Source: a virus | Reading direction: 5' to 3' (one strand) | IMG/VR virus record: IMGVR_UViG_3300045988_159706 | DNA length: 64,000 nucleotides | Part shown: positions 1 through 64,000 of the stretch, piece by piece | How the letters are laid out: each line of letters begins with the position of its first letter | How positions within the stretch are numbered: the first letter of the stretch is position 1 | The notes under the pieces: generated by a model | Told to the model about the DNA's origin: nothing | Database searches by the model: none | Seen by the model: only the letters and a program-made list of their open reading frames with translations | Translations under genes and position numbers: made by a program

Positions 1-132
1 AAATTTCCACTCTCAAATAGTATTTGCAAACCTTTCAAAGAGCCACGATTTTGTATTGTTATGCGTATGAATTTGTGGAATAATAAAGGAGAACGTAAAT
101 ACCAATTAATTGATACAATATGTATTTCTTAA
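1..132 (+). CDS. 3' end of a gene starting upstream of the window (hypothetical)
   Basis: Frame 1 is open from the window edge to TAA at 130-132. Confidence 0.3.
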   Translation, partial: KFPLSNSICKPFKEPRFCIVMRMNLWNNKGERKYQLIDTICIS

Positions 133-349
133 ATTTTAATCCCCTTGGAAATGAGGGAAATGGAGGATATGTGGGAGTACTTATTTTCGTGGTGGTATTC
201 TGTATTATATGTCATCTCCTCTTTGAAAGAGATGATCATTAGGCTTTGATCGGCCTCTTGGTCCCTAAGATTGCACCCGTCATAGTAAAGTGATTATTCT
301 ACTCTTTATCTGCGACAGAAATGAGTAGATTTTTTTTATTTTTAGGTTT

Positions 350-517
350 ATGAAAGACGCAACAAAAGCAGCTATGAAAGCTGCATTGGCAGACATGGGT
401 ATTACCCTGGATAAGTTCAATAAGCTGGAACTCTCTGTAAAGCAAATGACAGAGATTGCAGCTGATGATGTGATTATCCGAAAAGAATCTATCACTACGG
501 TGACAATTGAAGAGTAA
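350..517 (+). CDS. small hypothetical protein (55 aa)
   Basis: ATG 350 to TAA 515-517; below the ORF-track size cut-off; minus-strand ORFs 280-544 look like shadows. Confidence 0.3.
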   Translation: MKDATKAAMKAALADMGITLDKFNKLELSVKQMTEIAADDVIIRKESITTVTIEE

Positions 518-666
518 GGAGGAATTAATCTTCCTACTCTTCAATTTTAAATTCGTCGTTTGGTTCTATTGTGAATGGATATCTTAAGAATCTTTTGACT
601 TCTTGTCATCTGTCATAAGACAACTGTCCTTCAATTTTCTTTGTTTCCGAATTTACTATTAAGTAA

Positions 667-1272
667 TTAGGTAAGGGAATATTCTTGGGTTTCAATGGAT
701 CCATCTTTGATTGATTTTAATTTATTAATTTCTTTCATAGCTCATTGAAGTTGTTTTTTGAGCTGTTCAATGTCTTCAGTATTCTTTTCTACTTTCTCAT
801 TTACATAAAGAACAGCTTGACAAACTTTAGCTAAATCTATAGCTCCTACAGTTCTTTGTAATCCAGTAGTTTCATCTCTTCTATAGGAAGTAAGTTCTGT
901 AAGTATTCCTTCATCTCTCATTTCTTTATTTCTTCGTCTAATTGTTCTTACAGATGTATGCATAGAATCTGCAAGCTCTTCTTGAGTTTTCATAGTATAT
1001 GCAAATCCTGTAGCAGGGTCCTTGTAAGAATTGGCTAAAACTCCCATTACATGTCCTTTTAAATCGGGAGATCAGTCCTTATCCAAGAATTCAAATGTAT
1101 ATCGTTCAAAATCTTCTTCAAGTTTTGTAAATTTATACACATTTGGCATTCTGGGTTTTCGAATTACCGTAAATGCACCTTCTCTTTCTAAAGCTAAAAT
1201 TGCTTTACGAATAGTGTTTAAAGCACATCCAGTTTCTTTTTTGATTGTATCTAAGGATGGAAATGCTTCCAT
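667..1272 (-). CDS. DNA-binding protein with two HTH-like segments (201 aa if TGA is sense)
   Basis: Track ORFs 1072-1272 and 742-1047 share one frame; separated by TGA (1072-1074), then continue through a second TGA (742-744) to TAA (667-669); HTH-like LDTIKKETGCALNTIRKAILALE and ELADSMHTSVRTIRRRNKEM. Confidence 0.65.
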
Positions 1273-1451
1273 TGTGTCTTTATTTATATGACGGCGAATG
1301 TGAGCATAAATATATCAGTCTTTAGAAGATAAGTTCCATTTAGATGGGTGTGGAACTTGCACATGTTGATTTTTTGTATATTCCATATATTATATAGTAT
1401 AAGTTTGCTATCACAAAGGTATATATTTTGTCCATCATTTCCAAATCGATA

Positions 1452-1635
1452 AGGTCAAAATTTATACTAGAGGACAGATTTGATAGGTGACAGGCCAGAT
1501 TTGAACTAGGGGAGGCGGCCAAATTTGAACGTCAACAGGCCAGATTTGGTACACTAACTATATAACCAACTAAACCCACGTAACTATATAATAGCGACCA
1601 CCTTGAGGTGGATCGCCGAGATGCCCAATTTGGGT
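1452..1635. promoter_or_regulatory. iteron-like direct repeats in a divergent intergenic region
   Basis: GGCCAGATTTGAAC (1493-1506), GGCCAAATTTGAAC (1517-1530), GGCCAGATTTGGTAC (1538-1552), GGACAGATTTGA (1472-1483), GCCCAATTTGGG (1623-1634); spacing about 21-24 nt. Confidence 0.5.
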
Positions 1636-1657
1636 TTTCGACCTCAAACTTGAAAAT

Positions 1658-1858
1658 ATGTCAGAGTATTCTGCAACAAATATAACACAATCAGTACTTC
1701 CTAGTGATGATAAAAAGTATCCACTTAAAGAGAATTCTACTATAAATTGGAATAGGAAGATGTTAATGGAATATTTTGAGGGTGTGAAGAAGATGAAAGG
1801 TGCTAGAGGGGACAGTCAAATCCTCCCTTCCTCTCCAGAAACTTTCTCTCTTTCTTAA
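1658..1858 (+). CDS. hypothetical protein
   Basis: ORF track; ATG start, TAA stop. Confidence 0.35.
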   Translation: MSEYSATNITQSVLPSDDKKYPLKENSTINWNRKMLMEYFEGVKKMKGARGDSQILPSSPETFSLS

Positions 1859-2125
1859 TCTCAAAATTCATCCTTAATATTCTTCCACATGGTACTCATC
1901 CTTAATCCAAATACTAAAGAAGCTACAACTCTCAACCTTTCTGAATTTCAACTCTTTATTGGAAATCGTCATCTCTCTATAAAAGACCTCTCTGGAGATC
2001 TTGCCATAGAAAATATTCCAATTAATGAGAATAGAAACTCTAGAAAGCCTTTTCATGTTTCTACTCAACAATACAAATTACAAATATTCAAATAGCCATG
2101 CCTGTAGAAATGATCATCATGATGA

Positions 2126-2323
2126 TTGGGAGGCCATTTCCAGAAAGCTTTGGATGAGACTGGTAAAGAGACTTTTACCAAAGATGACCTCATTCCTATC
2201 CACACCAAAGCACTTGCGGATTTCTGCGCAAGTTTTTCTGAAAAGAAGAAAGAAACGGAACAGAAAAACAAAGAAGCAGAACTCGCAGAATTGGGAATTT
2301 TTCCTAAGTCTGGTATTTCGTAG
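2126..2323 (+). CDS. hypothetical protein (start uncertain, TTG)
   Basis: ORF track; overlapping alternative-frame ORFs make this region ambiguous. Confidence 0.25.
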   Translation: MGGHFQKALDETGKETFTKDDLIPIHTKALADFCASFSEKKKETEQKNKEAELAELGIFPKSGIS

Positions 2324-2460
2324 TAAAGTAAATTCATCGTTATCTATAAAATCCTGATATCAGGTTGTGAACGGAAAAATTCGATTGCTTTGCAAGGTTG
2401 AAAACCCGTCCGTTCCTTTTTTAAATCTTTTAAGTTTAACAATATCTAAAATTGTACACC

Positions 2461-2703
2461 ATGGAATACAAAGCAATTTCCAAGAAGACGATGCGTTCCA
2501 AGGATTTCAAAGCCCTCAAGGCAAAAAAGCCTGGTTATCGCATGCACATTGCAACTACGGAGGACAAGACCAAAGAGACACTCTTCCGTACAACGCGTGG
2601 GTTCTTCCTTCAGAAGAATTCCGAACCCGCGATCGAAATCTCTGTAACGCAGGCTCAGGCCTTCTACGATAACTATAATATCGGGATTGAAACAGGCTGG
2701 TAG
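2461..2703 (+). CDS. hypothetical protein
   Basis: ATG at 2461 inside track ORF 2452-2703; TAG stop; hairpin plus T-run upstream (2369-2430). Confidence 0.5.
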   Translation: MEYKAISKKTMRSKDFKALKAKKPGYRMHIATTEDKTKETLFRTTRGFFLQKNSEPAIEISVTQAQAFYDNYNIGIETGW

Positions 2704-2705
2704 AT

Positions 2706-2855
2706 ATGACCAGAGAAGAGCTCAAAGAAAGAGTATCAAAGCTCATTCAAACATTAGAGAACGTTGAGAGATCTCTTCAGTTTACAAATATCCCTGTATA
2801 CGTTCTTACCAACTACATCAAAGAAGAAACAAACATTGACATCACAAAAAACTAA
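2706..2855 (+). CDS. small hypothetical protein (49 aa)
   Basis: ATG 2706 directly after the previous stop; TAA 2853-2855. Confidence 0.35.
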   Translation: MTREELKERVSKLIQTLENVERSLQFTNIPVYVLTNYIKEETNIDITKN

Positions 2856-2862
2856 AAAGATC

Positions 2863-3198
2863 ATGGCAAAGAAAGAAATCAAAAAGCAGACCATCGAAGA
2901 AATCCTTGCAGAGCACACTCCGACCTCCGACGCCGTCAAGAGCGCAGTCCAGCGTTACAACGAAGAGAAGAAGAAGAAGCAGGAACAGATCATCATCGAT
3001 ACCCTCGGCGCCGTCGACTGCATCGTCTCGGACCTCGTGGACGACCTTCGCAGGATCCGTGCAGAAGAGAAACGAGCTCAGCAGCGTATCCTCGACGTGA
3101 CGGCGGCCAAGGAGGCCTATCTAGCAGATCCCGATCAGGAGGTTCTGGCCCAGGGGCTTCGCAAGGCAGGCATCAGCCTGTCCCGTTATGCAGAGTAA
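2863..3198 (+). CDS. hypothetical coiled-coil protein
   Basis: ATG 2863 (MAKKEIKK...) inside track ORF 2764-3198; visibly higher G+C than the rest of the window. Confidence 0.55.
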   Translation: MAKKEIKKQTIEEILAEHTPTSDAVKSAVQRYNEEKKKKQEQIIIDTLGAVDCIVSDLVDDLRRIRAEEKRAQQRILDVTAAKEAYLADPDQEVLAQGLRKAGISLSRYAE

Positions 3199-3359
3199 CG
3201 GGAACTCGTCTAAGCGAGTCTAAACAGATCTTTAAGCTTAGAGCGTCTCTGGTCTTTATGACTAGAGGGTAGATAGAAGAAATTTAGATTTATAAAAATT
3301 TTAAATTTCTTATAAATTTATTATTATTATGTTGATATTAGCCCACCTAATTATAAATA

Positions 3360-3720
3360 ATATGGAAGAACTTTGAATTCGGAAATATTACTTAAAGGTG
3401 GGACGGAGGATATGGCCAGTTCCCTTGAGACAGTGCCATATTCAAGTATGTTATCTAGTCAATAATGTACTTCAGAGAAGGTTTTACACGCTCTGTTCCA
3501 TTGTGCTATCAAGCCTTAACCCGACTTAAACTTAGTCTATGGGACTTTGATCGGTCCCATAGGCTCTTATGTGGTAGTGATTGCCGCGTTACTTCAATTT
3601 TGTTCATAGTGTTATTACTCTCTTCGAAATTGCCACATCTTGCAAGATCTGAGGGTTTGGTTGCAATCCAAGAAGCAGAAGAAAGAAAATGGTTATAAAC
3701 TAAGTATTTCAAGCAACAAC
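3360..3720 (+). ncRNA. candidate structured non-coding RNA upstream of tRNA-Glu
   Basis: No convincing ORF; 9-bp hairpin CTATGGGAC/GTCCCATAG with loop TTTGATCG (3537-3562); 7-bp hairpin ATATGGC/GCCATAT (3410-3440). Confidence 0.3.
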
Positions 3721-3723
3721 GTC

Positions 3724-3798
3724 GCTCGGTTCGTCTAGTTGGCCTAGGACGCAGGATTTTCATTCCTGAAATCATGGGTTCAAATCCCATACCGAGTA
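3724..3798 (+). tRNA. tRNA-Glu: tRNA-Glu (anticodon UUC)
   Basis: Cloverleaf by hand; anticodon arm CAGGA-TTTTCAT-TCCTG; T arm ATGGG-TTCAAAT-CCCAT; G1-U72 wobble. Confidence 0.85.
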
Positions 3799-3816
3799 CA
3801 ACTTAAACTTAAATAA

Positions 3817-3978
3817 ATGAAATCTTTCCTCATAACGTATCTCTTCTATAACGAAGAAGGGATTCCGATTCAAAGTTCTCTTCCTGTTCTTGCTAAAGAT
3901 GAATCTGACGCAAGAAATACTATGAAGTTACTCGCATTTGGGTGTATTGAAATCATATCAATTCAAAGAAATGGATAA
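3817..3978 (+). CDS. small hypothetical protein (53 aa)
   Basis: ATG 3817 to TAA 3976-3978. Confidence 0.3.
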   Translation: MKSFLITYLFYNEEGIPIQSSLPVLAKDESDARNTMKLLAFGCIEIISIQRNG

Positions 3979-4210
3979 TGAAACTCTCGGAGGTTGCATG
4001 GGAGCAATCATCGGAATTGTTGTAATTATCGCTATTGCAGCCTTCTTTATGAGCATTTTCATTTATTTGCTCTGGCCTGTAGTGATTCCCGCAGTATTTC
4101 CCAAACTTGTAGCAGAAGGTTACATTGTAGGTAAACTTTCACCTGCGCTCTCTTTAGGAGTTGCTATACTTTGTGCAAGTCTCTTTAAGGGAACTAGTTA
4201 CAAAAATTAA
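3971..4210 (+). CDS. small membrane protein
   Basis: ATG 3971 inside track ORF 3938-4210; two hydrophobic segments. Confidence 0.5.
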   Translation: MDNETLGGCMGAIIGIVVIIAIAAFFMSIFIYLLWPVVIPAVFPKLVAEGYIVGKLSPALSLGVAILCASLFKGTSYKN

Positions 4211-4217
4211 AATTATT

Positions 4218-4291
4218 GGTGGTTTCATCTAGTTGCGTTAGGATACCAGAGTCTCATTCTGGAAACAGAGGTTGGAGTCCTCTAATCACTA
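4218..4291 (+). tRNA. tRNA-Glu: tRNA-Glu (anticodon CUC)
   Basis: Anticodon arm CCAGA-GTCTCAT-TCTGG; T arm AGAGG-TTGGAGT-CCTCT; acceptor GGTGGTT/AATCACT with G1-U72. Confidence 0.75.
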
Positions 4292-4322
4292 CAAATGTTT
4301 AACAATATCACAAATTGTACTT

Positions 4323-5051
4323 ATGACAAAAAATCTGTTCTCGAATCGCACTCCTTTTGAGAAGTGTTATCTCGTAGAAAACGTAAAACAGCTTTCGTTC
4401 ATTCCTGGGAATCGTAATCTCAGAATGGCTCATGTCAAAAGCATTTTCAAAGCCTTCCTTAACGGAGAGTGGATTCCTCCCGTGTTTGTCACTCCCAAAG
4501 GAGAGGTACTGGATGGTCAGCATCGTATCGCAGCATTTCGTATGCTGAAGGAGAAATACCCTGATAGCAAAGCAGCTCTTCCTGTGATGGTTGTTAATGC
4601 AGACGAATCAGCTCTGTTGTCGGCAATCAAGTTTAATTCGGGACATGCCAATTGGGTGATTGAGGACTACATGAGAGCGCATCTGGAGAAAGGTATTCAT
4701 GGGTATGAGCAGCTTCGTGACTTTTTGAAAGCTTACCCTGAATTCGAAATCAAAGCTGCAATCCAGCTTATCAAGGGTAAGCACTCTACGAAAGAGTTCA
4801 AAGAAGGAGCTCTGAAAATCTCTGACGAAGAGTACATGGAAGCTTCCAAAAAGGCTGCTGCTCTGTGTCTTATCTCAGTGAAACTCAACACCAAGGTTGT
4901 TTTCCATCGGGATGTCGTGGTGGCATTCTACCGCGTATGGGATAAAATCCCCAATATCCAGACGTATGTCAAACGACTGAGTCTCTTCAAAATGCCGCTC
5001 ACTGAATCCCGTAAAGAATGGGAGAGAGCGTACGAGGACTTACTGCGGTAA
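4323..5051 (+). CDS. ParB-like nuclease/partition domain protein
   Basis: ATG 4323 downstream of the tRNA that track ORF 4272-5051 runs through; motif VLDGQHRIAAF. Confidence 0.7.
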   Translation: MTKNLFSNRTPFEKCYLVENVKQLSFIPGNRNLRMAHVKSIFKAFLNGEWIPPVFVTPKGEVLDGQHRIAAFRMLKEKYPDSKAALPVMVVNADESALLSAIKFNSGHANWVIEDYMRAHLEKGIHGYEQLRDFLKAYPEFEIKAAIQLIKGKHSTKEFKEGALKISDEEYMEASKKAAALCLISVKLNTKVVFHRDVVVAFYRVWDKIPNIQTYVKRLSLFKMPLTESRKEWERAYEDLLR

Positions 5052-5099
5052 GACCTCTATAAGTCAATAAAGTTTTTACTTTATGCCTGCTACGATTTT

Positions 5100-5700
5100 C
5101 GAGCGTGTGATTAAATAGAAATTCCTTTAAGGAATTCTATTATGAACGCAGGTCGGTGATGGTCACTATCTCAGCCTCGCCACAACGAAATACGCGCTGT
5201 CTGCTGTTGTTTTCTTTTTACATAACTTGAATCAACTGGATTAAACCTTGATTTAGAGAGGGAATTAAAGGCAATCCTTATAAATAAGCCTGTATTTTAC
5301 TTCTGCCGTGGTAATGCAGATGAATAAGTGTTTGGTTGATTTAAGGTGAATCGTTTTCTTTGATTGTAGGTTCTTGTCGTAAGAAGTAACCTACGGGTTG
5401 TAGAGTTCGGATTTACCAATCCTTAAACCTATTTAACCAACTCTACAAGCTTTGTAAATTTAGTCACTTTACAAAGTGTAGCTCTACCTGCTGAGTGAGT
5501 CCTCTTACGGAGTTCGAGGAAGGATGCAGGACGACTTGCGCCAAGGTCCGAAGAATGTCTACTTCGTCGACACAGCAAGAGATCTTTACTTGAAGGCTCA
5601 TACTTTCTTTGTTTGTCCAGAGAGTGTAAAGATTTTAATATTTATGTGGCCGATTAATTTATCTATATCTGTAGCCTGGCAAGCGTTGACAATGCAGATA
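5100..5700 (+). ncRNA. candidate large structured RNA (about 600 nt)
   Basis: Perfect helices: 5115-5140, 5366-5394 (7 bp), 5398-5407/5439-5448 (10 bp), 5450-5476 (9 bp), 5582-5633 (8 bp); ACAGCAAG box at 5572-5579; no convincing ORF. Confidence 0.4.
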
Positions 5701-5719
5701 TTTTTTTAATTTGAAAATT

Positions 5720-6016
5720 ATGATTGGAATATATATATTCTGGGGAGTGATGACTATTTTATCCTTTTCACTATGGTTCATTGCGAGAGCTGCGTGGATT
5801 GAGAATACTCCTGATAAAAATAAATGTTTTTGGGTTTGTTTAGTAGGAACAATTCTTATACAATTTTTATTATTTGCAGCAGTAGAAACCGCAAAACCTA
5901 AAACAACTCTTCCAACAGAGAAAGTAAAAATTACTATTAATAGTAACATTCCTAGAGACTCTATAGAATTAATAGTCAATTCCAATTATGAAGCACATAG
6001 TACTGATCTCCCATAA
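5720..6016 (+). CDS. membrane protein
   Basis: ATG 5720 within track ORF 5711-6016; two TM-like segments. Confidence 0.5.
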   Translation: MIGIYIFWGVMTILSFSLWFIARAAWIENTPDKNKCFWVCLVGTILIQFLLFAAVETAKPKTTLPTEKVKITINSNIPRDSIELIVNSNYEAHSTDLP

Positions 6017-6131
6017 CAGCGAAAATTCTTGGAAAGGTTTTTCAAGTTATAAAGAGGCTTTACAGTATATGGATTATTTAGAGGAACAGTTTGACGATAT
6101 CACTGTAGAACTGGCCTATCTTTCTGAATAA
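5988..6131 (+). CDS. small hypothetical protein (47 aa)
   Basis: ATG 5988 to TAA 6129-6131. Confidence 0.3.
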   Translation: MKHIVLISHNSENSWKGFSSYKEALQYMDYLEEQFDDITVELAYLSE

Positions 6132-6156
6132 GAAATTTAATCAAACAATAAACAGT

Positions 6157-6333
6157 ATGAAGGGTGGAAAACCTGGACTGAATGTCCGTCGCAAAGGTGC
6201 TCTTGCTACGTATGCAGCTTTCAAAAAAGCAGGAAAAGACAAGGAAATCAAAGGGAAGATCATTCCTTTTGACCATGAACTCGCTCGTATGGAGCGTGAA
6301 ATGGAAGTACTCAAATCTCGAATCTACAACTAA
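6157..6333 (+). CDS. small basic hypothetical protein (58 aa)
   Basis: ATG 6157 to TAA 6331-6333. Confidence 0.4.
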   Translation: MKGGKPGLNVRRKGALATYAAFKKAGKDKEIKGKIIPFDHELARMEREMEVLKSRIYN

Positions 6334-6344
6334 AGAAAAAACAC

Positions 6345-6533
6345 ATGGCAATTATCGGACAAGTACATCGTATCACTGAGAAACTCAGACTGGAAGCGAT
6401 GAAAAAGGAAGCACGTCGGACTCGTCATTACATTCAGAAGATCGAGTTCTTCAACCCGAAAACGAAAAAGAAAGAGATTCGGGAGATCGAACATTTCAAG
6501 CCCAAGAAGAAAAAGGAAGAAACCGCAGCGTAA
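6345..6533 (+). CDS. small lysine-rich hypothetical protein
   Basis: ORF track. Confidence 0.45.
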   Translation: MAIIGQVHRITEKLRLEAMKKEARRTRHYIQKIEFFNPKTKKKEIREIEHFKPKKKKEETAA

Positions 6534-6540
6534 AGCTGTA

Positions 6541-6615
6541 GAGAGCTATAGTATTTATAGGTAAGTACACTACTCTGAGGAGTAGAGATAGAGGTTCAAA
6601 TCCTCTTAGCTCTCC
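6541..6615 (+). tRNA. non-canonical tRNA-like gene (identity unclear)
   Basis: T arm AGAGG-TTCAAAT-CCTCT; 8-bp acceptor GAGAGCTA/TAGCTCTC; anticodon arm CTACT-CTGAGG-AGTAG has a 6-nt loop (or 4 bp plus 8 nt). Confidence 0.4.
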
Positions 6616-6636
6616 AAGACTTTTAAAATTTGTATA

Positions 6637-6750
6637 ATGGAAAAAGTGACACAAAATGTACCTGATACAGGTTGTATAGATCCTGATGAATTCGTGAATG
6701 ACCCTTGTATCGAAGCCATAGAGGATGAAGAACTTCTTAACATAGAATAA
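6637..6750 (+). CDS. small acidic hypothetical protein (37 aa)
   Basis: ATG 6637 to TAA 6748-6750. Confidence 0.25.
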   Translation: MEKVTQNVPDTGCIDPDEFVNDPCIEAIEDEELLNIE

Positions 6751-6751
6751 T

Positions 6752-7171
6752 ATGTACATAATAACTTTAATTTTAGGAATTGTAGGTGTCGTCCTTCTTG
6801 CTTTTGCAATCAGGGAAGATGAAGATGATCGAGCCTTCCCGTTGGGAATACTATCAGTAGTCTCTCTGATATGCTCAGTGATGCTCTGGTGCTATACTGA
6901 CACCAAGCATGAACGAGAACAACCCTTAACAACAATTTCAACTTTTGTTGAGGAGCATTCTCAATACCTCTCTCCAACTACAGTGAGAACTATAAGTGCA
7001 GCACCTATTCGGGAAATGCCTGATGGATGTTTCGTATATAGTGTTATTCTGGTTGATCAGGATTCTATGTATACGTATTCTGCAGTTCTGGACCCTGAGA
7101 ACATTGAGGTAGTTAATTTTATTCTCGAAGAATCTATTCCTCGACTCGAAAATCATCAAAATAAAAAATAA
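6752..7171 (+). CDS. membrane protein
   Basis: ORF track; two N-terminal TM segments. Confidence 0.55.
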   Translation: MYIITLILGIVGVVLLAFAIREDEDDRAFPLGILSVVSLICSVMLWCYTDTKHEREQPLTTISTFVEEHSQYLSPTTVRTISAAPIREMPDGCFVYSVILVDQDSMYTYSAVLDPENIEVVNFILEESIPRLENHQNKK

Positions 7172-7174
7172 ACA

Positions 7175-7837
7175 ATGGCAAAAAATCGTCTTTTTGGTTG
7201 GATGTTCGTTGAGGACTCCAATAAAGAGTCTGAGACAGTTAAACCTCGTACTTCACAGGAAGCGTCTGCTCCTGCTGCGGTTGCTGTTCCTAGTCCTGTC
7301 GTAACTTCTGTGCCTGCTCCTACGATTATGGCATCAGGAGATGTAGATACCAAATTGGTGGAACTCCTGGAACGCAAGATCAACGAAGCAAATCTTCCTG
7401 GTCCTGACTATCTGGAACTTCTCCAGTCTGCGGAACAGATGAAGCAGTATATCCCTGATGAGACTACACGTCTCAAAGCTGCTTTTGGTTCCATTCAGGG
7501 CATGGATCCTCGGATGACGAAGGATGTCGTTCTGGCATCGATTGACACCTATCTGGGTGTAATTGAAGCTGAACGAGGGAAAGCAAAGCTTCGCATGGAA
7601 AAGCTTCGTAAGGAAACTGTCGAGGATAAGGCAGAAGAGCTGAAGGCAACGAATCTTCGTATCGAGCAGCTTCGTGAGGAACTGAAAACTCTCACGGACA
7701 AGTCGATTGATCTCAATTCCGAAATTCAGAAGAATACGGCAGAGACAACCGCATTTGAAGCTCGAACGAATGCGACCATTGACAAGGTTACGAATCGTCT
7801 GAACGAGGACAAGGTCCGACTGACACAAATTCTGTAA
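7175..7837 (+). CDS. coiled-coil protein
   Basis: ORF track; long heptad-like C-terminal half. Confidence 0.55.
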   Translation: MAKNRLFGWMFVEDSNKESETVKPRTSQEASAPAAVAVPSPVVTSVPAPTIMASGDVDTKLVELLERKINEANLPGPDYLELLQSAEQMKQYIPDETTRLKAAFGSIQGMDPRMTKDVVLASIDTYLGVIEAERGKAKLRMEKLRKETVEDKAEELKATNLRIEQLREELKTLTDKSIDLNSEIQKNTAETTAFEARTNATIDKVTNRLNEDKVRLTQIL

Positions 7838-7839
7838 GT

Positions 7840-8874
7840 ATGATGCTGCCTGAAGGTTCAAGTCTCTCTAACTGGGAAAAACCAGGAGGCAAAACTGGTA
7901 TGGTAGTTTTGGGTTTGTTAGGTGCAGGAGGGTTGATGCTTTTTTATAAAGCTCTTCCTTTCCTGATTACTCTAGCATCCAATACACTGTACCTTGGGCT
8001 GCTCCTGGGATTAATTGCAGGAACTATCTATCTCCTGTGTGACCCCAAGTTCAGGAAAATCTGCTCTGCCACTTACTTTATGTTAATGAGAAAGTTAACT
8101 GGATTGGTTATTGAAATCGATCCTATTGCTATCGTGGAACAACGTATCCGTGATATGCAGAAAAAGTCAGCTGATATTAAAAAGGTAATGGGAGATCTCA
8201 GAGGTTGTATTATTCGTTCTAAGAACGATATTCAGAACGATACAAGGGAAATGCGTAATTGCATGGATGAAGCACAAGTGTCTGAGCGTAATGGAAACAT
8301 TGCAATGGCAACAATTCAAAAGCGCCAAGCACTTCGTCTTAAAGAATCGTTAGATGATCAGTTACTTGCTCTTAAGAACTCAGAAATGTGGTTTGATAAG
8401 CTTAAAAAGCTTGAAGAGTATGCTAATCTGACGATTCAGGATGTTACTAACGAAGTAAATATTCGTAAGAAAACATTCGAGCGCATTCGTGCCCAGCACA
8501 AAGCTTTCAAATCTGTAATGTCTATCGTTAAGGGAGACCCTGACGAATTGGCAATGTTCACTGATGCTATGGATTTCATGGCAAAGGATATCTCGGATAA
8601 AATCGGAGAGATGGAACATGTCATTGACTCTACTACGGGTATGCTGGCTGACCTGGACGCAAAGAATGGTGTTGCCAATATGAGGGCAGAAGAATTGTTG
8701 GAACGATACAACAAGTCAGGAATTGACAGTCTCTTTAATAAGTTCTCTGATGGTCGTAAGGCTATCGCTGCACCGAAAGTAGGGGAGTATGTTCAGTTCC
8801 AAGAAATTCTCAAAGTCCCCGTAAATGGTAACGAAGCCGCTCCCAAGTCCCTCGACGATTTCTGGGGTGAGTAA
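7840..8874 (+). CDS. membrane-anchored coiled-coil protein, tentatively PspA/IM30-like
   Basis: ORF track; two N-terminal TM segments then about 250 aa of coiled coil; the family call is a resemblance only. Confidence 0.5.
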   Translation: MMLPEGSSLSNWEKPGGKTGMVVLGLLGAGGLMLFYKALPFLITLASNTLYLGLLLGLIAGTIYLLCDPKFRKICSATYFMLMRKLTGLVIEIDPIAIVEQRIRDMQKKSADIKKVMGDLRGCIIRSKNDIQNDTREMRNCMDEAQVSERNGNIAMATIQKRQALRLKESLDDQLLALKNSEMWFDKLKKLEEYANLTIQDVTNEVNIRKKTFERIRAQHKAFKSVMSIVKGDPDELAMFTDAMDFMAKDISDKIGEMEHVIDSTTGMLADLDAKNGVANMRAEELLERYNKSGIDSLFNKFSDGRKAIAAPKVGEYVQFQEILKVPVNGNEAAPKSLDDFWGE

Positions 8875-9610
8875 ATTCTTTCTGAATAATAGAAATATTG
8901 CTATATGTATTCTTCTGAATACTGTAGTGATATTTCTGTTGTCCTTTCATCGATTCCAACATGTCCTTTTGCCACTAGATGTGGCGTTTACCATATTCTT
9001 TATAATAGAGATGATTGTCAAGATTAGATGTCTTGGTAAATCATTCTTTAAGGATAAAGAATGTGTTTTTGATTTATTAATTGTTGTAGTTTCATCAATC
9101 CCATTATTTGGGTTATTCAGTTTAGATTGGATTCAAGTAATGCGATTGACTCGAATATTTAAGAGTCTTCGATTATTTGAATTGATTCCTAATTACAAAA
9201 AGTTACTTATCAATTTTAGGTTAGTAATTCGAAGTTGCATTGGAATCTTAGTAGGATTATCTATTTTGATTTTTCTATTATCAATTATTCTGTCTTCTTT
9301 ATATGGAAATGTAGTTCCAGAGTATTTTGGAAATCCCCTTGAAAGTATTTATTCAGTTTTCCGATTGTTTTCTATTGAGGGTTGGTATGATATTCCAAAT
9401 GCTATTGCTGAGCGTAGTTCCTATGTAATGGGATATTTATCTAAGTTTTTCTTATCAGGTATAGTTCTTGTTTTTGGTATATTCGGAATGGGATTTGTAT
9501 CATCTATGTTTATTGATGAGGTAACTTCAGATAATAATGATGAAGTTCTACAACGATTAAGTAAGTTAGAAGAAATTTTAAAGAAAATACAAGAAAATGG
9601 CACAACTTAA
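8825..9610 (+). CDS. voltage-gated-type ion channel (Ion_trans, BacNaV-like)
   Basis: S4-like RLTRIFKSLRLFELIP; pore-like FRLFSIEGWYD between two TM helices. Confidence 0.7.
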   Translation: MVTKPLPSPSTISGVSKFFLNNRNIAICILLNTVVIFLLSFHRFQHVLLPLDVAFTIFFIIEMIVKIRCLGKSFFKDKECVFDLLIVVVSSIPLFGLFSLDWIQVMRLTRIFKSLRLFELIPNYKKLLINFRLVIRSCIGILVGLSILIFLLSIILSSLYGNVVPEYFGNPLESIYSVFRLFSIEGWYDIPNAIAERSSYVMGYLSKFFLSGIVLVFGIFGMGFVSSMFIDEVTSDNNDEVLQRLSKLEEILKKIQENGTT

Positions 9611-11123
9611 GCCAGGATTCAAAGTAGTCCTGATCATGGTCGCTGTAATTGCAGCATTTTTCGTAATCAAAGCCGTCGTCCCTTCCTCCTCGTCGTCGGG
9701 GTCATCCTCTACTTCGGGTCTCGGCGACATCTTCGGAGGAAAACCGACCATCAACATCGGAGTTAACACGTATGCGGGGTTCGCTCCCATCGTGTGGATT
9801 AATGGTGGTCTTCGTCCCAATGACGAGTCTATCCTGACTAAGGAGTATGGCATTCGTGCCAATATCATTATCCAGGATGATTTTGTTGCTGGACGTAACG
9901 CTTTCCTGAATGGGGATATCGACCTTATTTATTGTACTACAGATGTATTGGCCGTAGAGATGGGCGAAGGTTCCGCAATGAACAGTGCTAAGTATGTAAT
10001 GATGCTTAACCGTTCTCAGGGGGCAGATGCAATGGTAGTTACCAAGAATATTCGTACCGTTGCAGATCTTAAGGGTAAAAAGATTGCAGTAGCTGAAGGA
10101 ACTGCATCTCATACTCTTCTTCTGAATATTCTTGAAACGAACGGGATCAGTCAGCATGACGTAACACTTGTGAAAGTTGATAACGGTGGTGCTGCAGCTG
10201 ACACATTCAAAGCAGGTCAGGTAGATGCTTGTGTTACATGGGCACCTGATGACCAGGCTTGTGTAGATGCTATTCCTGGTTCGAGAGTCCTTGTTTCAAC
10301 CAAACATGCAAAAGACCTTGTAACAGATGGTCTTGTAGGAAAGGCAGAGTGGCTGGATAAGAATCATAACGATGTTAAAAAACTTATTTCTGCAATTCTG
10401 TATGCAAATTCGAAGTTGAATCATGATCCTGCAACTGTAAAGGAAGCATCAAAGATTTTTGCAAAAGCGTTCGGTACTGACCCTGAGTTTGCTGAAATTG
10501 GATGTAGCAATATCTGGTTTGCAACTCTGGGAGATGAAGAGAATTTCTTTGGCATGACTTCTGATTATATGGGAATGAAGGCTGAGGAGATCTATTCAAA
10601 GATGGCTCGGACCTATGCTAATCTTGGACTTACTAAGAGTCCTCTGGGTTGGCGTAAGGTATCGGATATGTCGTTCATCGAGGAACTTTCCAATGAGGGT
10701 ACTGTACAAGGCAATCAGGCTCCTCAACCCGCAGTTAAGTTCTCTGCTGTAACATCAGAAGTCAGGGAAAAACAGGCAATTTCTAATAAGAAGTTGACTA
10801 TTAATTTCCCTGTCAATGGTGACATCCTCGACAATGATGCTCGAGCTCTTATTGATCGAGAGTTTGTTCCGATTGCTAAGCAGTTCAACAACGCACGTGT
10901 TCGTATTGAAGGTAACACTGACAATACGGGTAATCGTGCGTACAACGAGTCTCTTTCATCTCGACGGGCTCAGGCTGTAGCTAATTATTTAATTAATGAC
11001 TACGGTTTTGATCCTAATCGATTCATTATCGTTGGTAACGGTCCCAAGAATGCAATCCGTGATGGTGTGCAGGGTTCCAACATCAACTACCGAACAACTG
11101 ATTTCATGCTCGTAACTGAGTAG
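9597..11123 (+). CDS. ABC substrate-binding protein (NitT/TauT, NMT1-like) fused to a C-terminal OmpA-like domain
   Basis: N-terminal TM/signal, Ser-rich linker, SBP body, then IEGNTDNTGNRAYNESLSSRRAQAVANYL (OmpA_C-type). Confidence 0.75.
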   Translation: MAQLKPGFKVVLIMVAVIAAFFVIKAVVPSSSSSGSSSTSGLGDIFGGKPTINIGVNTYAGFAPIVWINGGLRPNDESILTKEYGIRANIIIQDDFVAGRNAFLNGDIDLIYCTTDVLAVEMGEGSAMNSAKYVMMLNRSQGADAMVVTKNIRTVADLKGKKIAVAEGTASHTLLLNILETNGISQHDVTLVKVDNGGAAADTFKAGQVDACVTWAPDDQACVDAIPGSRVLVSTKHAKDLVTDGLVGKAEWLDKNHNDVKKLISAILYANSKLNHDPATVKEASKIFAKAFGTDPEFAEIGCSNIWFATLGDEENFFGMTSDYMGMKAEEIYSKMARTYANLGLTKSPLGWRKVSDMSFIEELSNEGTVQGNQAPQPAVKFSAVTSEVREKQAISNKKLTINFPVNGDILDNDARALIDREFVPIAKQFNNARVRIEGNTDNTGNRAYNESLSSRRAQAVANYLINDYGFDPNRFIIVGNGPKNAIRDGVQGSNINYRTTDFMLVTE

Positions 11124-11124
11124 T

Positions 11125-11961
11125 ATGCAGTTGTTCAAAATGGGTGGGACGATTACCCATAAACAAGCATTGGCAACAGGTATCATAGGAGCAATAGTTC
11201 TGCTGCTCCTATGGTATCTAGTTACCATGTCAGGGGAAATCATTCGTCCTCAGATTTTACCGAATCCTATAAATGTGCTCAAGGCATATCCAGATTTAAT
11301 CTCTAACTCAGCCCTCTTTACCAATACTTGGTATACAATAAAGCTGAATCTTATGGGATATTTCTATGCTTTAATCATTGCAATCCCTTTGGGCCTTATT
11401 ATAGGATTGTTTCCCGTTACTAAAGCGTTATTTGGTAAGTATTTTGATGCCCTTCGTTATCTCCCTATACCTGCAGTGTCTGGCATTTTTATCGCTGCTA
11501 TAGGTATTGGATTCGATATGAAGGCTAGTTTTTTGGCTTTCGGCATTATTATTTACATTCTTCCTGTCGTTGTTCAACGAGTTTCCGAACTTCAGAATCC
11601 CGCTAATGATAAGGATTATGTGTATTTACAAACCATTTCAACGTTAGGTGCAACTAATTGGCAGAAATTTCGATACGTTTATTTTCCTTATGTAATGCAG
11701 CGAGTTTCCACTGATGTCATTAATCTAACTGCTATTTCTTACACTTATATAGTGATTGCAGAAACCCTTAACAAGGAAGGTGGTATTGGTGCGCTGATAA
11801 ACATAATGAGCAGACAGTCAAGAACTGCTGAAGTCTATGCACTTCTTTTCTTGATTATTGCTATCGGAATTCTCCAAGATGTCCTTCTAAAGAAATTGGA
11901 TGTTGTACTCTTTCCTTCAAAGTACAATAAACCATCCATCAAATCCAAAATAATGAAATAA
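11125..11961 (+). CDS. ABC transporter permease (NitT/TauT family)
   Basis: Six TM segments; sits between the SBP and ATPase genes. Confidence 0.8.
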   Translation: MQLFKMGGTITHKQALATGIIGAIVLLLLWYLVTMSGEIIRPQILPNPINVLKAYPDLISNSALFTNTWYTIKLNLMGYFYALIIAIPLGLIIGLFPVTKALFGKYFDALRYLPIPAVSGIFIAAIGIGFDMKASFLAFGIIIYILPVVVQRVSELQNPANDKDYVYLQTISTLGATNWQKFRYVYFPYVMQRVSTDVINLTAISYTYIVIAETLNKEGGIGALINIMSRQSRTAEVYALLFLIIAIGILQDVLLKKLDVVLFPSKYNKPSIKSKIMK

Positions 11962-11963
11962 GT

Positions 11964-12800
11964 ATGGGGCTCTTTGATGGTTTAACTGGATCCGTTCCAG
12001 TTCCCACATCTCGTTATGAGGCCGTGGATGTAATTAACTTAAGAAATCTTAACCAGTCTTTTGATACTCCTAAAGGAAAGTTCACTCTCTTTAAGGATTT
12101 CAGTCTGGATATAAAAGACTTCTCAGGAGAAGGGCAGTTTATCAGTATCTTAGGAAAGAGTGGTTGTGGTAAATCTCAACTGCTCAAAATCATCTCTGGG
12201 CTTACACAGCCAGATTCAGGTGAAGTTCTTGTCTATGGAAAACCACAGACAGGAAAAATTCCTATGGTATTTCAGCAGTATTCTTCATTTCCATGGATGT
12301 CAGTTCTTGACAATGTAAAACTTCCGCTTATTCTTCGAGGAGTTTCTGATAAAGAAGCTACAGAGAGGGCTATGGAAATGATCAAAATTGTAGGTCTGGA
12401 AGGTAATGAAACTAAATGGGGTCAGTATCCTGTGTTATCAGGAGGACAGCTTCAACGAGTTTCAATGGCGCGAGCCCTGGTTGCAGATAACAAGATTCTC
12501 TTGTTGGATGAAGCTACTGGTGCATTAGATATTGTTATGAAACGAGAGATTCAGAACACCATTTTGGATATCTATTATAACGCCAAATTCGATCCTACAA
12601 TCCTCAATGTTACACATAGCATTGAGGAGGCTGTATATCTCTCAAATCGAATTTACATTTTAGCTCCTAATCCCTGTAAAGTTCAGGCTGTCATTGATGT
12701 TAACTTTGACGGTAGGAGAACGGATGCAATTCGTCAAACTACAGCATTTGCAAATTATGTGAAACAAGTAGAACAAGTAATGTCAGAAACACATGAGTAA
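11964..12800 (+). CDS. ABC transporter ATP-binding protein
   Basis: Walker A GKSGCGKS, signature LSGGQLQR, Walker B LLLDEA. Confidence 0.9.
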   Translation: MGLFDGLTGSVPVPTSRYEAVDVINLRNLNQSFDTPKGKFTLFKDFSLDIKDFSGEGQFISILGKSGCGKSQLLKIISGLTQPDSGEVLVYGKPQTGKIPMVFQQYSSFPWMSVLDNVKLPLILRGVSDKEATERAMEMIKIVGLEGNETKWGQYPVLSGGQLQRVSMARALVADNKILLLDEATGALDIVMKREIQNTILDIYYNAKFDPTILNVTHSIEEAVYLSNRIYILAPNPCKVQAVIDVNFDGRRTDAIRQTTAFANYVKQVEQVMSETHE

Positions 12801-12951
12801 AATCAATTTCAAAGCTTTTCCTATGTATTTCAAGGAGAAGGTCTATGATGCCGAGGGCAATGTAAAGCGTAACAAAGATGGCGAAATCATTTACCAGCGC
12901 GTACAGCGTATGGTACGTCATAACGCAGCCTACTTTCCTAACCGAAAGTAA
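12793..12951 (+). CDS. small hypothetical protein (52 aa)
   Basis: ATG 12793 overlapping the ABC ATPase stop; TAA 12949-12951. Confidence 0.35.
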   Translation: MSKINFKAFPMYFKEKVYDAEGNVKRNKDGEIIYQRVQRMVRHNAAYFPNRK

Positions 12952-12971
12952 AACGGTTCTTTGAAACTCTG

Positions 12972-12997
12972 GTCGGAGATTAAACTCTCCGACTTTT
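12972..12997 (+). terminator. rho-independent terminator
   Basis: GTCGGAG/CTCCGAC stem followed by TTTT. Confidence 0.6.
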
Positions 12998-12999
12998 AT

Positions 13000-13070
13000 G
13001 GTGGAGTCGTCTAGCGATTTAGGACGCCAGTTCTCAGCTGGAAACAGTAGTTTGAATCTACTCTCCACTA
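13000..13070 (+). tRNA. tRNA-Glu: tRNA-Glu (anticodon CUC)
   Basis: Anticodon loop TTCTCAG on a CCAG/CTGG stem; T arm AGTAG-TTTGAAT-CTACT; G1-U72. Confidence 0.75.
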
Positions 13071-13274
13071 CACTATTTTAATTATTTAATTTAGTTAGGG
13101 GTGCTCCTATATAATGCACGGTAGGATATTACCTAAGTATGCCCGAGCTAGTTGCTGAGAATCTCGTTAAACTTTAGAAATGTGGGTTTCAGAATTTATA
13201 ATCCCCCGCAGCTAAAAATTCCCAGATACTATCAACTGGGAGCCTAACGGTATCCTCTTTGATAGTATCTATTT

Positions 13275-13336
13275 GGTCTGTTCGTCTAGTGATCTAGGTC
13301 AAGGTAAAGACAGAGGTTTGAATCCTCTACAGACTA
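13275..13336 (+). pseudogene. Glu-family tRNA remnant lacking an anticodon arm (62 nt)
   Basis: Acceptor GGTCTGT/ACAGACT, Glu-type D region and T arm AGAGG-TTTGAAT-CCTCT, but only 11 nt where the anticodon arm should be. Confidence 0.45.
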
Positions 13337-13352
13337 CTAATATTAGTAAACT

Positions 13353-13727
13353 ATGAAGCTTAACAAATATAAAATGAAAATAGGAATTCCTGAGTCTGTG
13401 GAATTTCTTGTATATGGAAAAGATAATTTTGAGATTCCCAAGGAGATAGAAGAGATAACTCTTCTTCAGGAAAATCTCAATAAAGAAGAGCTGGATGCTA
13501 ACTTTGATCTTCCTATATATGAATTTACTGATTTTATGATTCTTTTCCTTCCTTTTAAAGGGAAACAGAAGAGAACTAGGGACAAAATTCTAAATGAAGT
13601 AGGAATTGTTTGTTGGGGAGACTTAGAAGTTGCGTATTACAACATTCGAAAACATGGAAGTGCTCTTTCTAAAAAACAGCGGGAGCTAGTTATTGAAAAA
13701 TACTCAGAAATAATCAATGGAATATAA
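13353..13727 (+). CDS. hypothetical protein
   Basis: ORF track. Confidence 0.5.
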   Translation: MKLNKYKMKIGIPESVEFLVYGKDNFEIPKEIEEITLLQENLNKEELDANFDLPIYEFTDFMILFLPFKGKQKRTRDKILNEVGIVCWGDLEVAYYNIRKHGSALSKKQRELVIEKYSEIINGI

Positions 13728-13983
13728 ACGTGTAAAACTCACAAAAGTAGGACTCACTGGTAGAATTCCTGATGGATTGCATCCTAACGGAATTGAAGTG
13801 GGTTATATAGAGGAAGGTTATATGGTAGAGCCTCCTAAAGTTGGAGAAATGTTTCTTCTCTATCCTTACAATAAAGTAGCCTTTTGTAATACTCCCTATT
13901 TTCATACTTCTCTTGTAACAGAGGTAATCTCAGCTACTGAATTCAGAACGTTAAACAGTTTATATAAAATTGAAGTAATATAG
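13717..13983 (+). CDS. hypothetical protein
   Basis: ORF track. Confidence 0.5.
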   Translation: MEYKRVKLTKVGLTGRIPDGLHPNGIEVGYIEEGYMVEPPKVGEMFLLYPYNKVAFCNTPYFHTSLVTEVISATEFRTLNSLYKIEVI

Positions 13984-14170
13984 AAGGATTAGGTTGGTGG
14001 ATATACTTGTGTTCTGTTGCTAGAGGGATATCAACTGTCTCATTGATATGCTCCATAGTATGCTTAGCTGCTTTTTTATTACTTCTGTTTCATATTGTAG
14101 TGATGAATGTGAATTGACTTATCTATAAACCTAATGCTATAGGAGAAATATTTATTAAAGGAATTTCATA

Positions 14171-14374
14171 ATGAAACAACAATTGTATAGAGAAGTAAAT
14201 GATGGTGTAGGAACTAAACTTATAGAAGTTTCTGAGGAAGAAGTCAAAGCTGCTAAAGAAAAGTATGCTAAGACAGGTGAATGTGATTGTATTTACATTT
14301 ATGATGAATCTAGTTACTGTGGTTGGTATCTAAGATATTGTGGTATTTGTGGGAGCTTAGTTAGCCTCGTTTAA
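14171..14374 (+). CDS. small Cys-rich hypothetical protein
   Basis: ORF track. Confidence 0.45.
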   Translation: MKQQLYREVNDGVGTKLIEVSEEEVKAAKEKYAKTGECDCIYIYDESSYCGWYLRYCGICGSLVSLV

Positions 14375-14449
14375 ACATATAATACAAAATATGAAAGTTC
14401 GATTCAACAACAAAAAGAAATATTGGTATAAACCAGGAAGAGTTTAAAA

Positions 14450-15300
14450 AGGGGCTATATTATCGTATCCAAACCAGAGCCCTTGAGGTGAAAAGGAGCC
14501 ATGGATTTTACCATAAGAGAGCTTCAGGCCAACAGTCCACGATATAATGTCTAGAGCGCTGTTAGGGATACACTAATTAGAGAAGAAGGTCAGACTGGTG
14601 TATAGTCGCATATAGAGTATGGCACAGACAAAAGATCTGAATAATAGCCCATTACTAGCACACTCTAATTTTTATATATTTTTAACTTAACTGGATAGAG
14701 GGGTAACTATGTATGAACAAATTGAGTTTACAGTTACGTTGGTAGTATAAAAGCAACACATTTAGGATCACATTAGGGATAAGGGTACTGAGATGTACAA
14801 CAGACTGAGGATGAGAAAACTCACTACTGCATAAAAACAGTGAAATTCTGTAACTAATGTGAGAAGTAAGTTAAGTTAATTTTATAGACTTTCAGGCTTA
14901 AGTAAAAGACCAAGTGAATTCTGTTTCATATCACTAATATCATAGATATTCTTAAAGGTAATCTTTAGTGACCGCTGGCCTTCCGTGGGTACAGGTTGTG
15001 CTTGAAAAGAGGAAGTATAAGAATAGGCAGATACTTGCATACTTGAGAGTCATTACATCTCCTCAATGACTTGGTAAGAGAGGAGATTTTTGCATAATTA
15101 TATCTCGCGGAAATGATAAGAGTACGGATGTTTACCTGTTCTCTGATATGATTATGTTTAGACTATAGGAGTTTGATCGCTCCTATAGTCACCGTTTGCT
15201 TCAGAGGCTTAAGTCATACTAAGTAAATCTTGCCTGAATCTAATAAGCTGGAGTTCGAACCTATTCAATGACTTAGTAAAGAGAATAGGATTTTTATATA
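14450..15300 (+). ncRNA. candidate long structured non-coding region
   Basis: About 850 nt without a credible ORF under either code; 11-bp hairpin 15161-15190 has the same TTTGATCG loop as the 3537-3562 hairpin, with covarying stems. Confidence 0.3.
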
Positions 15301-15304
15301 GTAT

Positions 15305-15391
15305 ATGAAAGAAATCAAAGAATATCAAGTGTTAGGAATAGGATTTTTAGCGATAGCTATTCTTGCAGGGTTAATCCTAATTCTTATGTAG
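15305..15391 (+). CDS. small membrane peptide (28 aa)
   Basis: ATG 15305 to TAG 15389-15391; single TM segment. Confidence 0.25.
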   Translation: MKEIKEYQVLGIGFLAIAILAGLILILM

Positions 15392-15402
15392 TTTTTATTT
15401 TA

Positions 15403-15475
15403 GGGCCTATAGTTAAAAGGTTTATAACGCACGACTCATAATCCTGTATTCCTGGTTCGAGTCCAGGTAGGCCCA
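15403..15475 (+). tRNA. tRNA-Met: tRNA with CAU anticodon (Met or Ile2)
   Basis: Acceptor GGGCCTA/TAGGCCC; anticodon loop CTCATAA; T arm CCTGG-TTCGAGT-CCAGG. Confidence 0.85.
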
Positions 15476-15494
15476 CTAATTTAAGATATAAGCA

Positions 15495-15788
15495 ATGAAT
15501 GTAGATAAAGAACATATTATAAGTTATTTCCAAGATATTATTCATATATGTGAGAAGACGACAACTGGAAATGTTTCTCATCAAATGAGTAATATTAGGA
15601 TTACTTATAGTTATATTGCTGATAAAGTAAAGGAGCAATATGGAGAGAACATAGCATATAATAATCTTATGCACGTTGTAGAGCTAGTTTCTGGAGCCAC
15701 AACTGGCAACATTACTCATAAAGTTGCAACTATAAAGGGTTTATGCCGAAGATGTATTGATTTTATTAATGAATACGGATTAGAATAA
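15495..15788 (+). CDS. hypothetical protein with an internal TTGN(V/I)(S/T)H repeat
   Basis: ORF track. Confidence 0.5.
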   Translation: MNVDKEHIISYFQDIIHICEKTTTGNVSHQMSNIRITYSYIADKVKEQYGENIAYNNLMHVVELVSGATTGNITHKVATIKGLCRRCIDFINEYGLE

Positions 15789-15790
15789 TC

Positions 15791-16048
15791 ATGGGATTTT
15801 TAATTTGGATAGTGGCAGGGTCAACAATTCTATATATTTTAACGGTAGATGATTGTGAAGATTTTTTCAGTAAAGTTTTTGTATCTATAATATATTTTAG
15901 TATTTTTGTAGCAATAGTTCTCTTTGTTAAGAGTGATGTAGTGTGTAATATACACATGGAAGCTTATGAAAAGGGGAAGCTTGAGAAAGTATATACTATA
16001 AGAGATTCTGATACAACATATAAATGGACCTACCGTGAGAAGAATTAG
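15791..16048 (+). CDS. membrane protein
   Basis: ORF track. Confidence 0.5.
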   Translation: MGFLIWIVAGSTILYILTVDDCEDFFSKVFVSIIYFSIFVAIVLFVKSDVVCNIHMEAYEKGKLEKVYTIRDSDTTYKWTYREKN

Positions 16049-16394
16049 TTTTGAAACAGCTAATTTAGCTGCTGAGAAAGGATATGATGAGGACTGTGAT
16101 TCTGTTTATGATATTTATGGAAATATTATAGATATAGACAACTATGGTTTAGGTATTATTCCTGAATATTGTTGTCCAGCTCCATATCAGGCGGAGTTAC
16201 AAGAGTGGCTGAGAAACGAGCATGGAGTAAGTGTATTAGTCTATTTAGATGAAACACTATCATATATATGGACTATTACTTGTTTGCATCCTAGAGCCTC
16301 AATCATGGAATATCATCAGTCTAATGAGGTATGGTGTGGACATTATGAGGATTGCTTAGAAGCAGGCTTACAGGCAGCTTTAAAGCTATTGTAA
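16035..16394 (+). CDS. hypothetical protein
   Basis: ORF track; 8-bp hairpin CCTAATAT/ATATTAGG just downstream. Confidence 0.5.
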   Translation: MRRISFETANLAAEKGYDEDCDSVYDIYGNIIDIDNYGLGIIPEYCCPAPYQAELQEWLRNEHGVSVLVYLDETLSYIWTITCLHPRASIMEYHQSNEVWCGHYEDCLEAGLQAALKLL

Positions 16395-16617
16395 ATATTT
16401 AAAATCCTAATATGACGATATTAGGTCGCAAGTGCTCTCACTATCGGAGAAAGTAATGGTAGTTAGTAGTTATACTAGTTTAACGTGAATGAAAATAATC
16501 TATCGTTGTAGGTTTAATAGTAAAATCCAGTAACCTAACAAAGGCAGGAAAATGCAAAAAGTGCTACAGTTTTGTGAAGAGTCAAGGATAACTTGAGAAA
16601 GCTAGTCAAAACAAGAT

Positions 16618-16702
16618 GCCGAGATGGCGAAATGGCAGCCGCAGGGGACTTAAAATCCCCTGGTCAGTAATGGCCGTGCGGGTTCGACTCCCGCTCTCGG
16701 TA
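16618..16702 (+). tRNA. tRNA-Leu: tRNA-Leu (anticodon UAA), class II
   Basis: Anticodon arm GGGGA-CTTAAAA-TCCCC; long variable arm; T arm GCGGG-TTCGACT-CCCGC; G1-U72. Confidence 0.85.
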
Positions 16703-16887
16703 CAGCAGTTATTTGATTACGCAACTAGGACAATAACAGCTTATGCACGAATGCGTCGTGACGATAGGCAGGTGATAGTGAGGAAGACTACCGTAGGAAA
16801 TGACGGGGCAGATTGTAAAGTTCTATCCAGATACTTACCTCCAGCAGTGGCTAAAAGAGTATCATTTTTATTGAAATATTTTAATAT

Positions 16888-17076
16888 ATGGAAATTGGAA
16901 CTATTATAGCAGCTTGTATAGTTGCTTACTTTCTTCAACTTGGTATGGGTGCTGTATTGGGAACTAATCAAAATAAGTGGCTAAAGATTGGATTTATTAT
17001 TCCTGGTATTGGCCTCCTTGTACAGCTCGTATATTTATTTTATTGCATGTTCTATATAATGTTTGATGAGGAGTAA
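16888..17076 (+). CDS. small membrane protein
   Basis: ORF track. Confidence 0.4.
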   Translation: MEIGTIIAACIVAYFLQLGMGAVLGTNQNKWLKIGFIIPGIGLLVQLVYLFYCMFYIMFDEE

Positions 17077-17083
17077 GGTAATA

Positions 17084-17141
17084 AGGTGACATACAGCAAT
17101 CTTTTTAAATTATTGCATTTGGGTAAATATGAACGTCACCT
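17084..17141 (+). ncRNA. CAGCAA-box hairpin module (copy A), 9 nt upstream of tRNA-Ile
   Basis: Closing stem AGGTGAC/GTCACCT; ATACAGCAAT just inside the 5' strand (CAGCAA 17094-17099). Confidence 0.5.
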
Positions 17142-17150
17142 ACCATTGAT

Positions 17151-17224
17151 AGGAGTATGGCGCAATTGGTTAGCGCACCTCCCTGATACGGAGGGGGTTT
17201 CTGGTTCGAATCCAGATACTCCTA
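17151..17224 (+). tRNA. tRNA-Ile: tRNA-Ile (anticodon GAU)
   Basis: Anticodon arm CCTCC-CTGATAC-GGAGG; acceptor AGGAGTA/TACTCCT. Confidence 0.85.
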
Positions 17225-17238
17225 CTAATTACTTTTAT

Positions 17239-17679
17239 ATGTATAAAATCTTACTTTGTTTACTTTTAGCATTTACTACTAATTATGGATATTCCCAATT
17301 AAAGTATAATCAAATAGATATCGAAATCGGGTTAAGTAGTAGTATTGATGAGCCACATATAAACATGTTATATGTTGGAGGAATTATTTATAATGCATAT
17401 TTAGAGTTTCAAACCAATGCATTTACAAAAGGAATGGGGTGTAACAATCTTATAGATATGAAGGCTATAAATGTTGGAGCTGCCTTCCCTATGTATCAAA
17501 CTAATAAATTTTCATATATTATAACTCCTAAAATTGGTATATGGACTACTAATCCAAATACATATTTTTGTGGAGGATTGAATTTCAGTGTAGTATATAA
17601 GTTTATACGAATGTCTTTGCTTACAACATTTGTAAGAAGTGAGCAATTTATAGGAATTGGCTTAGGAGTTTCATTATAA
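17239..17679 (+). CDS. secreted protein, possibly an outer-membrane beta-barrel
   Basis: ATG 17239 downstream of the tRNA; signal peptide MYKILLCLLLAFTTNYGYSQ; alternating hydrophobic pattern. Confidence 0.5.
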   Translation: MYKILLCLLLAFTTNYGYSQLKYNQIDIEIGLSSSIDEPHINMLYVGGIIYNAYLEFQTNAFTKGMGCNNLIDMKAINVGAAFPMYQTNKFSYIITPKIGIWTTNPNTYFCGGLNFSVVYKFIRMSLLTTFVRSEQFIGIGLGVSL

Positions 17680-17686
17680 GTCCAAT

Positions 17687-17761
17687 TGGGGTGTGGTGTA
17701 GTGGCGGCACGTTGGATTTTGATTCCAAAAGCATCCGTAGGTTCGATTCCTACCACCCCAA
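17687..17761 (+). tRNA. tRNA-Gln: tRNA-Gln (anticodon UUG)
   Basis: U1-A72 acceptor TGGGGTG/CACCCCA; anticodon arm TTGGA-TTTTGAT-TCCAA. Confidence 0.8.
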
Positions 17762-17781
17762 CAATAATTAAAACAACAGTT

Positions 17782-17970
17782 ATGATTTGGTATATTATTT
17801 TAGTAATTTTTATCATCTATCTTTTGGTAGTTTCAGGAATTATGTTTTTCTTTGCAACTAAGTTCGGATTGGTAAATACTATTGTTCAATGGGAAAAGAA
17901 AGATACTTTTTATATCTTTTGCCCCATTGTGCATTTATTTACATTGTACTATTTCTGGACTCTCAAATAG
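17782..17970 (+). CDS. small membrane protein (62 aa)
   Basis: ATG 17782 inside track ORF 17686-17970, whose 5' part is the tRNA. Confidence 0.4.
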   Translation: MIWYIILVIFIIYLLVVSGIMFFFATKFGLVNTIVQWEKKDTFYIFCPIVHLFTLYYFWTLK

Positions 17971-18044
17971 GACGCCTTGCCTGAATTGGTTAAAGGAGCT
18001 GCCTGCAAAGCAGTTTTGTGTGGGTTCGAGTCCTACAGGCGTCT
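17971..18044 (+). tRNA. tRNA-Cys: tRNA-Cys (anticodon GCA)
   Basis: Anticodon loop CTGCAAA; acceptor GACGCCT/AGGCGTC; U73 discriminator. Confidence 0.8.
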
Positions 18045-18052
18045 CAATACAT

Positions 18053-24415: not shown

Positions 24416-26029
24416 ATGACTCTATTTATCATTCTCGGTGCAGCACTACTGTTAGTGTTGCTCTCAGTAGTGGGAATTCTCTCACGGTACAGAAAATGTC
24501 CTTCTGACAAGATTCTTGTAATCTTTGGTAAGACAGGGGGCGAAAAATCTGCTAAGTGCATTCATGGAGGAGCAGCTTTCGTGGTACCTATCGTACAGGG
24601 TTACAGTTTCATGTCACTTAAACCTTTGCAGTTTGAGTGTAATCTTCAGAAAGCTCTGTCTTCACAGAATATCCGAGTAGATGTTCCAACTACTGTGACT
24701 GTAGGTATTTCTACAGAACCTGAAGTAATGCAAATGGCTGCAGAGCGATTGCTTGGATTGACTACTGACCAGATTGAAGATCTCGTTAAGGATATTGTAT
24801 ATGGTCAGATGCGTCTAATTGTGTCTAATATGACCATTGAAGAGCTGAACTCTGAACGAGACAAGTTCCTGGAAGAAGTGAAGAATGTTGTTGGTGGAGA
24901 GCTTCGTAAGATTGGCCTGCATCTTATCAACGTCAATATCACTGATATCAGGGATGAGGCAGGTTATATCATCGCATTAGGTCAGAAGGACAAAGCAATT
25001 GCTCTTAATAAGGCAAATGTTGAAATCGCTAAGGCTGAAAAGGACGGTGCAACTCAAACTGCAGAGCAGAACAAAATTAAGAACTCTGAAGTTGCTGTAA
25101 CCCAACGTGAGGAAGCAGTTGCGGTCGCAGTGGCAAATGCCGAGCGAGATTCCAAGGTTGCAGAAACTCAGCGTACTCGTGATATCAATGTGGCAACTGC
25201 TAAAGCAGAAGGTGAGATTGGTAAAATCGAAGCTGAGAAGACTGTAACAAACAAGAATGCTGAGTTGGAAGTTGTGCGAGCAGATGCTGAAAAGGCTGCA
25301 AACACAGCTCGTGTAAAAGCAGAAGCTGAAGTCGCTAAGGAGAAAGAGCTTGCTCAAGTAGAAGTTGTTAAGGCTGAAGCAAAAGTGCTGCAAGAGCAAG
25401 AACTCGCTCAGAAGACTGCAGAAGAAGCTCGTGCTCAGCGTCAAGAAGCAGCCTTACATGCTGATAAGATTGTACCTGCAGAAATTTCTAAGAAAGAGAG
25501 TCTGCTGCGTGCTGAAGCTTATCAGCTGGAACAGGAGAAAATCGCAGAAACTAATGCTAATAAGACTAAAATCGAAGCTGATGGTAAAGCGCAAGCTGAA
25601 GCTCTCAAGGGTGAAGGTGAGGCTAAAGCCATTACTGCTAAAGGTCTTGCTGAAGCAGAGGTTGTTCGTCAGAAAGGTTTGGCTCAGGCAGAAGCAGAGA
25701 AAGCTTCTCTTAAGGCTCAGGCAGATGGTTTCCGTGAGATGATCGAAGCTGCCAAAACTGATCCTGCGATTGCAATTCAGTTCAAGATGGTTCAAGAAGG
25801 AACCTACGAAAACATTGCTAAGCAACAGGTTGAGGCTTACAAGCACATGAACTTCGGTAATGTGACCATCATGGACACTACGAAGGGTGGAGGCCTCACA
25901 AATGTGATGCAAAGCCTTCTGTCTCAAGTATCCCCCATGCTGAATGTTATGAAAGAAATGAAAATTCCTGGAGTATCAAAGGCATTGGAAGAGAAAACTG
26001 AGGATGCTAAATTTCCTGAAGTTAAGTAA
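24416..26029 (+). CDS. flotillin-like SPFH/band-7 protein
   Basis: N-terminal TM, SPFH-like domain, then a long Ala/Glu/Lys-rich coiled coil. Confidence 0.8.
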   Translation: MTLFIILGAALLLVLLSVVGILSRYRKCPSDKILVIFGKTGGEKSAKCIHGGAAFVVPIVQGYSFMSLKPLQFECNLQKALSSQNIRVDVPTTVTVGISTEPEVMQMAAERLLGLTTDQIEDLVKDIVYGQMRLIVSNMTIEELNSERDKFLEEVKNVVGGELRKIGLHLINVNITDIRDEAGYIIALGQKDKAIALNKANVEIAKAEKDGATQTAEQNKIKNSEVAVTQREEAVAVAVANAERDSKVAETQRTRDINVATAKAEGEIGKIEAEKTVTNKNAELEVVRADAEKAANTARVKAEAEVAKEKELAQVEVVKAEAKVLQEQELAQKTAEEARAQRQEAALHADKIVPAEISKKESLLRAEAYQLEQEKIAETNANKTKIEADGKAQAEALKGEGEAKAITAKGLAEAEVVRQKGLAQAEAEKASLKAQADGFREMIEAAKTDPAIAIQFKMVQEGTYENIAKQQVEAYKHMNFGNVTIMDTTKGGGLTNVMQSLLSQVSPMLNVMKEMKIPGVSKALEEKTEDAKFPEVK

Positions 26030-26042
26030 TTAACTTCTTTAT

Positions 26043-26071
26043 GAGCTGTATAGTTAATATGCAGCTCTTTT
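26043..26071 (+). terminator. rho-independent terminator
   Basis: GAGCTG/CAGCTC stem followed by TTTT. Confidence 0.55.
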
Positions 26072-26073
26072 AT

Positions 26074-26159
26074 CCCGACGCGGCTACGATGGTGGAGTGG
26101 CGCAGCACTGTAAATGCTGTACATCAGAAACTCATGAGGTTCGAATCCTCACGGCGGGA
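26074..26159 (+). tRNA. tRNA-Tyr: tRNA-Tyr (anticodon GUA), class II
   Basis: Anticodon arm CAGCA-CTGTAAA-TGCTG; long variable region; T arm TGAGG-TTCGAAT-CCTCA. Confidence 0.8.
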
Positions 26160-26174
26160 CTAATTTATATTGAC

Positions 26175-26645
26175 ATGAAAATTGTAGATAATTTTATATT
26201 CTTCTGGGGAGGTTGGTTAAGTAACTTTCATCCTTGTAGAATAGTATTTGGCTCTAAAGTTTTTAAATCATCTGAACAGCTTTTTATGTATCTTAAAGCT
26301 TTGCATTTTGGTGATATAGAAACAGCAGAGAGGATTCTATTAGCAGAGACTCCAAAGGAAGCTAAAACCCTTGGTAGGGAGGTTAGAAACTTTGATGAAA
26401 AATCCTGGAATGAGGTTAAGATTCAGAAAATGTATCTTGCCTTGGAAGGTAAATTTAGCCAAAATAAAGATTTAATGGATAAACTTAAAGACCCAGCATT
26501 AAATGGGAAATTCTTTGTTGAAGCATCTCCCTTTGATAGAGTCTGGGGTATAGGCTATGATCAAGATCATGCACTTCAAAACCAATCAAATTGGGGAGAA
26601 AATCTACTTGGTAAGACTCTTACCTTTTACAGAGGATCTTTATAA
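26175..26645 (+). CDS. NADAR (YbiA-like) domain protein
   Basis: ATG 26175 after the tRNA; FFWGGWLSNF, SSEQLFMYLKA, DRVWGIGY. Confidence 0.8.
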   Translation: MKIVDNFIFFWGGWLSNFHPCRIVFGSKVFKSSEQLFMYLKALHFGDIETAERILLAETPKEAKTLGREVRNFDEKSWNEVKIQKMYLALEGKFSQNKDLMDKLKDPALNGKFFVEASPFDRVWGIGYDQDHALQNQSNWGENLLGKTLTFYRGSL

Positions 26646-26702
26646 ACAATTTGCGGATATTGACATCGCTCAATATCCGCTTTATTTTTAAAACTTAATA
26701 AG

Positions 26703-28394
26703 ATGTTTAAAGCAAAAAAGAAAACATTATTTGCTGTTGATAGCAGTAAATCGGCATCTAAATCAGCCTTTATTCAGGCAGGATTAAAAACTGCAGCAGA
26801 AACCACTACAGGTAACGGTGGTAAAGCCTATTCCAGTACAGGGGATCCCTTCGTTGACCAGTTTGGTAGTACATCTAAGTACAGAGAGATTCGCCCATTT
26901 GCAGAAATTGCAAAAGATTGTGAAATTCTCTGGGCAGAAAATAAAGAAGATACTGTTAAATTTATCTTTTTCTTGCGAATGATTTGTCGTAAGATTAATG
27001 ATAAAGAGTATGGTACCAAAGAAGCACAGAAGGGTTCTGAACTTCGTCATGAAGGTATTATGCGTCTCATCTGGCTGCATATCAAAGATAAAGAAGTGTT
27101 CTGGAAGAATGCTTGGTTGATTCCCTTAGTGGGTTCTTGGAAAGATCTCTTCGTTATGCTTCGTTATGACTTAGTTTATAACGGCTGGGAACACCGAGTT
27201 CTGGATTGGCGCCGTTTTGCAGATCTGATTACTGCTGGCCTTAGTTCTGATTCCCAAACGAATCTTCTTCGTAAGTATCTTCCTCAGATCAAGGCACGTT
27301 CCAAGTGTACTACAGTAGAGGCACAAGCAAATTGTATGATTGCAAAATGGCTGTGTTCAGAACTTTACGGTGCGTCAGGAGTAAAGACAGATGCTGAAAA
27401 GTATCAGGTATATCGTTCTTATGCAAAGATGAAAGCCGCAGGGACAGCACATAGCTGGCAACAGCTTATTTCAAAGCAACGATATACAGAGATTGACTTT
27501 GATAAGATTCATGGTCGTGCCTTAAACCTTCTTGTACACTCCAAGTTCTTAGAGAATCATAATCTCAAAGAGAAGTATCAGGAATGGATAGGAGCTCCAG
27601 AGACAAAGAAGGTGAAGTACACAGGTTTTGTACATGAGCTCTTTAAACCTATTTGTAACACTGCTCCTTATAATATAGAGCAGCATATCAAAGATACTAT
27701 TAATAAGCAGTTTATGACTCTTGTTAATAAGTGTAAGGAAGAGGGCAATACTACAGATCTAATTGTAGTACGTGATACTTCTGGTTCAATGGGTGCAGAA
27801 GCAACTGGAACTTCCATGTCTTGTTACAATGTAGGTAAGGCAATTGCTCTGTATTTCTCTTACTTCTTGAGAGGAAGGTTTCAAAATGCATGGATTGAGT
27901 TCAACTCGAAAGCTATGATGCATGAGTGGAAAGGAGAAACTCCTCTGGAAAAATGGTTTAATGACCATTCAGGGTACTATGGAAGTACAAACTTTGAGGG
28001 TGTTATTAACCTCTTTACTCAGTTGAAACTTGAAGGTGTTCCAGAAGAGGAATTTCCTAAAGGAATTCTTTGTATCAGTGATTGTGAGTTTGATGCTTCA
28101 AGTCTGAATAAGACTTCAGTTGAAAGAGTTCATGATACATTGACAGCTGCAGGATTTTCTAAAGAGTATGTTGATAATTTTGTCATTTGCCTTTGGAATT
28201 TGAGAAATGATTACTACGGACATAATGTACAAAATCGTGTTCCATTCCAAACTTATGGTGACGTCAAGAATGTCTACTATATGTCTGGATATTCAGCACA
28301 GATTGTATCTTTCTTAAATGGGAAGGTGCAGACTACACGGGATCTGTTTGATGAGGCTATGAATCAAGAGATTCTGTCTCTCATTAAGATGTAA
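26703..28394 (+). CDS. large alpha-helical protein with a C-terminal vWA domain (DUF2828-like)
   Basis: N-terminal TTGNGGKAYSSTGDPFVDQFG; MIDAS-like VVRDTSGSMG; 563 aa. Confidence 0.6.
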   Translation: MFKAKKKTLFAVDSSKSASKSAFIQAGLKTAAETTTGNGGKAYSSTGDPFVDQFGSTSKYREIRPFAEIAKDCEILWAENKEDTVKFIFFLRMICRKINDKEYGTKEAQKGSELRHEGIMRLIWLHIKDKEVFWKNAWLIPLVGSWKDLFVMLRYDLVYNGWEHRVLDWRRFADLITAGLSSDSQTNLLRKYLPQIKARSKCTTVEAQANCMIAKWLCSELYGASGVKTDAEKYQVYRSYAKMKAAGTAHSWQQLISKQRYTEIDFDKIHGRALNLLVHSKFLENHNLKEKYQEWIGAPETKKVKYTGFVHELFKPICNTAPYNIEQHIKDTINKQFMTLVNKCKEEGNTTDLIVVRDTSGSMGAEATGTSMSCYNVGKAIALYFSYFLRGRFQNAWIEFNSKAMMHEWKGETPLEKWFNDHSGYYGSTNFEGVINLFTQLKLEGVPEEEFPKGILCISDCEFDASSLNKTSVERVHDTLTAAGFSKEYVDNFVICLWNLRNDYYGHNVQNRVPFQTYGDVKNVYYMSGYSAQIVSFLNGKVQTTRDLFDEAMNQEILSLIKM

Positions 28395-28401
28395 ACTTAA
28401 T

Positions 28402-28431
28402 AGGCTCTAGTAGAAATACTAGAGCCTTTTT
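28402..28431 (+). terminator. rho-independent terminator
   Basis: 10-bp stem AGGCTCTAGT/ACTAGAGCCT followed by TTTTT. Confidence 0.75.
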
Positions 28432-28446
28432 ATTAATAATCTAATT

Positions 28447-28596
28447 ATGGGTAAGTACCTTAAAGATTATCAAATTCCTGATTATTGCGAGGAGGATAAA
28501 CCTAGAATGCCAAAGCGGCCTAAGAAGTTTAAAGACCAAGAGGGAGGAAAACCTTTAGTAAAGAAAAAGTTCAAGCGATGAAGAGATGATTCTTAA
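28447..28596 (+). CDS. small basic hypothetical protein
   Basis: ATG 28447; TGA at 28579, then TAA at 28594-28596. Confidence 0.3.
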
Positions 28597-28880
28597 GAGT
28601 ATTTAGAAGGTTTAATGAACCATCAACTGATAGTTCAAAAGAATTTCCTAAAAAAGTAATTGACTTAGAACAATTTGACGATGTATTCATAGTTACTAAT
28701 AAAAAAGTATATAAGGCCTGGGTTATGAAAAGAACCAGTAGACTTTTACAGATTTTTATTTGGGAGTCTAAAAAGGAGGTAATTATAAATACAATTGGAC
28801 AAGCTAATTCTAGTGTTATTCCTTTTGGCAAGGATAGCTATTTAATTATAAATAAAAAAGATATATGCGATTACTTGTAG
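28578..28880 (+). CDS. hypothetical protein (100 aa, one in-frame TGA)
   Basis: Open from ATG 28578 to TAG 28878-28880 only if TGA is sense; minus ORF 28571-28831 is its shadow. Confidence 0.4.
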
Positions 28881-29446
28881 TAGTTGATATGCAAGAAGAC
28901 TTCATCAGAGGTGCATTAACGGTTCCTGGTGCTGAAGAAATAATTTCTCCTATAGAGAAATTAGTTAAAGAGTATATAACAGCAGATGATGCTGTCCTTT
29001 TTACTCGGGATACTCATTATGAGCATAGTGATACTAGGGGATTTAGCTATGCTATGACTCGTGAAGGTAGAAATCTTCCAATTCTTCATTGCGTTTGTGG
29101 AACTGAAGGTCATAAGCTTATTAAGGAATTTAAGCCTTATCTTCGTTCCTGCTATGTAATGGATAAACTAAATAGGTTTGGATTTATCCAGGATGAGTTT
29201 AATGATGCCAAGATAGATGATGGAGAATATTTATTCGACATCGCTGATTGCATTACAGAAATTACTTTGGTTGGTGTAGTAACTAATCTTTGTGTTATTT
29301 CATGTGCTGTAAGTTTTCAGCAAATATTCCCTGATGCAGATATCATCATAGATGCTTCCTGCTGTCGTTCCAATAACAATGAACTTCATAACAAAGCTTT
29401 AGATGTTATGGAGGGTTTACAAATGACTATAATTAATCGTTATTAA
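28865..29446 (+). CDS. isochorismatase-family hydrolase, probable nicotinamidase
   Basis: MRLLVVVDMQEDF N-terminus; conserved Cys region VTNLCV; NAD-salvage neighbours. Confidence 0.75.
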   Translation: MRLLVVVDMQEDFIRGALTVPGAEEIISPIEKLVKEYITADDAVLFTRDTHYEHSDTRGFSYAMTREGRNLPILHCVCGTEGHKLIKEFKPYLRSCYVMDKLNRFGFIQDEFNDAKIDDGEYLFDIADCITEITLVGVVTNLCVISCAVSFQQIFPDADIIIDASCCRSNNNELHNKALDVMEGLQMTIINRY

Positions 29447-29532
29447 TTTTTTGATTTTTATAAACTTAATGTTTAGAACAGTTTGTGAAATTAAATTTTA
29501 TTGATATCTTTGTAGTATAAAACTAATAAAGT

Positions 29533-30021
29533 ATGGATAAAATTTGTTCAAAATGTGGGGAAACTAAAGACATTTCACTCTTTGCTAAGGATCGACACTC
29601 TTCTGATGGATATACTTATTGATGTAAAGATTGTAGAAATACAGCAAATAAGAAATATCGGAAAGAAAATCCTGATAAAGTTCAGGAACATAATGAAAAG
29701 TGAAGAGATAAAAGAAAAGAATATTATAGTCTTCCTAAAAATCAAGAAAAGCTTAGAAGACATCATCTCAAGAAAATGTATAATATTACTTTGGAAGACT
29801 ATGATGCTTTGTTTCAACTTCAAGGTGGTGTTTGTGCTATATGTGGAAAACCTGAAACAAGCTCAAAGGCTAGTAACTTAGCAGTAGATCATAATCACAC
29901 AAATGGTAGTATTAGAGGCCTATTATGTAATAAATGTAATAGAGGCTTAGGATATTTTGAAGATGATGCAACTATTTTGTCTAAAGCTATAGAATATTTA
30001 AAAAATAAAGATAATGTTTAG
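29533..30021 (+). CDS. recombination endonuclease VII-like protein (two in-frame TGA)
   Basis: ATG 29533 in frame with track ORF 29776-30021; CAICG...AVDHNHTNGSIRGLLCNKCNRGLG. Confidence 0.75.
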
Positions 30022-31498
30022 ACCGTGTTCAGTCCTCCTTTCAGATTTTTATAAGCAGGATCACCAGCGTCAATATGACCCTAGCATCACTAAGGTAGTT
30101 TCTTACTATGTACCTCGTAAAACTAGGATTCCTGAATTTGATAAGGTAGTAGTTTTTGGTATTCAAGCATTTATTGAGGAGTATCTGATTGAGTACATGA
30201 ATGAAACTTTCTTTAACCGTCCCTTAGAAGAAGTTATTGCAGAATATGAATTTGTGATTTCTTCTACTATGGGAGCAGACCGTGTTAACTCGGATAAAAT
30301 TAAAAACCTTCATGAATTAGGATATCTTCCTATCGAAATTTGGGCACTTCCTGAGGGATATAAAGTAGGAATGAATATCCCCTGTATCGAGATTTCTAAT
30401 ACTAATCCAGAATTTGCATGGTGTACTAATTTCATTGAAACCTTGATGCTCTCTGAGCTTTGGTATCCAATGTGTGTTGCAACTGCTGTAACTAAATATC
30501 GTAGTATCGTAAATGATTTTTATTCTAAAACTTCTGATATTTCTGGTCGTTCTGCTATTTCTGAGTTCGGATTTAGAAGTTTAGTTGGACTTCATGGTGC
30601 TATTAAAGCTTCGTGTGGATTTTTGCTCTCTTTTAATAAGACTGCGACTATTCCTGGCATTATGTATGCTTCAAAGTATTATCATACCCCAATGTCTGTA
30701 GTAGGTGGAGGTATGGCTTCTACTGAGCACTCCGTAATGTGTAGTTCTGCTGCCATTGATGGGGATGAAAAAGTTATGATTCGACGCCTCCTTACTGAGG
30801 TCTATCCTAATGGATCATTCTCTATGGTAAGTGATTCCTATGATTACTGGAATGTTGTCGATGAGATTCTCCCATCTCTTAAGGAAGAAATTCTCAGTAG
30901 AAATGGTACTTTGTATGTTCGTGGTGACTCTGGAGATCCTGTAGAAATTGTAACTGAGACGGTTTTTTCTCTTTGGGAGACTTTTGGAGGCACTGTCAAC
31001 TCTAAGGGATATAAAGTCTTAGACCCTCATGTTCGAGCTTTATATGGTGATGGCATCACTCAGTTACGTGCAAAACAGATTTATCAGATTTTGTATGATA
31101 AAGGATTCTCTGCAGAGAATGTTGCACTTGGTGCAGGAGGATTTTCCATGCTTTCTTACATGGATGAGTTTGGGAATGTAGATATGTTCTCTCGCGATAC
31201 ATTTAATGTAGCAATTAAATGCAGCTATGTAGAACAAACCATTGATGGAAAAACTAAATCTATCATGGTCTACAAAGATCCTAAAACGGATTCAGGAATG
31301 AAGAAATCCCACAAAGGATGTTGTGCTGTTTTCTACAACCATGTAACTGGTGAGTTTGATTGTGATGAAGGTATGACACTGAAAGAAGCTCATAATGAGC
31401 CTTTCAATTTACTTCGTCCTATCTTTTCAGATGGAAAAATGAGAGAGCAAACTACTCTCACAGAAATTCGTAGAACTCTTTGGAACGGGAAATTCTAA
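30014..31498 (+). CDS. nadV: nicotinamide phosphoribosyltransferase (NAMPT/NadV) family protein
   Basis: 494 aa; N-terminal SDFYKQDHQRQY; family size and layout. Confidence 0.8.
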   Translation: MFRPCSVLLSDFYKQDHQRQYDPSITKVVSYYVPRKTRIPEFDKVVVFGIQAFIEEYLIEYMNETFFNRPLEEVIAEYEFVISSTMGADRVNSDKIKNLHELGYLPIEIWALPEGYKVGMNIPCIEISNTNPEFAWCTNFIETLMLSELWYPMCVATAVTKYRSIVNDFYSKTSDISGRSAISEFGFRSLVGLHGAIKASCGFLLSFNKTATIPGIMYASKYYHTPMSVVGGGMASTEHSVMCSSAAIDGDEKVMIRRLLTEVYPNGSFSMVSDSYDYWNVVDEILPSLKEEILSRNGTLYVRGDSGDPVEIVTETVFSLWETFGGTVNSKGYKVLDPHVRALYGDGITQLRAKQIYQILYDKGFSAENVALGAGGFSMLSYMDEFGNVDMFSRDTFNVAIKCSYVEQTIDGKTKSIMVYKDPKTDSGMKKSHKGCCAVFYNHVTGEFDCDEGMTLKEAHNEPFNLLRPIFSDGKMREQTTLTEIRRTLWNGKF

Positions 31499-32268
31499 TG
31501 AAAGAAGTATATGAAGGAATAGTTTCCTTTCTTAAGAATTATCAAGAACGTACCCATGTGAAAGGGTATGTTCTTGGTATTTCTGGAGGAAAGGATTCTA
31601 CTGTAGTGGCCAAATTATTGGTAGATTCTATAGGTAAGGAAAATGTATTAGGTGTGCTAATGCCTAATGGTAAGCAAGCTGATATTGAGGATAGTTATAC
31701 AGTATGTGACTTTCTTGATATTAACTATACTGTTGTTAATATAGAAAATGCGTTTGATGAACTTATTCATCAAATTGATGTTTCGAAAATAACTACAGTG
31801 GAAGGGAATGAAGAAAACATTCCAGTAACGGAAAAGGCTCTTACTAATGTTCCTCCTCGTATTCGTATGACTATTCTATATACTATAGCTCAGTCTGTAG
31901 GATATCGAGTAGCGGGGACTAGTAATGCTTCAGAATTATTTATTGGTTGGGGAACTAAATGGGGAGATTTGGCATCTGATATTAATCCTATTTCTCAATT
32001 AACATGTTCTGAAGTTATTTCTTTAGGAGACTATATGGGACTCCCATATGATCTTATACATAAGACTCCTGCAGATGGATTAACAGGAAAGTCTGATGAA
32101 GAAAATTTTGGTTTTACATATAAAGAACTTGACACTCTTATTGTAAAGCAGCGAAATCTTACTTGCACAGGTAGAATACAATGTGCTTTTACTGAACAAG
32201 AATTAAAAATCTTAAAATTACATGAAGCTGCGTATCACAAAGATTATGTAATTAAAATACATTATTAA
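31498..32268 (+). CDS. nadE: NAD+ synthetase
   Basis: ATG 31498 (TAATG overlap with the preceding gene); PP-loop GISGGKDSTVVA. Confidence 0.85.
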   Translation: MKEVYEGIVSFLKNYQERTHVKGYVLGISGGKDSTVVAKLLVDSIGKENVLGVLMPNGKQADIEDSYTVCDFLDINYTVVNIENAFDELIHQIDVSKITTVEGNEENIPVTEKALTNVPPRIRMTILYTIAQSVGYRVAGTSNASELFIGWGTKWGDLASDINPISQLTCSEVISLGDYMGLPYDLIHKTPADGLTGKSDEENFGFTYKELDTLIVKQRNLTCTGRIQCAFTEQELKILKLHEAAYHKDYVIKIHY

Positions 32269-32269
32269 T

Positions 32270-33160
32270 ATGGGAAGCGGATCATGGAGTTCTAGCACAT
32301 ATAAAGCTTTTGCTGATAGCTATACTAAAAAATCCAGAGAAGAAATCTTTCATCAAAGATCTCTACACGAAGAAATGGATCTTACAAAAAGTAAGACGCA
32401 TATTCGAGAATCTAGAGATTCTGAGGAACACCCAGAATCTCTTCCAGTTTTCATTGCATTAGATGAAACTGGTTCAATGGGTTCAATTCCTGATAAGATG
32501 ATCAGGGATTATCTTCCGAAGTTAATGGATTCTATTATTGATTCTATTGGAGTTAAACACCCTCAAATTCTTTTTATGGGAGTAGGAGATCATGAATGTG
32601 ATTACTGCCCGTGTCAGGTAGGTCAATTCGAATCTTCAACTGTTGCAATTAATCAATGTCTCTCTAAAATCTATTTGGAGGGTCGTGGTGGAGGTAATAG
32701 TGGAGAATCCTACTTACTTCCTTGGATTATTGCAGGAAATCACACGTCAATTGATAGCTGGGAAAAGCGAAAGCAAAAAGGATTCCTTTTTACAGTTGGT
32801 GATGAACCTACTTTGACAAGAATAAGTAGGGGAACTTTGGCATCCCTCACTGGAATGGAGTATGAGCGTGATTATACCTGGCAGGAGGCTTATGAACTTG
32901 CCTGTGAGAAATATCATGTGTTTCATATCCATGTTCGACATGGAAGTGAACATTATGATGAGGTAGTAGCTAAACAAATGAAAGAAATTCTTAGAGAAAA
33001 CTTTATTGTGTGCAAACCTGATGAAGTTGTAGAAGCCATTTGTGAAGCTATGGGTAAAACTCTAAAAGGTAGCTCTTCAGTAATTGAAGAGGTTTCTGCA
33101 GAAAAAACTGTAGAAAATACAGAATCAAAACCTAATATATTTGACATACATCGACGATAA
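32270..33160 (+). CDS. vWA-like domain protein
   Basis: MIDAS-like ALDETGSMGS. Confidence 0.55.
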   Translation: MGSGSWSSSTYKAFADSYTKKSREEIFHQRSLHEEMDLTKSKTHIRESRDSEEHPESLPVFIALDETGSMGSIPDKMIRDYLPKLMDSIIDSIGVKHPQILFMGVGDHECDYCPCQVGQFESSTVAINQCLSKIYLEGRGGGNSGESYLLPWIIAGNHTSIDSWEKRKQKGFLFTVGDEPTLTRISRGTLASLTGMEYERDYTWQEAYELACEKYHVFHIHVRHGSEHYDEVVAKQMKEILRENFIVCKPDEVVEAICEAMGKTLKGSSSVIEEVSAEKTVENTESKPNIFDIHRR

Positions 33161-34254
33161 TGTATAATATTGTAGTGGGTTGTACGTTTGGCGACGAGGG
33201 CAAGGGTCAAGTGACTCATGCCCTTTGTTGCGACGCTAAAAGAAAGCGTTTAAAACCTCTGGTTGTTAGATTTTCTGGAGGGCATCAATCAGGGCACACA
33301 GTAGCTACTTCATTTGGAACAATGCATATATTTTCTTGCTTTGGATCTGGAACATTTGCTGAAGCACCTACCTATTGGATGAAGCAATGTGTTATGGATC
33401 CACTACAATGGATGCGGGAACGAGAGGAGTTGGATTTCTTAGGATGTAATATCCCTATCCAATATTTTGATCCATATGTACAAGTAACAACTCCTTTTGA
33501 CGTAATGCTGAATTCTGAAAGGAGTAAAGGTTTTACAGTAGGAAAAGGGATATGGGAGACTGTTCAGAGACAAAGAGAAGGACTAGCTTTATATGTAAAA
33601 GATTTAGCTTTTCCTCAAGTTGTAAAAATGAAGCTCCGATTAATTAGAGAATGGGCGGAAGATAGACTCCAGTTTAAGGAAACTTATTCAAGATTTGCTC
33701 ATGTTTTCGATAACTTAGATTCTTTAGTACATACTTATTGTAAGATTTTTTATCCCAATATAGTATTGGAGGATACGTTATCTAAATTAGCATGGAAAGA
33801 AAAGACTTCTGTGATATTTGAGGGTTCTCAAGGAGTACTTTTGGACCCTAATATTGGATTTTCACATGAATATACTACCCCACTTCCATGTTGTCCATCG
33901 TGGGACAATCTCCCATTCTTTTTAAGTGATGATCAACTAATATTTAATTTTGTATATAGATCTTATTTAACAAGACATGGTAAAGGGCCTGTTGGAGGTT
34001 CTATATTCAAGGAGATTAATAATCCTTATGAAACAAATTTAAATAATCCTTTTCAAGGAGAATTTCAAACTTATGAATTCAATAAGGAATTAGTCTTGTA
34101 TGGAATTGATCATGTTAAATCACACTTTAATCCTGAATATAAGGTAAGGTTGATTGAAACATGTTGTGACATATGTGCAGGACATGACTTAGGAATCCCT
34201 TATAATTACTCTATCAAAACCTGCAAAAAGAATTTTGACTCTGTATGCAAATAA
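33160..34254 (+). CDS. short adenylosuccinate-synthetase (PurA) homolog
   Basis: GDEGKGQV and GGHQSGHT motifs; 364 aa, shorter than typical bacterial PurA. Confidence 0.65.
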   Translation: MYNIVVGCTFGDEGKGQVTHALCCDAKRKRLKPLVVRFSGGHQSGHTVATSFGTMHIFSCFGSGTFAEAPTYWMKQCVMDPLQWMREREELDFLGCNIPIQYFDPYVQVTTPFDVMLNSERSKGFTVGKGIWETVQRQREGLALYVKDLAFPQVVKMKLRLIREWAEDRLQFKETYSRFAHVFDNLDSLVHTYCKIFYPNIVLEDTLSKLAWKEKTSVIFEGSQGVLLDPNIGFSHEYTTPLPCCPSWDNLPFFLSDDQLIFNFVYRSYLTRHGKGPVGGSIFKEINNPYETNLNNPFQGEFQTYEFNKELVLYGIDHVKSHFNPEYKVRLIETCCDICAGHDLGIPYNYSIKTCKKNFDSVCK

Positions 34255-35066
34255 TTAACTTTTTATACCCAGAAAAGTCAGAAATAAAGTATCGAATTGA
34301 TACTTATCCTGATTCTCAATCTCATCTTGTACTTGAGTCTGAAATAGATAGACGAAAGTCTTTGTCGATATATACTAGACTGTCCAATTTGAATGATATT
34401 TGGATCCTAATGCAATTAGCTGATATTTGTCATCGTCAAGGTATCCAGATTTCCTTTTTACGAATAGCTTATTTATTTGCAGCACGAACTGATAGATTAT
34501 TTTCTTTTAACGAAGCATTAGATTTGGAGCTTGTTAAAAAATGTCTTACCTTTGTACAAGCAGATCAAATTCTAATATTAGATCTTCATTCTAAGCGTTT
34601 GATTACAGAAGGGGTAATTGATAATGACTGGCCTACATTCTTTGCTTTAGAAGCAAGTTCTAATATTCCAGAGAATGTTTTATTCCCTGACGAAGGTGCC
34701 TATCATCGTTACAGTGAGCTTTTAGACTTTAATATAAAATGTCGTACTACAACGTATGTTGCTACAAAGCATAGGATCTCAAGGGATAAGCTAGAGGTAA
34801 AATTACCTTCTGAAATAAAGCCAAATACTTCTATTCTAGTTTTTGATGATTTATGTGATGGTGGGGGAACTTTCTTTGCAATTCATAAAGCATTACAAGA
34901 TATGGGAGTAACTGATGTGCATTTACGTGTTACGCATGCTATCCAAAAAGAACCTTTAGTAAAGTTATCAAAACTTTACAAAACAATAACAATTACCAAT
35001 TCTTATAAGGATTGGGATAAAGAAGAACTTCCAAACAATATAAAAGTAATAAGAGTTTATGAATAA
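34245..35066 (+). CDS. ribose-phosphate pyrophosphokinase (Prs)-like protein
   Basis: PRTase motif VFDDLCDGGGT; Prs-like N-domain. Confidence 0.65.
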   Translation: MQIINFLYPEKSEIKYRIDTYPDSQSHLVLESEIDRRKSLSIYTRLSNLNDIWILMQLADICHRQGIQISFLRIAYLFAARTDRLFSFNEALDLELVKKCLTFVQADQILILDLHSKRLITEGVIDNDWPTFFALEASSNIPENVLFPDEGAYHRYSELLDFNIKCRTTTYVATKHRISRDKLEVKLPSEIKPNTSILVFDDLCDGGGTFFAIHKALQDMGVTDVHLRVTHAIQKEPLVKLSKLYKTITITNSYKDWDKEELPNNIKVIRVYE

Positions 35067-35409
35067 ATTTAATGAAATTCTGAGTGCTACTGGAACTGCG
35101 GTACTCAAGAAACGTGCTGAAATCATCAATGCTGATGCCCGCGAAGCAGCTAAGGATCAGGTTAATCTCATTGAGAAAGAGATTCGTCAGATTAAGTCCA
35201 AGATTATGAATCTGGAGGATCTGTCGATTAAATCGACCGAATCACTGGTTGTAGGTACGGATTTTAAGGCAGATGAGTGGGTAACTCAGATGTTCAAGCT
35301 TCGTGATGACTTGCGCAACGCTGAAATCTGTCTGGAAATTGCTCAGAATATTTATAATGAGTATTTCACGGAACTTCCTGAAGTAGACTGTGATAAGAAA
35401 GCAGAATAG
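35059..35409 (+). CDS. coiled-coil hypothetical protein
   Basis: ORF track. Confidence 0.5.
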   Translation: MNKFNEILSATGTAVLKKRAEIINADAREAAKDQVNLIEKEIRQIKSKIMNLEDLSIKSTESLVVGTDFKADEWVTQMFKLRDDLRNAEICLEIAQNIYNEYFTELPEVDCDKKAE

Positions 35410-35415
35410 CTTCAT

Positions 35416-35437
35416 AGGCGGATTTACTCCGCCTTTT
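35416..35437 (+). terminator. rho-independent terminator
   Basis: AGGCGGA/TCCGCCT stem followed by TTTT. Confidence 0.7.
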
Positions 35438-35439
35438 AA

Positions 35440-35513
35440 GGGCCCTTAGCTCAATTGAATAGAGCATCTGACTACGAATTAGAAGGTTACAGGTTTGAGT
35501 CCTGTAGGGCCCA
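35440..35513 (+). tRNA. tRNA-Arg: tRNA-Arg (anticodon ACG)
   Basis: Acceptor GGGCCCT/AGGGCCC; anticodon loop CTACGAA. Confidence 0.85.
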
Positions 35514-35516
35514 CAT

Positions 35517-35720
35517 ATGAAAACTGTTTTATATAGAATACAATCAATTGAAGCCCCAGAAAATGAAGGGTTTCGGTATGGCTCATTAAGAACGCTATCT
35601 AAGACAAAGGTAGATGAAGAAATGTGCTTAAGGAATGAGTTTGGAAGTCATTATCTAATTAATGTTCCAGATTATTGAATTTGTGAGATTTTAAAAGAAA
35701 TAGAAGAAGATGATGTATAG
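35517..35720 (+). CDS. hypothetical protein (67 aa, one in-frame TGA)
   Basis: ATG 35517 to TAG 35718-35720, open only if TGA is sense. Confidence 0.4.
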
Positions 35721-36771
35721 TTTAGATGAAATAGGTATTTTACCTAGTTCAAAAGCCACGGATATTACAAGTCGTAGTGAGTGTAGTCCTTTAGGAGACT
35801 TAGGAACATATCCTATTTTTGTTTCTCCTATGACATCCGTTATTGATGAATCAAATTATCAACTTTTTACAAAGGCTGATGTGCTTCCAATTATTCCAAG
35901 ACGTGTAGATAATTTACAGTTTAGACTTAATGCATGTAACCATGTTTGGTGTGCATTTAGTTTAAAGGAATTTGAAACATTCTTTTGTGAAGGAGAACCT
36001 TCTGATGAGTGTCCTCTGGTACTTATTGATATGGCTAATGGCCACATGAAGAAAATTTATGACCTGGTTAAGAAGGCTAAGGAAAAGTGGAGCACGATTA
36101 TTATCATGGTAGGTAATATAGCTCATCCAGATCTTTATTGGGAATGCTATGATGCAGGGGTGGACTATGTTCGTGTAGGTATTGGAACTGGCAGTGTATG
36201 TACTACAGGAGTAAAAACTGGAGTACATGCTTCTATGGAATGGCTATTGCAACAATTAGTTAAGCGTCGATCCATGATTAAAGAGTCTCCTAAACCTAAA
36301 AAGGCTCCAAAGATTATCGCAGATGGAGGAATTTCTACAATAGATCGAGCTATAAAGTGTTTAGCTTTGGGCGCCGATTATGTAATGATGGGTAAAATGT
36401 TTGCTCAATGTAACGAAGCTTGTGGGTATGTTAGAACAAAGTGGCCAGATGATAATGATACTATACTTAAATATTTTGCATCTTTAACTAAAGCAGAAAG
36501 TGATCGAATCATTGAAGTGTATCCTAAAGAGCGATTATACTACGGAATGGCAAGTGAACGTGGTCAAAAGGATATTTCAAACACTAAAAAGGCCGAAGAA
36601 GGAATTGAAATTTGGGTTCCTGTTGAATATACTCTTGAATCTTTACTTTCTCAATTTGATTCTGCATTAAGGTCTGCTATGTCTTATACAGGATGTAGGA
36701 CTCTTGAAGAATTCAAAAATGTAAAATGGGAGTATATGTCTCCCTCTGAAAGAAATGCTTATTACAAATAA
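35710..36771 (+). CDS. IMP dehydrogenase/GMP reductase family protein
   Basis: GIGTGSVCTTGVKTGV and IADGGI motifs; 353 aa (GMP-reductase size). Confidence 0.75.
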   Translation: MMYSLDEIGILPSSKATDITSRSECSPLGDLGTYPIFVSPMTSVIDESNYQLFTKADVLPIIPRRVDNLQFRLNACNHVWCAFSLKEFETFFCEGEPSDECPLVLIDMANGHMKKIYDLVKKAKEKWSTIIIMVGNIAHPDLYWECYDAGVDYVRVGIGTGSVCTTGVKTGVHASMEWLLQQLVKRRSMIKESPKPKKAPKIIADGGISTIDRAIKCLALGADYVMMGKMFAQCNEACGYVRTKWPDDNDTILKYFASLTKAESDRIIEVYPKERLYYGMASERGQKDISNTKKAEEGIEIWVPVEYTLESLLSQFDSALRSAMSYTGCRTLEEFKNVKWEYMSPSERNAYYK

Positions 36772-36949
36772 AATGAATAATCTTGATTTATACACAGTAA
36801 TAGTTTTTGGAATCTTTGTTTTATGTTTATTATTAGGACTTGGATTTGCATTAACTATGTGGTCTGCTCCTTGGGGAATATTCTACTTCGGAGGAATGAT
36901 CGTGCTTACTATTTATTATCTTAATATATTAAAAGATAGGATAGAGTAA
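36755..36949 (+). CDS. small membrane protein
   Basis: ORF track; two TM segments. Confidence 0.45.
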   Translation: MLITNKMNNLDLYTVIVFGIFVLCLLLGLGFALTMWSAPWGIFYFGGMIVLTIYYLNILKDRIE

Positions 36950-36970
36950 GGGAATGTAAATTCCCTATAA

Positions 36971-37044
36971 GTCCCTGTAGTTCAGTTGCATAGAACATCT
37001 CACTTCTAATGAGAAAGTCGCAGGTTGGAGCCCTGCCAGGGATA
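36971..37044 (+). tRNA. tRNA-Arg: tRNA-Arg (anticodon UCU)
   Basis: Anticodon arm TCTCA-CTTCTAA-TGAGA; acceptor GTCCCTG/CAGGGAT with G1-U72. Confidence 0.85.
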
Positions 37045-37127
37045 CAACGCTTAAGATTAACATATATATATATATATTTAGATATGAATTTTATAGGTTA
37101 TGTTATAATATTTAACTAATTTTTAGA

Positions 37128-37769
37128 ATGAATTCAAAATGATTGTTAGAAAAAGAAAAATTAGAACAATTAATTTTAATTGATAAACTAAGTTACGAAG
37201 AGATAGGGAAAAAATATAATTGCTCTGGTAGTAATATTAAAAAAGTTGCTTCAAAAATAGGAATTACGTTACCAAAGAGACGTAAATTAAATCCTAATGA
37301 AACATTTAATAAAGGAGTGCATAAAGTAATTGTTTCTAATATTAATATCCCTAAACCTATACAAAAAGTTGGCACTAAAACTTATTGTCTTAACTGTGGA
37401 CATGAATTAGATGGATATGCCAAAAAATATTGCTCTAGTAAATGTCAAATAGAGTATAAACATAAATTAGCATATAAAAAATTTTTAGAAGGAGACCTTT
37501 CTATTATGAGAGCTAATTATAACCCTAGAGTATTTAAGAAAGATATTATAAAAGAACAAAACAATAAGTGTGCTATCTGTGGTTTAGAACCTGAGTGAAA
37601 TAATAAGGAGCTTGTTTTTATTTTAGATCATATTGACGGACATGCTGCAAACAATAAACGAGATAATTTAAGGTGTATATGTCCTAATTGTGATTCACAA
37701 TTAGATACTTATAAATCTAAGAATAAAAATGGAGATAGGCATTATTACAGATACCATAAAAATAAATAG
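37128..37769 (+). CDS. HNH endonuclease (213 aa, two in-frame TGA), paralog of 22280-23014
   Basis: ATG 37128; TGA at 37140 and 37596; LDHIDGHAANNKRDNLRCICPNCD; same ...RYxKNK C-terminus as the 22280 gene. Confidence 0.75.
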
Positions 37770-37781
37770 TTTATCCTAAAC

Positions 37782-37825
37782 TGGCGGCTGAATAGCCATT
37801 GTGGGTTCGAGTCCCACCCTCCGTA
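37782..37825 (+). pseudogene. orphan tRNA 3' portion (T arm plus 3' acceptor strand)
   Basis: GTGGG-TTCGAGT-CCCAC then CCTCCGT-A; no matching 5' acceptor strand nearby; lies directly after the HNH gene. Confidence 0.4.
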
Positions 37826-37841
37826 CTAATAACATTATAAT

Positions 37842-38213
37842 ATGGCATGGATATACAGAGATAAAAATGGAGACTTAATGTTCTCCAAAGTAAAACCTGA
37901 AAAAGTTTATATTTTCAGATTTAAAAATTATGAAATTCATAAAGAATCAGAAAGTAAATATTTTATTGGGGATCGTAATTATATTTTTACAGTTAAAATA
38001 TTAGAATCTTATTTTCAACATCCTGGATATTATGAACTAAAAAGTTTTGATGGAGAGGAAGTATTAAGAAAAATTTATATTCAAGATGTTATTTTTGAAG
38101 GAGACTACACTATGGGTTTTCCTGTAGAATTTAAACCTGAGACTATTTCTGCTTTAAAATCTATTGTTGATTTAGAGAATCTTACTATTGAGGATGGATT
38201 AATTGAACTATAA
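37842..38213 (+). CDS. hypothetical protein
   Basis: ORF track. Confidence 0.5.
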   Translation: MAWIYRDKNGDLMFSKVKPEKVYIFRFKNYEIHKESESKYFIGDRNYIFTVKILESYFQHPGYYELKSFDGEEVLRKIYIQDVIFEGDYTMGFPVEFKPETISALKSIVDLENLTIEDGLIEL

Positions 38214-38476
38214 TGAAAGAGATTAAAATTAACAATAACATTGAAGAAGATCATGTTCCTTTATATAATCCTGAAGGTAAGTTAGTTGGAATTATAGAAA
38301 ATGAACTAGCTTTTAATGATGTTCGTATTCAAATCATGGAAAACAAACTAAGAGGGTACTATATTGTATATAAAGGTCAGGTATGTCGAATAGATATTCA
38401 TGGAGAATTAGATATTTGGCCTAATGACTTATATAGGACAAATGTAGACCAACTATCAAAATTATTATGCTTTTAG
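38213..38476 (+). CDS. hypothetical protein
   Basis: ORF track. Confidence 0.5.
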   Translation: MKEIKINNNIEEDHVPLYNPEGKLVGIIENELAFNDVRIQIMENKLRGYYIVYKGQVCRIDIHGELDIWPNDLYRTNVDQLSKLLCF

Positions 38477-38477
38477 T

Positions 38478-38672
38478 ATGAAACAAATAAAAACATACTG
38501 TCCAAATTGTGGTAGGGAAACTATTCATGTTATTTATACAGAAGATGGAGATGGATATGGGGCTTCTGGTGTAGCAAGAATTTTTTCAAGTTTACTTTCC
38601 CTTGGAACGTCTAATTTAGCTTGTACTACATATAGTAAGTGTATTAGTTGTGGAAAGACTAAAGAATTATAA
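38478..38672 (+). CDS. small zinc-ribbon-like protein
   Basis: CPNCG ... CISCG pairs. Confidence 0.45.
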   Translation: MKQIKTYCPNCGRETIHVIYTEDGDGYGASGVARIFSSLLSLGTSNLACTTYSKCISCGKTKEL

Positions 38673-38678
38673 CTAAAT

Positions 38679-39077
38679 ATGGGAACTATAGTAAAACCTT
38701 GTGATGATTACCTTCATATGTTAGAGATTCGTAAGTTACTTGAATCTAAAATAAAGGAGTTACATAATCCATGTATTCCCAGTATGTGGAGCCCTTTATC
38801 TATTTTAAGTGTACTTAATCATAAACTATTTTGTAGAGTTATATACAATGCTGTTTGCTATAGTATAGCAGAACGTAATCAGAAAAATATATCATCTAAA
38901 TATCTTGTGGCAGACATTTCTGTTATTGATGCTTTGTGTATGCATTTAACTGAAGAATGTCCTGGATTTGAAACTCCTAGATATTTATATAAAGTAAATA
39001 TTCTTGGAACAGTACTAGAGGTTATTCAGGACATTCCAAGACCAAATAAAGATAAATATAATTTTTTAATATTATAA
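38679..39077 (+). CDS. hypothetical protein
   Basis: ORF track. Confidence 0.5.
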   Translation: MGTIVKPCDDYLHMLEIRKLLESKIKELHNPCIPSMWSPLSILSVLNHKLFCRVIYNAVCYSIAERNQKNISSKYLVADISVIDALCMHLTEECPGFETPRYLYKVNILGTVLEVIQDIPRPNKDKYNFLIL

Positions 39078-39409
39078 TGAAAACACTTCTTTGGGTAGAT
39101 GATGCTCGTAATCCAATGGAAGATGATTGGATGAATTTTAGTCCAATTGGCAGAAATTGTAAAGTTGTATGGGCTCAATCTTACCAAGAAGCGATTGATT
39201 TTCTTGAGAAAGAATGGCCTGATGCAATTTGTCTAGATCATGATTTAGGGGAAGAGAAATCTGGATATGATATAGCTAAGTATATTGTGGATAAATGTAT
39301 AGATGAAGGATATATTCTTCCACAATTTGCAAGTCAATCTGCAAATCCTGTTGGTAGAGAGAATATTCTTTGTTTATTAAAAAACTACAGTAAACAAAGA
39401 CTCATATAA
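39077..39409 (+). CDS. receiver(REC)-like small domain protein
   Basis: LLWVDDARNP ... ICLDHDLG ... SQSANPVGREN pattern; family assignment is tentative. Confidence 0.4.
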   Translation: MKTLLWVDDARNPMEDDWMNFSPIGRNCKVVWAQSYQEAIDFLEKEWPDAICLDHDLGEEKSGYDIAKYIVDKCIDEGYILPQFASQSANPVGRENILCLLKNYSKQRLI

Positions 39410-39461
39410 CATGTACAAAAAGTTCGTCAATATAAACACGACTGGTTAACTGCGGTTCAGA

Positions 39462-39644
39462 ATGGAAAAGACTTGCCAAAGTGAAAATAGAACATTTTAC
39501 CATATAACTTTAAGAAGTAATCTTGAAAGCATATTAAATAAAGGGTTTATTCCCGATATTAGTATTAAATGTCAAAAATGTTATAATGACAATCCAGCTG
39601 AAAAGTTAGTTTATATGACTGATTTGGAAAGTGTAAAGGTGTGA
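39462..39644 (+). CDS. hypothetical protein; ends in TGA, downstream continuation unclear
   Basis: ORF track; N-terminal FYHITLRSNLESILNKGFIP. Confidence 0.35.
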   Translation: MEKTCQSENRTFYHITLRSNLESILNKGFIPDISIKCQKCYNDNPAEKLVYMTDLESVKV

Positions 39645-39764
39645 GGAATGCTCTATATAGAGAAAATGATGATTGTATTATTTTTGAAGTTAATTGTGCA
39701 GAACTTAAATTATTAAAACATGTAAATATATACATGGTCCAGAAAATATAAAATTGACCAATTT

Positions 39765-39977
39765 ATGACACAGTATATTTATATACATACAAACAAATTC
39801 TCTAGATGGTTTCTTTTAAGATATCTTAAAAAGAAAGGTTATACCTTTAGAAATAATATGACTCAGGAATATATTTTTATTCATCCTTATGGTAGATATG
39901 CTTTTTGTATGTGTGAAAAAGTAATAGCTTACGAACAAGTATGGGCTTGGATTGTATTTAATAGTATATTTAAATAA
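39765..39977 (+). CDS. hypothetical protein
   Basis: ORF track. Confidence 0.4.
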   Translation: MTQYIYIHTNKFSRWFLLRYLKKKGYTFRNNMTQEYIFIHPYGRYAFCMCEKVIAYEQVWAWIVFNSIFK

Positions 39978-39985
39978 TTTCAACA

Positions 39986-40105
39986 ATGCTTTACTGTAAT
40001 ATATGTGGATCTCCTTTACGATATATAGGAGAAACTAAGGATGCTAGTGGAAATGTTATAAGCATCTATTCATGTCCAAAATGTAACAAGTTAGTTTATA
40101 TTTAG
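39986..40105 (+). CDS. small zinc-ribbon protein (39 aa)
   Basis: ATG 39986 to TAG 40103-40105; CNICG ... CPKCN. Confidence 0.4.
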   Translation: MLYCNICGSPLRYIGETKDASGNVISIYSCPKCNKLVYI

Positions 40106-40106
40106 T

Positions 40107-40487
40107 ATGTTCTTTCTTAATTTAGCTGTATTAATTTTTTGTGGAGCAGTTCTTGGATATGAGAGACAAAAAACTAACAAGGTAATTGGAATTCGTTCCG
40201 TTGTTCTACTGATGTTAGGATCTTTTATATTTACATATATCTCTACAAGAATAGGTGGAGATCCTTCTAGAGTAGCTGCCCAGATAGCTTCTGGAGTTGG
40301 CTTTATTGGTGCTGGAATCATTTGGAAGGATAAATCTACCAATATAGCTAACTTAACAACAGCAATTCTCATTTGGGTTATTGCAGCTTTAGGAAGCATG
40401 ATTTCTATTGGATTACTTGCTGAAGCAGTAGTAATAACAGGAGTAATTTACATTGTCCTTAGATTTAATTTTTTGAAGGACGTCTAA
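40107..40487 (+). CDS. MgtC/SapB-family membrane protein
   Basis: AVLGYERQ ... GIRSVVLLMLGS ... IWVIAALG pattern. Confidence 0.7.
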   Translation: MFFLNLAVLIFCGAVLGYERQKTNKVIGIRSVVLLMLGSFIFTYISTRIGGDPSRVAAQIASGVGFIGAGIIWKDKSTNIANLTTAILIWVIAALGSMISIGLLAEAVVITGVIYIVLRFNFLKDV

Positions 40488-40493
40488 AGGTTT

Positions 40494-40578
40494 GGAGAGT
40501 AATCCTTGATGGTGATAGGGCTTGCCTGCTAAGCAATGTGTGCCTTTCTGGCATGTGGTTCGATTCCACTGCTCTCCG
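40494..40578 (+). tRNA. tRNA-Ser: tRNA-Ser (anticodon GCU), class II
   Basis: Acceptor GGAGAGT/GCTCTCC; anticodon loop CTGCTAA; long variable arm. Confidence 0.8.
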
Positions 40579-40602
40579 CAAATAAACTAATATTAGAAGG
40601 GT

Positions 40603-40794
40603 ATGGAATTTAAAGTAATCAGAATTATCTTTGATAATGGAACAGAACAGGTTTTTAATTTTCAACATGTAAGAGATTTCAGTTACAATGAGAAAAATAA
40701 ATCTGCAGTTATAACTATAAAAGGAAACGGACCAAATTGGGATACTCAGCTATTTGATAATATTACTGAATTATATATTTCGAATTTAGAGTAA
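40603..40794 (+). CDS. hypothetical protein
   Basis: ORF track. Confidence 0.45.
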   Translation: MEFKVIRIIFDNGTEQVFNFQHVRDFSYNEKNKSAVITIKGNGPNWDTQLFDNITELYISNLE

Positions 40795-40802
40795 TTAAGG
40801 AT

Positions 40803-40885
40803 GCCCCTGTGGCGTAATTTGGTAGCCGCGCTAGACTTAGGATCTAGTGAGGAAACTCGTGCAGGTTCGAGTCCTGTCAGGGGTA
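40803..40885 (+). tRNA. tRNA-Leu: tRNA-Leu (anticodon UAG), class II
   Basis: Anticodon arm CTAGA-CTTAGGA-TCTAG; acceptor GCCCCTG/CAGGGGT with G1-U72. Confidence 0.85.
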
Positions 40886-40914
40886 CTTAACAATGTTTAA
40901 AATTATTAATACCA

Positions 40915-41481
40915 ATGAATATTGAAAATTTTTCAACGATAAATCTTCCTGGTCTAGCAGACCTAGGAGATACTAAAAATTGAGCAAGTATTAAAGGGGA
41001 TGATCCAGGGCCTAAAGGGCCTATAGGTTCTGTGGGATATTCAGCAACAGGTGTAGGCAGGGGAAATCTTACTTCTACTACCTCAACTGGAATCGGTACT
41101 AATAGTATCACTATAAGCTCTAGTAATCCGTATGCATATGGGCCAATTAAAACAGAAAGATTTCCTATGAGTGAAGAACTTTATTTATATATAACTGGTG
41201 GTAAAAGTTGTATTTCTACAGCACCTCCTACTTGGAATAGTCAAGAGAACTGTCTTTGGCATGCAAAAGGTTCCCGAGTATTTTCAATAGAAGGTGATTA
41301 TGGACTATCTCGTCTTATAAAATCTTATATTGGTTCTGAACTAGATATAATTTACACATATCTTACTATAAATGGATTTAATGTTTATGCTACTATTTTA
41401 GGACCTTCTGGAGAATTATATATAACGAAAGAATCTGTAAAAACTAAAGAAGATTTGATTCATAGAAATCGAAAGAAATAA
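40915..41481 (+). CDS. tail-fiber-like protein with a short collagen-like segment (one in-frame TGA)
   Basis: ATG 40915 in frame with track ORF 41032-41481; TGA at 40981; KGDDPGPKGPIGSVG. Confidence 0.55.
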
Positions 41482-41493
41482 ATAAAAAGGATT

Positions 41494-41583
41494 GCGCCTG
41501 ACCCGAGGCGGGGGGGAGGTCTTCAAAACCTCTATGCTGTTGGTCCATCTTCAGCCCTGTGGGATCGTTACCTACCAGGCGTG
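41494..41583 (+). tRNA. non-canonical tRNA with UCA anticodon (candidate opal suppressor, Sec-tRNA-like architecture)
   Basis: 6-bp anticodon stem GGAGGT/ACCTCT with loop CTTCAAA (TCA 41523-41525); compact D arm CCCG-AGG-CGGG; about 26-nt variable region with GCTG/CAGC stem; T arm GTGGG-ATCGTTA-CCTAC; acceptor GCGCCTG/CAGGCGT (8 bp if TG/TG wobbles are counted). Confidence 0.55.
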
Positions 41584-41600
41584 CAAGTAAGAAGTAAAAT

Positions 41601-42185
41601 ATGACTATTAAGGAACAATGTATACATTTACGAGAAGAAGGAAAAACTTATAACGAAATTTGTGCTATTCTACACTGCTCTAAAAGTACAGTTGCATATC
41701 ATTTGAACGCGACTACTAAAATAGCAGCCACAAAATGACAAAGTGAAAATAAATGTAAGGATTGAAAGTATAAATTTATGCATAGTTGTTCTAATTTTTT
41801 AAATCGAAAAGATAGATCTAAACACATCAAAACAATGTGCTCAGATTGAAATAAAAAGTTTAGAACTCACGTATCAGAGTTCAATAATAGATATAAAAAT
41901 AAAGGAAATTTGGCTAATAAATGTTACTATAAAGATGTGTTAACATATCTTAATGGAACTAATGTTAAATGTTATTTAACAGGTACACCTATTGATTTGA
42001 CAAAAGATGATTATTGTTTTGATCATATAGTTCCTGTATCAAAAGGAGGAACTAATGAATTATCAAATCTAGGAGTAACTATTCCCTCAGCTAATTATTC
42101 TAAACATGATTTAACTATAGAGGAATATTTGTCTTTATGTAAACAGGTTTTAGAACATCATGGGTATACTGTAAGTAAAACTTAA
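41601..42185 (+). CDS. HNH endonuclease with an N-terminal HTH (194 aa, three in-frame TGA)
   Basis: ATG 41601 in frame with track ORF 41910-42185; FDHIVPVSKGGTNELSNL. Confidence 0.7.
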
Positions 42186-42189
42186 AAAT

Positions 42190-42693
42190 ATGACTTATAA
42201 ACAAATTTTTATTGGAGGGATTACTATTCTGGGTATGTATATGCTACTGGGTTTGATGTTAAATTTCCCATGTAAATCAGAAGTGCCTCCAGTAAACTCT
42301 CCTGTAATTATTACAGAAGATTGTGATTCTCTTACAGAGTGGCAAGTTTTTATCATGGCACTTGTTGAAGTAGAATGTGAGAGAAATCCAAAAGTAAAAT
42401 CTAGTAAAAATGCAATAGGCCCATTCCAAATTACTAAAATTTATGTTGATGAAGTTAATAACTTATATAACACTAATTTTGTGTTAGAGGATGCTTGGGA
42501 TCTTGATAAAGCTTTAACTATGTTTGAAATGATGAATGACCATTATAATCCAACTAGAGATATTGATAGAGCAATTAAACTACATAATCCTGGGGCTGGT
42601 AAATGGTATGGGAAAAGAATAAAAGATCGTATGGAACTAATTCGATTTAGTGAAGCACTAAGATTCAAAATTGTTGAACTTTACGATAATTAA
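42190..42693 (+). CDS. lytic transglycosylase-like endolysin candidate
   Basis: N-terminal TM; EVECERNP ... AIGPFQI (SLT-like). Confidence 0.55.
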   Translation: MTYKQIFIGGITILGMYMLLGLMLNFPCKSEVPPVNSPVIITEDCDSLTEWQVFIMALVEVECERNPKVKSSKNAIGPFQITKIYVDEVNNLYNTNFVLEDAWDLDKALTMFEMMNDHYNPTRDIDRAIKLHNPGAGKWYGKRIKDRMELIRFSEALRFKIVELYDN

Positions 42694-42694
42694 T

Positions 42695-42796
42695 ATGTGG
42701 TGGTTGATTGGATTACTATTAGCTATTGCTATCATACTTAGTCCTATGTTATGGGCTATTTATAAACATATAACGTATGAGAAGTTGAATAACTAA
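42695..42796 (+). CDS. small membrane protein (33 aa; holin or spanin-component candidate)
   Basis: ATG 42695 to TAA 42794-42796; single TM. Confidence 0.35.
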   Translation: MWWLIGLLLAIAIILSPMLWAIYKHITYEKLNN

Positions 42797-43388
42797 AATT
42801 TTAAGTGGAGTTGCAATTATTTTAGGAATAACTGTTTACTTCATGAATGTAAGGATAAATGATTTAAATAAATCATTAGATATATCCGTTAATAATGAAA
42901 AAGCATACTCGGCTGAAAACTCAGCCTTGAAAGAGAGTAATATAGTTTTTAGATTTGAGTTAGCTCAAATGACCCACATGAATGATTCAATTCTTGTGAA
43001 AATGCGAGAAGTAGCCCAAGAACTCAAAATAAAGGATAAGAAATTAGAATCTTTACAATATCAGTTAGAACATATTTCTAAGTCAGATACTATTTTTATT
43101 AGAGATACTATATTTAAAGATCCTGGTTTTAAACTTGATACGTGTATTCAAGATAAATGGGCTAGAACTTGTCTGCATCTTGAATATCCAAATGAAGTAG
43201 GAGTGTCAAGTGAGTTTAACAATGAAAAATATATTATTACTTCCTGGAAAAAAGAACCAATTAAGCAAAGGAAGTGGTTCCTTCCAAGATGGTTTACGAA
43301 AAAACAAAAAATTATAACTGTTGACGTAGTAGATAAGAATCCTTATGTAACTACAGAAAGACAGAGATTTGTACAAATTGTAGATTAA
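42777..43388 (+). CDS. membrane-anchored coiled-coil protein (i-spanin-like; one in-frame TGA)
   Basis: ATG 42777, TGA at codon 4, TM ILSGVAIILGITVYF, then coiled coil; in frame with track ORF 42843-43388. Confidence 0.45.
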
Positions 43389-43655
43389 ATGATTACAACA
43401 ATACCTACAAAATATGATATAGGGCAGAAAGTATATTTAAAGAAAACTGCTCTTGACTTTTCTCGAGGATATTTCATTGATGTTGAAGTTCCAGATCCAA
43501 CTCCTTACATAATTACATCTATTAGAATTCATGTATATCCTGATTATACAAGTATTTATTATCGTATCGATGGAAAACAGGAATCTATTAGGGAGGATAA
43601 AGTATTTAGTTCTTTAGAAGAGGTGGAAGCCCATTGTAAGCATGATTCAGAATAG
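43389..43655 (+). CDS. hypothetical protein
   Basis: ORF track. Confidence 0.5.
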   Translation: MITTIPTKYDIGQKVYLKKTALDFSRGYFIDVEVPDPTPYIITSIRIHVYPDYTSIYYRIDGKQESIREDKVFSSLEEVEAHCKHDSE

Positions 43656-44136
43656 TTTTTTGGAAAAAGGTAAAGAGAAAGAATTAGAATTTGCCTTAGC
43701 TCTTTGCAAAGCTAAAAGTCTTTCGTCCTCTATAATAGAAGAAGCTAGCAAGGAAGATGACATTTATCGTCATATTGATATCTGGGTAGGAGCAAATAGT
43801 TTCGATGTTAAAGCTGCAAAGAAAATTAACCGCTCTGATTTACTTCCTAACTATGATATTCATTGGATAGAACTCAGAAACGTTCATGGAGACAAAGGCT
43901 GGCTATTCGGGCAAGCTGATTATATAGCCTTTGAGTTGGAAACTACTTGGTGTATCTGTCCAAGAATTTCTTTAATACGGTCTCTAAAGGGTAAAATTGA
44001 TTTTTCCAATTTTACTACTAATAGAGATGATATGTTTAGAGTATATAGACGTAAAGATAGATTAGATGCTATTGTTAAAGTCGATAGTGATTTTTTGACC
44101 AAGGTTACGTCTAGTTTTTTAATTCCTAAAGAATAG
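43642..44136 (+). CDS. hypothetical protein, possible PD-(D/E)XK fold
   Basis: ORF track; HIDIW...FDVKAAKK pattern (weak). Confidence 0.45.
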   Translation: MIQNSFLEKGKEKELEFALALCKAKSLSSSIIEEASKEDDIYRHIDIWVGANSFDVKAAKKINRSDLLPNYDIHWIELRNVHGDKGWLFGQADYIAFELETTWCICPRISLIRSLKGKIDFSNFTTNRDDMFRVYRRKDRLDAIVKVDSDFLTKVTSSFLIPKE

Positions 44137-44139
44137 ACT

Positions 44140-44322
44140 ATGATTTTCTCTTTAGTGTATTACTTGATTTGTGTAGGTATTATTTTTGGATCTGATGATG
44201 GAAAACCTTGGAAGTTTTCAGATTATGTTCTTTTATTATTTGCTGGCATTTATGCTCCTTTAAGTGTAGGAATGTATATTGGTCGATTTTTAAAAGAAAA
44301 TAAGGTATATAAGGAAGAGTAA
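44140..44322 (+). CDS. small membrane protein
   Basis: ORF track. Confidence 0.45.
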   Translation: MIFSLVYYLICVGIIFGSDDGKPWKFSDYVLLLFAGIYAPLSVGMYIGRFLKENKVYKEE

Positions 44323-44333
44323 TCTTCCTATAT

Positions 44334-44409
44334 GGTGCGTATAGCTCAGTTGGTTTAGAGCGCCAGATTGTGGCTCTGGAGGTCACCGATTCGAATTCGG
44401 TTATGCACC
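44334..44409 (+). tRNA. tRNA-His: tRNA-His (anticodon GUG) with encoded G-1
   Basis: G-1 at 44334 opposite C73; anticodon arm CCAGA-TTGTGGC-TCTGG. Confidence 0.85.
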
Positions 44410-44423
44410 CTTAAATTATTTTT

Positions 44424-44720
44424 ATGAAGACATTTACTGAGTTTAAAAAACTTATTCCCAATAATAAATTGGGTGTTATTTCTCATCCTTGTAATAATTC
44501 AGTAACAGAGCCAAATATCTTAAAATGTTTGAATTACAAGATGCAATTTTCACTTCGAAAATGTAATCTTATCTATTGGAATATGCTGAAACAGCTTTAT
44601 ATATCATCTGATGATATGTTTAAATTTCTTAAAGGAGGAGTAAGTTATAGAGAAAGTATGACTGCCTTAATGGTAAGAGTACTAAGAGAAAATGTAGCTA
44701 AAAACGTATGAAAAAACTAA
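44424..44720 (+). CDS. hypothetical protein
   Basis: Track ORF ends at TGA 44709-44711 (ATGA overlap); in-frame TAA at 44718-44720. Confidence 0.45.
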
Positions 44721-45196
44721 ATATAGCACTCGTTGCACATGATGCACGAAAACAAGAATTAATTGATTGGGTTAAATTTAATAAACACTTATTATATAAC
44801 CATCATATTACTGCTACTGGCACTACAGGCAGATTACTTGGTAATATCATGGTTAAACAAGTTGCAGAAACAGACTGGAAAGGAAATGAATATTTTGTAA
44901 ATAAATATTTAAATGTAACCTCTGTTCTTTCTGGACCTCTTGGAGGAGATCAAATGATTGGTGCAATGATTGCACAAGGTCAAATTGATGTATTAATCTT
45001 CTTCTGTGATAATCTTATTACACAAGGACATCAAACAGATATTTCTGCATTAACTCGATTGGCATCCTTATATAATATTGCATTTGCAACAAATAGAACT
45101 ACAGCAGACATGATTCTTACTTCGTCATTATTTGCGAATGAAGAATATTGTCCTGTAAAAGCGGATTTTAGTAGTTATTTAAATCGCAAACTTTAG
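44708..45196 (+). CDS. mgsA: methylglyoxal synthase
   Basis: IALVAHDARKQELIDWV, ATGTTG, SGPLGGDQ, IDVLIFF, ATNRTTAD match the MgsA pattern. Confidence 0.85.
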   Translation: MKKLNIALVAHDARKQELIDWVKFNKHLLYNHHITATGTTGRLLGNIMVKQVAETDWKGNEYFVNKYLNVTSVLSGPLGGDQMIGAMIAQGQIDVLIFFCDNLITQGHQTDISALTRLASLYNIAFATNRTTADMILTSSLFANEEYCPVKADFSSYLNRKL

Positions 45197-45198
45197 TT

Positions 45199-45456
45199 AT
45201 GTCAAAAAGTCGCAAACTTCCAATTTTTAAAGATAAAGGTCTTAAAGGCATTTATCACAGAATTGTTAAAAGGAGAATAAAAAATTATTTAAAGAGTAAT
45301 TTTTTAAGATTACAAGATGAGGATTTTGATTGTAATATTCCAAATCCTAAAACAATAGTTAGCGACTACAATTATAGCGATTATACAATCGATTTACGTT
45401 ATGAAAAAGGTAAAAGATGGGGAGAAGAGTGGAAAGCTAAATTCTCTAGAAAATAA
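45199..45456 (+). CDS. hypothetical basic protein
   Basis: ORF track. Confidence 0.45.
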   Translation: MSKSRKLPIFKDKGLKGIYHRIVKRRIKNYLKSNFLRLQDEDFDCNIPNPKTIVSDYNYSDYTIDLRYEKGKRWGEEWKAKFSRK

Positions 45457-45595
45457 ACGTATCTTAGATTACATAAAGGCTGTAAGGAAGAAATCAAGGG
45501 AAGAGGAGATCCAATTGTATGGAAAACCTCTTCCTAAAACTAAGATTAAAGAATCAAAAAAGATATATAAGAGAAATAAAAAATGACTGCATTAG
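45401..45595 (+). CDS. lysine-rich ORF overlapping the previous gene (status uncertain)
   Basis: Track ORF 45401-45586 ends in TGA; TAG follows at 45593-45595. Confidence 0.25.
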
Positions 45596-46959
45596 ATTTT
45601 TTTTATGATGAGTTTGTTGCATTTTGCAATAAGTATGATCTAGTGGAACAATTTAATAAAGGGTTGCAGATAAAAGGTTTTCCTTACGAGTTAAGCTGTA
45701 AACCCTTTATTTTATCTAGGTTATCTCCAGAAATATTTAATTACTCTTTACATTGGGCAGAAACTCCTACCCCAAAATCACATTCATGGAGAGAAATTCA
45801 TGATCTTTGGGCAGAAAAAAGTGCAAAGATAGAAAATAGCTTCAAGAAGAAATCAAAAGTATTTGAATCATTTCCAGTATACTACTTTAAGTATAAAGGA
45901 TATGATTATTTAGACTATGTTTCCAATTATATTAGGCAGTTATACTATGCAGATCAGTTAATTCCAGTAAGAGTTATAGATGTAAAACAAGTAGACGTAA
46001 AAAATGGATGCCCAGAAGGTGTACATATTATTTCAAATATGTCCATGTGGGCATTAAAAATGGTGACTAAGTATAAGGGGGTTGTTGAATATAAGGAGTA
46101 TGACTTAGGAAAGAACATTATTAGAATGTCTGATAAGTTTGCATCTATTATGAAAGCATTCCCAGCTGGATTATCTGCCATTCTAGAACTAAATCCTTCT
46201 AAAAAGGTCAATTATCTAGATATTGACTATAATACAGGCAAAGTTTCTTATCTTCCTATAGAGAAAACTCTTAAAAAGGATTTTGAGTCTGTACGTGCAT
46301 ATGCAGATAGTAATAGGAAAACAACTACTATAGGACGATTACTCAATAAGTTCAATTGGGCCCCTTATCTAGATAGATGTGATATCGAAAGGATATCTAA
46401 TTTTGTTTCTGGATATGGAGAAACTCTTAGTGTAGAAATTTGGGAACCTGAAAAAATACGTATAGCATATTTAGAAGATAATTATGCAGAAGAACTAAGA
46501 TGTATAAAATCTACATTGCATAATTCTTGTATGCGATATGCTGAGTGTCAAGATTTTTTTGAGTTTTATGAAAAAGCTGATGCAAAGATTGCTGTAGCAC
46601 TTGATGAAAAAGGTAAAGTTTGTGCCAGAGCAATACTTTGGCAAATCAATGATTCTTTATACTTTCTGGATAGGATTTACTCAATTAGTCCTTTTTACTA
46701 TGTAAAGTTTGCAAAAGCTGTTGCAAGTAAGGTTCCTATAGACTTTTATAAAGTAGATAGAACTATATACAATATAAAAACTCTCACTGAAGCAGAAATG
46801 CCAGTTTATAGATTATTTAGACCGAAGTTAATAAATTATGAAGGATTGGTTCCCTATGTAGATACTTTCTATATATTTGATTCTACTTGTGGAGAACTAT
46901 TGACTGATACAAAAATTTTTAAACTTCAAACTACTGAAGGAAATTTAATACATATATAA
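45583..46959 (+). CDS. hypothetical protein (458 aa), paralog of 62146-63546
   Basis: Shared block NSCM...(F/Y)F(E/D)(F/L)Y...(V/L)ALD/KE...ARA(I/L)(L/V)W...(F/Y)(L/M)DR(I/V)Y. Confidence 0.6.
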   Translation: MTALDFFYDEFVAFCNKYDLVEQFNKGLQIKGFPYELSCKPFILSRLSPEIFNYSLHWAETPTPKSHSWREIHDLWAEKSAKIENSFKKKSKVFESFPVYYFKYKGYDYLDYVSNYIRQLYYADQLIPVRVIDVKQVDVKNGCPEGVHIISNMSMWALKMVTKYKGVVEYKEYDLGKNIIRMSDKFASIMKAFPAGLSAILELNPSKKVNYLDIDYNTGKVSYLPIEKTLKKDFESVRAYADSNRKTTTIGRLLNKFNWAPYLDRCDIERISNFVSGYGETLSVEIWEPEKIRIAYLEDNYAEELRCIKSTLHNSCMRYAECQDFFEFYEKADAKIAVALDEKGKVCARAILWQINDSLYFLDRIYSISPFYYVKFAKAVASKVPIDFYKVDRTIYNIKTLTEAEMPVYRLFRPKLINYEGLVPYVDTFYIFDSTCGELLTDTKIFKLQTTEGNLIHI

Positions 46960-46960
46960 T

Positions 46961-47326
46961 ATGAAAAATGCACGTTTTTATTACAGTGTTCCGCTGAGCA
47001 CTGTAAAGGTTTTAGTTGTAGGAACTCAAGATTTTATTCCTGATGATGTTGCTGGTTTTTACAAATCTTCAATTCAGCCTATGCCTCGAATTACTATTTG
47101 TAGTCTGCTTAATGAGGATCGTACAAAATTATCTTTTGGAGTAGCTGTATGTTCAGCTAAAGATCGTTTCGTAAAGAAGATTGGTCGTGAGTTAGCTTAC
47201 AAAAGAGCCCTTGAACATCCTTTCAAAGTAGCTGAAGTTACTAAAGATAATATTCGTGAAGTACGAATGAATGTATCTCAGGCTATTGAAAGAGAAATAT
47301 GGGCAATGCATCCTAAGAAATTCTAA
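46961..47326 (+). CDS. hypothetical protein
   Basis: ORF track. Confidence 0.5.
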   Translation: MKNARFYYSVPLSTVKVLVVGTQDFIPDDVAGFYKSSIQPMPRITICSLLNEDRTKLSFGVAVCSAKDRFVKKIGRELAYKRALEHPFKVAEVTKDNIREVRMNVSQAIEREIWAMHPKKF

Positions 47327-47493
47327 TGGAGTACGAAATTATAATTCATGGTAAAGTTTCTACTAAAAATGTAGATAAATTCAAAGAATGTTTCGGAAAA
47401 GCATTAACAGATAGTGAATCCACCTTTAGGGGGAATACTTATATCTATGAATTTACAGAATACGAAGAGGTAAAAGATGATACAGAAAGCTAG
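47326..47493 (+). CDS. small hypothetical protein (55 aa)
   Basis: ATG 47326 (TAATG overlap) to TAG 47491-47493. Confidence 0.35.
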   Translation: MEYEIIIHGKVSTKNVDKFKECFGKALTDSESTFRGNTYIYEFTEYEEVKDDTES

Positions 47494-47890
47494 GGAATTT
47501 ACTGTTCCTATTCTTAATGTCAAAGTGTCAATCTTAATTGGAAGTCCACTATCCGTAGAAAGTTACCTTCAGGATGTTCATAACAAAGTATTCGGACATA
47601 GTGCACCAAATGTAGTTGCAGAAACCTTTTATTCTACTGAATCAGATGCTGATGAGTTTTTGTATATTGCATTATACGATGATACAGATATAAAAGATTC
47701 TGCATATAACGTTATACATGAATGTCTTCATGCTGCTCATAAAATCTGTACTTTCAGAGGAGTTGAGTTAGATGAAGAGTTTCTATGTTATTTGCAGGGA
47801 TTCTTAATTAACAAAGTATTTGAATGTTTGAATGCTGAACTGATGGTAGTTACAAACCATCAATTGACTGCGGAGGATACTCTGCAATAA
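47477..47890 (+). CDS. hypothetical protein
   Basis: ORF track. Confidence 0.5.
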   Translation: MIQKAREFTVPILNVKVSILIGSPLSVESYLQDVHNKVFGHSAPNVVAETFYSTESDADEFLYIALYDDTDIKDSAYNVIHECLHAAHKICTFRGVELDEEFLCYLQGFLINKVFECLNAELMVVTNHQLTAEDTLQ

Positions 47891-48267
47891 TAACTCAAAA
47901 TGGTGAAGTTATAAAAAAACTTTACAGAGGTTATAGAAACACTACTAACAACCGTATGGAACTTCTAGGGGTCTTAGAATGTCTTAGATATTTTACAAAC
48001 CCTGAACAAATAACCATATATTCGGATTCTCAATATGTAGTATCGAGTATTAACAACAAGCATCTTACCAAGTGGGTTGAAGACAATGATCAATCCAAAA
48101 AGAATCTTGATTTGTGATATCCAATTTATGAATTATTGAAGTTTCATACGGTTACTTTTGTGTGAGTAAAAGGCCACAATAATAACAAATTTAATGAGTT
48201 AGCGGATTTATTTGCAACTCATGCAAGTGATTGTTTAGATCTACCAGAAGATAATGGTTCATTTTAA
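47824..48267 (+). CDS. rnhA: ribonuclease HI (147 aa, three in-frame TGA)
   Basis: Absent from the ORF track because of TGA at 47836, 48115, 48163; TDGS, NNRMEL, SDSQYV, NLDL-TGA, FV-TGA-VKGH, NELAD. Confidence 0.8.
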
Positions 48268-48619
48268 GATTAAAAAAGTCGGAAATCACTGGTATCCATG
48301 TGTTAATCATGAATATGACAGTGACATATCGTTGGATCCAAAAATTGAGAAATATCTCAATAACTACTCTGTAAAATCTGGATATGTGGATGAAGTTACA
48401 ATAGAGTTGGAAGAGATTCCAATGATAACAGAAGATATTAATTTAATCTTCTTTAACGAGTCTGATATTACAAGATATTATACTACTGATGACGATTTCA
48501 ATCTTAGGTTTGAAATCAATGACCATGAATTTGAGATTGATGCATATTTATTTGGATGCTTTGAATTGCAATTCAATTTAAATTTTCATGAAAATCTCTA
48601 TAAATTACATATCTGGTAA
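48254..48619 (+). CDS. hypothetical protein
   Basis: ORF track. Confidence 0.5.
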   Translation: MVHFKIKKVGNHWYPCVNHEYDSDISLDPKIEKYLNNYSVKSGYVDEVTIELEEIPMITEDINLIFFNESDITRYYTTDDDFNLRFEINDHEFEIDAYLFGCFELQFNLNFHENLYKLHIW

Positions 48620-48816
48620 TGAAATATGAAATCAGGATAGTGCAGATTACTCCCAATGGTTGTTGTTTAGTATATGCTAAAGACTATGAGACCGATGAGG
48701 AAATTGAAGAGATGACAGTGTATAATAAGAAATTACGCTGTTTCATGACAAAGGAACGCAAAGACGATGAAATTAAAAACTGAGGCACAGGAATCAACAG
48801 AGAAATTAGATATTAA
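48619..48816 (+). CDS. small hypothetical protein (TGA at 48781, then TAA at 48814-48816)
   Basis: ATG 48619 (TAATG overlap). Confidence 0.35.
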
Positions 48817-49342
48817 GAGAAGGAAGTGTACTTTATCTGAGAATATTCAAAAACTTTTACTGCGGCAATTAAAACACGAGCTGTATAATCATAACCTCTA
48901 TATGAGTTTTTCTAACTTTTATGGAGTGCAAGGATTAGCTGTTCTGGAACAGTATTATAAAGAACGTGCAGATGAGGAATATCATCATCATTCATGGATT
49001 CGTACATATATGAATGAGAATGATGCAGCATATATTTACCCTGATATTCCTGCCATTAGTGAAACTTTTGAAGATAATGTAACGCCATTTAAGTTAACTG
49101 TAGATAAGGAGATTCAAACAACTCAACTTATTTATGAAATTGTGGATGCAGCTCTTGAAGAGGGGGACTGGGCCACTTTTAATTGGCTAAATGGAGATAA
49201 CGATGAAACTGGACGACTTGTTCAAGAACAAGTTGAAGAAGAATCAATCTCACGTACTGCTCTAGATATTGCTATGGAGGAAGGTTCTTGGCTTCGTAAG
49301 GAGAAATCCATTATGAATGCTTATAAAGGAGATGTTGATTAA
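48767..49342 (+). CDS. ferritin-like protein
   Basis: Four-helix pattern with EEYHHHSWIRTYM and an upstream E-rich helix. Confidence 0.55.
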   Translation: MKLKTEAQESTEKLDIKRRKCTLSENIQKLLLRQLKHELYNHNLYMSFSNFYGVQGLAVLEQYYKERADEEYHHHSWIRTYMNENDAAYIYPDIPAISETFEDNVTPFKLTVDKEIQTTQLIYEIVDAALEEGDWATFNWLNGDNDETGRLVQEQVEEESISRTALDIAMEEGSWLRKEKSIMNAYKGDVD

Positions 49343-50072
49343 GTTACCCGAAGACATTAATGATCTATATTTCTGTGGTGATATTCATGGTAATTTAGAT
49401 TATTTAAAGTATTTTATAAATACAGGAGTTGGATTCCCACAAAAGATATTTAACTCCTGTATTGTTTTATGTGGAGATGTAGGATTAGGATTTTCTCCTG
49501 ATCTTGAAAGTATGAAGATCTCTTTCTTAAATAAGCTCTGCGAAAAAACTAATAATTATATTATCGCCATAAGAGGGAATCATGATGATCCTCAACAGTT
49601 TAAAAACCTTTATAACAAGAGATTCAAAGCGGTTGAAGATTATTCTGTAATTCAATATAAAGATAAAAATATCTTGTGTATTGGAGGTGGAACTTCTATA
49701 GATAGAATCTATAGAAAAAATAACAAATGGGGATATTGGGAAGATGAAAAGATTGTTGAGTTGGATAATTTTGATTCAATTCCATATTGTCAAATTATCG
49801 CATCCCATTGTGCTCCTACCTGTGCATACCCTTATGGAATAGGAAAGTTAGTAATGGAATTCTGTGATGGAGATGATTCATTACTGGAAGAATTACTTTG
49901 GGAGAGAAATTATCTTCAAACTTGCTACGAAGAAATGTCTAAAAAAGGACCAGTAGAAGATTGGTATTATGGGCATTACCATAGTACTATGGATACTACT
50001 GTAGATAATACGAGGTTTCATTTACTTGGTATTAATTACCTTTCTAGATATTGTTATAATGATTACAATTAA
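49317..50072 (+). CDS. calcineurin-like metallophosphoesterase
   Basis: GDIHG, GDVG, RGNHD, GHYH motifs. Confidence 0.8.
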   Translation: MLIKEMLIKLPEDINDLYFCGDIHGNLDYLKYFINTGVGFPQKIFNSCIVLCGDVGLGFSPDLESMKISFLNKLCEKTNNYIIAIRGNHDDPQQFKNLYNKRFKAVEDYSVIQYKDKNILCIGGGTSIDRIYRKNNKWGYWEDEKIVELDNFDSIPYCQIIASHCAPTCAYPYGIGKLVMEFCDGDDSLLEELLWERNYLQTCYEEMSKKGPVEDWYYGHYHSTMDTTVDNTRFHLLGINYLSRYCYNDYN

Positions 50073-50376
50073 ATGTTGTTTAGTTGCAGTTCAGACTGGA
50101 CAATATTCTAAATTGGTGTTTGAGGACCTTAATAGGGATCCTTGCGATGATTTAAAATATGTCACTGTTGTAATGCTTCCAAATTGAGACTATAAAGATA
50201 CTCTCAAAATTGGAGATACTGGATATCTGCAATTTGAAAGTGTAAAAGCTGGAGAAACTCAGTGATATAATAGAGAAATACAAGATTTTGCAGTTTATAA
50301 ATTTAATGCTAATTATTTTATAAACTTCATTAAACACAAAGAGATAAATAATATGAAAGAATTTAAGTTTGATTAA
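50059..50376 (+). CDS. hypothetical protein (105 aa, two in-frame TGA)
   Basis: ATG 50059 to TAA 50374-50376, open only if TGA is sense. Confidence 0.45.
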
Positions 50377-50378
50377 AT

Positions 50379-51209
50379 ATGGATACAGAATTTGGAGCTA
50401 AGTTAAAGGAAGCTATAACGGCTAAAGACAATGATATTAATAGCTTGGTATGAAAAGACAAAACTGGTGTAAACATTCGTTTAATGGATATTTCCCAGAA
50501 TGAACTAAAGCGATATCATCGTCATTGCGAACAAATGCTAACTAACAGGGACATTTACAAACCTGGTAAATTAGTAATTCGTGAAAACATCCAAAAATGT
50601 TGAGATTCTTGTAATGCTGAATTGTTTGCAAGATATTTAATGCATGATTGTGAGACAGATATTAAAACCAATAAAGATCTACTTGACTTTATCAATGTCC
50701 AAAGAAAAGCAAATAATGTAGATGTGGAAGACAGTATTTCAGTTTTATTTACTGGACTTCCTCCTATCTATGAGAAAGTTACTGTAGGGAAGTTAATGGA
50801 TGTATGTTTTGATAAGCTTGATGTACTTAACAAAAAGATGATTACAGACAAGTTTATTATTGCGCAGGGAATCTGACTCACAGACGAAGAAAAACAAGAG
50901 CTCACAGAATTAGAAACAGGGGGTAAAATTAGAAATCGAATGGAAGTTATCAAGGAAAGACTTTGTCTTAATCCTGATATTAGACTGCGTGTAAGTCCTA
51001 CAGGACTTTCATTTGCTGAGTTTAGAGCTTTAATTCAACTTTCTGATCTCCCTAAAATATCTTCCTTGTCTACAATTGCTCTTAAAACTCTTAGAGACAA
51101 AGTTTTACTGCTTTTGGACAATGATCTTGATTATCATATCAATAAATGGATGAAAATTAAGAAGGATATTGAACGAGTAGCAGAATATAAAAACTGGAAT
51201 TTAGATTAG
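50379..51209 (+). CDS. hypothetical protein (276 aa, three in-frame TGA)
   Basis: ATG 50379 is in frame with track ORFs 50622-50876 and 50940-51209; only TGAs separate them. Confidence 0.55.
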
Positions 51210-51234
51210 GTTCTGAAAATTAATTTTAGTAATT

Positions 51235-52173
51235 TTGGAACAAGTAAATACAACACTATTAAAAGCTCTATGCGAAATAGTACATCCTTCTAGACAGGAA
51301 CAGTCCATGATAACTTATATACTTAACTTCTGTTATACAATAGAAGGTATACAATTTGAAATGGATGATGAAAATAATCTTTTTATTACAAAAAATACTA
51401 CTAATCCAGCGGTATATCCTTGTCTAGTAGCACATATGGATGAAATTCTACATTATACAGGTGTAAAATGTGCAAAAATTAAAGGAAATAAAATTTATGG
51501 CTATTATAAGAAGACAGGAAAACAATGTGGACTTGGGTTAGATGACTGTTTTGGCATCTATATTTGTCTACATTGTTTATATTGCCTTCCAGACCTAAAA
51601 GTTTGTTTCACAACTCAAGAAGAAATGGGTTGTATAGGAGCAGAAATTGCAGGTTTAAATATTGATTTCTTTGATAATTGCAGATTCCTGTTACAAGCTG
51701 ATAGAATGGGAGGTCAAGATTTGATTACACATACTAATGGCATAGACATTACTTCAGATGAGTTTCTAGAAGATATAGATAGTCTTTTAGAAAAATATAA
51801 GTACAAAGAGGCACGAGGTACAATGACAGATGTTGGAACTTTAAAAGAAAACATTAATCTGTCTGCAGTTAATATTTCGTGCGGATATTATTGTGCTCAT
51901 ACACACAAAGAATATGGAAATTTAACGGAGTTAAATAATTGTTTAAATTTTATCTTAGAGATTATTAGGCTTAATGATAAAGTTTATGAACATACAGCTG
52001 ATCTTTCTGGATCATATGCAAGGTATTCAGATTTTGATTGGCCTCCTGGAGAATCTAGGCATGTTTATGCTTACCAAGATTCTGATGAAGCTTTCTATGA
52101 AAATCTTGCAGATAAGTGTTCCAACTGTAAGACTTATAGATGTGATGAGTGCGGTTACTATTGACGTGGCTAA
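51235..52173 (+). CDS. M42/M28-like metallopeptidase homolog
   Basis: VAHMDEI, GLDDCFG, TTQEEMGCIGA patterns; TGA at 52162, then TAA at 52171-52173; start codon uncertain. Confidence 0.5.
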
Positions 52174-53393
52174 TGGACAAAACTCAACGTCAACGATTAG
52201 GCGTTCAAAAATGAATTAATAATAAAGGAAATGGGATTTGGGTTTGAAGTACTGGTGTTGGTAAATCATTTGGAGCTTTAATGGCTTGTGTGAAATTACT
52301 AAAAATTAGACCAGATGCTAAAATTCTAATTTCTGTACCTACAACAATTCTCAAGGAACAATGACTAAGAGACGTAGCTAAAACTAAATTCTTTGGAAAT
52401 GTTACTGTTGAGGTTATTAATTCTATTTTAAAAAAATCTTGAGAAGTTGATTTTCTAATAATTGATGAGCTTCATACTGCGGTATCGGAGCAGTCAATAA
52501 AAATATTTGATCAAGTTAAGTATGATTTCTTTCTGGGGCTTACAGCTACTTTAGAAAGACTTGATGGAAGAGAGGAATTACTATCTTTATATACTAGAGT
52601 AATTGATGTCATTACAACTGAAGAAGCAATAAAAAATGGATGATTATCGCCATTTAGGTATTACAAAGTTCTTGTGGAGGTTGATGACATGGATACTTAT
52701 TATGTAATGAACCAAAAGTTTAATTCAGTTTTTGCATTCTTTAATTTTGATTTCAGTTCTGCAATGAAATGTGCAACTGATTGAAAGTTCCGTAATAATT
52801 ACGCTTATAAGATGGGATATGATAGAAAGCAGGTTTTAAATGCTGCTATGGCGTGGATGCAATTAATGCAGAAGCGCAAAAAATTTGTTATGTCCCACCC
52901 TAAAAAGTTTGAAATAGCGAAAAAAATTATAGAAGCAAGAAAAGATAAAAAAATTATTACTTTTTCAGCCACTATTAAAGATGCGGAATCTTTAAAAGTT
53001 GGATATACTCTTCATAGCAAAAAGAAAAAACAAGAAAACTCAGAAACTATTGCATTGTTTAAGTCTCAATCTTCAGGGGTTCTTAATACATCTAAAGCAG
53101 CTAATGCAGGATTGGATTGCCCTGATATAAATTGTGAGATTAGAATTAGTGGAACTAGTTCTGGAATTGATGCAAGGCAGATTTTGGGAAGGGGATTGCG
53201 TTATGTTAATAATAAGATAACTGAAGTTTTTACTTTGGTTGTTAAAGGCACTAACGAAGAATCCTGGTTTAATAAGGCCCATCAAGGCATTTCATATATT
53301 ACTATCACTGAAGATCAACTTGACTTAGTTTTAAAAGGAGAAGAAGTAATCACAAGAAAACGAGATGATGTAATTACTAACTATAGATTTTAA
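52173..53393 (+). CDS. SF2 (DEAD/DEAH-like) helicase (406 aa, six in-frame TGA)
   Basis: ATG 52173 (TAATG overlap) in frame with track ORF 52812-53393; GTGVGKS, IIDELH, LTATLER, KNG-TGA-LSPF. Confidence 0.75.
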
Positions 53394-53458
53394 ACAGTAC
53401 TAAGTATCGTAATAACTGTAGGTACTTAGATTTGAATTTAACTTCCAAAACTATATAA

Positions 53459-54058
53459 ATGGAGTTAAATACAATACTTAACATAATGGCAGAATATCAT
53501 ATTAGTGCAGACGAACTGTTACTAATATGATTAACTCTCTATGCTCGGGATGAAGAAGGCCATTCTGAGCTTTTCTTAAAGTGGTGGACAGATTGTGAGG
53601 GAAAACAGAAACTGAAAACCATGTTTGAGAACCTAAAAGAAAAATCCATAATCAAGAAGAATTATAATCCAGAATCTTATGTTCCTAATGATATTGAATT
53701 TAATAAAAATTTTCTAAAGAAGTATTATAAACAATCAGGAGTTCTTGGAAAAGAGCTATTTGATAACTATGAACCATTTATCCAAATTAATGGAAAGATG
53801 GCCAGTCTTAGAAATATTGCTAAGAAATTTTATACTTTAGAGGAATTTTACTTTTATTATTCTTCTCAAATAGGACATAATCCAGAAAAGCATAAAGAGG
53901 TGATGGAAATTTTACGATGGGCTCGTGAAAACAAGCTTTGTAAAGTTTCTATTCTTGAGTTCGTTGCTTCTCATAAATGAAATGAATTTGCACAGATGAA
54001 GGCTGAAGGATTTAGTCCTGATGTTGGTACTTCTTTTGATGTTTATCAGGATTTTTAA
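53459..54058 (+). CDS. hypothetical protein (199 aa, two in-frame TGA)
   Basis: ATG 53459 in frame with track ORF 53621-53980; continues through TGA to TAA 54056-54058. Confidence 0.5.
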
Positions 54059-63549: not shown

Positions 63550-64000
63550 ATGAAAGAAAAAATTAGATATGATTTAGTTCCAGCACATGGGATTAAAGAA
63601 ATATCTCGTGTTCTAACTAGAAAGTTGGACACATATGAAGAAAATCAGTGGAAAAAAGGGATGAAATGGACAGAAGTTCTTTCATCTCTTAAGAAACATC
63701 TCAACGAATTTGAGATGGGAAATGATTACACTGAAGAAGGACTGCTCAATATAGCAGAGGTAGCCAATAATGCATTAATTCTATGCGAATTCTATCATAT
63801 TTATCCCCAAGGGGATGATAGAATTATGGCTCCCACAACAAAACCCATAGTTGCCTTAGACTTAGATAATGTTATCTTTGATTTCAATGGCGCATATGAA
63901 GCTAAGTTTGGCACTAAAATGAATCCTTATTGGAAAGCTAATTATGAAATGTCAGAGCATTTAAAGCAGTTAGAAAAAGATAAGGACTTTTGGGTAAATA
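63550..64000 (+). CDS. dNTP pyrophosphohydrolase-like N-domain fused to a HAD-type 5'-nucleotidase-like domain (truncated by the window edge)
   Basis: ATG 63550, open to the window end; RYDLVPAHGIKEISRVL...NQWKKG...NIAEVANNALIL, then VALDLDNVIFDF. Confidence 0.5.
   Translation, partial: MKEKIRYDLVPAHGIKEISRVLTRKLDTYEENQWKKGMKWTEVLSSLKKHLNEFEMGNDYTEEGLLNIAEVANNALILCEFYHIYPQGDDRIMAPTTKPIVALDLDNVIFDFNGAYEAKFGTKMNPYWKANYEMSEHLKQLEKDKDFWVN

Follow-up and report, generated by a model that had tools for sequence, protein, structure and literature searches.

A phage tRNA(UCA) with a long variable arm: a probable tryptophan decoder of UGA and putative derivative of a two-hairpin suppressor tRNA family

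A stretch of viral DNA of 64,000 nucleotides (referred to as the window) carries genes with in-frame TGA codons and a tRNA gene with the anticodon UCA. The tRNA gene lies within 119 nt that separate the end of one ORF (41481) from the start of an HNH/HTH ORF (41601). This locus raises the question of which amino acid the tRNA carries. A preliminary description had likened its architecture to that of tRNA-Sec and allo-tRNAs, which implied serylation, and at the same time had judged the TGA positions to be Trp-like. ARAGORN called 41494-41584 as 'tRNA-SeC(tca)' with a length of 91 nt. The window yielded 26 tRNAs with ARAGORN plus 2 more with Rfam, and this element was indeed the only one among them with a UCA anticodon. 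The count applies to the 64-kb window; related genomes comprise about 160-175 kb. The following parts were assigned:

41494..41583, plus strand, tRNA(UCA), 90 nt to the discriminator G73 (ARAGORN; family covariance model R1, 40.2 bits over the full length)
41494..41500, plus strand, acceptor 5' strand GCGCCUG, paired with 41576-41582 (CAGGCGU), 7 bp, G1.U72
41502..41512, plus strand, compact D arm CCCG-AGG-CGGG (MFE fold), with A41501 alone before it and a GGG connector (3 nt, 41513-41515) after it
41516..41532, plus strand, anticodon arm GAGGU-CUUCAAA-ACCUC, anticodon UCA at 41523-41525
41536..41555, plus strand, variable-arm hairpin GCUG-UU-G GUCCAUC UU-CAGC, a putative degenerate pseudo-anticodon arm, UCCA at 41544-41547
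41559..41575, plus strand, T arm GUGGG-AUCGUUA-CCUAC, in which A54 and U58 replace T54 and A58
41583, plus strand, discriminator G73, also present in nearly all members of the two-hairpin family described below

Most structural details of the preliminary description were confirmed. The anticodon loop CTTCAAA occupies 41521-41527, adding G41515.U41533 to the 5 regular pairs allows an anticodon stem of 6 bp, the D arm has 4 bp and a 3-nt loop, the variable region of 26 nt (41533-41558) forms its own stem, and the T loop reads ATCGTTA. With its small D loop, A54/U58 and 26-nt variable region, the tRNA is structurally aberrant. The suggested 8-bp acceptor, however, cannot be drawn: A41501 lies opposite C41575, so that an eighth pair is impossible and the acceptor/T geometry is 7/5. 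CCA is not encoded and CAA comes after G73; all 26 window tRNAs likewise have C after the discriminator and lack an encoded CCA. The element had no match to the Rfam tRNA and tRNA-Sec models at the gathering threshold or at E<=10, and a promoter/terminator scan gave background level only. The MFE z-score of its single-sequence fold (-0.73) is uninformative. Long variable arms, likewise unexplained, are found in two other tRNAs of the same phage, Lys(UUU) and Thr(UGU).

The genes that flank the element or are its presumed clients are listed here:

40915..41481, plus strand, upstream ORF with one in-frame TGA at 40981
41601..42185, plus strand, HTH + HNH endonuclease ORF with in-frame TGA at 41736, 41763 and 41847
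50376..58160, plus strand, replication module with TGA read as sense, the presumed clients of the UCA tRNA
50376-51209, plus strand, ORF of the replication module
52173-53393, plus strand, SF2 helicase of the replication module
53459-54058, plus strand, ORF of the replication module
54058-55152, plus strand, DnaB-like helicase of the replication module
55154-55891, plus strand, AAA ATPase of the replication module
57117-58160, plus strand, Toprim primase of the replication module

The downstream gene thus matches its earlier annotation as a recoded HNH gene. For the upstream gene, which had been called a recoded tail-fiber-like gene, the in-frame TGA was found; the ORF had no Pfam match, and the tail-fiber-like part of the label is tentative. 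In the replication genes, TGA is heavily used and conserved across related loci. For 19 sites with an in-frame TGA, we collected the aligned codons from 65 related loci. Here, we found TGA 602 times, TGG 197 times and TAT 88 times, followed by ATT (31), TTT (28) and CTT (23). Ser codons totaled 3 and Gly codons 1 among about 1050 aligned codons, and TGC/TGT was aligned at just one site. This substitution spectrum, with TGG, TAT and TTT dominating and Ser nearly absent, indicates that the in-frame TGA codons behave as Trp codons, as had been proposed. It argues against Sec or Cys at the UGA sites. Recoding of TAG, suggested by a tRNA(CUA) in the window, was rejected because in-frame TAGs occur at ORF edges only. 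Pfam searches detected neither a TrpRS nor a release factor in the large window ORFs tested, and there were no sel genes among the window ORFs scanned. When 24 kb of the window were compared by megablast with 50,697 deposited phages, nothing matched.

The element is 100% identical in 10 haplotypes, the 600-nt flanks of which are 84-96% identical, and identical copies were found in at least 18 viral and at least 14 metagenome loci. Covariation, which had been suggested as a check, was absent from the nine exact-match viral loci, where all sequences are identical, but it was detected among variants: in three loci (L186, L187, L214) the anticodon stem reads GAGAU...AUCUC, a compensatory double change from G-C to A-U. 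The divergence of the flanks around an invariant tRNA, this compensatory change and the R1 score of 40.2 bits (R1 being a generic 'tRNA plus extra arm' model in which Leu, Lys and Ser tRNAs score above the element) indicate that the element is more than a chance structure. As a specific test of family membership, the R1 score was rejected because of these higher-scoring tRNAs. According to the preliminary description, a canonical tRNA-Trp(UCA) at another place in the genome would speak against it if the element also lacked conservation or expression; the 64-kb window holds no such tRNA, and the conservation of the element is strong. A related gut contig (L235) retains only the 3' part of the tRNA gene.

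The window also encodes an ordinary tryptophan tRNA:

18918..18990, plus strand, canonical class-I phage tRNA-Trp(CCA) with G1.U72, C2-G71 and G73

Its anticodon loop is CUCCAAA versus CUUCAAA in the element. The G1-U72 pair and G73, which had been described as shared by the two tRNAs, are present in both, but G1.U72 is not Trp-specific. It occurs in 8 of the 26 window tRNAs and was rejected as a Trp signature. The closest acceptor stem in the window is that of the neighbouring tRNA-Leu(UAG) (6/7 bp); an origin from this tRNA was considered and set aside, since it carries A73 instead of G73 and all else differs. In E. coli, the acceptor determinant of tRNA-Trp is A1-U72, whereas the element has G1.U72, and the E. 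coli rule may not be that of the host. Two metagenomic tRNA-Trp(CCA) genes located within tRNA arrays (L223, L233) share G1.U72, G73, the 3-nt connector and an identical T arm with the element, and their acceptor stems equal that of the element in six of seven pairs, the exception being pair 3-70. Their D arms, GCCG-AGG-CGGC in L223 and GCUG-AGG-CAGC in L233, have the architecture of the element with compensatory changes. The T arm of the element also recurs in many metagenomic tRNAs, several of which are tRNA-Trp(CCA). These data suggest that the body of the element belongs to a 'compact-D' tRNA-Trp lineage characterized by 7/5 geometry, a single nucleotide linking the acceptor and D stems, a 4-bp D stem with AGG loop, the 3-nt connector, the T loop AUCGUUA, G1.U72 and G73.

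The variable arm points to a different group of tRNAs. A relative with 88% helicase identity (L114/L028) carries a canonical tRNA-Trp(UCA); its long variable arm forms another hairpin of the anticodon type, the loop of which is GUCCAAA. In L114, this tRNA occupies the same genomic slot as the element, immediately after a gene that is homologous to the ORF at 40915..41481 (33% identity, E = 4e-18, same C-terminus); downstream of the tRNA, synteny between the window and L114 was not found. When we scanned without constraining the variable region, 22 of 27 matches had long arms, and UCCAAA was present in 19 of these 22. A second scan, with 80 loci listed, yielded at least 55 distinct viral tRNA sequences of this two-hairpin design. 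The loop of the second hairpin, (C/G)UCCAAA, is a copy of the tRNA-Trp(CCA) anticodon loop, and 50 distinct stems were counted among 58 second hairpins. All five helices of the family covary, and in helix 4 all 5 pairs change on both sides. In BLAST searches of 50,697 phage records, a family member found no full-length match and was resolved into the 5' half of a tRNA-Trp plus the 3' half of a tRNA-Trp, each with an anticodon arm. Such an architecture resembles the outcome of an anticodon-arm duplication in tandem. In 50 two-hairpin loci, ORF coverage gained from reading TGA as sense in 27 cases versus 3 cases for TAG. Matches from genome collections were rejected as family members; they were mostly true tRNA-Sec, in which 'UCCAAAAGG' is a stem plus an AAAA loop. 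The openly searchable literature yielded no published description of a natural pseudo-anticodon arm. This family of two-hairpin phage suppressor tRNAs is widespread and has apparently not been described before.

How does the element relate to this family? Its T stem equals the family consensus GUGGG/CCUAC, and G73 is also common to both. The family has a canonical D arm (GUGU-AAUGGUA-GCAC) and the T loop UUCGAAU, whereas the element has the compact D arm and AUCGUUA. The second hairpin of the element, GCUG...CAGC, aligns to helix 4 of the family, with two U.U mismatches in its stem, and R1 aligns its GUCCA to the family motif gUCCAAA. This GUCCA is located 12 nt after AAAACC, as in L114. The loop GUCCAUC preserves U33' C34' C35' A36' but not A37' A38'. 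Judged from its sequence, the element is a hybrid or derived family member and not a typical one, and its long variable arm would be what is left, in degenerate form, of a tRNA-Trp anticodon arm that had been duplicated. Two scans for canonical UCA tRNAs had no contig of the window clade among the matches listed.

Activity data are available from a 2025 preprint (10.1101/2025.10.30.685624), in the table of which UGA suppression was assayed in E. coli extract. All 13 two-hairpin tRNA(UCA) were active at UGA compared with 2 of 18 others (Fisher p = 5e-7), but this contrast is confounded, since the bodies of the two-hairpin tRNAs also resemble tRNA-Trp of E. coli (A1-U72, G73) and many of the class-I UCA comparators are low-confidence predictions from other hosts. 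Two class-I tRNAs, UCA-18 and UCA-12, were also active in the extract. Mass spectrometry of 13 tRNA(UCA), which are not named in the preprint, indicated insertion of Trp in every case. In the same table, about 17 phage tRNA(CUA) have variable-arm loops (CUCUGAA, UUCUGAG or CUUUGAA) that correspond to Gln anticodon loops, and the stems of these hairpins covary. Two variants with altered loops, CUA-83 (CUCUGCC) and CUA-86 (UUUUGUU), were weak or inactive. Another tRNA, tRNA-CUA-44, combines a Trp body with a GUCCAAA loop, and tRNA-UCA-3, a canonical two-hairpin member, corresponds to locus L105. The Gln-type stems comprise 3-5 bp and their linkers differ from those of the Trp type, so that one common mechanism for both types is not assured.

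From these observations we propose that host TrpRS would charge the UCA tRNA with tryptophan and that the charged tRNA would read in-frame TGA as Trp in the replication and HNH genes. That the element is a functional Trp-charged UGA decoder appears very likely to us. TrpRS normally needs C34 C35 A36 plus G73, and both TrpRS and GlnRS are anticodon-dependent. In the two-hairpin family, the second hairpin might show TrpRS the CCA anticodon that has been lost from the decoding arm. TrpRS could see this hairpin in place, or the CCA arm could take the anticodon-arm position during charging. In-place recognition would require an unusual geometry, since on a canonical L-shaped tRNA the variable-arm tip is distant from the site of the anticodon-binding domain of TrpRS. 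The positional exchange is conceivable because the junction between the CCA arm and the T arm retains its canonical length of 3-4 nt. The result would be a 'two-headed' tRNA, one arm of which is read by the synthetase and the other by the ribosome. We consider the odds even that, within the family, TrpRS uses the second hairpin as an identity aid. Only UCCA survives in the element, where G73, an acceptor stem of the Trp type and C35 A36 would probably carry most of the identity, and we rather doubt that its degenerate hairpin still serves as such an aid. A long variable arm and G73 are SerRS determinants, and some mis-serylation of the element may occur. Taken as a whole, a Trp-charged UGA decoder with a degenerate form of a pseudo-anticodon arm that probably assists TrpRS in the family is the best explanation we can offer, and we consider it reasonably probable. 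A more general proposal is that a spare cognate anticodon stem-loop in the variable region solves the identity problem of phage suppressors (CCA and TrpRS on UGA, CUG/UUG and GlnRS on UAG), with the element representing a lineage that is losing the device on a reduced tRNA-Trp body; here, we are slightly more skeptical than convinced.

An alternative is a Sec/Ser-type tRNA, in which the long variable arm, together with G73, would make a SerRS substrate and UGA would mean Ser, or Sec after conversion. The ARAGORN label, the UCA anticodon and the possible 6-bp anticodon stem are in line with this reading, and the preliminary description had pointed in the same direction when it compared the architecture with tRNA-Sec and allo-tRNAs. 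That comparison was not supported: the geometry is 7/5 and not 8/5, 9/4, 8/4 or 9/3, the D arm has 4 bp with a 3-nt loop, the Rfam tRNA-Sec model gave no match at E<=10, and the genuine tRNA-Sec recovered look different. The acceptor (G.U, C-G, G-C) shares 0/7 pairs with the window tRNA-Ser genes, and the near absence of Ser codons from TGA sites is hard to reconcile with serine. We regard this alternative as extremely improbable. The element might also be a decaying relic of a two-hairpin tRNA-Trp(UCA), with UGA being decoded by a tRNA outside the window or by near-cognate readthrough. Its degenerate hairpin, aberrant D arm and T loop and lack of an Rfam match would be compatible with decay, as would the truncated gene in L235, and the window covers 64 kb of a genome of about 170 kb. 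However, a relic would hardly be perfectly conserved next to coding sequence that has diverged by 4-16%, nor would a compensatory pair change be expected to preserve its anticodon stem. Moreover, the same 'aberrant' body is found in tRNA-Trp(CCA) genes within tRNA arrays, TGA is heavily used and conserved in essential replication genes, and the two scans for canonical UCA tRNAs listed no match from the window clade. Decay is therefore quite improbable.

Another possibility accepts the Trp-charged UGA decoder and denies that the second hairpin is a synthetase identity element. The hairpin might be a scar of duplication with no effect, protect the tRNA from host anticodon nucleases as a decoy or shield, or offer modification enzymes such as MiaA a handle; it could also affect EF-Tu, ribosome handling or RF2 competition, or allow one tRNA to read both UGA and UGG. 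The resemblance to a tandem anticodon-arm duplication is consistent with this view, and so are the distance of the variable-arm tip from the normal anticodon-binding site, the activity of the class-I tRNAs UCA-18 and UCA-12 in E. coli extract and the long variable arms of the phage tRNAs Lys(UUU) and Thr(UGU). In addition, the element has lost most of the motif and is nevertheless strictly conserved, which suggests that a perfect mimic is apparently dispensable. On the other hand, the loop sequence stays constant while the stems covary in many lineages. The motif also tracks the recoded amino acid, being CCA in UCA suppressors and CUG/UUG in CUA suppressors, and this implicates the synthetase; both synthetases concerned depend on the anticodon. 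The altered-loop variants CUA-83 and CUA-86 are weak or inactive. On balance, we consider a hairpin without any identity function unlikely.

If the synthetase-directed role of the second hairpin is correct, it would have several implications. Phages that reassign TGA or TAG need anticodon-reading host synthetases to charge tRNAs with changed anticodons, and a copy of the original loop carried by the tRNA itself would solve this charging problem in a simple and general way. It would constitute an unrecognised natural tRNA identity element in class-II-like tRNA-Trp and tRNA-Gln. ARAGORN gives two-hairpin tRNAs the wrong label tRNA-Sec, and neither ARAGORN nor Rfam picks up the variants with a compact body; because of such miscalls, suppressor tRNAs and genetic codes of viromes are probably under- or mis-called. 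The design is also relevant to the engineering of suppressor tRNAs for genetic-code expansion and nonsense-suppression therapy, and the strong UGA suppressors in the only large screen available are two-hairpin tRNAs (10.1101/2025.10.30.685624).

Among known systems, the opal-suppressor tRNA-Trp(UCA) of code 4 phages, Mycoplasma and mitochondria resemble the element in having UCA within a CUUCAAA loop, G73, UGA read as Trp and charging by TrpRS; for phage TGA suppressors, charging by host TrpRS has been predicted (Borges et al.). They are treated as ordinary class-I tRNAs, whereas in the element the variable arm measures 26 nt, the D loop has 3 nt and the T loop carries A54/U58, and in the searchable literature a complete second anticodon-type hairpin on opal suppressors is not mentioned. 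Bacterial tRNA-Sec (Rfam RF01852) shares UCA, G73, the long variable arm and the longer anticodon stem with the element. It differs in its 8/5 geometry (13-bp branch versus 7/5), its D arm (6-bp stem and 4-nt loop, versus 4 bp and 3 nt in the element) and its variable stem of 6-8 bp with a small loop, compared with a hairpin with a 7-nt loop and two U.U mismatches. The genuine bacterial tRNA-Sec that we recovered had an 8-bp acceptor, a 7-bp variable stem and an AAAA loop. In tRNA-Pyl and reduced mitochondrial tRNAs, a single nucleotide separates the acceptor and D stems, the D loop is very small, a 6-bp anticodon stem is possible and the T loop lacks T54 (partly PMC7609411). The element is similar in its single acceptor-D nucleotide, tiny D loop, possible 6-bp anticodon stem and absence of T54. 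However, tRNA-Pyl has a 3-nt variable loop, a CUA anticodon and PylRS as its synthetase, whereas the element combines a 26-nt variable arm and UCA with a Trp-type acceptor. The TLS-Tyr of BMV, a viral tRNA-like structure with a displaced anticodon mimic, is bound by TyrRS. Here, a synthetase of the TyrRS/TrpRS subclass recognises an anticodon-like hairpin off its canonical position, but such structures are 3'-UTR elements of RNA viruses and not decoding tRNAs. Allo-tRNAs are also non-canonical, class-II-like metagenomic tRNAs, some with stop anticodons (Mukai et al. 2017, PMC5389517); their 12-bp acceptor branch is split 8/4 or 9/3 and they have Ser identity, compared with 7/5 and an apparent Trp identity in the element. 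An engineered counterpart has been reported, in which a HisRS that carried an additional anticodon-binding domain as a fusion aminoacylated its tRNA better when the latter had a pseudo-anticodon V-arm (Mukai 2020, PMC7590224). As proposed for the phage tRNAs, an anticodon-arm mimic serves there as the variable arm of a suppressor and recruits the anticodon-binding domain of a synthetase. That design is synthetic and uses an allo-tRNA chassis and a fused HisRS, whereas the tRNAs of the phages occur in nature and would need to be served by host TrpRS or GlnRS in unmodified form.

The tRNA at 41494-41583 (+) is the only one in the window with a UCA anticodon, as the preliminary description had stated, and we found this anticodon in none of the other window tRNAs (26 tRNAs by ARAGORN including the element, 2 by Rfam alone). 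In this DNA (34.7% G+C), ARAGORN called the element a 91-nt 'tRNA-SeC(tca)' at 41494-41584 (+). Neither the tRNA nor the tRNA-Sec model of Rfam matched it, even at E<=10. The parts of the molecule are as follows.

Acceptor 5' strand: GCGCCUG
Single nucleotide after the acceptor: A8
D arm: CCCG-AGG-CGGG
Connector: GGG
Anticodon arm: GAGGU-CUUCAAA-ACCUC
Variable region, 26 nt: UAUGCUGUUGGUCCAUCUUCAGCCCU
T arm: GUGGG-AUCGUUA-CCUAC
Acceptor 3' strand: CAGGCGU
Discriminator: G73, followed by CAA

The sequence does contain the compact D arm, the long variable arm with its own stem, the odd T loop, G1.U72 and G73. The anticodon stem, previously drawn with 6 bp, has 5 bp, and the sixth is a G.U that may equally be a 26-44-type pair. 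The proposed 8-bp acceptor cannot be drawn because A41501 opposes C41575, and the acceptor/T geometry is the canonical 7/5. All 26 ARAGORN tRNAs of the window, the element among them, have C after the discriminator and no encoded CCA. G1.U72 alone is not diagnostic since 8 of these 26 tRNAs have it, and the nearest acceptor stem inside the window is that of tRNA-Leu(UAG). Class-II-like arms where there are normally none were also seen in tRNA-Lys(UUU) and tRNA-Thr(UGU) (21129-21216 and 23240-23322), the former with a GCC-GAAA-GGC hairpin and the latter with a 14-nt variable region; these arms are not anticodon mimics. A tRNA-like gene at 6542-6615 (49 bits, Rfam) has a 6-nt anticodon loop (CUGAGG), to which ARAGORN could assign no anticodon.

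An exact-match scan recovered the anticodon arm in nine IMG/VR contigs (89-170 kb), and the full 91 nt were identical in all nine. Among 10 distinct haplotypes, the 600-nt flanks were 84-96% identical to the window, and the tRNA had zero changes. Three contigs (L186, L187, L214) carry GGAGAU...AUCUCU instead of GGAGGU...ACCUCU, a compensatory change from G-C to A-U in the anticodon stem. The element, a tRNA with UCA anticodon, is conserved. Since human-gut metagenome contigs of 162-175 kb carry it as well, it belongs to a gut phage of about 170 kb. On another human-gut contig (L235, OOWN01000015, 162.5 kb), a tRNA of this type is reduced to its 3' part (AAAACCUCU onward); the end of an ORF replaces the 5' half, which was not found within 4.6 kb upstream, and this gene is either disrupted or split.

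When TGA was read as a sense codon, ORF fragments merged in a subset of window genes. TGA-containing genes of the window include:

52173-53393: SF2 helicase
DnaB-like helicase
Toprim primase
AAA ATPase
Three HNH paralogues, one just downstream of the tRNA

The paralogous HTH/HNH endonuclease genes (22271-23014, 37116-37769, 41601-42185) are scattered among the tRNA genes and have 2-3 in-frame TGA codons each; the third is missing at the matching position in the related locus L114. To define the meaning of the codon, we aligned the codons of 65 related loci (helicase identity 100% to 42%) to 19 in-frame TGAs and counted TGA 602, TGG 197, TAT 88, ATT 31, TTT 28, CTT 23, CCT 22 and GCT 21 times, with a total of 3 Ser codons and 1 Gly codon. 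TGA alternates with TGG at 11 of these 19 sites, and most of the other substitutions are to aromatic or hydrophobic residues. The pattern is that of Trp and not of Ser, Sec/Cys or Gly, and the earlier impression that the TGA positions look like Trp is borne out. Recoding of TAG was rejected, because in-frame TAGs are confined to ORF edges. A tRNA with anticodon CUA (20950-21030; 'Pyl' by ARAGORN, 40 bits with the Rfam tRNA model, anticodon stem poorly paired) is present although there is no TAG readthrough anywhere in the window. The window also contains a Pistol self-cleaving ribozyme (3204-3274; 70.3 bits, Rfam gathering score 34.5) and, within 30002-36771 and 61045-62145, an auxiliary metabolic cluster (NAMPT/NAPRTase-like, NAD synthase, adenylosuccinate synthetase-like and IMPDH/GMP-reductase-like genes) together with an RlaP-family nucleotidyltransferase of an RNA repair pathway.

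When metagenomes were scanned with the T arm GTGGGATCGTTACCTAC as query, we retrieved many tRNAs, and several of them were tRNA-Trp(CCA). Two such genes lie within tRNA arrays:

Ga0114918_10175263 (L223), ~1190-1262: compact-D tRNA-Trp(CCA)
Ga0233437_1000940 (L233), ~2500-2580: compact-D tRNA-Trp(CCA)

They follow the pattern GCUCCUG-A-GCCG-AGG-CGGC-UGG-...CUCCAAC...-GUGGG-AUCGUUA-CCUAC-CAGGAGU-G-CCA, the second with GCUG-AGG-CAGC as D arm. They measure about 69-71 nt as far as the discriminator and 72-74 nt when the encoded CCA is counted. Six of 7 acceptor pairs are common to these genes and the element, as are G73, the lone nucleotide ahead of the D stem, the 3-nt connector, an identical T arm and the 4-bp D stem with AGG loop, in which compensatory changes occur. 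These data establish the Trp ancestry of the seemingly Sec-like body, and this compact-D tRNA-Trp body appears to be new. ARAGORN misses both genes as well as the A-U variant of the window tRNA. In several viral loci (L183, L184/L196, L188, L190, L198, L199, L200), we also observed a conserved RNA that resembles a tRNA, is about 85 nt long and often lies just 3' of a normal tRNA. Its acceptor-like stem has 9 bp (GGCUUCAAG/CUUGAAGCC), its 3' end is GCCA, and its T stem of 4 bp carries the AUCGUUA loop of the element.

The variable arm has relatives of its own. L028/L114, a relative (helicase identity 88%), carries a 94-nt tRNA(UCA) directly after a homologue of the gene that precedes the element in the window (33% identity in L114, E = 4e-18, same C-terminus). 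In this tRNA, the D arm and T loop are normal, A1-U72 and G73 are present, and the variable arm reads ACUGG-CGUCCAAAA-CCAGU. A first viral scan, constrained by anticodon arm and T loop only, gave 27 loci; 22 of them have a long variable arm, with UCCAAA in 19 of the 22. A second scan gave at least 80 loci from many environments, with about 55 distinct sequences among the matches listed. The second hairpin has a stem of 4-7 bp and nearly always the loop (C/G)UCCAAA, which is the anticodon loop of tRNA-Trp(CCA). Among 58 tRNAs there were 50 different second-hairpin stems, and a MAFFT alignment of 34 members indicated covariation in all five helices, with both-side changes in all 5 second-hairpin pairs. 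BLAST detected no full-length match to a family member in deposited phages, but positions 6-40 matched annotated tRNA-Trp genes in their 5' halves, and positions 50-96, which hold the CCA hairpin, a 3-4-nt linker, the T arm and the acceptor, matched such genes in their 3' halves. This split indicates a tRNA-Trp whose anticodon arm was duplicated in tandem, with one copy, the first, mutated to UCA and the second kept as CCA. TGA recoding is frequent at these loci (27/50, vs 3/50 for TAG). In cellular genome collections, the family was found on phage-like contigs and on one 1.48-Mb scaffold of a cultured isolate, Bacteroides neonati MS4 (NZ_HG726020.1), where the tRNA(UCA) is identical to a viral sequence (L175) and presumably lies in a prophage; if so, it offers a tractable experimental system.

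The family covariance model aligns GUCCA of the window tRNA to the gUCCAAA of the family and places two U.U mismatches in its stem, and in the window as in L114 GUCCA follows 12 nt after AAAACC. Thus, the window tRNA belongs to the family in derived form: its body is of the compact-D Trp type, its second hairpin has decayed, and Trp ancestry extends to its variable arm.

Functional data come from a preprint (bioRxiv 10.1101/2025.10.30.685624) in which 213 suppressor tRNAs of phages were screened in E. coli extract. For each of the 13 tRNA(UCA) put through mass spectrometry it reports insertion of Trp, and its text is silent on variable arms. We classified the 31 tRNA(UCA) of its supplementary table by arm design. 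Thirteen have two hairpins, and all 13 suppressed UGA in the extract (RFU 26,699-58,947; background 5,403), compared with 2 of the other 18 (Fisher p = 5e-7). The entries UCA-16 and UCA-3 are identical to our sequences L156 and L105, respectively. This contrast supports function but does not prove the mechanism, because body type confounds the comparison. About 17 tRNA(CUA) of the table have variable-arm hairpins with covarying stems. Their 7-nt loops (CUCUGAA, UUCUGAG or CUUUGAA) are those of the anticodon arm of tRNA-Gln(CUG/UUG). Activity at UAG is high for most of them, and it is weak or absent for variants in which the loop is altered (CUCUGCC, UUUUGUU). tRNA-CUA-44 joins a CUA anticodon to a tRNA-Trp body with a GUCCAAA loop and is active at UAG. 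With Gln loops on CUA and Trp loops on UCA suppressors, the second loop thus fits the amino acid that recoding requires.

According to established tRNA identity rules, TrpRS relies on G73 and on C34, C35 and A36. Exchange of C34 for U would weaken this recognition, and the second hairpin may give a CCA loop back to the enzyme. TrpRS might recognise this hairpin where it sits, or the CCA arm might occupy the anticodon-arm position during charging, with the UCA arm being used on the ribosome. The junction between CCA arm and T arm is 3-4 nt (class-I length), and the UCA arm retains the canonical N26 junction to the D arm. The window tRNA would be charged by the host TrpRS; no TrpRS or release factor was present among the window ORFs tested. 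Its identity probably comes mostly from G73, the Trp-type acceptor stem and C35 A36, because only UCCA survives in its hairpin.

UGA-to-Trp suppressor tRNAs were already known in recoded phages, and an engineered pseudo-anticodon V-arm enhanced charging by a HisRS with an extra anticodon-binding domain (PMC7590224). A natural pseudo-anticodon arm was found neither by full-text searches of the accessible literature nor in a non-canonical-tRNA review or the phage-recoding papers, and it appears to be new. The family is large and functionally validated yet structurally unremarked, and it is of high interest since it suggests a general way, open to test, of setting tRNA identity when stop codons are reassigned. 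The preliminary description was largely correct in what it observed, but its Sec/Ser interpretation is unsupported in view of the 7/5 geometry, the missing Rfam tRNA-Sec match, the Trp codon spectrum and the Trp-type body. By their defining features, the element is neither a tRNA-Sec nor an allo-tRNA: in true tRNA-Sec from genome collections the acceptor has 8 bp and AAAA caps the variable stem, whereas the acceptor of the element has 7 bp. In G73, the anticodon loop and the Trp-like behaviour of its codon, it agrees with a UGA-reading tRNA-Trp and is best read as a Trp-charged UGA decoder.
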